From the NCBI GenBank assembly GCA_964482765.1, contig CAYZYZ010000006.1, positions 1-24,000 on the forward strand: 24,000 nt of DNA. The letters run 5' to 3'. Shown piece after piece: positions 1 to 24,000 of the stretch; positions within the stretch are counted from its first letter, which is position 1; each line of letters opens with the position of its first letter. This stretch comes from an uncultured Candidatus Saccharibacteria bacterium. GTDB lineage: Bacteria > Patescibacteriota > CPR2_A > CG2-30-33-46 > CAYZYZ01. Made by a program: the position numbers and the translations under genes. The notes beneath the pieces are model-generated. The model saw only the letters and a list, made by a program, of their open reading frames with translations, did not search any database and was not told the DNA's origin.

Positions 1-1947
1 AAAATAATACTCCAAAATCTGCTTGGCGACCGGAGCAGCAACTTGGTTCCCTTCTCCTCCTCCTTCCACTATCACCGCCAAAGCTATCTCGGGATTATTG
101 AAGGGTGCAAAAGTGATAAACCAGGCGTGCTGTTTAGAATTATTTGGCCCATACTGGGCAGTCCCGGTCTTGGCGGCAGCTTCCACCGACAAAGAACTCA
201 AAAGTCGGCCAGTCCCAGAGGTTACTGCTACTCTCATCCCCTGCCGCACGGTGTTTATGTGATTTGGATTTATAAATCCTTGCCTTACAATCTCGGGGCT
301 AAACTGCTTTACAACCTTTCCTTCATTGTTGGTTACTGCCGTCACTATTCTCGGCTTGTAGAAAATTCCGCCGCTGGCTATTGTTGCGGTCCAGGAGGCG
401 GCCTGAAGAGGAGTAACTAAAAGGTCTCCCTGCCCAATTGAGAGGTGATAATTGTCAGCTGTATACCAGCTTTCTCCCTTCACCTTCTTTTTCCAATCAG
501 GGGTCGGCACCAATCCCTCATCTTCACTGGGAAGATCTATACCGGTCTTGGAACCCAAACCAAAAAGTCGCAAATAATTTTCCAAGCGAGTAGCTCCCAA
601 GCCTTTAAATTTTTCAAAACCCCCGCCAACCTGATAAAAGAAAGTATCAGCGGATTCTGCAATTGCTCCGATCACATTTAAGTTTCCATGACCAGAAGCT
701 TTCCAGTCTTTAAAAACATATTCTATTGAAAGATTATATTGATTTTTAACGACAATCTGGCCGGGAGCAGAAATAGTCGTCGAGGGCGTGATAACTCCTT
801 CCTGCAAACCGCCTGAAGCTATGACTGGCTTTATTATCGATCCAGGCGGATAGGTACCGGAGATCGCCCTGTTAAAGAGAGGTTTTAGAGGATTTTCAGA
901 CAGTGCTTTATACTCCTCTGGCTTGACTCCTTTTACAAAAATGTTGTTGTCGTATGACGGAAGACTAACCATACCTAGAATGTTGCCGTTTTGAGGATTT
1001 ATGGCAACTGCCGAACCCGCTTTTCCAGGAGATGAATTTATAGCATTTCGTAAAGCGTCAACCATTTCTCTTTCCAAGTCAACATTCAAAGAAGTAACTA
1101 TATTGCTGCCGGCTTTGGGCTCAGACTGTTCCTCGCTGCCCAAAATGCGCCTTACTTTACCTTCAGCATCAACCTCAACCATTCGTTTGCCGTTCTGACC
1201 TTTCAGGTACTGCTCGTAACTCGACTCCAATCCGTTCATGCCAGCATAATCGTTAATGTCGTAAAAAGAGCGGTTCTTCTCATACTCTTCTTTGGAAACC
1301 CTGCCAATGTATCCCAAAACATGGCTCAGATTTGGATCCAAATACTCTCTGGTTGGCGAAGCATCGACCGAAACTGCCGAGAAGTCTTTATATTTTACTT
1401 TAATTTTTAGAGCTTGGGCTTGGTCTAGATTTTCTTTAATGACTTTTGGGTCTAGGGAGCCAGATTTCTCTTGAGAGGAGACAATCTTTTCAAGCTCTTC
1501 TTTAGGAATCTCTAAATCAGTTGCCAATGAGTTTATAATCTCTGCTCTTTCCCCTTTGTCTTTGGGCAGATCAAAGGGTTCTAAAATAACCTGAAAATTG
1601 GCAATGTTTTTGACAAAAGGATTGCCTTTGCTGTCAAAAATCAAACCTCGGGGAGCTCTCACAATCTGAAACCTAATGCGGTTCCCTTTTGATAGATCAA
1701 AGAAATAACCCCCGCGAAAAAGCTGAAGATCCGAAAGCTTAAAAAGGAGAATCGCCACCACAGCCAGACATATAAAGTACAAATAACGGTAAGAAATTTT
1801 TTGCCTGCTCTCTTCTTCTTCTGGCACATCACTACCAAAAACGGCAACACTGTCCAAAAGCTCACCCTTTTTAACACGGCTTACTCTCATCTCTTTGTTA
1901 CCAACCTTGGTATCAAAGTAATTTGTGAATAATCTTTTTTTATTCAT
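1..1947 (-). CDS. mrdA: Penicillin-binding protein 2 type transpeptidase of the elongasome; 3' end cut by the window edge
   Basis: Absent from the ORF track because no stop lies in the window. My translation from ATG 1947 gives MNKKRLFTNYF..., a TM helix YLYFICLAVVAILLF and NRIRFQIVRAPRGLIFD. SxxK motif = SIIK (829-840). KTGTA motif starts at 171-163. The C-terminal-like AAPVAKQILEYYF lies at 1-60. All checked points share one frame. Sits directly downstream of mreD. Confidence 0.85.
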   Translation of the reverse strand, partial: MNKKRLFTNYFDTKVGNKEMRVSRVKKGELLDSVAVFGSDVPEEEESRQKISYRYLYFICLAVVAILLFKLSDLQLFRGGYFFDLSKGNRIRFQIVRAPRGLIFDSKGNPFVKNIANFQVILEPFDLPKDKGERAEIINSLATDLEIPKEELEKIVSSQEKSGSLDPKVIKENLDQAQALKIKVKYKDFSAVSVDASPTREYLDPNLSHVLGYIGRVSKEEYEKNRSFYDINDYAGMNGLESSYEQYLKGQNGKRMVEVDAEGKVRRILGSEEQSEPKAGSNIVTSLNVDLEREMVDALRNAINSSPGKAGSAVAINPQNGNILGMVSLPSYDNNIFVKGVKPEEYKALSENPLKPLFNRAISGTYPPGSIIKPVIASGGLQEGVITPSTTISAPGQIVVKNQYNLSIEYVFKDWKASGHGNLNVIGAIAESADTFFYQVGGGFEKFKGLGATRLENYLRLFGLGSKTGIDLPSEDEGLVPTPDWKKKVKGESWYTADNYHLSIGQGDLLVTPLQAASWTATIASGGIFYKPRIVTAVTNNEGKVVKQFSPEIVRQGFINPNHINTVRQGMRVAVTSGTGRLLSSLSVEAAAKTGTAQYGPNNSKQHAWFITFAPFNNPEIALAVIVEGGGEGNQVAAPVAKQILEYYF

Positions 1948-1952
1948 TTATA

Positions 1953-2468
1953 TTATCTTAGGAATCTAGCTCTGCTCTCCATTTTTAAAAGTCTGTCCCA
2001 GAGCGAAGAAAGAAAAGCATAGAATACCAAAGCAAAAATAGTGTTTACAATTATTTTTGAAGCAATAAAGTGTTTTAGAAAAAAAATGATATCCACCTTC
2101 AATCCAGAAACAGTCAGCGCACCGGCATAAAGCATATCAAAAGCAAGGGTAGAGGAAGCTGCCAGGATGGCAAGCAAAACAAAGTTAAAACTAGAAAAAA
2201 CATAGTACGAAGCCAGCATCACGAAGAAAATGATTAAAAGTATCGCCATCGTCTCCAATCCAAAAATAGAAGGAGCAAACAGGTCTAAAAACAAGGCGCC
2301 AAGCAATGTTATTAGCATCAAATCTTCTTCGGGAATAATAAACGAAGAAGCAATAATAAACATCAAAAAAACATTCGGCGTTACCCCAAAGATTTTTATA
2401 TTGGAAAAAAAGGCAACCTCCAAAAGTAGAGACAAAACAGCGACAACTATTATTAAAAATCTCCTCAT
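1953..2468 (-). CDS. mreD: Rod shape-determining protein MreD (polytopic membrane protein)
   Basis: 171-aa very hydrophobic ORF. Overlaps the mreC stop by 4 nt and precedes PBP2. Called from position and composition, not from a strong motif. Confidence 0.6.
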   Translation of the reverse strand: MRRFLIIVVAVLSLLLEVAFFSNIKIFGVTPNVFLMFIIASSFIIPEEDLMLITLLGALFLDLFAPSIFGLETMAILLIIFFVMLASYYVFSSFNFVLLAILAASSTLAFDMLYAGALTVSGLKVDIIFFLKHFIASKIIVNTIFALVFYAFLSSLWDRLLKMESRARFLR

Positions 2469-3274
2469 TTTACTCCCAAAATAACCACAACATTTCTCGC
2501 TTCATCGAAATTAACAAAGGGAAGTACAGAAGCTTTCAAAAACAAACCATTGCTCTCTACACTGATATCCGTAATTTTTCCTATAAGAAGATTTTCGGGA
2601 ACTTCGTTTTCTAAATTTGAAGTTACGACCGTATCGCCGTTTTTTACAAGCTTCTCTTTACTAATTTCCTCCATCACTGCTCCAGAGCCTATCTGTCCCT
2701 TCACCAAACCCAAGGCGCTGCTCTCCTGAACCATTCCACTTATCTGGAAATTAGAATCCATTAACAACACGACTTTTGAAGTATCAGAGTTTACCTCTTG
2801 GATTCTTCCTAAAAGAAATCCACCAGAGACAACCGCCAAATTTTTCTTTATGCCGTCTTTGGAGCCTTTATCAATTACAATGATTTTTAAAAAATTCGAG
2901 GGTTCTTTGGCGATCACTCGGGCGGCAACAGTTTGGAAATTTGTTGAATTAATAAACCCTAGCTGTTTCTTTAAGGATTCATTCTCAATTTTGAGCTCAC
3001 TCAATCTGCTAACTTCAAAAGTCAACTCCTCAACTTTTTTCTTTAACTCCTTATTCTCTTTCTGAAGACTACCCAATTCAGCTATTGAGCTTCCAATATC
3101 TTTTAGCTTTAAAGAGGCATTATTAAAGACGGAAACGAACGGGGTAGAGATTTTGGAGAGTACTCCTTCGACAGGTGAAAGGTAACCTAGAAAAGAGAAA
3201 ATAAAAATCAGAATTGATACCAAAAACAGTACAAAAAAATATTTAACAAATTTGAGAGATTTCTGCTGAAGCAT
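2465..3274 (-). CDS. mreC: Rod shape-determining protein MreC
   Basis: 269 aa with an N-terminal TM helix, the coiled-coil segment ENKELKKKVEELTFEVSRLSELKIENESLKKQL, then a beta-rich domain. Located between mreB and mreD. Confidence 0.8.
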   Translation of the reverse strand: MLQQKSLKFVKYFFVLFLVSILIFIFSFLGYLSPVEGVLSKISTPFVSVFNNASLKLKDIGSSIAELGSLQKENKELKKKVEELTFEVSRLSELKIENESLKKQLGFINSTNFQTVAARVIAKEPSNFLKIIVIDKGSKDGIKKNLAVVSGGFLLGRIQEVNSDTSKVVLLMDSNFQISGMVQESSALGLVKGQIGSGAVMEEISKEKLVKNGDTVVTSNLENEVPENLLIGKITDISVESNGLFLKASVLPFVNFDEARNVVVILGVK

Positions 3275-3280
3275 GTTTCA

Positions 3281-3315
3281 AATTAAAAATTAAAAATGTA
3301 AAATTAAAAATTTTG
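3281..3315. repeat. Period-7 tandem array AATTAAA x5 (degenerate)
   Basis: Read as AATTAAA AATTAAA AATGTAA AATTAAA AATTTTG, immediately upstream of the mreC start (3274). Confidence 0.8.
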
Positions 3316-3364
3316 GTAATTCGCTTCGCCGCGTCCGACGTGGCTTCGCGAATTTCTATTTTTT

Positions 3365-3399
3365 ACTGTTATCTGTTAACTGTTATCTGTTTGCTGGTC
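3365..3399. repeat. Period-7 tandem array NCTGTTA x5 (CTGTT heptad family, copy 1)
   Basis: Read as ACTGTTA TCTGTTA ACTGTTA TCTGTTT GCTGGTC. Runs into the mreB stop codon. Confidence 0.8.
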
Positions 3400-4454
3400 T
3401 ATATTTTCGGTGGTTTTTCGTATTGAGTCTGCACCAACACATCTTTTAAGGATTCCAAGTCTTCTAAAACTAAACCGGTTCCTCTAACAACGCTGGTTAG
3501 AGGATCATCGGCAATATAAACTGGTATCTTTGTTTGCTCTTTTACGAGTTTATCAAACCCTCTTAGAAGCGCTCCACCTCCTGCCAGAATTATACCTTTA
3601 TCCATAATGTCGGCTACTAGCTCCGGCGGAGTATCCTCGACAGTTGTCTTAATTGTATCAACAATTATCTGTACTGACCTTGAGAGTGCCTTTCTAATCT
3701 GGTCGTCGGAAATCATCACTGTCTTTGGCAGTCCGGTTACTAAGTCTCTACCTCTCATCGGAAGCTCTAGTTTCTCTTTTAGAGGATAGGCTGAGCCTAT
3801 CTTAACCTTTATCTCCTCGGCTGTCCTCTCACCCAAAAGCAAGTTAAACTCGTCCCGGGCAAACTGGATTATGTCCTCATTGAGCTCATCCCCGGCAACT
3901 CTGATGGATCGGTTGGAAACCACACCTCCTAAAGAAATAACCGCTACCTCAGTGGTGCCTCCGCCGATATCCACTATCATATTTCCTGAAGCATCTTGGA
4001 TATTAAGGCGGGCGCCAATAGCAGCAGCCATCGGCTCCTCAATCAGAAAAGCTATCCTGGCCCCGGCAGAAGTTGTAGCATCTTCAACAGCTCTTTTCTC
4101 AACCTCGGTAACACCAGAGGGAATGCCTATGACAATCCTGGGACGAGGAAAGAAAGCAAACGACTCTTTGTGGACTTTTTCTATAAAATAACGGAGCATT
4201 TGTTCGGTTACTTCAAAATCTGAGACTACCCCATCAACTAGAGGCCTGGTGGCGACAATGTTTGCCGGAGTTCTGCCGACCATCTTCTTGGCATCTTCAC
4301 CTATGGCTAAAATCTGCTGAGTTTTGGTATTGATGGCAACCACTGAAGGCTCATTAACAACAATACCCTTGCCTTTAACATAAACTAAGGTATTGGCGGT
4401 TCCTAAATCTATTCCTATGTCATGGGAAAAGTATCCCAATAGCCTGTTTATCAT
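3399..4454 (-). CDS. mreB: Actin-like rod shape protein MreB
   Basis: 351 aa with DIGIDLGTANTLVYV and DIGGGTTEVAVISLGG phosphate-binding motifs. GGAG lies 9 nt upstream of the ATG. Confidence 0.95.
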   Translation of the reverse strand: MINRLLGYFSHDIGIDLGTANTLVYVKGKGIVVNEPSVVAINTKTQQILAIGEDAKKMVGRTPANIVATRPLVDGVVSDFEVTEQMLRYFIEKVHKESFAFFPRPRIVIGIPSGVTEVEKRAVEDATTSAGARIAFLIEEPMAAAIGARLNIQDASGNMIVDIGGGTTEVAVISLGGVVSNRSIRVAGDELNEDIIQFARDEFNLLLGERTAEEIKVKIGSAYPLKEKLELPMRGRDLVTGLPKTVMISDDQIRKALSRSVQIIVDTIKTTVEDTPPELVADIMDKGIILAGGGALLRGFDKLVKEQTKIPVYIADDPLTSVVRGTGLVLEDLESLKDVLVQTQYEKPPKI

Positions 4455-4476
4455 AAATTGCTCTCCAAGAAAGGAA

Positions 4477-4505
4477 ATTATAAACTACCAGGCTGGGAAA
4501 AACAA
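4477..4505 (-). promoter_or_regulatory. Candidate sigma70-type promoter for mreB
   Basis: On the minus strand: TTGTTT (4505-4500), 17-nt spacer, TATAAT (4482-4477), about 22 nt upstream of the mreB ATG. Confidence 0.4.
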
Positions 4506-4524
4506 CCCTATTTTTTGAAATTTA

Positions 4525-4618
4525 CCCCGTTAGCCCCGTTAGATAGAAAGAAACATCTAACAGCGTTAGGTAGAGAAAAAATCTAACGGGGTTAGATGAA
4601 ACTATCTAACGGGGTTAG
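4525..4618. repeat. Modular inverted-repeat element built from CCCCGTTAG(AT) units (copy 1)
   Basis: Two forward units (4525-4533, 4534-4544). Three inverted units ATCTAAC-N3-GTTAG (4555-4569, 4581-4595, 4604-4618). The last unit contains the proS stop codon. Confidence 0.8.
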
Positions 4619-6048
4619 TAAGCTTTTGCTAAATAAACCATTACATCTGCTTCTTTTCCGCAGTAAATACACTTTTCGCCTTTTTTGGGTTTCTCGCTTT
4701 CAAATGGTATAACTCGAGTGGTTGCTTTTGTCTCTTCCTTTATTTTAAGCTCGCACTTAGAATTTTGGCACCAAGGAACGAGGTAAAATCCTTTCTTCTC
4801 CTCGACATCCTTTTTGAATTGTTTGAAATCTTTTACTTGGTAAGTATTTCTTTCTTTAAACTCTAAAGCTTTTTTGTAGAGGTTTTTTTGGATATCTTTG
4901 AGCGTTTCAGCAATATTCAAATCCTTAGTTTTCATAAACTCCCGTTTATTCTTATCACGTCTTACCAAGGAAACTTGATTTTTGGAAACATCTTTAGGGC
5001 CTATTTCAATTCTTATAGGTACTCCTTTAATCTCCCATTCATTAAATTTCCATCCAGGGGTTACATTTTCCCTTAAATCGATTTCTAGCCTTGCCCCTTT
5101 AATCTTTGACAAAACCTCTTTTATGCTTTTTAAGACTTCTACTTTTTCTTTTTCATTTTTGTAGATAGGAATAATAACGACCTGAACTGGCGCTACGTAG
5201 GGTGGCAGAACCAGACCCTTGTCGTCGCCGTGCATCAAAATTAAAGCTCCGATAATCCTTGTTGTTAATCCCCAACTAGTCTGCCAGACATATTTTCTTT
5301 TGCCATCCCTGTCTTCAAACTGAATATTGAATGGTTTGGAGAAATTCTGTCCCAAATTATGGGAAGTGGAAAGCTGTAATGCTTTGCCGTCTTTTAAAAG
5401 AGTCTCGCAGGCTGTTGTATACAAAGCTCCGGCAAATTTTTCGAGCTCTGATTTCTTGCCATAAAATACTGGTGTTGCCAAAATTTCTTCAAAGAATTTC
5501 TTATAATTTTCTAGCCTTTCTCTTGTTTCTTTATCAGCCTCCTCTTTAGTTGCAAAAACCGTGTGGCCCTCCTGCCATAAAAATTCTGTAGTTCTTATAA
5601 ATAATTTCGTCCTCAGTTCCCACCGCACCACATTGCACCACTGATTCACTTTAAAGGGTAAATCTCTCCAAGAGTTTATCCATCTAGAAAAGGCATCATA
5701 CATTATAGTTTCAGAAGTGGGACGAACAACCACCGGCTCTTTTAGTTCTTCTCCGCCGGCATAAGTTACCACTGCCAATTCAGGCGAAAATCCTTCCACG
5801 TGCTCTTTTTCTTTCTTTAGAAAACTCTCGGGAATAAAAAGAGGGAAATAAGCATTGGGAACGCCGGTTTTTTTGATCTGGGAATCAAAAATTCTCTGGA
5901 TATTCTCCCAGATCGCATACCCATAGGGTTTGATGACCATAGTGCCTTTTACTGGTCCGTAATCAGCTAAATCCGCTAGGCGTATAACATCATTGTACCA
6001 AGCAGAAAAATCTTTTTTTTGACTGGTAATTTTGCTTTTTTGAGCCAT
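4615..6048 (-). CDS. proS: Prolyl-tRNA synthetase, archaeal/eukaryote-like type
   Basis: 477 aa. N-terminus FSAWYNDVIRLADLADYGPVKGTMVIKPYGYAIWE, class II core, anticodon-binding domain, and a C-terminal Cys-containing domain ending in Tyr. Confidence 0.92.
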   Translation of the reverse strand: MAQKSKITSQKKDFSAWYNDVIRLADLADYGPVKGTMVIKPYGYAIWENIQRIFDSQIKKTGVPNAYFPLFIPESFLKKEKEHVEGFSPELAVVTYAGGEELKEPVVVRPTSETIMYDAFSRWINSWRDLPFKVNQWCNVVRWELRTKLFIRTTEFLWQEGHTVFATKEEADKETRERLENYKKFFEEILATPVFYGKKSELEKFAGALYTTACETLLKDGKALQLSTSHNLGQNFSKPFNIQFEDRDGKRKYVWQTSWGLTTRIIGALILMHGDDKGLVLPPYVAPVQVVIIPIYKNEKEKVEVLKSIKEVLSKIKGARLEIDLRENVTPGWKFNEWEIKGVPIRIEIGPKDVSKNQVSLVRRDKNKREFMKTKDLNIAETLKDIQKNLYKKALEFKERNTYQVKDFKQFKKDVEEKKGFYLVPWCQNSKCELKIKEETKATTRVIPFESEKPKKGEKCIYCGKEADVMVYLAKAY

Positions 6049-6060
6049 AATTTTACCTTC

Positions 6061-7170
6061 TTAAAACCCAAATAATTTCTTTAGGGAATCTATAACGCCA
6101 AATCGGCTTAAATCCTTGGTGGTAATAACAATCACTAAAGCTATAAGAAAAACAAATCCAACTATAGTTAAGATATTCTTCAATTTTAAGCTTAATTCTT
6201 TGCCTCTTGTTTTTTCAATTAAAATCAAAAATAGATGACCGCCGTCTAAAGCAGGAATTGGCATGATATTTAAAAGCGCCAAGCTGATTGAAAGAATAGC
6301 TATAAATTGCAGAAGAAAAGAAAACCCTAACTGCCTAACTTGATTTGTAAGAACCGCTATTCCTACCGGACCAACTGCCTCTTCACCTAGCTTAAAAGTA
6401 AAAATTTTCCCAAAGAACTGAAAGAGTCCCACTATTGTCATTCCTGCCAGCCTGAAGGACTCAGCCAATCCGGCAACCGGAGCCAAAAGAATATCGTCTG
6501 CCTGAACTTTTTTGTCAACCGCAACACCTATCCTTCCAAACTCTTTACCTTCAACTTTACCCTTAAATGGAATCACGGTAAATTCTTTTATTGCTTGTTC
6601 CCTTTTTATTTTTATTTTTACCTCCTGGCCGATTTTTCCTCTTACGCCCTCTACAAATTCATCAGCATTTTTTATTTTCTTGCCATTTATTTCCAAAACT
6701 TCATCTTTAGCCAAGATGCCTTTTTCAGCCGCTGGTGTGCCTTTTTCTACTTCGGCTATGTAAGTGTGTTCTTTCACACCTAGGTGATTCTCGGTCCCGG
6801 GAATCAAGGAATGAAAACCTACTATGTAGAGTGAGGAGAAAATGAACCACGCCAGAACCATATTCATAACCACGCCAGCGGAAATTATTTTGGCTTTGGT
6901 AAGATTAGATTGAACCGACAGGCTTCGAGGATTATCTTTTTGTGAACCATCCTCTCCTAATAGTTTAACGAAACCTCCAAAAGGTATCGCATTTATAGAA
7001 TAAACTGTCTCCCCTATCTTTTTTTTATAGATAGCTGGCGGAAAACCAAAACCAAACTCCAAAACGCCGACTTTGGAAATTTTGGCAACAATAAAATGGC
7101 CAAACTCATGGACAAGAACGAGTAGACCAAAAACAAAGAGAAAAGAAACTATAAATAAAATTATTTCCAT
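6061..7170 (-). CDS. rseP: Site-2 (RIP) zinc metalloprotease RseP with PDZ domain
   Basis: HEFGH near the N-terminus, a central PDZ-like segment, and NIMPIPALDGG near the C-terminus. Multiple TM helices. Confidence 0.9.
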   Translation of the reverse strand: MEIILFIVSFLFVFGLLVLVHEFGHFIVAKISKVGVLEFGFGFPPAIYKKKIGETVYSINAIPFGGFVKLLGEDGSQKDNPRSLSVQSNLTKAKIISAGVVMNMVLAWFIFSSLYIVGFHSLIPGTENHLGVKEHTYIAEVEKGTPAAEKGILAKDEVLEINGKKIKNADEFVEGVRGKIGQEVKIKIKREQAIKEFTVIPFKGKVEGKEFGRIGVAVDKKVQADDILLAPVAGLAESFRLAGMTIVGLFQFFGKIFTFKLGEEAVGPVGIAVLTNQVRQLGFSFLLQFIAILSISLALLNIMPIPALDGGHLFLILIEKTRGKELSLKLKNILTIVGFVFLIALVIVITTKDLSRFGVIDSLKKLFGF

Positions 7171-7224
7171 AAATTACCTAAAATATTTGCGTTAATTAGT
7201 GTGTTAATCTGCGAATATTCGTGA

Positions 7225-8337
7225 TCAGAATTCCCTCTCAATCATAAAATCTGCCCATGCCTTTAAAAGATCTTTATAAGGAGAATCCGGAATTACCTTA
7301 AGATATTTTTTTGCTTTCTTGATATAGCTTAGGGCTAATTCTTCCGTTTCCTTTATTCCATTAAGATATGTTAAAAGATTAATGGCTTGTTTTATTTCGT
7401 CTCTCGTTGCTTTTTTATTACCGATTAAATTTATAATCTTTTGCTTTTCTTCCGGGCTGGCGTTTCTGTAAGCATACCAGACGACAGTTGTTCTTTTACC
7501 TTCCCTTATATCGGAACCTATTGGTTTGCCGAGCTTTTTTTCTTCTGAAACGAGCCCTAAAATGTCATCCTGAAGCTGAAAAGCCACCCCGCAGTTAAAA
7601 CAGAACTCTGAAAGCGCCTTAACTAGAGAATGAACTTCGTCTGCTTTTCTTAACCCTATCATAGCTCCCATTTTTGCCGAGTAACTGTAGAGTTCGCCGG
7701 TCTTTTTAGCAGACATATCAATTATGTCTTCTTTTTTAAGCTCCTTTATCTCTTTTTTCTCATATTGAATGTCCAAAGTTTCGCCCTCGATTAAAAGAGG
7801 AAGGACTGTTTTTTCCAATCCATCAATTAGCTTTAGAACAATGAGAGGATCGAAGTTATATTTAGAATACAAATCCGTAAAAAGAGAAATAGACCAGGCG
7901 TGTTGCACATCTCCCACCAAAATGGCAATGTTTTTACCATAATCTTCGGCTTCCTTATCAGAATATCCTCTTTTCTTGGCTTCTTTGTAAAATTGCTTAT
8001 GGACTGTGGGTTTGCCCCTTCTTAAATCGTCATTATCGATGATGTCATCATGAACAAGAGTCCAGGTGTGATACATTTCTACAGCCGCTGCTGCTGGTAT
8101 TGCTTGTTTTTCGTCTCCGCCTGTAGCACCGCAAGAAAATAGCAAAATCGAGGGGCGCAAAGCCTTACCCATTGAAGAAGGGTAACTGTAAGCGCCTTCG
8201 AATATATCTTTAGGTTTAAATAAGTCTCTGAAATAGTGATTTAAAAGATAATTCTTAACCAGCTCTCCTCTTCGGGAAAGCTCTTTTAGAAATTTTTCTT
8301 TATAAATTTCTTTAATTTTTAAATTTTGAATTGTCAT
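7225..8337 (-). CDS. trans-Polyprenyl diphosphate synthase (FPP/GGPP synthase family)
   Basis: First Asp-rich motif HDDIIDNDDLRRGKPT; second motif FQLQDDILG; GKxxGxD-like KLGKPIGSDIREGKRT. Confidence 0.85.
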   Translation of the reverse strand: MTIQNLKIKEIYKEKFLKELSRRGELVKNYLLNHYFRDLFKPKDIFEGAYSYPSSMGKALRPSILLFSCGATGGDEKQAIPAAAAVEMYHTWTLVHDDIIDNDDLRRGKPTVHKQFYKEAKKRGYSDKEAEDYGKNIAILVGDVQHAWSISLFTDLYSKYNFDPLIVLKLIDGLEKTVLPLLIEGETLDIQYEKKEIKELKKEDIIDMSAKKTGELYSYSAKMGAMIGLRKADEVHSLVKALSEFCFNCGVAFQLQDDILGLVSEEKKLGKPIGSDIREGKRTTVVWYAYRNASPEEKQKIINLIGNKKATRDEIKQAINLLTYLNGIKETEELALSYIKKAKKYLKVIPDSPYKDLLKAWADFMIEREF

Positions 8338-8371
8338 TTTGACTTTTGATTTTTGAATTTTGAATTATTAT
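8324..8371. repeat. Period-7 tandem array TTTTGAN filling the uppS to polyprenyl-synthase spacer
   Basis: Read as TTTTGAA TTGTCAT TTTTGAC TTTTGAT TTTTGAA TTTTGAA TTATTAT. Spans the entire 33-nt spacer and runs into the first codons of 7225..8337. Confidence 0.8.
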
Positions 8372-9039
8372 TATCTGCCAAACCTTCTCTCCCTCTTATT
8401 ATAATCCAAAATCGCTTTCTTTAAATCCTCTTCTTTAAAGTCGGGCCATAAAGTTTTTGTAAAATAAAGCTCCGAATATGCTGATTGCCAAAGCAAAAAG
8501 TTAGAAAGCCTCCAAACCCCGCCAGTTCTGATGACCAAATCCGGATCGGGAACATCATAAGTATAAAGATTTTGGGAAATATTCTTTTCCGAGACGGGTT
8601 TTGATTTCTTTGCCGCTTCCACAATTTCAGCTCTTCCGCCGTAATTTAAAGCTACAATTAGATTTAAGCCAGCATTTTCTTTAAGGATTTCTTCCGAATC
8701 TTCGACTTTTTTTTGTAAGGACTTGGGCAACTCTCTTAAATTGCCGATGAATTTTATTTTAACATTATTATCATTTAATTCAGGTACCTCTTCTTCCAAA
8801 GCTCTCTCAAGAATCTTAAAAAGAATCTTGACTTCTATTTTTGCCCGTAATCTGTTCTCGGTTGAAAAAGCAAACACTGTAAGATATTTAACTCCTATCT
8901 TTCCTGCATATCTTACAACTCTTTTTAATGCTTTAACCCCCTCTCTATGTCCTGCCGATATCGAAAATTTTCTCTTCTTTGCCCATCTTCGATTTCCGTC
9001 CATTATTATAGCTATGTGTTTAGGAACTCTTTTAAGCAT
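8371..9039 (-). CDS. uppS: Undecaprenyl diphosphate synthase (cis-prenyltransferase)
   Basis: HIAIIMDGNRRWAKKR, FAFSTENRLR and IRTGGVWRLSNFLLWQSAYSELYF. Its start overlaps the ispH stop by 8 nt. Confidence 0.93.
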   Translation of the reverse strand: MLKRVPKHIAIIMDGNRRWAKKRKFSISAGHREGVKALKRVVRYAGKIGVKYLTVFAFSTENRLRAKIEVKILFKILERALEEEVPELNDNNVKIKFIGNLRELPKSLQKKVEDSEEILKENAGLNLIVALNYGGRAEIVEAAKKSKPVSEKNISQNLYTYDVPDPDLVIRTGGVWRLSNFLLWQSAYSELYFTKTLWPDFKEEDLKKAILDYNKRERRFGR

Positions 9040-9901
9040 AATTTTTAATTCTATTTAGCACGGCTTTAATCGAAAAGTCAGGAGTCGAAGCACCAGCGGT
9101 AACGCCAACCGACTTAACCTTTAGAAACCAATTTTTTTGAAGCTCTTTTTCGTTCTCAATGTGATGAGTTAAAACTATCTCCTCACAGATTTCTTTTAGC
9201 CGTGTAGTATTAGAAGAATTCTTCCCGCCTATGACAATCATTATATCCACTTTCTTAGCCAGTTGTCTAGCCGCCTCTTGGCGCTTTTCAGTGGCGTCAC
9301 AAATGGTGTTGAAGATTTTTGGATTTCGATAATTTGCTCGCAAAAAGCTGGCGAGTTTTTCGAATTCTTCCAAATTCTGGGTGGTCTGGGAGATCAAGGC
9401 AATCTTTTTCAGCCCTAGGCTGATCCCGACCTTGCTTTGGCGAGCGTCGGGACTTCCTTTAATTATTTTTTTAACGTCTTCAATTCCTTTTATTATTATA
9501 GCCTTCGGCGCATAACTCTTTATTCCCTGAACTTCGGAGTGAATGGTTTCGCCAAAAATTAGAACTTTATACCCTTCTTTTTCTAATTTTTCGGCCAGCT
9601 TTTGAACTCTTTTAACATAAGGACAGGTAGCGTCGATTAGCTTGAAGTCCTTGGCTTTTAATTCTTCTTCCAGTTCTTTGGAAACCCCGTGAGAACGAAT
9701 TGCAACTTTGTCTGACTTTATATCTTCCAAATCACTGGCAACAAACACATTTCTTGTTTCCAGATATTTAATAAATTCGCCATTATGAACTAGGGGGCCT
9801 AAAGTAAAAACCTTCTCTTTACCTTTTTTAGAAAGAATAAGTTTAGAGGCTCTCTCTGCCCCGAAACAAAACCCTGCTTCTTTGGCAATCAAAATTTTCA
9901 T
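9032..9901 (-). CDS. ispH: 4-hydroxy-3-methylbut-2-enyl diphosphate reductase
   Basis: 289 aa with GFCFGAERA, PLVHN, ATCPYVKRVQ and SQTT motifs, plus the Cys ligand positions typical of IspH/LytB. Confidence 0.9.
   Translation of the reverse strand: MKILIAKEAGFCFGAERASKLILSKKGKEKVFTLGPLVHNGEFIKYLETRNVFVASDLEDIKSDKVAIRSHGVSKELEEELKAKDFKLIDATCPYVKRVQKLAEKLEKEGYKVLIFGETIHSEVQGIKSYAPKAIIIKGIEDVKKIIKGSPDARQSKVGISLGLKKIALISQTTQNLEEFEKLASFLRANYRNPKIFNTICDATEKRQEAARQLAKKVDIMIVIGGKNSSNTTRLKEICEEIVLTHHIENEKELQKNWFLKVKSVGVTAGASTPDFSIKAVLNRIKNYA
9424..9452. repeat. TCCCGAC-N15-GTCGGGA inverted repeat inside ispH
   Basis: 7-bp GC-rich arms at 9424-9430 and 9446-9452. Encodes SPDARQSKVGI. The arm sequence matches the CCCGAC palindrome family seen elsewhere in the window. 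Confidence 0.5.
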
Positions 9902-9920
9902 AGATGTTATTTTACCACAT

Positions 9921-9955
9921 ATCAGTAAACAATTAACAGTTAATAGATAACAGAA
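9921..9955. repeat. Period-7 array AACAGNN x5 (CTGTT heptad family, copy 2, opposite orientation)
   Basis: Plus strand reads ATCAGTA AACAATT AACAGTT AATAGAT AACAGAA. Lies between the terminator at 9963-9987 and the ispH start (9901). Confidence 0.75.
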
Positions 9956-9962
9956 TTAAGAA

Positions 9963-9987
9963 TAAAAAAAGAAGGCGAAGTGCCTTC
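9963..9987 (-). terminator. Rho-independent terminator after ORF 10018..10260
   Basis: Minus strand reads GAAGGC ACTTC GCCTTC followed by TTTTTTTATT: a 6-bp GC-rich stem, 5-nt loop and U-tract. Confidence 0.65.
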
Positions 9988-10017
9988 GGGGGTGTAATAA
10001 AATCTATAATCGAGGGG

Positions 10018-10260
10018 TCAATCTGTTGAACAAAGATTTGGTAAGGTAAAAATAGTTATATTGCCTTTCTGCTCTTTACTTTTTAACATATTTTCAACCT
10101 GCTTTACTGTTACTGAAAAATTGCCAAGGTTATTTTCTTTTATTCTCGTGTTTATTTCTAGTGTAAAAAATTCAGCTTCTGTAATATCTTCTCCACTAAC
10201 ATTTCCTATGCCAAACTTAAAAAGTTCATTGCCAACAGAATCATTAACTATATAAAGCAA
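10018..10260 (-). CDS. Hypothetical 80-aa protein (TTG start), no recognisable family
   Basis: Only an ORF-track entry. A purine-rich AAGGATGGTGA lies upstream of the TTG. Placed between ispG and ispH and followed by its own terminator. Confidence 0.3.
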   Translation of the reverse strand: MLYIVNDSVGNELFKFGIGNVSGEDITEAEFFTLEINTRIKENNLGNFSVTVKQVENMLKSKEQKGNITIFTLPNLCSTD

Positions 10261-10310
10261 CTATCTCACCATCCTTTCTTTTAAGGTACAATCTCTCTGG
10301 GTTCTTTTAG

Positions 10311-11360
10311 TTAGAGTAATTTTATTTGTTTTAAAAGTTCTGTCAAGAGCTTGCTTTCTGGCAAAGTTTTTATGACTTTTCCTTTTTTAAAAAGAACTCC
10401 TGCCCGCTTTCCGCCGGCTATGCCGATGTCGGCTTCCGAAGCTTCCCCTGGTCCATTCACTACACATCCCATCACCGCCACCTTAATCGGCTTTTTTATT
10501 TTCACCAATTCCTGCTCTACTTTATTGGCAAGTTTTATTAAATCGATTTCCGTCCTTCCGCAAGTCGGACAGGAAACCAAAACCGGTCCTCGTTCTCTTA
10601 AATTCAGCGCTTTTAAAATTTCCCACGCCACTTTAACTTCCTCTTCCGGATTATCAGTTAAAGAAACTCTTATGGTATCGCCGATGCCCTCTTCTAAAAG
10701 AATCCCCAACCCAATAGCGCTTTTAATTATACCGCTTTTAGGGGTACCGGCTTCAGTTATGCCGAGGTGTAAAGGATAATTAACTTTTTTCGATAATAGT
10801 CTATAAGATTCTATGGTTCGCAAAACATCAGAGGCCTTTAAAGAAACCGCAATATTTTTAAAATTCAGGTCTTCTAAAATTTCTATGTTTTCCAGGGCGC
10901 TTTTTGCCATTGCTTTAGGAGTGCGACCGTATTTTCTAACCAATTCTGGCTTTAGAGAGCCGATATTTACACCTACTCTTATGGGGATTTTTTTCTTTTG
11001 GCACGCCTTTACCACTTCTTTAACTTTATCTTTGGAGCCGATATTGCCGGGGTTTATCCTTATTTTATCCGCCCTGGCTCTTATAGCCTCTAAAGCCAGC
11101 TTGTAATCAAAATGAATATCTGCCACCAGAGGAATCTTAATCTCTTTCTTTATAGCTTTTATGGCTTTGGCTGCTTTTTCGTCCGGAACCGCCACCCTGA
11201 TAATCTCGCACCCGGCCTTTTCCAGTTCTTTAATCTGCTTAATTGTGGCTTTGGCGTCCCGGGTATCCGTATTTGTCATTGATTGAACAGCAACAGGATT
11301 TGAACCGCCAATTTTAACATTGCCGATTTTTATGACTTTCGTTTTCCTTCTTTTTATCAT
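10311..11360 (-). CDS. ispG: 4-hydroxy-3-methylbut-2-en-1-yl diphosphate synthase
   Basis: 349 aa with [31 protein letters not shown] and GCVVNGPGE motifs. Confidence 0.93.
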
Positions 11361-11365
11361 AAATT

Positions 11366-11400
11366 ATCTGTTAACTGTTAGCTGTTTACTGTTAACTGTT
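11366..11400. repeat. Period-7 array NNCTGTT x5 (CTGTT heptad family, copy 3)
   Basis: Read as ATCTGTT AACTGTT AGCTGTT TACTGTT AACTGTT. Occupies essentially the whole 40-nt frr to ispG spacer. Confidence 0.85.
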
Positions 11401-11949
11401 CTAGATTTCTCTTATTTCCTTTTCTTTCGCCCCAACCGCTTCATCTATCTTCTTCATGTAGTCATCAAGAATCTCCTGAATTAATTTTTCTCCCTTGAAT
11501 CTATCATCTTCTGAGATTTTTCCCGCTTTTTCTTTTTTCTCCAATTCCTCGATTGCTTCTCTTCTGGAATTTCTCATCCCCACCTTAACCTCCTCAGCCT
11601 TCTGATGAATTGTTCTCACTAGTTCTTCCCGCCGTTCCTCAGTTAAAAGCGGAATATTAATCCGCAAGACTGTGCCGTCATTTGTTCCGGTTAGTCCTAA
11701 ATCAGATTCATCTATGGCTTTTTCAATATCAGCAAGGGTCGATTTATCATAAGGGCTTATTACAATTAAACGAGGTTCGGGTGTGTTAATGGAGGCTAAC
11801 TGTTTTAACGGCGTAGGAACATTGTAATAATTTACCTTTGTATCCTCAACCAGTGCCGGAGTAGCCCTGCCAGTCCTTATAGATTTAATGTCTTCTTTAA
11901 AAAATTCAAGCGAACTTTCTAACTTTTGTTTAAATGTTTCTATTTCCAT
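11401..11949 (-). CDS. frr: Ribosome recycling factor
   Basis: 182 aa with IRTGRATPALVEDTKVNYYN, RLIVISPYD and LTEERREELVR. Confidence 0.95.
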   Translation of the reverse strand: MEIETFKQKLESSLEFFKEDIKSIRTGRATPALVEDTKVNYYNVPTPLKQLASINTPEPRLIVISPYDKSTLADIEKAIDESDLGLTGTNDGTVLRINIPLLTEERREELVRTIHQKAEEVKVGMRNSRREAIEELEKKEKAGKISEDDRFKGEKLIQEILDDYMKKIDEAVGAKEKEIREI

Positions 11950-11961
11950 TGTTTTTTGAGC

Positions 11962-12004
11962 CGTCCCGACCTGGGTCGGGGCGTGCGAAATCCGCCGAAG
12001 GCGG
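11962..12004. repeat. GC-rich palindrome (CCCGAC family) plus CCGCC/GGCGG hairpin in the pyrH to frr spacer
   Basis: CGTCCCGACCTGGGTCGGGGCG (11962-11983) and CCGCC-GAA-GGCGG (11992-12004). A further GGCGG complement (CCGCC on plus, 12013-12017) overlaps the pyrH stop. Confidence 0.75.
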
Positions 12005-12016
12005 GTTATCTACCGC

Positions 12017-13344
<1,328 letters not shown>

Positions 13345-13360
13345 ATATTCTCGCTATCGA

Positions 13361-13426
13361 GACCCTTGGATATACATTCCTTGCAAGGGTCGAAGACCCC
13401 GACAAAACCGTAGGTGGACGTCGGGG
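13361..13426. repeat. Two stem-loops in the rpsB to tsf spacer
   Basis: GACCCTTG-N15-CAAGGGTC (13361-13391) and CCCCGAC-N16-GTCGGGG (13397-13426, CCCGAC family arms). Neither is followed by a U-tract on the minus strand. Confidence 0.7.
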
Positions 13427-13429
13427 CTC

Positions 13430-14356
13430 TTATTCACTCCTCTTCTCAGGTAATGTCTTTAAAGATGGGGTTTTCTTGGCTTCTATCTCCTCCTCGTCTA
13501 TCTTCTCCTCTAACTTTTCCTCAATTTCCTCTATGTCTTCTTTTACCCCGACCCGGGTCGGGGTTGGTTTTTCTTTCTCATCCTTCTCATCTATGTCTTT
13601 ATCTTTTACTCCACTGGGCTTTACCCCGTTAGAAGTCCCCTCCGAAAGCGGGGCAGCCACCTCTGGTGACTTACTTCTAACGGAGTTTACTTCTAATATT
13701 GTCTGGGCTATCATGCTGGTTATTAGTTTAATAACCTTTAAAGCATCATCGTTTGAAGGAATTGGATAATCAACAAGAGTTGGATCAGCATTTGAGTCTA
13801 CAATGCCAACAATGGGTATTTCTAGCCTTCTTGCTTCTTTAACCGCTAAATATTCTTTTGTTATATCAATTATAAAAAGAATGTCAGGAAGCTCTCTTAA
13901 ACTTTCTAAACCGCCAATGGATTTTTCTAATCTTTCTAATTCTTTTTGTTTAACTATTCTCTCTTTTTTGATAAATTTCTCCCACTCGCCCTTCTCCTTT
14001 TCTTCTCTTAAATTTATGAGCTTCTTAACCTGCTTGATGACTGTCTGGAAATTAGTAAGCGTGCCTCCCAGCCATCTTTCGGAAACATAAGGCATATTTG
14101 CTTTTTCTGCTTCTTCTTTTATGGATTGCTGAGCCTGCTTTTTGGTGCCCACAAAAAGGATGTTCTTACCTTCCTGGACTGATTTTTTGACATATTCTAA
14201 GGCTTCTTCCAGTTTTTCTTTGGTCTTTGTTAAGTCAATAATGTGGATGCCGCTTTTTTTGGCAAAAATAAAAGGCTTCATTTTAGGATTCCATTTCTCG
14301 GATTTGTGCCCAAAATGAGCCCCGGCTTCCAATAAATCCTTAATCTCTACTTTCAT
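13430..14356 (-). CDS. rpsB: 30S ribosomal protein S2 with ~80-aa acidic C-terminal extension
   Basis: MKVEIKDLLEAGAHFGHKSEKWNPKM and ERWLGGTLTNF. I place the start at ATG 14356 because AGGAG lies 8 nt upstream; the track ORF start at 14380 adds 8 unlikely residues. Confidence 0.93.
   Translation of the reverse strand: MKVEIKDLLEAGAHFGHKSEKWNPKMKPFIFAKKSGIHIIDLTKTKEKLEEALEYVKKSVQEGKNILFVGTKKQAQQSIKEEAEKANMPYVSERWLGGTLTNFQTVIKQVKKLINLREEKEKGEWEKFIKKERIVKQKELERLEKSIGGLESLRELPDILFIIDITKEYLAVKEARRLEIPIVGIVDSNADPTLVDYPIPSNDDALKVIKLITSMIAQTILEVNSVRSKSPEVAAPLSEGTSNGVKPSGVKDKDIDEKDEKEKPTPTRVGVKEDIEEIEEKLEEKIDEEEIEAKKTPSLKTLPEKRSE
13545..13564. repeat. 20-bp perfect palindrome ACCCCGACCCGGGTCGGGGT inside the S2 tail
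   Basis: Read directly. Encodes PTPTRVGV in frame. Shares the 14-bp core CCGACCCGGGTCGG with 21792-21821. Confidence 0.9.
13624..13685. repeat. Composite inverted repeat CCCCGTTAGAAGT ... ACTTCTAACGGAG inside the S2 tail
   Basis: 13-bp arms with 1 mismatch (13624-13636 and 13673-13685) enclose a CCCC..CCGAAAGCGG..GG hairpin. The arms are related to the CCCCGTTAG units at 4525-4618 and 17099-17194. Confidence 0.75.
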
Positions 14357-14500
14357 AAAAAATTCTCCTTTCACCTCCACTTTCTCTTTTTTCAGAGCCT
14401 TGATTACCCTTACGGGCAGGAGCGGCTCGAAGAAAGTGTGAGTAGTTTTATTTTTTCTTAGGATTATCTGCGAATTTTTTGCGTAATCTGCGTATTAAAA

Positions 14501-14529
14501 AATATAACAGAAAGTATAAACTATGACAA
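14501..14529 (-). promoter_or_regulatory. Candidate sigma70-type promoter for rpsB-tsf
   Basis: Minus strand: TTGTCA (14529-14524), 17-nt spacer, TATATT (14506-14501). Located just downstream of the thyX-like stop. Confidence 0.4.
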
Positions 14530-14533
14530 TAGT

Positions 14534-16150
14534 TTAACCTTCAATCTCTCTGAGGTTTTGCTGGAATCCTTTTTCCAGGCTATCGAACATTGCTTTGTGA
14601 AACTCGTCATCAAAGTCTGGCACGGATTTTTTGACCCGTCCGCAAGACTTTTCTTCAAGGCAAAATCCAACCAGCTCGCACTTTATTTTCATGGCTTGAG
14701 CCACTTCATCCTGCCCTAACTCTCGTAATTTCTTCTGAATTGCCGACAACTCTTTCAGGGTCATGGACTGAAGATGCTCTTCCACTGTTGAACAAGTACG
14801 AACCGGATAATAACCGGAGAGCAAATTATATAAATTGTATTCTTGAAGAATATCCAACTTTACTGCCCGGGGCACTATGTAAATCGCCTCCGAAGGCTTT
14901 ACACCTTTTTCAATTAATTTTTCGTAGCAGTTTAAGGCATTCAATCCGACTTCCAAATATCTATACAGGAAATTTTTGTTTTCTTCTTTTTTAAGTTCAG
15001 GAGAAATGGCGAAGAATCTATCAATTTCTGATAATTCCTCTTTGGAAAGATTTTTCTCTTTTATTTTTTCGGAATAACCGCTTAAAAATTCCCGCGCTCT
15101 TTCCGTAGCAAAATACAAAGAGTCAGGAATCATGGGAACAGTTCGGTGGCGCTTCTTCTCGCCCCAAGCCCTCCAGGCAACTCGGGACAAAACCTTAACA
15201 TTTATCGCTTGTCCAAAATCGCGACAAATCTTCCTTTTCTCTTCCAAAAGCTTTTTCCAGCCAGTTTTAATCTTTTCTTTGGAGGAGAATGTTTCTTTTT
15301 CAAGTTCTTTTAAATTTTTAAGCCTTGTCTTAAGCTCTTCAGAATCTATCACTTCTAAACTTTCGATTCTGAAATTCTTCTGCGGAAGTTCTTCTTTTTC
15401 AATCAGCTCTCTCGCTAAATTTTTCTCGTTAGGATTTTTTAAAATGTTAGGAAAAGGATAAATATCACGCGGTGCTTCTAATCGTGTAGCGTAAAGATTT
15501 AAAACACCGAGGTTTTTCAACTCTTTCTCGATTGCTTCAAGAAATAAACCAGCTTCTTTTGGCATCCATTCCCTTTCCGCTTCGTATTCTCTTTTGAAAC
15601 CCACCAAAGATTCAATCGATAAAGAGATTATTCCGGTCCCGTAAATTCCGTAATGTAAAATTTTGGCGGTGGCGTCTTTGTCTAAACCTGCCTTTATTGA
15701 CTCCTTTAAAAATTTGATTATTTCAATTGATTGTTCTTCGTAATCTTTTTTGAGCTTTGGGTCGTCGGCAATTTGGTCTGGATAAACAATATCATCGGGA
15801 GTTGTATCCGTTCTCCGTCCAGATGCCATTAATGATGAAGAAAAAACAATCCCTGTAAAAAGCGTGTCTATAAACTTGCTTGCCTCATAATTGAAAGAAA
15901 AAACCGGTGTTGTAGCAATAGAAGCATGACCCCGTAAAGATGATTTTCTCAAAATCTTTAAAACTTTTTCATCGATATCCTGTCCTTTTTCCTTTGCCTC
16001 CTTATACAAGGCTTTAACTGATTTCCCTTTAAAGGTCAAAAGAGCCGAAAGAGCAGCAATGTCTTCCGGTTTTAATTCTCCTGTTTTGTCTTTTAAAACA
16101 GGGTTTATCCCTAAAAATTTAATATTTAAATCAGAAATTTTATAACTCAT
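14534..16150 (-). CDS. thyX: Long (538 aa) ThyX-like flavin-dependent thymidylate synthase family protein
   Basis: RHRTVPMIPDS fits the ThyX signature RHR-X7-S. The N-terminal LRGHASIATTPVFSFNYEAS resembles the GHxSxxEHxxFxF region. The C-terminal PRAVKLDILQEYNLYNLLSGYYPVRTCSTVEEH resembles the ThyX C-terminal helix region. AAGGA lies 7 nt upstream of the ATG, and the gene is adjacent to a Dcd-family gene. Confidence 0.55.
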   Translation of the reverse strand: MSYKISDLNIKFLGINPVLKDKTGELKPEDIAALSALLTFKGKSVKALYKEAKEKGQDIDEKVLKILRKSSLRGHASIATTPVFSFNYEASKFIDTLFTGIVFSSSLMASGRRTDTTPDDIVYPDQIADDPKLKKDYEEQSIEIIKFLKESIKAGLDKDATAKILHYGIYGTGIISLSIESLVGFKREYEAEREWMPKEAGLFLEAIEKELKNLGVLNLYATRLEAPRDIYPFPNILKNPNEKNLARELIEKEELPQKNFRIESLEVIDSEELKTRLKNLKELEKETFSSKEKIKTGWKKLLEEKRKICRDFGQAINVKVLSRVAWRAWGEKKRHRTVPMIPDSLYFATERAREFLSGYSEKIKEKNLSKEELSEIDRFFAISPELKKEENKNFLYRYLEVGLNALNCYEKLIEKGVKPSEAIYIVPRAVKLDILQEYNLYNLLSGYYPVRTCSTVEEHLQSMTLKELSAIQKKLRELGQDEVAQAMKIKCELVGFCLEEKSCGRVKKSVPDFDDEFHKAMFDSLEKGFQQNLREIEG

Positions 16151-16153
16151 ACT

Positions 16154-16188
16154 TATTCCTTATCGCATATTGCTTATTGCATTTTCTA
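16154..16188. repeat. Period-7 array TTATYGC in the dcd to thyX spacer
   Basis: Read as TTATTCC TTATCGC ATATTGC TTATTGC ATTTTCT. Confidence 0.7.
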
Positions 16189-16725
16189 GACTTGTTTTTC
16201 TTTTTTCTCTGTTGTAACTCTTCCGCCCTGCCACTGACCTCGATAAAGATGGGTTTTCCCGTCTACTTTGGAACACATAAAGTGGACGATGCGTGAACCC
16301 AGCTCAATTTCTACTGTTGCATCACCTACATTTTTTAAAGCAAGAGTTAATTCTCCTTGGTATCCTGGCGCAATCTGGGTAGTCATTAAAAATAAACCCA
16401 TTCTATGGAGCGTTGAGCGAGGCTTCAAAATTCCAACCAAATCCTGAGGCAAATTTACCTTTTCTATTGTTTTAACTAAATAAAAATCACCCGGTTTTAA
16501 TTTAACAACTCTTTTTTCTCCTTCTTTATAAACCGCCGCTGAAATAGTTTTGCAAGTTTTTCTCTCTGTTTCTCCCAAAAACCCCTCTCCTTGGATTTTG
16601 AAAAACTCACCAACTCTTAAATCAAAACCAGCTCCTTCGGGATTATTTAACTCCCTTTCACACAAACCTTCAACGAGTTTATCGTTTTGTACTTTTTTTA
16701 ACAATTCATCAACGCCTAAAAACAT
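16186..16725 (-). CDS. dcd: dCTP deaminase/dUTPase superfamily protein (Dcd-like)
   Basis: NLPQDLVGILKPRSTLHRMGL and IAPGYQGELTLALKNVG align by eye to the Dcd motifs GRSSLARLGL and PGWSGxIxLExxN. Confidence 0.8.
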   Translation of the reverse strand: MFLGVDELLKKVQNDKLVEGLCERELNNPEGAGFDLRVGEFFKIQGEGFLGETERKTCKTISAAVYKEGEKRVVKLKPGDFYLVKTIEKVNLPQDLVGILKPRSTLHRMGLFLMTTQIAPGYQGELTLALKNVGDATVEIELGSRIVHFMCSKVDGKTHLYRGQWQGGRVTTEKKEKQV

Positions 16726-16884
16726 TTATCACTTTAATTTTTACTTCTATTATCTTAACAATCTTTTTTTTGTTATCCAACCCCTTTTTTATCTACCAAT
16801 CGCTTCTAATATTGAAAACAGCTTCTATTTGTATTAAAACTTAAAACAAGGAACTTAATAAAAGAATTTAATAAAGGAGTTGGT

Positions 16885-17073
16885 ATGAATTTTTATAATG
16901 TCAAAAAGAGAAAATTGGTAGAAATTCCCGAAAGCCAGATTAAAAAAACGACCTACAAAGATCGCGGCAATCAGTTAAGATATGCTGTAAGAGCAACTGA
17001 CGATGACGGAACCAAGCTTACCAAATTTGTCTCCAAAGAAACCTGGGACGACTTAAGCGTTCCCGAAGAGTAA
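16885..17073 (+). CDS. Small 62-aa hypothetical protein; the only plus-strand gene
   Basis: AAAGGAG lies 6 nt upstream of the ATG, with a clean ORF. The pattern FYNVKKRKLVEIPESQIKKTTYKDRGN...DDDGTKLTKFVSKE suggests a small beta-rich protein. Confidence 0.5.
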   Translation: MNFYNVKKRKLVEIPESQIKKTTYKDRGNQLRYAVRATDDDGTKLTKFVSKETWDDLSVPEE

Positions 17074-17098
17074 TTGATTCTTACTTTTTTTCTTGTAA

Positions 17099-17194
17099 AC
17101 CCCGCTAGATGATTATTTTATGCGATAAGTAGCGATCCCCGCTATACGATTTATCCTTAGACGTGAACTATCTAACGGGATTTATCTAACGGGG
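17099..17194. repeat. Modular inverted-repeat element built from CCCCG(C/T)TAG units (copy 2)
   Basis: Forward units CCCCGCTAGAT (17099-17109) and CCCCGCTATA (17137-17146). Inverted units ATCTAACGGG (17170-17179) and ATCTAACGGGG (17184-17194). The 14-mer AACTATCTAACGGG is identical to 4600-4613. Overlaps the stop of ORF 17186..17545. Confidence 0.8.
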
Positions 17195-17545
17195 TAAACC
17201 AACCTTCTCTGTTTTTATAAGAAAACCTCTGGCTACAATATCACCTCTTAAAACAATTGCTCGCTCACTATTTAAATTATAAACCGAGATTTTCAACTCT
17301 TCACCCTGTTCGTCGGTTGAATTTACAATCTTTGAAGAAACCGATAATCCCTTTGTTTCTAAAATGTCAGCGGGAGTAACTACAAAAACATAGCCCTTGG
17401 GCGGCTCAACTACTACATTTAGAGGAACCAAGCGGCGTTCTTTTGGATTGATTATTACATCCCTCCTGGAAGTTAAATAAAGTATAGAATCTTTCTCGGC
17501 GGGCGAGGCTAGCGTTTTGTCGACTCTTTTTATTGAAGTTTTCAT
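17186..17545 (-). CDS. Degenerate dUTPase-fold-like 119-aa protein, translationally coupled to rplA
   Basis: ATGA overlap with the rplA stop. By eye, DVIINPKERRLVPLNVVVEPPKGYVFVVTP...KIVNSTDEQGEELKISVYNLNSERAIVLRGDIVARGFL follows the trimeric dUTPase beta-strand pattern, but the catalytic motifs are not conserved. Confidence 0.45.
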   Translation of the reverse strand: MKTSIKRVDKTLASPAEKDSILYLTSRRDVIINPKERRLVPLNVVVEPPKGYVFVVTPADILETKGLSVSSKIVNSTDEQGEELKISVYNLNSERAIVLRGDIVARGFLIKTEKVGLPR

Positions 17546-18546
17546 GATTTTTTGGTCAGAGTATTTAATTTATTTATATCTATTTTAACAGATGGACCCA
17601 TCGTCGTCGATAAAGAAATACTTTTTACAAACTGACCCTTCACGGACTGCGGTTTAGACTTGGAAAGGGCTTCAATAAGGGCTTTTAAGTTCTCTTTTAG
17701 CTTCTCTTTCCCAAAAGAAACTTTACCGAATGAGGCATGGACAATTCCGAAACTGTCATTTTTTAGCTCTACTCTGCCTTTTTTGATAAGTTTTATTACT
17801 CTTTCAGGCTTATCGGTTACAGTTTCTGTTTTGGGATTGGGCATTAAACCTTTTGTCCCTAGTATTTTCCCTAGTTTGCCAATTTTCCCCATCATGTCAG
17901 GAGTGGCTATGACAATATCAAAATCGAGGAAACCTTTCTCGATTTTGGAGATTAAGTCGTCGCCGCCTGAAATGTCTGCCCCAGCATCTTTAATTTCTTT
18001 CTCTTTACCGGCACTCACGATTGCCGCCACTTTCACTTTTTTGCCCGCGCCTTGCGGCAAATCAACAACTGTTCTTATATTTTGGTCGGACAGCGATGGT
18101 TTAATTCCAAGTTTTGTGTGAACCTCTACTGACGAATCGAATTTGGTAGTTCCAGTTTTTAGCACCAAATCAATGGCTTCCTCTGGTAAATAAAATTGGC
18201 TTTTATTGATTAGTTTTGAAACCTCTTTGTATTTTTTGCCATGTTTTTTTATGTGAGGCTTTTGGGGCTTATGAGATTTTGGCGCTTCTTTGGTTTCTTC
18301 TTTTTTTGCGACCTTTGAGGACTCCTCTGCGCTCTTTGCGATTTCTTTTGCGTCTTTCGCGATTTCTTTTGCGTCTTTTGCGATTGCGCTCTTTGCGATT
18401 TCTTTTGCGTCTTTTGCGGTTTCTTTTGCGTCTTTTGCGTTTGCATCTTTTGCGTCTTTTGCGTTTGCATCTTTTGCGTCTTTTGCGTTTGCATCTTTTG
18501 CGTCTTTTGCGATTGCAGTTTTCTTTTTTTCTTTTTTCTTAACCAT
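17542..18546 (-). CDS. rplA: 50S ribosomal protein L1 with ~100-aa N-terminal Lys/Ala/Asp repeat extension
   Basis: Canonical L1 begins at HGKKYKEVSKLINKSQFYLPEEAIDLV...VEVHTKLGI. AGGAG lies 6 nt upstream of ATG 18546. I see no usable in-frame start codon near the canonical N-terminus. Confidence 0.9.
   Translation of the reverse strand: MVKKKEKKKTAIAKDAKDANAKDAKDANAKDAKDANAKDAKETAKDAKEIAKSAIAKDAKEIAKDAKEIAKSAEESSKVAKKEETKEAPKSHKPQKPHIKKHGKKYKEVSKLINKSQFYLPEEAIDLVLKTGTTKFDSSVEVHTKLGIKPSLSDQNIRTVVDLPQGAGKKVKVAAIVSAGKEKEIKDAGADISGGDDLISKIEKGFLDFDIVIATPDMMGKIGKLGKILGTKGLMPNPKTETVTDKPERVIKLIKKGRVELKNDSFGIVHASFGKVSFGKEKLKENLKALIEALSKSKPQSVKGQFVKSISLSTTMGPSVKIDINKLNTLTKKS
18330..18520. repeat. Coding tandem repeats (21- and 24-bp units) in the L1 extension
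   Basis: Three exact 24-bp copies of GCGTCTTTTGCGTTTGCATCTTTT (18428-18499), encoding AKDAKDAN. Related 21-bp units encoding AKDAKEI lie at 18330-18427. Confidence 0.9.
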
Positions 18547-18651
18547 CGATGTCTCCTATAAACACTGAATATAACACTAATAATTCACTGAATTGCCACA
18601 GAATTCTTAGTGGTTTTTAGTGCTTTATCTGTGTTACTTAGTGTTTTTAAG

Positions 18652-19077
18652 CTACTGCTCTATTTCTACTCCCATGCTTCGGGCAGTACCGGCAATTATT
18701 TTTTCTGCTTCCTCAATGGTATTGGCGTTAAGGTCGGGCATCTTAGCTTCCGCAATCTCTCTAATCTGTTCTTTTGTTAGTTTTCCTTTCTTCTCTTTAT
18801 GAAGAATGCCGGAACCTTTTTCGATCTTTAAAGCTTTCTTTATGAGCTCGGCTGCTGGAGGCGTTTTTAAAACAAAATCAAAAGTTCTGTCCTCATAAAT
18901 GGTAATGACAACCGGGATTAGTTCGCCCATCTTGTCTTTGGTCTTTTCGTTAAACTGATTGGTAAATTCGACAATATTAACTCCGTGCTGACCCAAAGCC
19001 GGCCCAACTGGTGGAGCAGGCGTGGCTTGTCCGCCGCGGATTTGAAGTTTTATTTTCGTCTTTATCTTCTTTGACAT
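18652..19077 (-). CDS. rplK: 50S ribosomal protein L11
   Basis: [29 protein letters not shown]. Confidence 0.95.
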
Positions 19078-19106
19078 ACGCTAAACCTCTATTTAAAATC
19101 CCAAAC

Positions 19107-19155
19107 ACTAAATACTAAATTCTAAACAATTTCGAAATTCTAATGTTCTAAATTC
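19107..19155. repeat. Period-7 arrays upstream of rplK
   Basis: Read as ACTAAAT ACTAAAT TCTAAAC, then AATTTCG AAATTCT AATGTTC TAAATTC. Confidence 0.7.
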
Positions 19156-19221
19156 AAAAAGCTAAAAGATATTTATGGATATTCATGGAAATTGCTTGAA
19201 ATTTATTGTTTTTATTTTGCA

Positions 19222-19261
19222 ATTAATTTCTATTAATCTCTACTAATTTCTATTAATTTCT
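19222..19261. repeat. Period-10 tandem array TATTAATTTC x4
   Basis: Read as AATTAATTTC TATTAATCTC TACTAATTTC TATTAATTTC. Confidence 0.85.
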
Positions 19262-19322
19262 GTTTTTTAAATATTTTGGTCATTGGGATTTGTTTAGAAA
19301 TTAGATATTAGAAATTAATAAT

Positions 19323-19868
19323 TTAGAGCTTCCTTACTTGCAGGAAATCCAGCTCCACCGGCGTCTCTCGACCGAACATAGAAACTAGAACTTTTATCTT
19401 CCCTTTTCCCTCGTCAATCTCCGATACAGCGCCGTCAAAATCCTTAAATGGACCATCTGTTATTGTAACTGCGTCTCCTGGTAAAACATTAATTTTGTAT
19501 TTTGGCTCTTCAATGCCCATCCTTTTCTGGATGTTTTTAAATTCTCCGTCAGAGATGGGAATGGGTATCGTACCCGAACCGATGAAACCCGTAACATTGG
19601 GCGTGTTTCGTACAACATACCAAGAGTCGTCGGTTACAACCATTTCCACTAGAACATAGCCGGGAAAGATTCGGCGTTCAACGGTTCTTCTTTTGCCGTT
19701 TTTTATTTCTATCCTTTTTTCTTTAGGAACTAAAACATTAAAAATTTTGTCCTGCATGTCGTAGGCTTCTATTCTCTGTTTTAAGTTTTGGGCGACCTTA
19801 TCTTCGTAGCCGGAATTGGTGTGAATTACATACCATTTTCGCTCGCCTGTTACAATTTGTCTTCCCAT
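19323..19868 (-). CDS. nusG: Transcription termination/antitermination factor NusG
   Basis: KWYVIHTNSGYEDKV (NGN domain) and the KOW segment GDAVTITDGPFKDFDGAVSEID. Confidence 0.93.
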   Translation of the reverse strand: MGRQIVTGERKWYVIHTNSGYEDKVAQNLKQRIEAYDMQDKIFNVLVPKEKRIEIKNGKRRTVERRIFPGYVLVEMVVTDDSWYVVRNTPNVTGFIGSGTIPIPISDGEFKNIQKRMGIEEPKYKINVLPGDAVTITDGPFKDFDGAVSEIDEGKGKIKVLVSMFGRETPVELDFLQVRKL

Positions 19869-19875
19869 TTTTAAT

Positions 19876-20058
19876 TTATCCTAAAAACTTTTGAATAAGA
19901 TAACTGAAAAGCATGTCCAAGACGCCGATAAAAACAGCGAAAACTAAAGACAACCCTACAACAACAATGGTAAAATGCACTGCTTCTTTTCTGGTGGGCC
20001 AGCTTACTTTTCTTAGTTCAATTTTTACACCTTTAAGATACTCTATGATTCTTTGCAT
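19876..20058 (-). CDS. secE: Preprotein translocase subunit SecE
   Basis: 60 aa with ELRKVSWPTRKE followed by a single TM helix. Located immediately upstream of nusG. Confidence 0.8.
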   Translation of the reverse strand: MQRIIEYLKGVKIELRKVSWPTRKEAVHFTIVVVGLSLVFAVFIGVLDMLFSYLIQKFLG

Positions 20059-20101
20059 TTTTTGATTTGTCCAATTTTAAAAAGCCTCTCGGCTTTTCTT
20101 T

Positions 20102-20130
20102 ATAATAAACATTCTTTCAAATTTTGTCAA
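20102..20130 (-). promoter_or_regulatory. Candidate sigma70-type promoter for secE-nusG
   Basis: Minus strand: TTGACA (20130-20125), 17-nt spacer, TATTAT (20107-20102). A small hairpin AAGCC-GAGA-GGCTT lies in the predicted 5' UTR. Confidence 0.5.
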
Positions 20131-20181
20131 ATTTTAAAAAGTGACGCGAAAAGAGTATACCAAGTTTGAAAAATCTAAAAT

Positions 20182-20227
20182 AAAAGTATAACAAATATTC
20201 ACGATCGTGAATATTTGTTATACTTTT
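20182..20227. repeat. 46-bp perfect palindrome (possible terminator or operator) closing the pilin operon
   Basis: AAAAGTATAACAAATATTCACGA|TCGTGAATATTTGTTATACTTTT. I checked all 23 arm positions base by base. Confidence 0.9.
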
Positions 20228-20232
20228 CTCCG

Positions 20233-20385
20233 TTATTCTACTATTCGCGCAAATAGTTCCAAAAATAACCAAGAGCAAAACAAAAAAACCACAATCATTT
20301 CCAATAAAGTAAAACCAAAAAAATTTCTAGAAATTTTTTGAGATTTATTGAAACTGGTGGAAATTGTTGGAAATTTATTGCTCAT
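20233..20385 (-). CDS. 50-aa prepilin-like stub (leader plus hydrophobic N-terminal helix only); possibly a pseudogene
   Basis: Below the ORF-track size cutoff. My translation: MSNKFPTISTSFNKSQKISRNFFGFTLLEMIVVFLFCSWLFLELFARIVE. It contains the class III signal motif G|FTLLEM. Confidence 0.4.
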   Translation of the reverse strand: MSNKFPTISTSFNKSQKISRNFFGFTLLEMIVVFLFCSWLFLELFARIVE

Positions 20386-20394
20386 GATAATTAA

Positions 20395-21480
20395 TTATGG
20401 TAATAAACTTTGAGTCCAGGAATATATCCTTGAAGGGCTACCAGAGCCTAGACCGAGCTGGCTAAAAGTATTATTTCCGGTTCCCCAGACTGTACTATCT
20501 AATTTTAGAGCGAAGGAATGATATTGTCCTGCTGAGATGGCTCCAACATCTGTTAATGAGGTTTTAGTCCAGAAATATCTTGCAGTATCGTCACCTAAAC
20601 CTAGCTGGCCAAAGCCATTTTCTCCTGTTACCCAGACTATACCGTCGGATTTTAAAGCAAGGGAACGCTCCCCCCCTGCGGCGATAGCTGTAATTGCAGT
20701 CAAAGGTGTACTGGCAGCAGTCAAACCTTGTACTGTCCAAGAGTATGTTTGATTATTGTCACCTGAACCGAGCTGGCCATTAAGATTCCATCCAGTACCC
20801 CAGACTGTACCGTCGGATTTTAAAGCTAAGGAATGTTTAGATCCACCTGCCATGGCTGTGACTGCGGTTAAAGAAGTTTGTTTCCAGGATTTCTGATCTC
20901 TGTCATGACCTAGCCCGAGTTGGCCGTAATGATTATATCCTACTACATAGAGTGTGCCATCGAATTTTAAGGCTAAAGAGTGAAAGTTTCCAGCTGCAAT
21001 GGCTATAATTCCAGTTAATGAGGTTTTAGTCCAGAAATATCTTGCAGTATCGTCACCTAAACCTAGCTGGCCAAAGCCATTTTCTCCTGTTACCCAGACT
21101 ATACCGTCGGATTTTAAAGCAAGGGAACGCTCCCCCCCTGCGGCGATAGCTGTAATTGCAGTCAAAGGTGTACTGGCAGCAGTCAAACCTTGTACTGTCC
21201 AAGAGTATGTTTGATTATTGTCACCTGAACCGAGCTGGCCATTAAGATTCCATCCAGTACCCCAGACTGTACCGTCGGATTTTAAAGCTAAGGAATGTTT
21301 AGATCCACCTGCCATGGCTGTGACTGCGGTTAAAGAAGTTTGTTTCCAGGATTTCTGATTTTTGTCATGACCTAGCCCGAGTTGGCCGTAAAAATTATAT
21401 CCTACTACATAGAGTGTGCCATCGGATTTTAGGGCGAGAGAGTGATAAGCTCCTGCGGCGATAGCTCTAATTTTAGTCAC
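20395..21480 (-). CDS. Seven-blade RCC1-repeat beta-propeller protein with no recognisable signal peptide (GTG start)
   Basis: Seven repeats of the form HSLALKSDGTvwxxGxNxxGQLGLG. GGAG lies 7 nt upstream of the GTG. Overlaps the upstream gene by 8 nt. Confidence 0.85.
   Translation of the reverse strand: MTKIRAIAAGAYHSLALKSDGTLYVVGYNFYGQLGLGHDKNQKSWKQTSLTAVTAMAGGSKHSLALKSDGTVWGTGWNLNGQLGSGDNNQTYSWTVQGLTAASTPLTAITAIAAGGERSLALKSDGIVWVTGENGFGQLGLGDDTARYFWTKTSLTGIIAIAAGNFHSLALKFDGTLYVVGYNHYGQLGLGHDRDQKSWKQTSLTAVTAMAGGSKHSLALKSDGTVWGTGWNLNGQLGSGDNNQTYSWTVQGLTAASTPLTAITAIAAGGERSLALKSDGIVWVTGENGFGQLGLGDDTARYFWTKTSLTDVGAISAGQYHSFALKLDSTVWGTGNNTFSQLGLGSGSPSRIYSWTQSLLP
20552..21440. repeat. 462-bp direct tandem duplication inside the RCC1 gene
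   Basis: 20552-20897 matches 21014-21359 with no mismatch that I can see. Scattered mismatches follow for ~80 bp. The two identical antisense track ORFs (20537.. and 20999..) confirm the 462-nt offset. Confidence 0.9.
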
Positions 21481-21871
21481 AAAATAGCTCCAACTTTCTA
21501 TCTACACCAAAAGCTCTACCTTTAATAGTTACCTTTATATTCCCAGTACCTGGCTCATATCTATAACAAATGTTGTTTAAAGGAGGATCAAGGCAGACTG
21601 TGGCACTGCCAACTGGCCCTGTTTTAAGTTTCAGCAAAGCCTCTTCTGTTCCTGCTTCAGCCGCATTATAGGCAGCTTGGGAATTGGCAGCCTCTCCGCC
21701 TGTTTTTAGTTCCGTTACTATAAGTTGGGCTATTGCCAGACCAACGGTCAAAATAATAGTGGAAATAATAACCGCAAAGAGAAGAGTTGATCCAGCACTC
21801 CGACCCGGGTCGGAGTGCTGGGTTGAACCTCTTTTGGAAAATAATTTAGAAATTTTGGATTTATTTTTCAT
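21473..21871 (-). CDS. PilX-like / pseudopilin-like small membrane-anchored protein
   Basis: N-terminal anchor STLLFAVIISTIILTVGLAIAQLIV followed by AANSQAAYNAAEAGTEEAL, which resembles the PilX N-terminal domain pattern. Confidence 0.55.
   Translation of the reverse strand: MKNKSKISKLFSKRGSTQHSDPGRSAGSTLLFAVIISTIILTVGLAIAQLIVTELKTGGEAANSQAAYNAAEAGTEEALLKLKTGPVGSATVCLDPPLNNICYRYEPGTGNIKVTIKGRAFGVDRKLELFCD
21792..21821. repeat. 30-bp perfect palindrome CCAGCACTCCGACCCGGGTCGGAGTGCTGG inside the PilX-like CDS
   Basis: Checked base by base. Encodes TQHSDPGRSAG in frame, immediately before the hydrophobic anchor. Confidence 0.9.
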
Positions 21872-21951
21872 AATAATTTATCATCACCAGCTTTTTTTAA
21901 ATCCGATTAAACTCGCTAAATTGAAAAGTAAAATATACGAATTAACTGATA

Positions 21952-23655
21952 CTAAAATTTTCTATAAGATCCTCCGTTGTTATATACGCCAATATAAAAC
22001 CATCCTCCCCAAATGATCATCTCTTTTCCTGTCCATATGGCAGTATGCTGACGCCTTGCAGCGGGGACGTTAGTAGCTGATGTTGGAATCCAAGTATCGT
22101 TACATGGGTTGTAGCGGGAACCATCGTTTACATAATCAGTGCCACTCGCGCTAGCATTTCCTCCCCAGATGATCATCTCTGTACCGGTCCAGACAGCAGT
22201 ATGAAGCTCTTTGCCAGGTGGAGCGCCGGTGGTGGTTGTTGGGGTCCAGGTATTTGTGGCGGGGTTGTAGCGGGCACCGGTATTGAGCGCTGCCCAAGTC
22301 TGTCTAGATCCACTGCAAGGAGGAAGACAACCCCATCCTCCCCAGATAATCATTTCTGTTCCTGTCCAAACAGCGGTGAAATCTTCTCTACCAGAGGGAG
22401 CATTAGTGATTGTTGTTGATGTCCAGGTATTAGTAGTTGGGTTGTAGCGACCACCGGTATTTAAATAACCACTGCCTCCCCAGATGATCATTTGATTAGC
22501 TGTTGCGGGATTACCGGTTTCCCCGGTCCAAACAGCAGTATGTCCGTCTCTAGCAGAAGGAGCATTGGTAAAGGATGTTGAAGTCCAGGTATTTGTGGCA
22601 GGATTGTAGCGGGCACCTGAATTAGTTTGACCACCTGCATTATATCCTCCCCAGATAATCATTTCTGTTCCTGTCCAAACAGCAGTATGATAGGTTCTAG
22701 CAGAAGGAGCATTGGTGGTGGATGTTGGGGTCCAGGTATTTGTGGCAGGGTTGTAGCGGGCACCGTCATTATAATAATCCCCGCCATACGCGCCACCATT
22801 TCCTCCCCAGATGATCATTTGATTAGCTGTTGCAGGATTACCGGTTTCCCCGGTCCAAACAGCAGTATGTCCACCTCTATAAGAAGGGGAGTAGTAGGCG
22901 GGTAATATCCGGACCCAGGTATCAGTAGTTGGATTGTAGCGGGCACCGTCATTATAGTCACCATTTAATACGCTTCCTCCCCAGATAATCATTTCTGTAC
23001 CGGTCCATATGGCAGTGTGTCTATATCTACCACCCGGATCTCTGACGCCTGTTGTTAAATTTGGTTTGTCTGTTGCCCAATTCCAAATTTTCTCTTCGTA
23101 ATAATTCCTTTTGGATACTATACTACTTAAGGTGATTTTGGGTTTGGTGCCTGTTCTGTCTGAGGCTTCTTTGGCTTCGGCTTCAATAGTTAGTTTAAAG
23201 AAAGGTTGAATATTATTAGAGCAATCCGAAAAAACATTGTCATCCACATTGAAGGTAAGAATGTTAGTAGAGTCGGTGGTTAAGTTTTGGCTGGTTCCTC
23301 CTGGGGGGCTGGTCATTATGATTTTCCCGCTCGAAAGCTTAAATTCAATCTGTATATTGTCTTTGCTTGTGGTTGTAATGATGTTATTTGTTTTATCTAC
23401 ATTAGTAGTTTTTGCCAATCTTGCTTCTCTGGAAATAGTCTCTAGAGCATACCTTGCATCTTGCTGAATCTTTCTGATGTTGTTGGTTTTTTTGGCTACA
23501 TTGTAGATAGTAATAAAAAGCTCACTGGTAGCTGTCAGAACTAGGGCAAAAACAGCAATAACCATAATCATTTCCAACAAAGTAAAACCACAGTTCGCAG
23601 AACTGGCGCGAAAAGGAACGCGGAACCGACGCCTAAATTTCTCTCGCTGTATCAT
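21952..23655 (-). CDS. Prepilin-type (PilW/GspJ-like) minor pilin fused to a seven-blade Kelch-like beta-propeller
   Basis: Leader MIQREKFRRRFRVPFRASSANCG|FTLLEMIMVIAVFALVL, then QQDARYALETISREARLA (PilW/GspJ-like). Seven repeats follow of the form RYNPxTNTWT...HTAVWTGxEMIIWGG. AAGGAG lies 6 nt upstream of the ATG. Confidence 0.85.
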   Translation of the reverse strand: MIQREKFRRRFRVPFRASSANCGFTLLEMIMVIAVFALVLTATSELFITIYNVAKKTNNIRKIQQDARYALETISREARLAKTTNVDKTNNIITTTSKDNIQIEFKLSSGKIIMTSPPGGTSQNLTTDSTNILTFNVDDNVFSDCSNNIQPFFKLTIEAEAKEASDRTGTKPKITLSSIVSKRNYYEEKIWNWATDKPNLTTGVRDPGGRYRHTAIWTGTEMIIWGGSVLNGDYNDGARYNPTTDTWVRILPAYYSPSYRGGHTAVWTGETGNPATANQMIIWGGNGGAYGGDYYNDGARYNPATNTWTPTSTTNAPSARTYHTAVWTGTEMIIWGGYNAGGQTNSGARYNPATNTWTSTSFTNAPSARDGHTAVWTGETGNPATANQMIIWGGSGYLNTGGRYNPTTNTWTSTTITNAPSGREDFTAVWTGTEMIIWGGWGCLPPCSGSRQTWAALNTGARYNPATNTWTPTTTTGAPPGKELHTAVWTGTEMIIWGGNASASGTDYVNDGSRYNPCNDTWIPTSATNVPAARRQHTAIWTGKEMIIWGGWFYIGVYNNGGSYRKF

Positions 23656-23803
23656 AAACTCTCCTTATTATCTGGACTAAAGCTTGCTGATAAATATTTT
23701 CTTTATGCTTATTTCTAAACTGCTTGTAAATTTCAAATGCTCCGCCCCTGATGGTATATGATTCTTGTTTGTATAAAAAATTGCCTTGTTTGTTTTGCTT
23801 CAT
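23633..23803 (-). pseudogene. N-terminal fragment of a GxxExxY-family protein (56 codons)
   Basis: My translation: MKQNKQGNFLYKQESYTIRGGAFEIYKQFRNKHKENIYQQALVQ..., which resembles the N-terminus of that family. The frame then runs into the start of the pilin-Kelch gene and stops. Confidence 0.3.
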
Positions 23804-23902
23804 ATTATTGGATAGTTTTGCGTTTTGGTTGTGCGTTAGTTTAGCGATTCATAAAGTTCTGCGTCAGTTTTGTGTTAATCATTCTGCGTCCTGTTTAGCG
23901 AA

Positions 23903-24000
23903 TTACTTTCCCCAGTTTGTTAAAATAGTTGAGGTTTCCACTTTGTTTGTAGACCCTTTTTCTACCCATGTTACTTTTACTGTAACTTTTCTTTTATCAG
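23903..24000 (-). CDS. 3' end of a further pilin/pseudopilin-like gene (5' part outside the window)
   Basis: The frame from 23998 reads DKRKVTVKVTWVEKGSTNKVETSTILTNWGK then stop. This beta-strand pattern is typical of minor-pilin C-termini. Weak evidence, based on only 31 aa. Confidence 0.35.
   Translation of the reverse strand, partial: DKRKVTVKVTWVEKGSTNKVETSTILTNWGK

Follow-up and report, generated by a model that had tools for sequence, protein, structure and literature searches.

At one end of the window, by which we mean the whole 24,000-nt stretch of DNA that was analysed, lies a row of pilin-like and propeller-encoding reading frames. The six features listed in the first-pass annotation are all present on the minus strand, where its coordinates place them. 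The outermost is the 3′ end of an upstream ORF (23903..24000), of which 31 codons and a stop are visible; its frame runs beyond the window, and its translation ends with "...VTVKVTWVEKGSTNKVETSTILTNWGK" before the stop at 23903. A family search with these 31 codons gave no match. Possibly the ORF is the pilin-like gene with which the cluster opens; the label PilV, which it had been given, had gene order as its sole basis. Next comes a 56-aa N-terminal fragment of a GxxExxY (PDDEXK_3) protein (23633..23803, minus strand), for which the matches are weak (PF13366, E 0.0075; TIGR04256, E 0.0094, covering positions 2–34 of 116). The 3′ end of the fragment is overlapped by the start of the first complete gene, as the first-pass annotation had noted, and both the fragment and the overlap recur in a related locus, L090.

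Boundaries of the Cluster

After the Kelch pilin, PilX-like and RCC1 genes described below, the cluster ends in a 50-aa prepilin stub (20233..20385, minus strand), which consists of a leader, the motif G|FTLLEMIVV, and then unrelated sequence and a stop. The stub scores just under the profile cut-offs (N_methyl, 17.9 vs. 21.2 bits; TIGR02532, 15.1 vs. 16.3 bits), a 34-nt part of it matches the 5′ end of the Kelch pilin gene at 91% identity, and it is unchanged in L001, L085, and L091. The truncated last pilin is present as had been described, and it is probably the remnant of the 5′ end of a pilin gene.

The stub is followed by a perfect 46-nt palindrome with a U-rich tail (20182..20227, minus strand; dG −25.9 kcal/mol, z = −7.3), which, from its sequence, probably serves the pilin cluster as its intrinsic terminator. 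Beyond it, a near-consensus putative promoter, TTGACA-17-TATTAT (20102..20130, minus strand; 11/12 matches), precedes secE and marks the start of a separate secE-nusG unit. A terminator-like hairpin followed by a separate secE promoter agrees with the earlier view that the cluster is distinct from the secE-nusG-rplKA block. Related secE-nusG loci do not carry the module (0/80), and the sequence of the cluster is identical or nearly so across samples.

A Pilin with a Kelch Propeller

The first complete gene (21952-23655, minus strand) encodes a 567-aa protein matched by the N_methyl, TIGR02532, and Kelch_KLHDC2 profiles. Its pilin module, aa 1–195 (23071..23655, minus strand), comprises a 23-aa leader, the motif G|FTLLEM, a hydrophobic alpha1 helix, and a small globular part. 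The prepilin motif withstood the profile search: the N-terminus scores 25.0 bits with N_methyl (cut-off 21.2) and 28.1 bits with TIGR02532 (cut-off 16.3). The remainder (21952..23070, minus strand) is matched by PF24681 (Kelch_KLHDC2) with an E of 1.2e-49 and contains seven "WTG..MIIWGG" blades. In the AF2 model, residues ~205–567 form a 7-blade propeller with a pLDDT >90, for which Foldseek finds Kelch domains at E ~1e-16, and the globular part of the pilin module is modelled poorly (pLDDT 30–70). The GC3 of the Kelch part, 0.386, is like that of the rest of the genome.

The junction between the two parts can be located by comparison with L086, another CPR contig, which has the same gene order: a pilin without Kelch, beginning with the same "MIQREKFR", and then a PilX-like::RCC1 single ORF. 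The pilin module is 37% identical (E 7e-24) to this 210-aa pilin-only protein, which ends exactly at the point where Kelch starts in the 567-aa protein. A ribosome-binding site, ATG, and first codons, TAAGGAGAGTTTATGATACAGCGAGAGAAATTTA, at 23622..23667 on the minus strand (coordinates approximate to a few bases), are common to L086 and L090; indeed, the 34-nt string at the start of the gene is identical in three lineages that include these two, and the proteins encoded downstream have diverged. By profile and alignment, then, the 567-aa protein is a true prepilin with a predicted 7-blade Kelch propeller grafted onto its C-terminus. The name PilW/GspJ, which it had received from its position, is supported by no profile, the N-terminal motif alone being matched.

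The PilX-like and RCC1 Reading Frames

The next gene (21473..21871, minus strand) encodes 132 aa and is identified as a PilX/GspK-like minor pilin module by PilX_N, its homologues, and the AF2 model. It has the motif G|STLLF, without Glu5, and scores 17.8 bits with PilX_N, under the cut-off of 25.5. An exhaustive HMMER search with the protein returned 281 homologues, and PilX_N matched 55 of the 148 that were scanned. Its closest relatives are N-terminal domains of longer proteins that also carry RCC1 (P0124 and P0126), Laminin_G_3/CBM_4_9, Fib_succ_major, or BNR; a standalone PilX-like protein of ~122 aa exists as well (L087). The AF2 model has the lollipop shape of a pilin (pLDDT 80.9); a Foldseek search with it against the PDB gave nothing significant, GspI being matched at E ~3.5.

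Within the leader of this gene, an in-frame insertion had been reported, and it is confirmed as a perfect 30-nt GC-rich palindrome (21792..21821; hairpin dG −30.2 kcal/mol, z = −5.4), lying between the two copies of an imperfect repeat, GGTTCAAC/GGATCAAC, through which "GST" is present twice. P0126 has no palindrome at the corresponding position, and a search for a second copy found none.

The RCC1 ORF (20395..21480, minus strand; 361 aa) has seven repeats (PF25390, WD40_RLD, E 1e-77; seven RCC1_2 repeats). It begins with GTG, has GGAG 7 nt upstream, and overlaps the stop of the PilX-like gene by 8 nt. No signal peptide and no hydrophobic N-terminus were found in it, and it therefore has no evident export route. 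P0124 and P0126, the nearest homologues of the 132-aa protein, are single ORFs in which a PilX-like N-domain is followed by seven RCC1 repeats. In the window, the PilX-like and RCC1 frames are jointly open over 21476-21501 only, and a TTTT run at 21481..21484 (minus strand) is, from the sequence and the P0126 alignment, the inferred site of a +1 frameshift. With one T deleted from this run, the frames join into a 491-aa fusion; this and P0126 align over their full lengths (42% identity, E 1e-86), the junction being collinear. Every one of the four assemblies covering the site, L001, L089, and L091 among them, reads TTTT there. Judged on these sequences, the two ORFs are the halves of one ancestral gene, parted by a one-base insertion in the T run in this lineage, and the RCC1 repeats originally formed the C-terminal module of the PilX-like gene. 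Since the gene is split, the propeller is not attached in the gene as annotated.

The propeller itself has been rearranged. Two exact 346-nt copies (20552-20897 = 21014-21359, within 20552..21359 on the minus strand) form a tandem repeat of roughly three blades with a period of 462 nt (1.9 copies, 98% identical), which bears out the earlier report of a three-blade duplication. The 116-nt spacer between the copies includes ~51 nt found in no 4-blade allele, a 207-aa form present in L001, L091, and P0274.

The 4-blade allele, the gene fragment, the stub, and the frameshift may signal that part of the cluster has stopped working and is in decay. According to this explanation, which we consider unlikely, a once-functional pilin island is being lost through successive lesions, with the 4-blade allele as a deletion, and the propellers are no longer displayed. 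Fixation of the frameshift in 4/4 assemblies is consistent with it, as are the occurrence of the 207-aa allele in three assemblies, the presence of the stub and the GxxExxY fragment, the absence of the module from 80 related secE loci, and the fate of the Kelch pilin homologue in L090, which is cut short at 110 aa, an unrelated gene coming next. However, the 567-aa Kelch pilin is intact, canonical signal included, the RCC1 frame stays open over 361 codons, codon usage is like that of the genome, the sequence is identical or nearly so between samples, and a bare PilX-like cap is legitimate elsewhere (L087).

Still less probable is the reading closest to the first-pass annotation, in which RCC1 was a separate protein in the "PilY1 position", that is, an independent non-pilin tip adhesin with its own start codon that replaces PilY1 and is recruited by PilV/W/X-like minor pilins. 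The gene order does resemble fimU-pilVWXY1E, PilY1 likewise ends in a 7-blade propeller (PMC8179133), standalone PilX-like proteins exist, and the 361 codons after the GTG are intact. However, the GGAG and the GTG are explained by the ancestral reading frame, in which they are conserved codons ("L-E" and "V"), the two parts share one ORF in the closest homologues, with which the window ORFs line up collinearly after deletion of one T, and family profiles match RCC1 alone, with no PilY1/PilC-type domain. Together with the lack of a signal peptide, this overturns the separate-protein assignment.

Known Pilins and the Proposed Working of the Cluster

With a probability of about three in four, the region is a lineage-specific minor (tip or priming) type IV pilin cluster in the genome of an ultra-small, Parcubacteria-like member of the Patescibacteria (CPR), made from modular pilins, in which gene 2 is a Kelch prepilin and genes 3 and 4 are a split PilX/GspK-like::RCC1 gene. 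The prepilin profiles and the fused homologues uphold the proposal of a type IV pilin-like cluster with propellers on pilin modules. The earlier description of a minor-pilin operon with propeller adhesins is broadly right, except that it took RCC1 for a separate gene and overstated the novelty. The propellers had also been called eukaryote-like, which is misleading: they are ordinary bacterial types, and the proteins nearest to the Kelch part, thousands in number, are bacterial.

The design has precedents. In TM7x (Nanosynbacter lyticus, Saccharibacteria), the minor pilin PilX2, encoded in T4P-2 locus three and a proposed tip adhesin, lacks a canonical PilD signal and bears an RCC1 propeller of seven blades; its deletion roughly halves host binding and leaves competence unaffected (PMC11623550). 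In architecture the window gene is alike: both belong to Patescibacteria, combine a PilX-like N-terminus, in which the canonical PilD signal is missing, with a C-terminal 7-blade RCC1 propeller, and lie among other minor pilin genes, apart from those for the assembly machinery (PMC11623550). Unlike PilX2, the window gene is split by a +1 frameshift, its propeller has an exact internal repeat and a 4-blade allele, and a neighbouring pilin bears a second propeller (Kelch). Modular pilins occur widely and are believed to be exposed at the tip, and Dataset S1 of the 2021 catalogue includes IPR012902-IPR000408 (RCC1) and IPR012902-IPR006652 (Kelch) (PMC8179133).

PilB (vWA) and PilC (lectin) of Streptococcus sanguinis have a class III signal peptide, a small pilin module, a short linker, and a bulky binding module that is not pilus-specific; the Kelch pilin, known here by sequence and predicted structure, corresponds exactly to this definition of a modular pilin (PMC8179133, PMC9934059), although it comes from a CPR bacterium, and the window modules are beta-propellers where the S. 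sanguinis pilins have vWA or ConA-like lectin domains. As in the FimU-PilV-PilW-PilX-PilY1-PilE systems of Pseudomonas, Neisseria, and Myxococcus, minor pilin genes stand in a row with a pilin gene last, the PilX-like protein lacks Glu5, and adhesion is presumed to lie with a 7-blade propeller; in contrast to them, the window propellers belong to pilins and not to a separate Sec-exported PilY1 with its PilY1/PilC domain, the PilV and PilW identities have no profile support, and the last pilin is a 50-aa stub. There is also a weak similarity to the GspI-GspJ-GspK tip and to ComZ (PDB 6qvi), in which a capping subunit of the GspK, PilX, or ComZ type ("A..AAEAG") has an extra large domain and lacks Glu5, but there the extra domain is inserted in the pilin fold, whereas in the window it is appended C-terminally.

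Kelch and RCC1 propellers are not known to bind DNA in pili, which counts against assigning the pilin-like proteins to a type II secretion-like pseudopilus or a competence (Com) pilus, with propellers that capture DNA or substrate. Such a non-adhesive structure is very improbable: the pilin module has sub-threshold NCBIfam matches to ComGF, ComGD, and ComGE (E 1e-6 to 1e-4) and the best PDB sequence match of the PilX-like profile is, non-significantly (E 0.34), ComZ of Thermus thermophilus, a DNA-binding modular tip pilin, but the ComG matches are far below the curated cut-offs and mainly reflect the shared N-terminal helix, and deletion of the RCC1-bearing PilX2 affected host binding, not competence (PMC11623550).

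For the minor pilin cluster, the pilin modules would join the pilus via their hydrophobic N-terminal helices, with other minor pilins, when assembly starts, and would therefore be located at the distal tip. No pilB/C/D/M/T machinery genes and no major pilin gene were found within the 24,000-nt window. The propellers at the tip may be lectin-like or protein-binding heads for attachment to host cells or surfaces. In the frameshifted state, a bare 132-aa PilX-like cap would be made, and possibly also a leaderless, presumably cytoplasmic RCC1 protein from the GTG; display of the RCC1 head would require a +1 slip of the ribosome at UUU-U or a reversion of the T run.

The 462-nt repeat, the 4-blade allele, the 30-nt palindrome, the 50-aa stub, and the GxxExxY fragment accord with the first impression of a region in flux. 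The cluster would have been reshaped repeatedly, by grafting of Kelch, intragenic recombination between RCC1 blades, insertion of the palindrome, and formation of the pilin 5′ stub and the GxxExxY remnant. The claim of a novel design is preceded by TM7x PilX2 (PMC11623550) and the modular pilin catalogue (PMC8179133). The design is already on record from related bacteria, so this propeller-bearing minor pilin cluster is a rapidly changing case of a known kind and not a new system.

Layout and neighbourhood of the propeller-pilin cluster

The ORFs listed in the first-pass annotation, and their order, are borne out on the minus strand of 20182-24000. The series starts with an ORF that extends beyond the edge of the window, of which the final 31 codons are visible (stop at 23903, from sequence reading), and continues with a 56-aa ORF (23633-23803) whose weak matches are to the first third of GxxExxY/PDDEXK_3 proteins (E 0.0075 and 0.0094). 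The start of the 567-aa Kelch pilin (21952-23655, recognized by N_methyl and Kelch profiles) overlaps this gene fragment, as had been noticed. There follow the 132-aa PilX-like ORF (21473-21871), identified by its homologues and an AF2 model, the 361-aa RCC1 ORF (20395-21480), identified by RCC1 profiles, which has a GTG start and overlaps the PilX-like stop by 8 nt, and a 50-aa pilin stub (20233-20385) with a G/FTLLEMIVV motif. The perfect palindrome described after the stub is indeed present 3' of the cluster; it is 46 nt long (20182-20227), has a dG of -25.9 kcal/mol (z = -7.3) and, with its U tail, is a plausible terminator. The intergenic stretch that separates the GxxExxY fragment from the upstream ORF (23805-23900, minus strand) contains repeated ACGCAGAA/ACGCACAA/ACGCAAAA motifs, and similar motifs precede the copy of the fragment in L090, a related locus.

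Downstream of the 46-nt palindrome are a near-consensus promoter and then secE, nusG, rplK and rplA. This intervening promoter, together with the absence of module homologues from all 80 related secE-nusG loci, agrees with the earlier view that the cluster is distinct from the secE-nusG block. Conserved synteny with secE can be set aside (0/80; the closest locus, L005, has rplS-rnhB-yraN upstream of secE), and the cluster is a variable island rather than a conserved neighbour of secE. The same local order as in the window is found in L086, the contig that encodes P0126, a homologue of the PilX-like protein. A metagenome scan with RCC1 returned a strain variant only. Upstream of secE (20066-20141, minus strand), two copies of the motif CTTTTTAAAATTKGACAAA are spaced 57 nt apart and enclose a small GC hairpin (AAAAGCCTCTCGGCTTTT, 20080-20097); the -35 box of the strong promoter of secE comes from one of the two copies.

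The remaining genes of the window are housekeeping genes (MreBCD, ProRS, RseP, IspG/H, UppS, RRF, PyrH, Tsf, S2, ThyX and dUTPases), and no pilus machinery genes were found within its 24,000 nt. Neither known RNAs, tRNAs nor prophage content were found there, the single Rfam match being a hairpin artefact and the PHROG matches generic repeats. By the relatives of its NusG, the organism belongs to Patescibacteria (best match 86% to a MAG; next come Azambacteria and other MAGs of the Parcubacteria type). The rplA gene (17542-18546, minus strand) encodes an L1 with an N-terminal extension of about 100 aa composed of AKDAKDAN/AKEIAKS repeats (18328-18517), repeated in tandem with periods of 9, 24 and 57 nt; the product has 334 aa in the window but 326 aa in contig L001, which is identical in all other respects. 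The ThyX (Thy1) gene (14534-16150, minus strand) encodes 538 aa, about twice the usual ThyX length, and adjoins two genes of the dUTPase family (dcd-like, 179 aa; dut, 119 aa).

The Kelch pilin and its graft

The 567-aa protein had been described as a prepilin fused to a Kelch propeller, and the profiles confirm this. It clears the curated thresholds of both, with 25.0 bits for PF07963 (cut-off 21.2) and 28.1 bits for TIGR02532 (cut-off 16.3), and its class III signal is canonical (leader, then G/FTLLEM). Residues ~205-567 form the Kelch propeller (PF24681, E 1.2e-49, 169 bits, cut-off 50), with seven WTG..MIIWGG blades, an AF2 pLDDT >90 and Foldseek matches to Kelch domains (E ~1e-16). N_methyl and Kelch are united in one polypeptide, as in a modular pilin. 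The globular pilin part is poorly modelled by AF2, and the matches obtained for the pilin part by Pfam and PDB profile searches are confined to the shared N-terminal helix and motif. The label PilW/GspJ is not supported: TIGR01711 gives 19.2 bits against a cut-off of 64.85, over residues 23-64 only, and the label rests on the position of the gene upstream of the PilX-like gene.

The propeller had also been called eukaryote-like, which is not apt because Kelch repeats of this type are abundant in bacteria, with thousands of bacterial matches at 45-54% identity from Verrucomicrobia, Acidobacteria and others. A search with the whole protein is swamped by Kelch proteins with unrelated N-termini; five such relatives were examined and have N-termini unrelated to that of the Kelch pilin, and the pilin motif is carried by none of the best 120 Kelch matches, the query itself excepted. 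A recent horizontal transfer of the Kelch module was considered on account of the 49% GC at 22-23 kb. The stretch gives no sign of it, since GC3 (0.386) is genome-like; the raised GC sits at codon position 2 and reflects amino-acid composition. The Kelch gene also contains a 93-nt internal repeat (22468-22560 and 22795-22887, 92% identity) corresponding to blades 2 and 4, both with an ETGNPATANQ insert, which points to a probable intragenic duplication or conversion in this gene too.

The origin of the fusion is shown by L086. Its 210-aa pilin has the same MIQREKFR start and 37% identity to the pilin module of the window (E 7e-24), ends in SRDYEYQK exactly where the protein of the window continues through SKRNYYEEK into Kelch, and is directly followed by a fused PilX-like::RCC1 gene. 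Because the L086 pilin stops where Kelch begins, the Kelch propeller is a C-terminal graft specific to the lineage of the window. The window (23622-23667), L086 (544-577) and L090 (178-211) share an identical 34-nt string that spans the ribosome-binding site, the start codon (ATG) and the codons for IQREKF, and downstream of it the pilin sequences have diverged to 37% identity; the string may represent a regulatory leader or a conserved boundary for recombination. L086 has, in addition, a degenerate first GFTPLE ahead of the real leader, and the L090 pilin is cut off at 110 aa, after which comes an unrelated gene.

The PilX-like cap and its probably detached RCC1 head

The PilX-like protein itself falls short of PF14341 (PilX_N), with 17.8 bits against a cut-off of 25.5 over profile positions 1-50 of 51. 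The case for its identity comes instead from its family and fold. An exhaustive HMMER search, the only search that recovered its relatives, yielded 281 of them; a word-indexed search found the 132-aa protein itself only, and one with the pilin module also found almost nothing. The protein aligns with its family over its full length, 55 of the 148 homologues scanned match PilX_N (E <= 0.001, best 1.7e-9), and AF2 predicts a pilin lollipop consisting of a helix (26-84) and four strands, with a pLDDT of 80.9. The motif, G/STLLF, is without Glu5, the absence of which is typical of GspK/PilX-type capping subunits. The in-frame palindrome insertion described in this gene was also found: it is a GC-rich 30-nt palindrome (21792-21821) whose flanks, GGTTCAAC/GGATCAAC, duplicate GST, and P0126 has a gap at this site. 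Removing the 12-aa insert that it encodes raises the PilX_N score to 19.6 bits, still below the cut-off. No second copy was found in the window, the fetched loci or the viral contigs, which speaks against a repeated mobile element.

The nearest relatives of the PilX-like protein are N-terminal domains of longer proteins. In P0124 (534 aa) and P0126 (516 aa), a PilX-like domain and seven RCC1 repeats form a single ORF, and other relatives bear Laminin_G_3, CBM_4_9, DUF2341, Fib_succ_major or BNR. The PilX-type tip pilin family therefore exchanges its heads, which include RCC1, LamG, CBM, FISUMP and BNR. In the CPR2-related contig L087, a standalone 122-aa PilX-like gene (16-384) lies directly upstream of a 534-aa PilX-like::RCC1 gene (542-2149), so bare and propeller-bearing caps can coexist as paralogues.

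The first-pass annotation took the RCC1 ORF for a separate gene at the position of PilY1, which is not supported given the fused homologues, the absence of a signal peptide and the lack of a PilY1-type domain. The ORF matches PF25390 with 262 bits (cut-off 150) and has seven RCC1_2 repeats; no PilY1/PilC-type domain was found in it, its matches being to RCC1 families only, and its N-terminus, MTKIRAIAAGAYHS, has no hydrophobic signal. At the junction of the PilX-like and RCC1 parts, P0126 reads GKAFGVLRKLEINLVPDIVITKIAAGNDHSLAL; in the window, the PilX-like ORF ends with GRAFGVDRKLELFCD and a stop, and the RCC1 ORF begins with VTKIRAIAAGAYHSLAL, both frames being open over 21476-21501 only. 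Deleting one T from the TTTT at 21481-21484 gives RKLELFVTKIRAIAAG and a fusion of 491 aa, which aligns end to end with P0126 (42% identity, E 1e-86). The two parts lie in one polypeptide as found in P0124 and P0126, and in the window only after this T is removed. From these comparisons, the RCC1 ORF appears to be the detached head of the PilX-like gene. Conserved codons for Leu-Glu produce the GGAG located 7 nt before the GTG, and the GTG itself goes back to an ancestral codon for Val; neither need have arisen as a start signal.

The TTTT is real, and not a sequencing error, because it is present in the window and in three further assemblies (L001, L089 and L091, the last of them slightly diverged). 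Were ribosomes to slip +1 at UUU-U, the re-pairing would be perfect, and a GGAG stands three bases upstream, an arrangement known from prfB. No RNA structure beyond chance was found at the frameshift site (z = -0.3).

Variation of the heads and relation to known tip pilins

The exact duplication reported inside the RCC1 propeller is there: the gene contains a 462-nt tandem repeat (1.9 copies, 98% identical), of which 346 nt are exact. In L001, L091 and a third JGI contig, exactly one unit is missing, which leaves a 207-aa 4-blade allele. Because ~51 nt of the spacer in the 7-blade allele of the window have no counterpart in the 4-blade contigs, this allele is neither an assembly artefact nor a simple duplication of them; the 4-blade form is either a deletion derivative or a short-read assembly collapse. 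In the last RCC1 blade, nine substitutions clustered within 30 nt also set L091 apart from the window (L091 570-600; window ~20447-20476). These comprise N182G, T184A, S186G and five silent changes and shift the blade towards the G.N..GQLG consensus, unlike the nusG differences among strains, which are nearly all synonymous. This patch suggests gene conversion between blades.

The stub resembles a prepilin in its leader and G/FTLLEMIVV and is truncated, as had been said, but both of its profile scores are below cut-off (PF07963 17.9 against 21.2; TIGR02532 15.1 against 16.3). Over 34 nt, the 5' part of the stub shares 91% identity with the 5' end of the Kelch-pilin gene; after the motif comes unrelated sequence, and the stub is without a globular pilin domain because the ORF stops 27 residues past the cleavage site.

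Modular pilins, in the definition of Raynaud et al. (2021; PMC8179133), consist of a pilin module onto which a functional module, probably tip-exposed, has been grafted. The study listed more than 1,200 of them in 264 architectures, with CPR accounting for many, and IPR012902-IPR000408 (RCC1) and IPR012902-IPR006652 (Kelch) are among the entries of its Dataset S1. A 2024 preprint (PMC11623550) then described PilX2 of Nanosynbacter lyticus TM7x, a minor pilin with a heptabladed RCC1 propeller that is encoded in a five-pilin locus and, like PilX1, is without a canonical PilD signal. The deletion of PilX2 roughly halves host binding, and PilX2 was proposed to be the adhesin of the thin pilus. Judged by this description, the architecture in the window is like that of PilX2 after frameshift correction, but the gene is split as it stands in the DNA. 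The first-pass interpretation thus holds in part. The design is not the novelty that it was first taken for, and since the kind has already been described, the cluster is a further, rearranged member of the modular or propeller tip pilins. By analogy, it may work like the PilVWX-PilY1 tip complex, but it is outside the PilY1 family.

Minor pilins would prime pilus assembly and thus end at the tip. There, the Kelch head and, where still attached to the PilX-like cap, the RCC1 head would bind host-surface glycans or proteins. In the lineage of the window, the genetic detachment of the RCC1 head would leave a bare cap and one of three outcomes: an unused cytoplasmic propeller, a low-level frameshifted fusion or a reversible switch. 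It is quite improbable that the cluster is a switchable adhesin cassette combining T-run or ribosomal slippage, repeat recombination and the exchange of head modules. If it were, T-run slippage or a +1 slip at UUU-U would set whether the tip pilin bears the RCC1 head, the number of blades would change between 7 and 4 as the exact 346-nt repeats recombined, and strains would swap whole head modules (Kelch, RCC1, lectins) by recombining at the conserved 34-nt 5' boundary and at the pilin 5' stub. Such a cassette would amount to phase and antigenic variation of the host-attachment organelles of CPR.

The lifestyle of CPR/Patescibacteria is one of attachment to other microbes, and among their means of attachment type IV pili have the best support. 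The pilin of L086 without Kelch and that of the window with it offer a before-and-after case of the grafting of a head onto a tip pilin, and the locus shows head exchange within the PilX-type family. The head also varies at the population level, through the frameshift, the 7-blade and 4-blade alleles and the gene-conversion patch. The value of the locus lies in the evolution of host range in episymbionts, for which it extends published ideas rather than overturning them.

What the first reader, a model, noticed from the sequence alone, without database searches (positions are those of the whole stretch)
20395..21480. Seven-blade RCC1 propeller in the PilY1 position, without a signal peptide
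- In the classical fimU-pilV-pilW-pilX-pilY1-pilE operon, the gene after pilX encodes PilY1.
- PilY1's C-terminal domain is a beta-propeller that sits at the pilus tip with the minor pilins.
- Here the gene after the PilX-like ORF is a pure RCC1-repeat propeller (7 x HSLALKSDG...GQLGLG).
- That is a different, eukaryote-like repeat family in the same slot, suggesting non-homologous replacement of the tip adhesin.
- As annotated (GTG start), it has no secretion signal, which is a problem for an extracellular role.
Basis: partly seen in the sequence, partly recalled or inferred. Interest (0 to 1): 0.65.

Follow-up and report, generated by a model that had tools for sequence, protein, structure and literature searches.

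The report
Frameshift-split pilin with RCC1 propeller
The "signal-less" RCC1 propeller gene is the back half of a known kind of pilus-tip protein gene (a PilX-type minor pilin carrying an RCC1 adhesin module), cut off from its front half by one extra T, so it is an interesting gene fragment rather than a new PilY1 replacement.

Summary
Window 20395-21480 (-) encodes a complete seven-blade RCC1-like propeller: Pfam WD40_RLD E=1e-77, AF2 pLDDT 95.5, Foldseek UVR8 TM 0.91. It starts at a GTG and has no export signal.

It is not a free-standing gene in a PilY1 slot.
- Deleting one T from the TTTT run at 21481-21484 joins the upstream 132-codon PilX_N-like ORF to the RCC1 ORF.
- The resulting 491-aa protein aligns end to end with single-gene homologues P0064 (516 aa) and P0123 (534 aa; its cluster includes a candidate division CPR2 protein).
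- The GTG "start" matches an internal Val codon in P0064. P0064 sits in the same place, just after a PilW-like pilin gene.

PilX with a heptabladed RCC1 propeller is already described and mutated in Saccharibacteria TM7x (PilX2, host binding; PMC11623550). Pilin-RCC1 architectures appear in the modular-pilin catalogue (PMC8179133).

The extra T is identical in four assemblies from four samples, so it is real. As encoded, the locus yields a module-less 132-aa mini-PilX and an unexportable propeller ORF, most likely a recently inactivated adhesin module. Blades 2-3 and 5-6 are identical over 346 nt, and three near-clonal assemblies carry a four-blade version. A programmed +1 frameshift is a minority possibility. 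Interest is modest: a new member of a known kind.

The parts
20395..21480 (-). RCC1-like seven-blade propeller ORF (361 codons from a GTG). It is homologous to the C-terminal adhesin module of PilX-RCC1 modular pilins.
   Evidence: Pfam WD40_RLD 1e-77. AF2 pLDDT 95.5 with 28 strands. Foldseek UVR8 TM 0.91. Aligns to residues ~128-516 of P0064.
21481..21484 (-). TTTT run at the module boundary. One T fewer would put the 132-codon ORF and the RCC1 ORF in one frame. Context on the minus strand: GGAG CTA TTT TGT GAC TAA.
   Evidence: Frame analysis. Conceptual fusion of 491 aa aligns end to end with P0064 and P0123. The same T4 run is present in window, L001, L002 and L003. The GTG matches an internal Val codon in P0064 DNA.
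21473..21871 (-). 132-codon PilX_N-like pilin module. It has a leader, a conserved Gly27, a ~59-residue N-terminal helix and a 4-stranded sheet. It stops two codons after the frameshift.
   Evidence: Pfam PilX_N E=0.0033, below cut-off. 55 of 150 homologues match PilX_N at E<=1e-3. AF2 gives helix 26-84 plus 4 strands, pLDDT 78.7. Best homologues are long modular proteins. More than 100 stand-alone 105-135-aa relatives exist.
20552..20897 (-). Exact 346-nt copy (blades 5-6) of 21014-21359 (blades 2-3). This repeat is the substrate for the 462-bp deletion, or assembly collapse, seen in the four-blade versions.
21014..21359 (-). Upstream copy of the exact 346-nt intragenic repeat (blades 2-3).
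21952..23655 (-). 567-aa minor pilin. It has a prepilin N-terminal methylation motif and a PilW/GspJ/ComGF-like pilin module, followed by a Kelch beta-propeller of about six blades.
   Evidence: Pfam N_methyl 1.3e-5 and Kelch_KLHDC2 1.2e-49. TIGR02532 26.5 bits, above its 16.3 cut-off. The syntenic 210-aa homologue in L005 lacks Kelch.
23903..24000 (-). 3' end of a PilV-like minor pilin gene that runs off the window (...KVTWVEKGSTNKVETSTILTNWGK*).
   Evidence: The same C-terminal motif ends the pilin module of P0062, which has a weak PilV hit (TIGR02523 1.3e-6) and is itself fused to RCC1.
20233..20385 (-). 50-codon truncated pilin remnant (leader + GFTLLEMIVV + stop), in the position of the last pilin gene of the operon.
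   Evidence: (N_methyl E=0.0023). It is 91% identical over 34 nt to the N_methyl region of the 567-aa gene.
20183..20226 (-). Terminator-like hairpin (20-bp stem plus a T-rich tail) that ends the pilin operon, upstream of the secE promoter-like site.

Best explanation
The RCC1 ORF is the 3' two-thirds of a PilX2-type modular minor-pilin gene. The ancestral gene encodes one protein of about 490 aa with two modules. The N-terminal PilX_N-type pilin module has a hydrophobic alpha-1 helix, a conserved Gly before the helix and no Glu5. It inserts into the membrane and is built into the tip of a type IV pilus. The C-terminal seven-blade RCC1 propeller is thereby displayed as an adhesin or lectin-like head.

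In this population one extra T in a T-run (21481-21484), exactly at the module boundary, shifts the frame. Translation of the pilin module stops two codons later. The product is a 132-aa module-less mini-PilX, the same size as the stand-alone PilX of most Patescibacteria, and it is probably still functional. The propeller part remains as an open frame whose first possible start is a GTG that is an internal Val codon in the fused orthologues. It has no export signal, so it is most likely not displayed. That makes it a recently inactivated adhesin module that is beginning to decay.

Shown: the identity of both parts, the frameshift, collinearity and synteny with fused homologues, and the presence of the extra T in four assemblies.
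Inferred: tip location, adhesin role, and loss of function.
Sub-confidences: 'split PilX-RCC1 gene' about 0.9; 'module currently non-functional or not displayed' about 0.6.
For: -: the RCC1 frame is open for only 7 codons upstream of the GTG. The 132-codon ORF ends at 21473 in the other frame, giving an 8-nt overlap.
- an exhaustive search with the 132-aa ORF returns long proteins as best hits (P0122 490 aa, P0123 534, P0124 668, P0064 516), all matching at their N-termini.
- P0064 hits both halves. Its N-terminus matches the 132-aa ORF. The rest matches the RCC1 ORF at 45% identity over 98% of the query.
- removing one T gives a 491-aa protein collinear with P0064 and P0123 from first to last residue, with seven blades each.
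- P0064 DNA 'GTG ATA ACT AAA ATC GCC GCC GGA' matches the window's 'GTG ACT AAA ATT AGA GCT ATC GCC GCA GGA', so the GTG is an internal Val codon.
- in L005 the fused gene directly follows a 210-aa homologue of the window's 567-aa PilW-like pilin.
- the identical T4 junction occurs in four assemblies from four samples.
- this is a PilX_N family carrying variable C-terminal modules (Laminin_G_3, RCC1 and others). Stand-alone ~120-aa members are the last gene of pilC-pilA-pilD-minor-pilin clusters.
- a pilin-like helix plus sheet, and a closed seven-blade RLD.
- modular pilins, including IPR012902-IPR000408, are catalogued. TM7x PilX2 carries a heptabladed RCC1 propeller and its deletion halves host binding.
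- Decay signs: four-blade variants, a truncated pilin remnant downstream, and a blade-7 GQLG motif degraded to SQLG in the window.
Against: - The RCC1 ORF is still fully open over 361 codons and models as a perfect propeller, so inactivation would have to be very recent, or the module is still used.
- A GGAG lies 7 nt upstream of the GTG, so independent translation is possible.
- The shift site (GGAG-CUA-UUU-UGU, with UGU the second-rarest codon) resembles a +1 recoding site.
- All assemblies that share the frameshift are near-clonal, so its evolutionary persistence cannot be judged.
- Pfam PilX_N on the window ORF itself is below the curated cut-off, and Foldseek found no significant PDB match for the pilin module.
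- No T4P machinery genes lie on this 24-kb contig.
Confidence: 0.6

Rival explanations
1. Programmed +1 ribosomal frameshift. Most ribosomes stop and make the 132-aa mini-PilX. A fraction slip +1 on UUU_U, with peptidyl-tRNA-Phe re-pairing, a rare UGU codon in the A site and an SD-like GGAG 3 nt upstream as in prfB. Those ribosomes make the full PilX-RCC1 adhesin, which would set the ratio of bare to propeller-tipped pili.
For: The sequence GGAG CUA UUU UGU GAC UAA has the prfB-like geometry. UGU occurs at 2.8 per 1000 and is the second-rarest codon in the window's genes. The downstream frame is intact and models as a perfect propeller. The shift falls exactly at the module boundary.
Against: - The fused homologues P0064 and P0123 are in frame and lack the GGAG/T4 motif.
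- GGAG simply encodes the conserved Leu-Glu of the R-K-L-E motif.
- There is no conservation beyond near-clonal strains.
- There is no unusual RNA structure at the site (z = -0.89).
- The A-site codon is a sense codon, not a stop.
- Four-blade variants suggest the module is dispensable.
Confidence: 0.12
2. Reversible ON/OFF or size switching of the adhesin module. Slipped-strand change at the T-run (T4<->T3) and unequal recombination between the identical blade pairs (7<->4 blades) would give a population mix of pili with and without a working propeller. This would be a form of phase or antigenic variation toward hosts or phages.
For: Near-clonal samples differ in blade number. The 346-nt repeats are exact. 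A patch of 9 substitutions within 30 nt of blade 7 looks like gene conversion. Contigs L002 and L003 break within about 30 nt of the junction.
Against: A 4-nt homopolymer is too short for efficient slippage, and all four assemblies show T4. The four-blade form may be an assembly collapse, because 346-nt exact repeats exceed k=141 and typical read length. No T3 allele was observed.
Confidence: 0.1
3. A genuinely separate RCC1 protein translated from the GTG by translational coupling. It would work in the cytoplasm or have an unrelated role, with the resemblance to fused genes reflecting an old gene fission.
For: GGAG lies 7 nt upstream of the GTG and the ORFs overlap by 8 nt. The ORF is complete and folds as a closed propeller without upstream residues. 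Stand-alone mini-PilX proteins are the norm in Patescibacteria.
Against: No other two-gene example was seen among the PilX-like loci screened for RCC1/Kelch signatures. The GTG aligns to an internal Val codon of P0064. Many genes in this window lack an SD, so the GGAG is not diagnostic. Four-blade variants would not form a closed propeller.
Confidence: 0.08
4. A free-standing RCC1 propeller has non-homologously replaced PilY1, is exported by an unknown route and docks on the minor-pilin tip complex.
For: Gene order superficially matches pilV-pilW-pilX-[propeller]-[pilin remnant]. TM7x PilX2's propeller is discussed as PilY1-like in role.
Against: There is no signal peptide and no upstream in-frame start. 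There is no PilY1/PilC homology. In relatives the propeller is covalently part of PilX. Typical Patescibacteria clusters end with mini-PilX and have no PilY1-like gene.
Confidence: 0.04
5. The frameshift is a sequencing or assembly error and the real gene is intact.
For: Homopolymer indels are a known error type. The 361-aa product is not on record as a called protein in the collection.
Against: The identical T4 junction occurs in four independent assemblies from four samples and at least two pipelines. A 4-nt run is not error-prone for short-read data.
Confidence: 0.03

Closest known systems
PilX2 of Nanosynbacter lyticus TM7x (Saccharibacteria), a minor pilin with a C-terminal heptabladed RCC1 beta-propeller (Grossman et al., bioRxiv 2024, PMC11623550)
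   Same: A PilX-type N-terminal helix without a canonical PilD/Glu5 signal. A seven-blade RCC1 propeller at the C-terminus. Located in a T4P minor-pilin locus in Patescibacteria. Proposed tip adhesin.
   Different: In the window the two modules are in different reading frames (1-nt insertion), so no single polypeptide is encoded. The pilin module here is minimal (about 105 mature residues).
Fused PilX_N-RCC1 proteins P0064 (516 aa, Logan SRR22388277) and P0123 (534 aa). The P0123 cluster includes KKQ94932.1 from candidate division CPR2 bacterium GW2011_GWC2_39_10.
   Same: Collinear with the conceptual fusion over the full length: 42-44% identity in the pilin module and 45% in the P0064 propeller. 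Seven blades, the same C-terminal end, and the same upstream PilW-like neighbour for P0064.
   Different: They are in frame. Their blades are all diverged, whereas the window has two identical blade pairs.
Modular type IV pilins (PilB-vWA and PilC-lectin of Streptococcus sanguinis; Raynaud et al. PNAS 2021, PMC8179133)
   Same: A functional module grafted onto the C-terminus of a small pilin module via a short linker, presumed to be tip-exposed. The paper's Dataset S1 lists IPR012902-IPR000408 (RCC1) architectures.
   Different: The carrier here is a PilX_N/GspK-like pilin lacking the IPR012902 GFxxxE motif. The gene is split.
PilY1/PilC tip adhesin of Pseudomonas and Neisseria
   Same: A beta-propeller presented at the pilus tip together with minor pilins. 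Encoded next to pilX.
   Different: PilY1 is a non-pilin, Sec-exported protein with an unrelated propeller family (IPR008707). No sequence match was found here. The window's propeller belongs to the pilin gene itself.
prfB (RF2) programmed +1 frameshift site
   Same: An SD-like element 3 nt upstream of a slippery P-site codon that can re-pair in +1 (CUU_U versus UUU_U), followed by a slowly decoded codon.
   Different: The A-site codon is a rare sense codon rather than a stop. There is no phylogenetic conservation and no experimental evidence. The resemblance may be accidental.

Membership tests
RCC1-like domain (RLD) seven-blade propeller | Tandem ~50-aa RCC1 repeats scoring above the Pfam gathering thresholds | tested here: met
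   WD40_RLD 262 bits (cut-off 150). RCC1_2 226 bits in 7 stretches. RCC1 133 bits. Seven DNA repeats.
RCC1-like domain (RLD) seven-blade propeller | A closed seven-blade fold resembling solved RLD structures | tested here: met
   AF2 pLDDT 95.5, pTM 0.93, 28 strands. Foldseek UVR8 E=2.5e-36 with TM 0.91, plus RPGR, HERC2 and RCC1.
PilY1/PilC tip adhesin | Homology to the PilY1/PilC C-terminal propeller family | tested here: not met
   No PilY1/PilC family among Pfam hits at E<=0.1. The propeller is RCC1-type.
PilY1/PilC tip adhesin | An independent, signal-peptide-bearing non-pilin protein | tested here: not met
   No start or signal upstream of the GTG. The first residues are a propeller strand. 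Homologues are fused to a pilin module.
PilX2-type modular minor pilin (PilX_N module + RCC1 module) | An N-terminal PilX_N-type pilin module (long hydrophobic alpha-1 helix plus a small beta-sheet) | tested here: met
   This applies to the upstream ORF only. PilX_N E=0.0033, below the cut-off. 55 of 150 homologues match PilX_N. Nearly invariant G27/A67/A70/A71/G74/E76. AF2 helix 26-84 plus 4 strands. Foldseek against PDB was uninformative.
PilX2-type modular minor pilin (PilX_N module + RCC1 module) | Pilin module and propeller in one polypeptide | tested here: not met
   In the window the two are in different frames with a stop at 21473-21475. The feature is met in homologues P0064 and P0123. 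The window therefore holds a disrupted member.
PilX2-type modular minor pilin (PilX_N module + RCC1 module) | Encoded within a type IV minor-pilin gene cluster | tested here: met
   The 567-aa prepilin (TIGR02532 above cut-off) and a partial PilV-like pilin lie upstream, and a pilin remnant lies downstream. Synteny with L005.
PilX2-type modular minor pilin (PilX_N module + RCC1 module) | T4P assembly machinery (PilB/PilC/PilD/PilM-O) present in the genome | not testable with these tools
   The contig is only about 24.4 kb and no species genome was retrieved. Related mini-PilX loci do sit next to pilC and pilD.
PilX2-type modular minor pilin (PilX_N module + RCC1 module) | A role in host or surface binding at the pilus tip | not testable with these tools
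   The only evidence is by analogy with TM7x delta-pilX2.
Programmed +1 ribosomal frameshift (prfB-like) | A slippery P-site codon, an upstream SD-like element at ~3 nt and a slow A-site codon | tested here: inconclusive
   GGAG-CUA-UUU-UGU is present. UGU occurs at 2.8 per 1000. But GGAG encodes the conserved Leu-Glu, and the A-site codon is a sense codon.
Programmed +1 ribosomal frameshift (prfB-like) | Conservation of the shift site in divergent relatives | tested here: not met
   P0064 and P0123 are in frame without the motif. The strains that share the site are near-clonal.

The most novel reading that the evidence does not exclude
The T-run at the module boundary is a functional recoding or switching site. 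A prfB-like +1 ribosomal frameshift (GGAG-CUA-UUU-UGU) would let one gene make both a bare mini-PilX and a propeller-bearing PilX-RCC1 adhesin in a set ratio. Alternatively, the T-run together with recombination between identical blades would act as a genetic ON/OFF and size switch. Either way an ultrasmall episymbiont could tune how many of its pili carry a host-binding head.
Probability: 0.15. Interest if true: 0.7.

Novelty: new member of a known kind. Interest (0 to 1): 0.3.

Why it matters
It corrects a tempting misreading. The propeller is not a novel signal-less PilY1 substitute. It is the adhesin head of a PilX-type modular pilin, an architecture already shown to mediate host binding in cultivated Saccharibacteria.

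The case has some value as a natural experiment. A near-clonal groundwater-type Patescibacteria population carries this adhesin gene split exactly at the module boundary, with blade number differing between samples. The neighbouring minor pilin carries a second, Kelch-type propeller. This illustrates how quickly pilus-tip modules are gained, shuffled and lost in episymbionts. It also warns that ORF-by-ORF annotation of such loci yields 'orphan' cytoplasmic propellers. If the shift site proved to be a recoding signal, it would be a new way to regulate pilus-tip composition.

Tried and rejected
- The exact-sequence look-up of the 361-aa product, with V or M as first residue, found it is not on record. 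No extra context came from it.
- The word-indexed search with the 132-aa ORF found only itself. The exhaustive HMMER search was needed.
- The metagenome scan and the GTDB-genome scan with the 132-aa ORF returned only distant PilX-like loci at 24-35% identity. None had RCC1 or Kelch signatures. No same-species genome was found, so the taxon and the T4P machinery could not be checked.
- A combined alignment for folding the conceptual fusion (A3) was discarded because MAFFT stretched the short PilX sequences across the propeller. The two parts were folded separately instead.
- Foldseek of the pilin-module model against PDB gave no significant match.
- RNA folding around the shift site showed nothing unusual.
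- Rfam and tRNA scans of the window were empty.
- Sequencing error was considered and rejected as the cause of the frameshift.
- A true PilY1 homologue was also considered and rejected.
Full report
**1. What is in the sequence**

The window is one long run of minus-strand genes of a low-GC (39%) genome. The order is mrdA, mreDCB, proS, rseP, isoprenoid genes, frr, pyrH, tsf, rpsB, a Thy1-domain gene, dcd, rplA, rplK, nusG and secE.

A small pilin cluster sits at the upstream end, read on the minus strand:
- the 3' end of a pilin gene that runs off the window (…KVTWVEKGSTNKVETSTILTNWGK*, ending about 23906);
- a 567-aa protein with a prepilin N-terminal methylation motif followed by Kelch repeats (23655-21952; N_methyl 1.3e-5, Kelch_KLHDC2 1.2e-49, TIGR02532 above cut-off);
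- a 132-codon ORF (21871-21473) with a weak PilX_N match (E=0.0033);
- the flagged RCC1 ORF (21480-20395);
- a 50-codon pilin remnant (20385-20233, GFTLLEMIVV… then a stop);
- a 20-bp-stem terminator-like hairpin (20226-20183), followed by a strong promoter-like site for secE.

**2.

The ORF has seven tandem repeats spaced 147/168/147/147/168/147 nt. It scores far above the Pfam thresholds for RCC1-like domains (WD40_RLD 1e-77; RCC1_2 in seven stretches). AlphaFold2 gives a closed propeller of 28 strands (pLDDT 95.5, pTM 0.93). That model superposes on UVR8, RPGR, HERC2 and RCC1 with TM up to 0.92.

There is no signal peptide. The frame is open for only seven codons upstream of the GTG and contains no other start. 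Residues 4-9 already form the first propeller strand.

RCC1 propellers are not especially "eukaryote-like". More than 7,000 proteins from public genomes and metagenomes, many named as bacterial, matched at E<=1e-10.

**3. The gene model is what is wrong**

The 132-codon ORF ends …RKLELFCD* at 21473. The RCC1 frame reads …SWSYF-VTKIRAIAAG… across the same bases, offset by +1.

An exhaustive HMMER search with the 132-aa ORF found that its closest relatives are long proteins matching at their N-termini: P0122 (490 aa), P0123 (534), P0124 (668) and P0064 (516). P0064 was also among the best RCC1 hits, at 45% identity over 98% of the query.

Deleting one T from the TTTT run at 21481-21484 yields a 491-aa protein. 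It aligns from first to last residue with P0064 and P0123. All three share the same pilin module, the same junction (GRAFGVDRKLELF|VTKIRAIAAG versus GKAFGVLRKLEINLVPDIVITKIAAG), seven blades and the same C-terminal end.

At the DNA level the window's "GTG ACT AAA AT…GCC GCA GGA" corresponds to P0064's internal "GTG ATA ACT AAA ATC GCC GCC GGA". The presumed start codon is therefore an internal valine codon in the fused orthologue.

Synteny agrees. In L005 the fused gene directly follows a 210-aa homologue (MIQREKFR…GFTLLE…) of the pilin part of the window's 567-aa protein. P0123's 90% cluster contains KKQ94932.1, "RCC1 repeat domain protein" of candidate division CPR2.

**4. The extra T is real**

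The junction GGAGCTATTTTGTGACTAA is identical in the window and in three other assemblies from three other samples: L001 and L002 from ENA, and L003 from JGI.

These populations are nearly clonal. L003 differs from the window at one scattered position in about 1.4 kb, plus a patch of nine substitutions within 30 nt of blade 7 that looks like gene conversion. There is therefore no evolutionary depth to show whether the split is maintained by selection.

**5. The family**

Of the 150 best representatives of the PilX-like family, 55 match Pfam PilX_N at E<=1e-3. A minority carry C-terminal modules: Laminin_G_3 in 5, RCC1 in 2, and Fib_succ_major, PKD, cadherin-like and BNR once each.

A profile of the N-terminal modules retrieved more than 100 stand-alone proteins of 105-135 aa. 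In Portnoybacteria contigs such a mini-PilX is the last gene of a cluster ordered pilC, pilin, pilD and three minor pilins, and is followed by ligA. The 132-aa product left by the frameshift is thus a normal-sized PilX for this group.

Its AF2 model is a pilin "lollipop" with a helix at 26-84 and four strands (pLDDT 78.7). Foldseek found no significant PDB match. The family keeps a Gly before the helix and has no Glu5. From general knowledge, this is typical of GspK/PilX-type tip pilins.

A different pilin can carry the same module. P0062 is a PilV-like prepilin (GQSLIEVVIA…) fused to seven RCC1 blades, and its propeller is 50% identical to the window's.

**6. Comparison with what is known**

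Modular pilins, meaning a functional domain grafted onto a pilin for display at the tip, are an established concept. More than 1,200 examples and 264 architectures have been counted (PMC8179133). That paper's Dataset S1 lists IPR012902-IPR000408 (RCC1) architectures.

More specifically, in the cultivated Saccharibacterium TM7x the minor pilin PilX2 "has a heptabladed β-propeller domain with RCC1 repeats" and lacks a predicted PilD signal. Its deletion reduces host binding from about 10.6% to 4.6%. The authors discuss PilY1 as a loose structural parallel (PMC11623550).

The window therefore holds a disrupted member of a described kind. It is not a PilY1 homologue (no such Pfam hit) and not a separate gene in the PilY1 slot.

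**7. How it most likely works**

Inferred from the family: the intact protein is inserted into the membrane by its N-terminal helix, is incorporated at the pilus tip with the other minor pilins, and displays the propeller as a binding head.

As encoded here, translation ends two codons after the shift, leaving a bare mini-PilX. The propeller frame has no route out of the cell.

Signs that the locus is being remodelled or is decaying:
- Blades 2-3 and 5-6 are identical over 346 nt.
- Three near-clonal assemblies carry a 207-aa four-blade version that lacks exactly one 462-bp unit.
- The last pilin gene of the operon is reduced to 50 codons.
- The window's blade 7 has SQLG in place of the GQLG signature.

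The four-blade form could instead be an assembly collapse, because the exact repeat exceeds k=141 and typical read length. This was not resolvable here. The seven-blade layout is the one collinear with P0064 and P0123.

**8. Alternatives**

The shift site, GGAG-CUA-UUU-UGU-GAC-UAA, has the geometry of the prfB +1 recoding site. An SD-like element lies 3 nt before a P-site codon that can re-pair in +1, followed by a rare codon (UGU, 2.8 per 1000, second-rarest in the window). The downstream frame is pristine.

Against recoding:
- the fused homologues lack the motif;
- GGAG merely encodes the conserved Leu-Glu;
- there is no special RNA structure at the site;
- conservation cannot be shown.

I rate recoding at about 0.12 and a genetic ON/OFF or size switch at about 0.10. 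An independently translated cytoplasmic RCC1 rates about 0.08.

**9. Verdict**

The feature is a frameshift-split PilX-RCC1 modular minor pilin gene, a new and disrupted member of a known kind. Interest is modest (0.3). It rests mainly on the precise module-boundary split and the blade-number variation in a near-clonal population, and on the untested possibility of recoding.

Noticed in passing
window 21952-23655 (-): The adjacent minor pilin (567 aa) also carries a propeller. It has a prepilin N-terminus and a PilW/GspJ/ComGF-like pilin module, followed by about six Kelch blades. Its syntenic homologue in L005 (556-1188) is a 210-aa pilin without Kelch. This operon would therefore place two different propellers on two neighbouring tip pilins.
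   Followed up: partly
window 20233-20385 (-): A 50-codon truncated pilin remnant (leader + GFTLLEMIVV, then a stop) lies in the position of the last pilin gene. It is followed by a 20-bp-stem terminator-like hairpin at 20226-20183. It looks like a deletion-derived pseudogene.
   Followed up: partly
window 21787-21826: A GC-rich, near-perfect 40-nt palindrome (18-pair stem; the 28-nt core is unique in the window) lies inside the leader-coding part of the 132-codon PilX-like ORF. It encodes an insert (…STQHSDPGRSAGS…) absent from all aligned homologues. It could be a small inserted element or a regulatory hairpin.
   Followed up: partly
window 20395-21480 versus L001 790-1413 and L003 27-650: Near-clonal populations from other samples carry a 207-aa four-blade version (B1-B2-B3-B7). 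L003 additionally has nine substitutions clustered in 30 nt of blade 7 and only one elsewhere in 1.4 kb. This patch looks like gene conversion and restores a GQLG motif.
   Followed up: partly
window 17542-18546 (-): Ribosomal protein L1 has an N-terminal low-complexity extension of about 100 aa, (AKDAKDAN…/KEIAKSA…)n. The protein is 334 aa here and 326 aa in L001, so the repeat number varies between strains.
   Followed up: no
window 14534-16150 (-): A 538-aa protein with a Thy1 (ThyX) domain. From general knowledge this seems much longer than a typical ThyX. It sits next to dcd and a dUTPase-like gene.
   Followed up: no
L006 16-384 and 545-2149: In the CPR2-type contig a module-less mini-PilX paralogue (122 aa) sits immediately upstream of the fused PilX-RCC1 gene. 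Some genomes therefore keep both a bare and a propeller-bearing PilX in tandem.
   Followed up: no
L004 1998-3707: P0062 is a PilV-like prepilin fused to seven RCC1 blades, 50% identical to the window's propeller. It lies downstream of two pilA-like genes and a FimU/GspH-like gene. The same propeller family is therefore grafted onto different minor pilins.
   Followed up: partly

Follow-up and report, generated by a model that had tools for sequence, protein, structure and literature searches.

The window (the whole 24,000-nt stretch that was analysed) contains near its end a gene that combines a type IV prepilin and a Kelch beta-propeller in a single intact open reading frame (ORF) of 567 amino acids. 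The gene lies on the minus strand between positions 23655 and 21952, in agreement with the coordinates of the initial annotation. Its parts and the features around it are listed in Table 1.

Table 1. Features of the pilin-Kelch gene and its surroundings, in the order of transcription
Feature	Position	Strand	Remarks
3' end of upstream minor pilin (PilV/GspI position), cut by window end	23903..23998	-	Translates to DKRKVTVKVTWVEKGSTNKVETSTILTNWGK*
Shine-Dalgarno sequence AAGGAG	23661..23666	-	5 nt before pilin-Kelch ATG; direct sequence reading
Leader peptide, aa 1-23 (MIQREKFRRRFRVPFRASSANCG), last residue Gly-1	23587..23655	-	N_methyl and TIGR02532 above cut-offs
Mature pilin module, aa 24-186, ending ...SKRNYY	23098..23586	-	AF2, homology, gene order in relatives
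Junction, aa 187-207 (EEKIWNWATDKPNLTTGVRDP)	23035..23097	-	pLDDT <50 (AF2)
Kelch beta-propeller, aa 208-567, seven blades	21955..23034	-	Pfam, AF2, Foldseek
GETGNPATANQ loop 1, aa 269-279, between strands A and B of blade 2	22819..22851	-	
GETGNPATANQ loop 2, aa 378-388, blade 4	22492..22524	-	
PilX_N-like minor pilin (GspK/PilX position), 132 aa, without Glu+5	21473..21871	-	
RCC1 propeller ORF, 361 aa, 7 repeats	20395..21480	-	Pfam WD40_RLD E=1e-77
Prepilin stub, 50 aa (GFTLLEM...)	20233..20385	-	Remnant of another pilin gene
Perfect 23+23-nt hairpin, then T run	20182..20227	-	Likely operon terminator

The genes on either side have counterparts in type IV pilus (T4P) gene clusters of related genomes. 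The product of the partial upstream ORF matches minor pilin 2 of clusters L083 and L084, and the PilX_N-like product matches the last gene of the same two clusters (E=8e-9 and 6e-13, respectively), with the Pfam PilX_N model itself scoring 17.8 bits, under its cut-off of 25.5. The PilX_N-like gene has 80% DNA identity to metagenome contig L081. The RCC1 ORF begins with a GTG codon that overlaps the stop codon of the PilX-like gene and has no signal peptide, and in L081 and L082 the PilX-like pilin and the propeller form a single ORF; from this arrangement, the RCC1 ORF probably represents a C-terminal module that became separated from the PilX-like pilin. The prepilin stub shares a 34-nt repeat (91% identical) with the 5' end of the gene for the pilin-Kelch protein. 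The neighbourhood shows decay in the form of the PilX-like/RCC1 split, the pilin stub and a truncated nuclease gene.

No gene for pilus assembly machinery, pilD included, was found in the window, which otherwise holds housekeeping genes; the contig runs 456 bases past it. No tRNA or Rfam family was detected in the window, and an apparent 1.5-kb gap (421-1952) corresponds to a PBP2-like ORF running off its end. The sequence had been taken to come from a small-genome episymbiotic bacterium. Its origin in the Patescibacteria/CPR is supported by NusG, which is 86% identical to that of a MAG and 76% identical to that of Candidatus Azambacteria. Among the 80 best NusG loci, every match with a name carries either a CPR name or that of a misfiled MAG. 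No member of the pilin family occurs within 10 kb of nusG in these 80 related genomes and synteny with the closest genome (L001) stops at secE, so the position next to secE is specific to this lineage.

The prepilin signal and the pilin module

The predicted protein begins with MIQREKFRRRFRVPFRASSANCG followed by FTLLEM, which provides Gly-1 (G23), Phe+1 (F24) and Glu+5 (E28) ahead of a hydrophobic helix; the residues after G23 are FTLLEMIMVIAVFALVLTAT, and AF2 predicts a helix from aa 26 to 80. Two models match this region above their curated cut-offs: Pfam N_methyl (PF07963; 25.0 bits against 21.2, aa 20-42) and NCBIfam TIGR02532 (26.5 bits against 16.3). The protein therefore carries a class III signal after a 23-aa leader, as had been read from the letters. 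With N_methyl and a Kelch propeller in one ORF and a two-module structure model, it is a modular pilin sensu Raynaud et al. 2021, and the HMM E-values indicate that neither the prepilin nor the Kelch pattern arose by chance. Domain HMMs and the predicted structure together confirm the fusion that the initial annotation had proposed.

The structure prediction suggested there was carried out with AF2 using an alignment (A6) of 59 stand-alone pilins, 3 pilin-Kelch-like bridge rows and 9 Kelch proteins, which has a depth of only about 9-13 rows over most of the propeller. It was used in place of the mixed alignments A2 and A5, which put pilin rows on the Kelch region. The resulting model has a mean pLDDT of 85.9 (37 when the full protein was folded from its single sequence), in which confidence is high for the pilin body and the propeller and low for the junction. 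In the pilin module, a helix of about 55 residues is followed by eight beta-strands, and block-mean pLDDT is about 86-98 over aa 31-180 except for a loop at aa 142-145. A pilin body is thus present as first described. Its last residue is Y186, so the mature body has about 163 aa and not about 190.

A word-index search for homologues of the N-terminal 206 aa returned no match, and an exhaustive search of cluster representatives was therefore needed. This search found the pilin module to be homologous to 1167 cluster representatives, mostly stand-alone pilins of about 165-200 aa. The body belongs to a large Patescibacteria family of minor pilins of about 170-200 aa. In relatives with complete type IV pilus clusters, the genes are ordered pilM, pilO, pilB, pilC, major pilin, pilD and minor pilins 1, 2, 3 and 4 (the set is also given as pilMNO-pilB-pilC-pilA-pilD), and these clusters contain Peptidase_A24. 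The family member is the third of the four minor pilins (the GspJ/PilW position) in clusters L083, L084 and L088, and the fourth, directly downstream, is PilX_N-like.

The PilW/GspJ type assigned in the initial annotation is supported by this gene order (third of four, upstream of a PilX_N-like gene) but not by family HMM cut-offs or by profile alignment. NCBIfam ComGF scored 25.2 bits on the full-length protein (25-28 overall; cut-off 80) and GspJ 16.8 bits (17-19 overall; cut-off 64.85), and no PilW model in Pfam or NCBIfam matched the protein or its family, some members of which are labelled PilW by JGI. When compared with Escherichia coli GspG, H, I, J and K using hhalign, the N-terminal helix alone was aligned and the classes were not discriminated; the alignment to GspJ covered 36 helix residues and was no better than those to GspG, H or I. 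A sequence profile search of the PDB likewise aligned the N-terminal helix alone, without class discrimination. The carrier thus resembles GspJ, PilW and ComGF in its place in the H-I-J-K order, directly upstream of a K/X-type gene, and in its comparable size, with a helix and a two-sheet-sized beta body in the AF2 model, but differs from them in that no family model reaches its cut-off.

The Kelch propeller and the junction

The C-terminal region matches PF24681 (E=1.2e-49, 169 bits, cut-off 50), PF24981 (E=1.2e-33, 117 bits, profile positions 8-280 of 289) and Kelch_1, Kelch_2, Kelch_3, Kelch_4 and Kelch_6, all above their Pfam cut-offs. It contains seven 'HTA[VI]WTG...MIIWGG' units starting at aa 213, 263, 323, 372, 426, 485 and 537, and six 'RYNP..W' units with GGSYRKF at the C-terminus. 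In the AF2 model, this region is predicted to form a closed propeller of seven blades with four strands each and block-mean pLDDT mostly 80-97, falling to 66-79 over the final ~17 residues. Foldseek matched it with probability 1.0 to the Kelch domains of KLHDC3, KLHL20, KEAP1 and LZTR1. These results agree with the seven Kelch-like blades noted initially, as does the presence of the identical GETGNPATANQ insertion in two blades (aa 269 and aa 378).

The propeller is about 50% identical along its whole length to Kelch proteins of Verrucomicrobia, Acidobacteria, Planctomycetes and others, which share the 'HTAVWTG...MIVWGG...RYNP..W' repeat consensus. These proteins differ from it in being 580-990 aa long with more than seven repeat units, and none has an N_methyl signal. 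They also have an A-B hairpin of 2 residues, as seen in 1265 repeat units of 120 sequences (the protein itself and its 119 closest Kelch homologues), whereas the 13-residue A-B hairpin that occurs in two blades here was found in the pilin-Kelch protein only among the 120 sequences scanned. The nucleotides under the two loops are 92% identical over 93 nt. No other pilin fusion was present among the 120 best full-length homologues, a list dominated by Kelch proteins. Recent horizontal transfer of the Kelch module, considered on account of a GC bump, was rejected because the excess lies in codon position 2 (0.63) and not in GC3, which is 0.384 in the Kelch part, as in the rest of the genome.

The junction may be either a flexible linker or, by the register of the blade alignment, a segment in which IWNWAT supplies the closing strand of blade 7. 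The junction of pilin body and Kelch repeats is present on one contig only (cluster P0001, with one member on one contig). Two independent ENA assemblies (L085 and L086; 98.4-99.9% identical) have the 3' end of the Kelch gene joined to the PilX-like gene, and both start inside the Kelch repeats.

Modules carried by related pilins

Pilin-propeller fusions were surveyed among relatives, as the initial annotation had recommended. Extra modules were found in 19 of the 150 closest cluster representatives of the pilin family, and 11 of these are propellers (six RCC1, three Kelch-like, one BNR/Ycf48-like and one NHL). The remainder are Laminin_G_3, CBM96, Fib_succ_major (two), F5/8-C and vWA (three).

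Metagenome contig L081 is 97.6% identical to the window over 591 nt that cover the region upstream of the gene and its first ~82 codons, and carries an RCC1 propeller in the place of the Kelch propeller. The leader peptides are identical, 79 of 82 residues of leader and helix are identical, and so are 34 of 40 residues at the end of the body. Variable segments lie between the constant 5' end and the conserved body end, and the modules are wholly different. Homology stops exactly at Y186, which places the swap point directly after the pilin body (RNYY). These comparisons indicate that the C-terminal module of the carrier pilin is exchangeable, with relatives bearing an RCC1 propeller, lectin, CBM or vWA module.

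Proposed role, competing explanations and precedents

We consider it probable that the protein is a modular minor pilin in the type IV pilus of a Patescibacteria bacterium, with the propeller as a tip-displayed adhesin module. From its signal sequence, the protein would be cleaved by prepilin peptidase after Gly23. Its long hydrophobic helix and small beta-sheet body (aa 24-186) would then join the filament like any pilin, and the C-terminal seven-bladed Kelch propeller (aa ~190-567) would be carried along on the body. In the systems that have been studied, the minor-pilin set primes assembly and remains at the pilus tip. Because the body occupies the GspJ/PilW position of a four-gene minor-pilin set, the propeller would most likely be located at or next to the tip, as a putative binding module for a glycan or protein ligand on the host-cell surface. 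Exchange of modules on one carrier is what is expected of a specificity determinant.

Other explanations were considered. The filament could be a Com-like DNA-uptake pilus or a secretion-type pseudopilus, with the propeller as a DNA or substrate receptor or a plug, given that the best sub-threshold NCBIfam matches are ComGE and ComGF (in 45 and 44 of 46 members) and that DNA uptake has been considered for one of the two pili of TM7x (PMC11623550). We regard this as unlikely: the ComGE and ComGF matches are far under their cut-offs and cover little past the N-terminal helix, the family's modules (lectins, CBMs, vWA and propellers) are typical of glycan or protein binding, and the relative cluster L084 encodes an additional T2SSE ATPase, perhaps one of the PilT type that drives retraction. 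It is slightly less likely still that the pilin-Kelch protein is never polymerised and that its helix anchors the propeller in the cytoplasmic membrane as a cell-surface receptor of a cell without an outer membrane. It is established that pilins sit in the membrane until they are assembled, and the predicted flexibility of the junction in AF2 would suit such a role, but Gly-1, Glu+5 and the conserved body are kept, a conserved pilin body would be superfluous for a mere anchor, and the family has a fixed position inside T4P operons.

An enzyme shown on the pilus, for example a sialic-acid mutarotase (NanM-like) or an oxidase, is very improbable. Many of the closest Kelch homologues are labelled 'N-acetylneuraminic acid mutarotase' by JGI, but this is the generic COG name for Kelch proteins, and the weak matches to the NCBIfam NanM/YjhT models are below cut-off (26.3 against 416 bits and 25.1 against 256), the listed matched stretches covering aa 276-340 only. 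We give equally little credence to an artefact, in which the 5' end of a pilin gene and a Kelch gene were brought together on a chimeric contig, or to a dead gene in a decaying, unexpressed locus. The single contig with the junction, the breaks of other assemblies within the Kelch repeats and the truncated or split adjoining genes all point in that direction. On the other side, the junction lies in unique sequence and not in a repeat, its swap point (after RNYY) is shared with the pilin-RCC1 fusion of L081, analogous fusions are common in the pilin family, and the gene has 567 intact codons, a strong ribosome-binding site and a GC3 that matches the genome.

The closest precedent for a tip-displayed propeller of this kind comes from Nanosynbacter lyticus TM7x (Saccharibacteria), whose minor pilin PilX2 bears a heptabladed RCC1 propeller. 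PilX2 was proposed as the tip adhesin, and its deletion lowers host binding (PMC11623550). PilX2 and the pilin-Kelch protein are both Patescibacteria T4P minor pilins with a C-terminal seven-bladed propeller. They differ in the propeller (Kelch here, RCC1 in PilX2) and in the carrier: the direct counterpart of PilX2 in the window is the PilX_N-like gene together with the RCC1 ORF, whereas the Kelch carrier is the preceding pilin in the GspJ/PilW position. The canonical Gly-1/Glu+5 signal is present here, whereas PilX2 was reported without a predicted PilD signal (PMC11623550). The tip adhesin PilB of Streptococcus sanguinis carries a vWA module (PMC8179133). PilB and PilC (lectin) of this species share the design of a small pilin with a C-terminal module and predicted tip exposure. 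An InterPro inventory of modular pilins comprises >1200 proteins in 264 architectures, many from CPR (PMC8179133, PMC9934059). It includes the Kelch architecture IPR012902-IPR006652 once and several RCC1 architectures, and none of its propeller architectures was studied there (PMC8179133, PMC9934059). The present protein differs from PilB, PilC and the inventory in its module and in its carrier, which is of a distinct Patescibacteria family. The statement in the initial annotation that no characterised example of the fusion was known is out of date in view of PilX2 (PMC11623550) and the Kelch architecture in Raynaud et al. 2021. The pilin-propeller type is already known, and the evidence for module swapping is the more interesting result.

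The PilY1/PilC proteins of type IVa pili also place a beta-propeller at the tip, through the minor-pilin complex, and are encoded in the minor-pilin operon. PilY1 is a non-pilin that docks non-covalently and has an IPR008707-type propeller, whereas the Kelch propeller belongs to the same polypeptide as its pilin and is thus covalently linked to it. No PilY1/PilC family was found among the Pfam matches to the pilin-Kelch protein with E up to 1. Identity as a PilY1/PilC tip adhesin was rejected on this result and because the protein is itself a pilin.

Patescibacteria live attached to host cells and their mode of host recognition is largely unknown; the sole genetic study to date implicates a minor pilin that bears a propeller. 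The present locus suggests that a propeller can also be carried by another minor pilin of the tip set, that two or three tip pilins with modules can be encoded in a single operon, and that near-identical strains differ in their module. If modules set host specificity, host range could be predicted from the modules in metagenomes, and the host receptor could be probed directly with recombinant propellers (here aa ~187-567).

More speculatively, the locus may be a recombination hot spot at which tip-adhesin modules are exchanged between strains as cassettes, as a host-range switch of episymbionts; this would resemble the swapping of receptor-binding proteins in phages, and we put it forward as a tentative possibility. 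Pilin 5'-end stubs have been left behind at positions 20233-20385 of the window and as a duplicated leader in P0131. In two lineages, a small nuclease gene is located immediately upstream of the pilin gene. In the window and in L081 it is a truncated gene of the PD-(D/E)XK/GxxExxY type, and in L084 it is of the GIY-YIG type.

A prepilin and a Kelch propeller in one protein

The prepilin–Kelch fusion described in the initial annotation is encoded by an open reading frame of 567 aa with an ATG start, present on the minus strand at the position given there, and AAGGAG is located 5 bases before the ATG. The class III prepilin signal is directly visible at the N-terminus (MIQREKFRRRFRVPFRASSANCG/FTLLEM), and both Pfam N_methyl (25.0 bits; cut-off 21.2) and NCBIfam TIGR02532 (26.5 bits; cut-off 16.3) score above their cut-offs. 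The C-terminal two thirds match the propeller models PF24681 (E=1.2e-49) and PF24981 (E=1.2e-33, profile positions 8-280 of 289) from Pfam. Seven units were counted, as annotated, with seven occurrences of HTA[VI]WTG..MIIWGG, six of RYNP..W and GGSYRKF at the terminus; the counted blade number could be influenced by repeat assembly. The protein has the defining features of a type IV pilin, a modular pilin and a Kelch propeller.

Structure prediction using AlphaFold gave a useless model from the single sequence (pLDDT 37) and a mean pLDDT of 85.9 (pTM 0.67) with alignment A6, which comprises 59 stand-alone pilins, three bridge sequences and nine Kelch proteins. In its Kelch part A6 has a depth of only about 9-13 rows for most of the region, and in the pilin region nine rows contribute noise. 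The model has a two-module fold, with a helix at aa 26-80 followed by eight strands up to aa 181, a region of low confidence (aa 187-207), and a propeller of seven four-strand blades, but with only three strands in the last blade. IWNWAT (aa 190-195) is in register with the outer 'xxW' strand preceding each blade and therefore could close blade 7, although its placement in the model is low-confidence. A Foldseek search against the PDB retrieved the Kelch domains of KLHDC3, KLHL20, KEAP1 and LZTR1 (probability 1.0).

The identical GETGNPATANQ insertions noted initially are located at aa 269 and aa 378, and the surrounding 93 nt are 92% identical. Across 1265 repeat units from 120 scanned sequences the corresponding hairpin has two residues, and the 13-residue form was found in the pilin-Kelch protein only. 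Blades 2 and 4 have this 93-nt segment in common, and blades 3 and 5 are approximately 80% identical in the adjoining parts. These similarities suggest a recent event inside the propeller, either duplication of two blades or gene conversion.

An artefactual fusion or a dead gene is less well supported than a genuine gene. Two independent ENA assemblies (L085 and L086; 98.4-99.9% identical) begin within the Kelch repeats and run on into the PilX-like gene, so the Kelch 3' end and the operon linkage are reproducible. The junction between pilin body and Kelch is seen on one contig only; the sequence there is unique and the boundary is the same as in the metagenome contig L081. The rise in GC content at 22001-23000 is due to codon position 2 (0.63) and GC3 of the Kelch part (0.384) matches housekeeping genes, therefore composition gives no indication of a recent foreign origin.

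Features of the pilin region, in 5' to 3' order of the minus strand
Feature	Coordinates	Strand	Remarks
End of pilin gene		minus	ends …VTVKVTWVEKGSTNKVETSTILTNWGK, then stop
GxxExxY/PD-(D/E)XK_3 fragment	23633-23803	minus	truncated
Pilin-Kelch gene	23655..21952	minus	
5'-end segment resembling the stub	23557-23590		
Similar segments of blades	22468-22887		
PilX_N-like gene	21871..21473	minus	132 aa
Palindrome	21793-21820		28 nt, perfect, GC-rich
PilX-like/RCC1 junction	21473-21491		8-nt overlap
RCC1 propeller ORF	21480..20395	minus	361 aa, 7 repeats
Prepilin stub with hairpin	20182-20385	minus	50 aa; then perfect hairpin (likely terminator), then secE
Stub segment	20284-20317		34 nt

The carrier pilin family and its modules

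When the N-terminal 206 residues were searched exhaustively, 1167 cluster representatives were recovered at E≤1e-3, the majority of which are stand-alone pilins of 165-200 aa with the C-terminus '…LQTTvSsRxY'. Named members belong to Patescibacteria (Paceibacterota, Yanofskybacteria), and some carry a PilW label from JGI. On long contigs of relatives, the family member is observed within a complete type IV pilus cluster, in the order pilM, pilO, pilB, (pilT), pilC, major pilin, pilD, minor pilin 1, minor pilin 2, the member of the carrier family and a last gene. The last gene in comparison loci L083, L084, L087 and L088 is PilX_N-like or matches the PilX_N-like gene of the window, which itself matches the last cluster gene, as the upstream pilin fragment matches minor pilin 2.

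The PilW/GspJ-type body proposed initially agrees with this gene order, which corresponds to the GspJ/PilW/ComGF position, but all such sequence models fall far below their cut-offs. Alignments of the pilin body in a PDB profile search were confined to the N-terminal helix, as were hhalign comparisons with E. coli GspG, H, I and J, which all scored alike. Membership of the GspJ/PilW family cannot be shown by sequence. The protein is not a member of the PilY1 or NanM families.

Among the best 150 representatives, 19 are long proteins. Pfam modules on the same carrier are RCC1 (6), Kelch-like (3), vWA (3), Fib_succ_major (2), and BNR/Ycf48-like, Laminin_G_3, CBM96, F5/8 type C and an NHL propeller inserted inside the pilin body (1 each). 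The pilin bodies of the closest homologues are 54%, 54% and 45% identical; the modules present there are a lectin, a propeller of the NHL type and a CBM. The Kelch-like relative P0154 has the same operon position, behind pilC and the major pilin. L087 (1-3415), the contig that carries P0121, the closest homologue, has three successive genes of this kind: one ends in an RCC1 propeller, another in a Laminin_G_3 lectin, and the remaining one encodes a PilX_N-like protein whose CBM_4_9 match is weak and below the cut-off (21.2 bits; cut-off 25.9), giving two, possibly three, tip pilins with a binding module.

Module exchange is seen most clearly in L081, which has 97.6% DNA identity to window positions 24000-23410 (upstream pilin end, nuclease fragment, leader and helix). 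Leader and helix share 79 of 82 residues with the pilin-Kelch protein, after which the sequences diverge, and identity is regained at the end of the pilin body (81%; 34 of 40 residues). Homology ends exactly at …RNYY (Y186), where L081 continues into an RCC1 propeller instead of Kelch, and returns in the PilX-like gene (80% identity). This pattern is a recombination mosaic with a fixed module boundary, and the modules of the carrier pilin are interchangeable.

Another relative, P0131, starts with a degenerate copy of the pilin-Kelch leader and motif (MIQREKFRHKFCVPFCVSLAYLGFTPLEK), and an intact second prepilin N-terminus comes next, in frame. This looks like another relic of 5'-end exchange. 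The GxxExxY/PD-(D/E)XK_3 gene ends exactly at the onset of the pilin-Kelch ribosome-binding site, identically in L081 (283-453), and in the unrelated cluster L084 the corresponding place, after minor pilin 2 and before the family member, is taken by an 87-aa GIY-YIG gene (9688-9951). Recombination could be linked to small nuclease genes adjoining the variable gene.

Proposed role at the pilus tip

Minor pilins are known to form complexes such as GspI-J-K and FimU-PilVWX-PilY1. From this knowledge and two experimental precedents, PilD would cleave the pilin-Kelch prepilin, which would then join the priming complex and stay at the pilus tip, where the propeller would bind a host surface ligand. 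The protein would work like PilX2, PilB and PilY1. S. sanguinis PilB is a tip adhesin with vWA (PMC8179133). In N. lyticus, loss of the minor pilin PilX2, which bears a heptabladed RCC1 propeller, cuts host binding by half and does not abolish the filament (PMC11623550).

The modules are varied, and nearly all have folds that bind glycans or proteins, which is consistent with the module being a specificity determinant; a propeller acting as a displayed enzyme is less well supported. The same holds for a membrane-anchored surface receptor and for a filament used in DNA uptake or secretion. No type IV pilus machinery genes of the source genome are visible within the window.

The initial annotation knew of no characterised example, and no study of such a protein turned up in our literature searches either, but the architecture class is already published: an inventory of modular pilins lists 264 architectures, of which many come from CPR, and N_methyl-Kelch appears there once and N_methyl-RCC1 several times. 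We did not find described a carrier family at the GspJ/PilW position with a fixed swap point, different propellers on near-isogenic alleles, or a single operon in which several tip pilins bear modules.

Neighbouring genes

The PilX-like and RCC1 ORFs overlap at GGAG-CTA-TTTT-GTG-AC-TAA, and removal of one T yields a single ORF (…RKLELFVTKIRAIAAGAYHSLAL), as is present in L081, L082 and TM7x PilX2. The T4 junction is also found in L085 and L086 and is therefore not a one-off error. It resembles the prfB +1 frameshift site in its SD-like GGAG, 3 nt and UUU U, but the next codon is UGU rather than a stop. The junction may mark a gene that has split, or else reflect translational coupling or frameshifting. 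The RCC1 ORF of L085 (790-1413) has 4 repeats and 207 aa, a difference from the window of one 462-nt unit, copies of which are 88-100% identical; either the copy number truly varies or the repeat has collapsed in the assembly.

The stub (leader and GFTLLEMIVVF…) is what remains of a further pilin gene; its hydrophobic helix goes on in another frame and the sequence leads into a perfect 23+23-nt hairpin. Its 34-nt segment is 91% identical to the pilin-Kelch 5' end, so that a 3.3-kb block is flanked by direct repeats. The palindrome (CAGCACTCCGACCCGGGTCGGAGTGCTG) sits where the PilX-like gene codes for its leader and, compared with L081, adds some 12 residues (QHSDPGRSAGST); it is single-copy in the window and also present in L085 and L086.

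The rest of the window, on the minus strand throughout, consists of housekeeping genes (PBP2, mreBCD, proS, rseP, ispG/H, uppS, frr, pyrH, tsf, rpsB, thyX, rplA, rplK, nusG, secE). NusG is 86% identical to that of a MAG and 76% to that of Candidatus Azambacteria, and every named genome among its best 80 matches is either from Patescibacteria or a MAG misfiled under another name.
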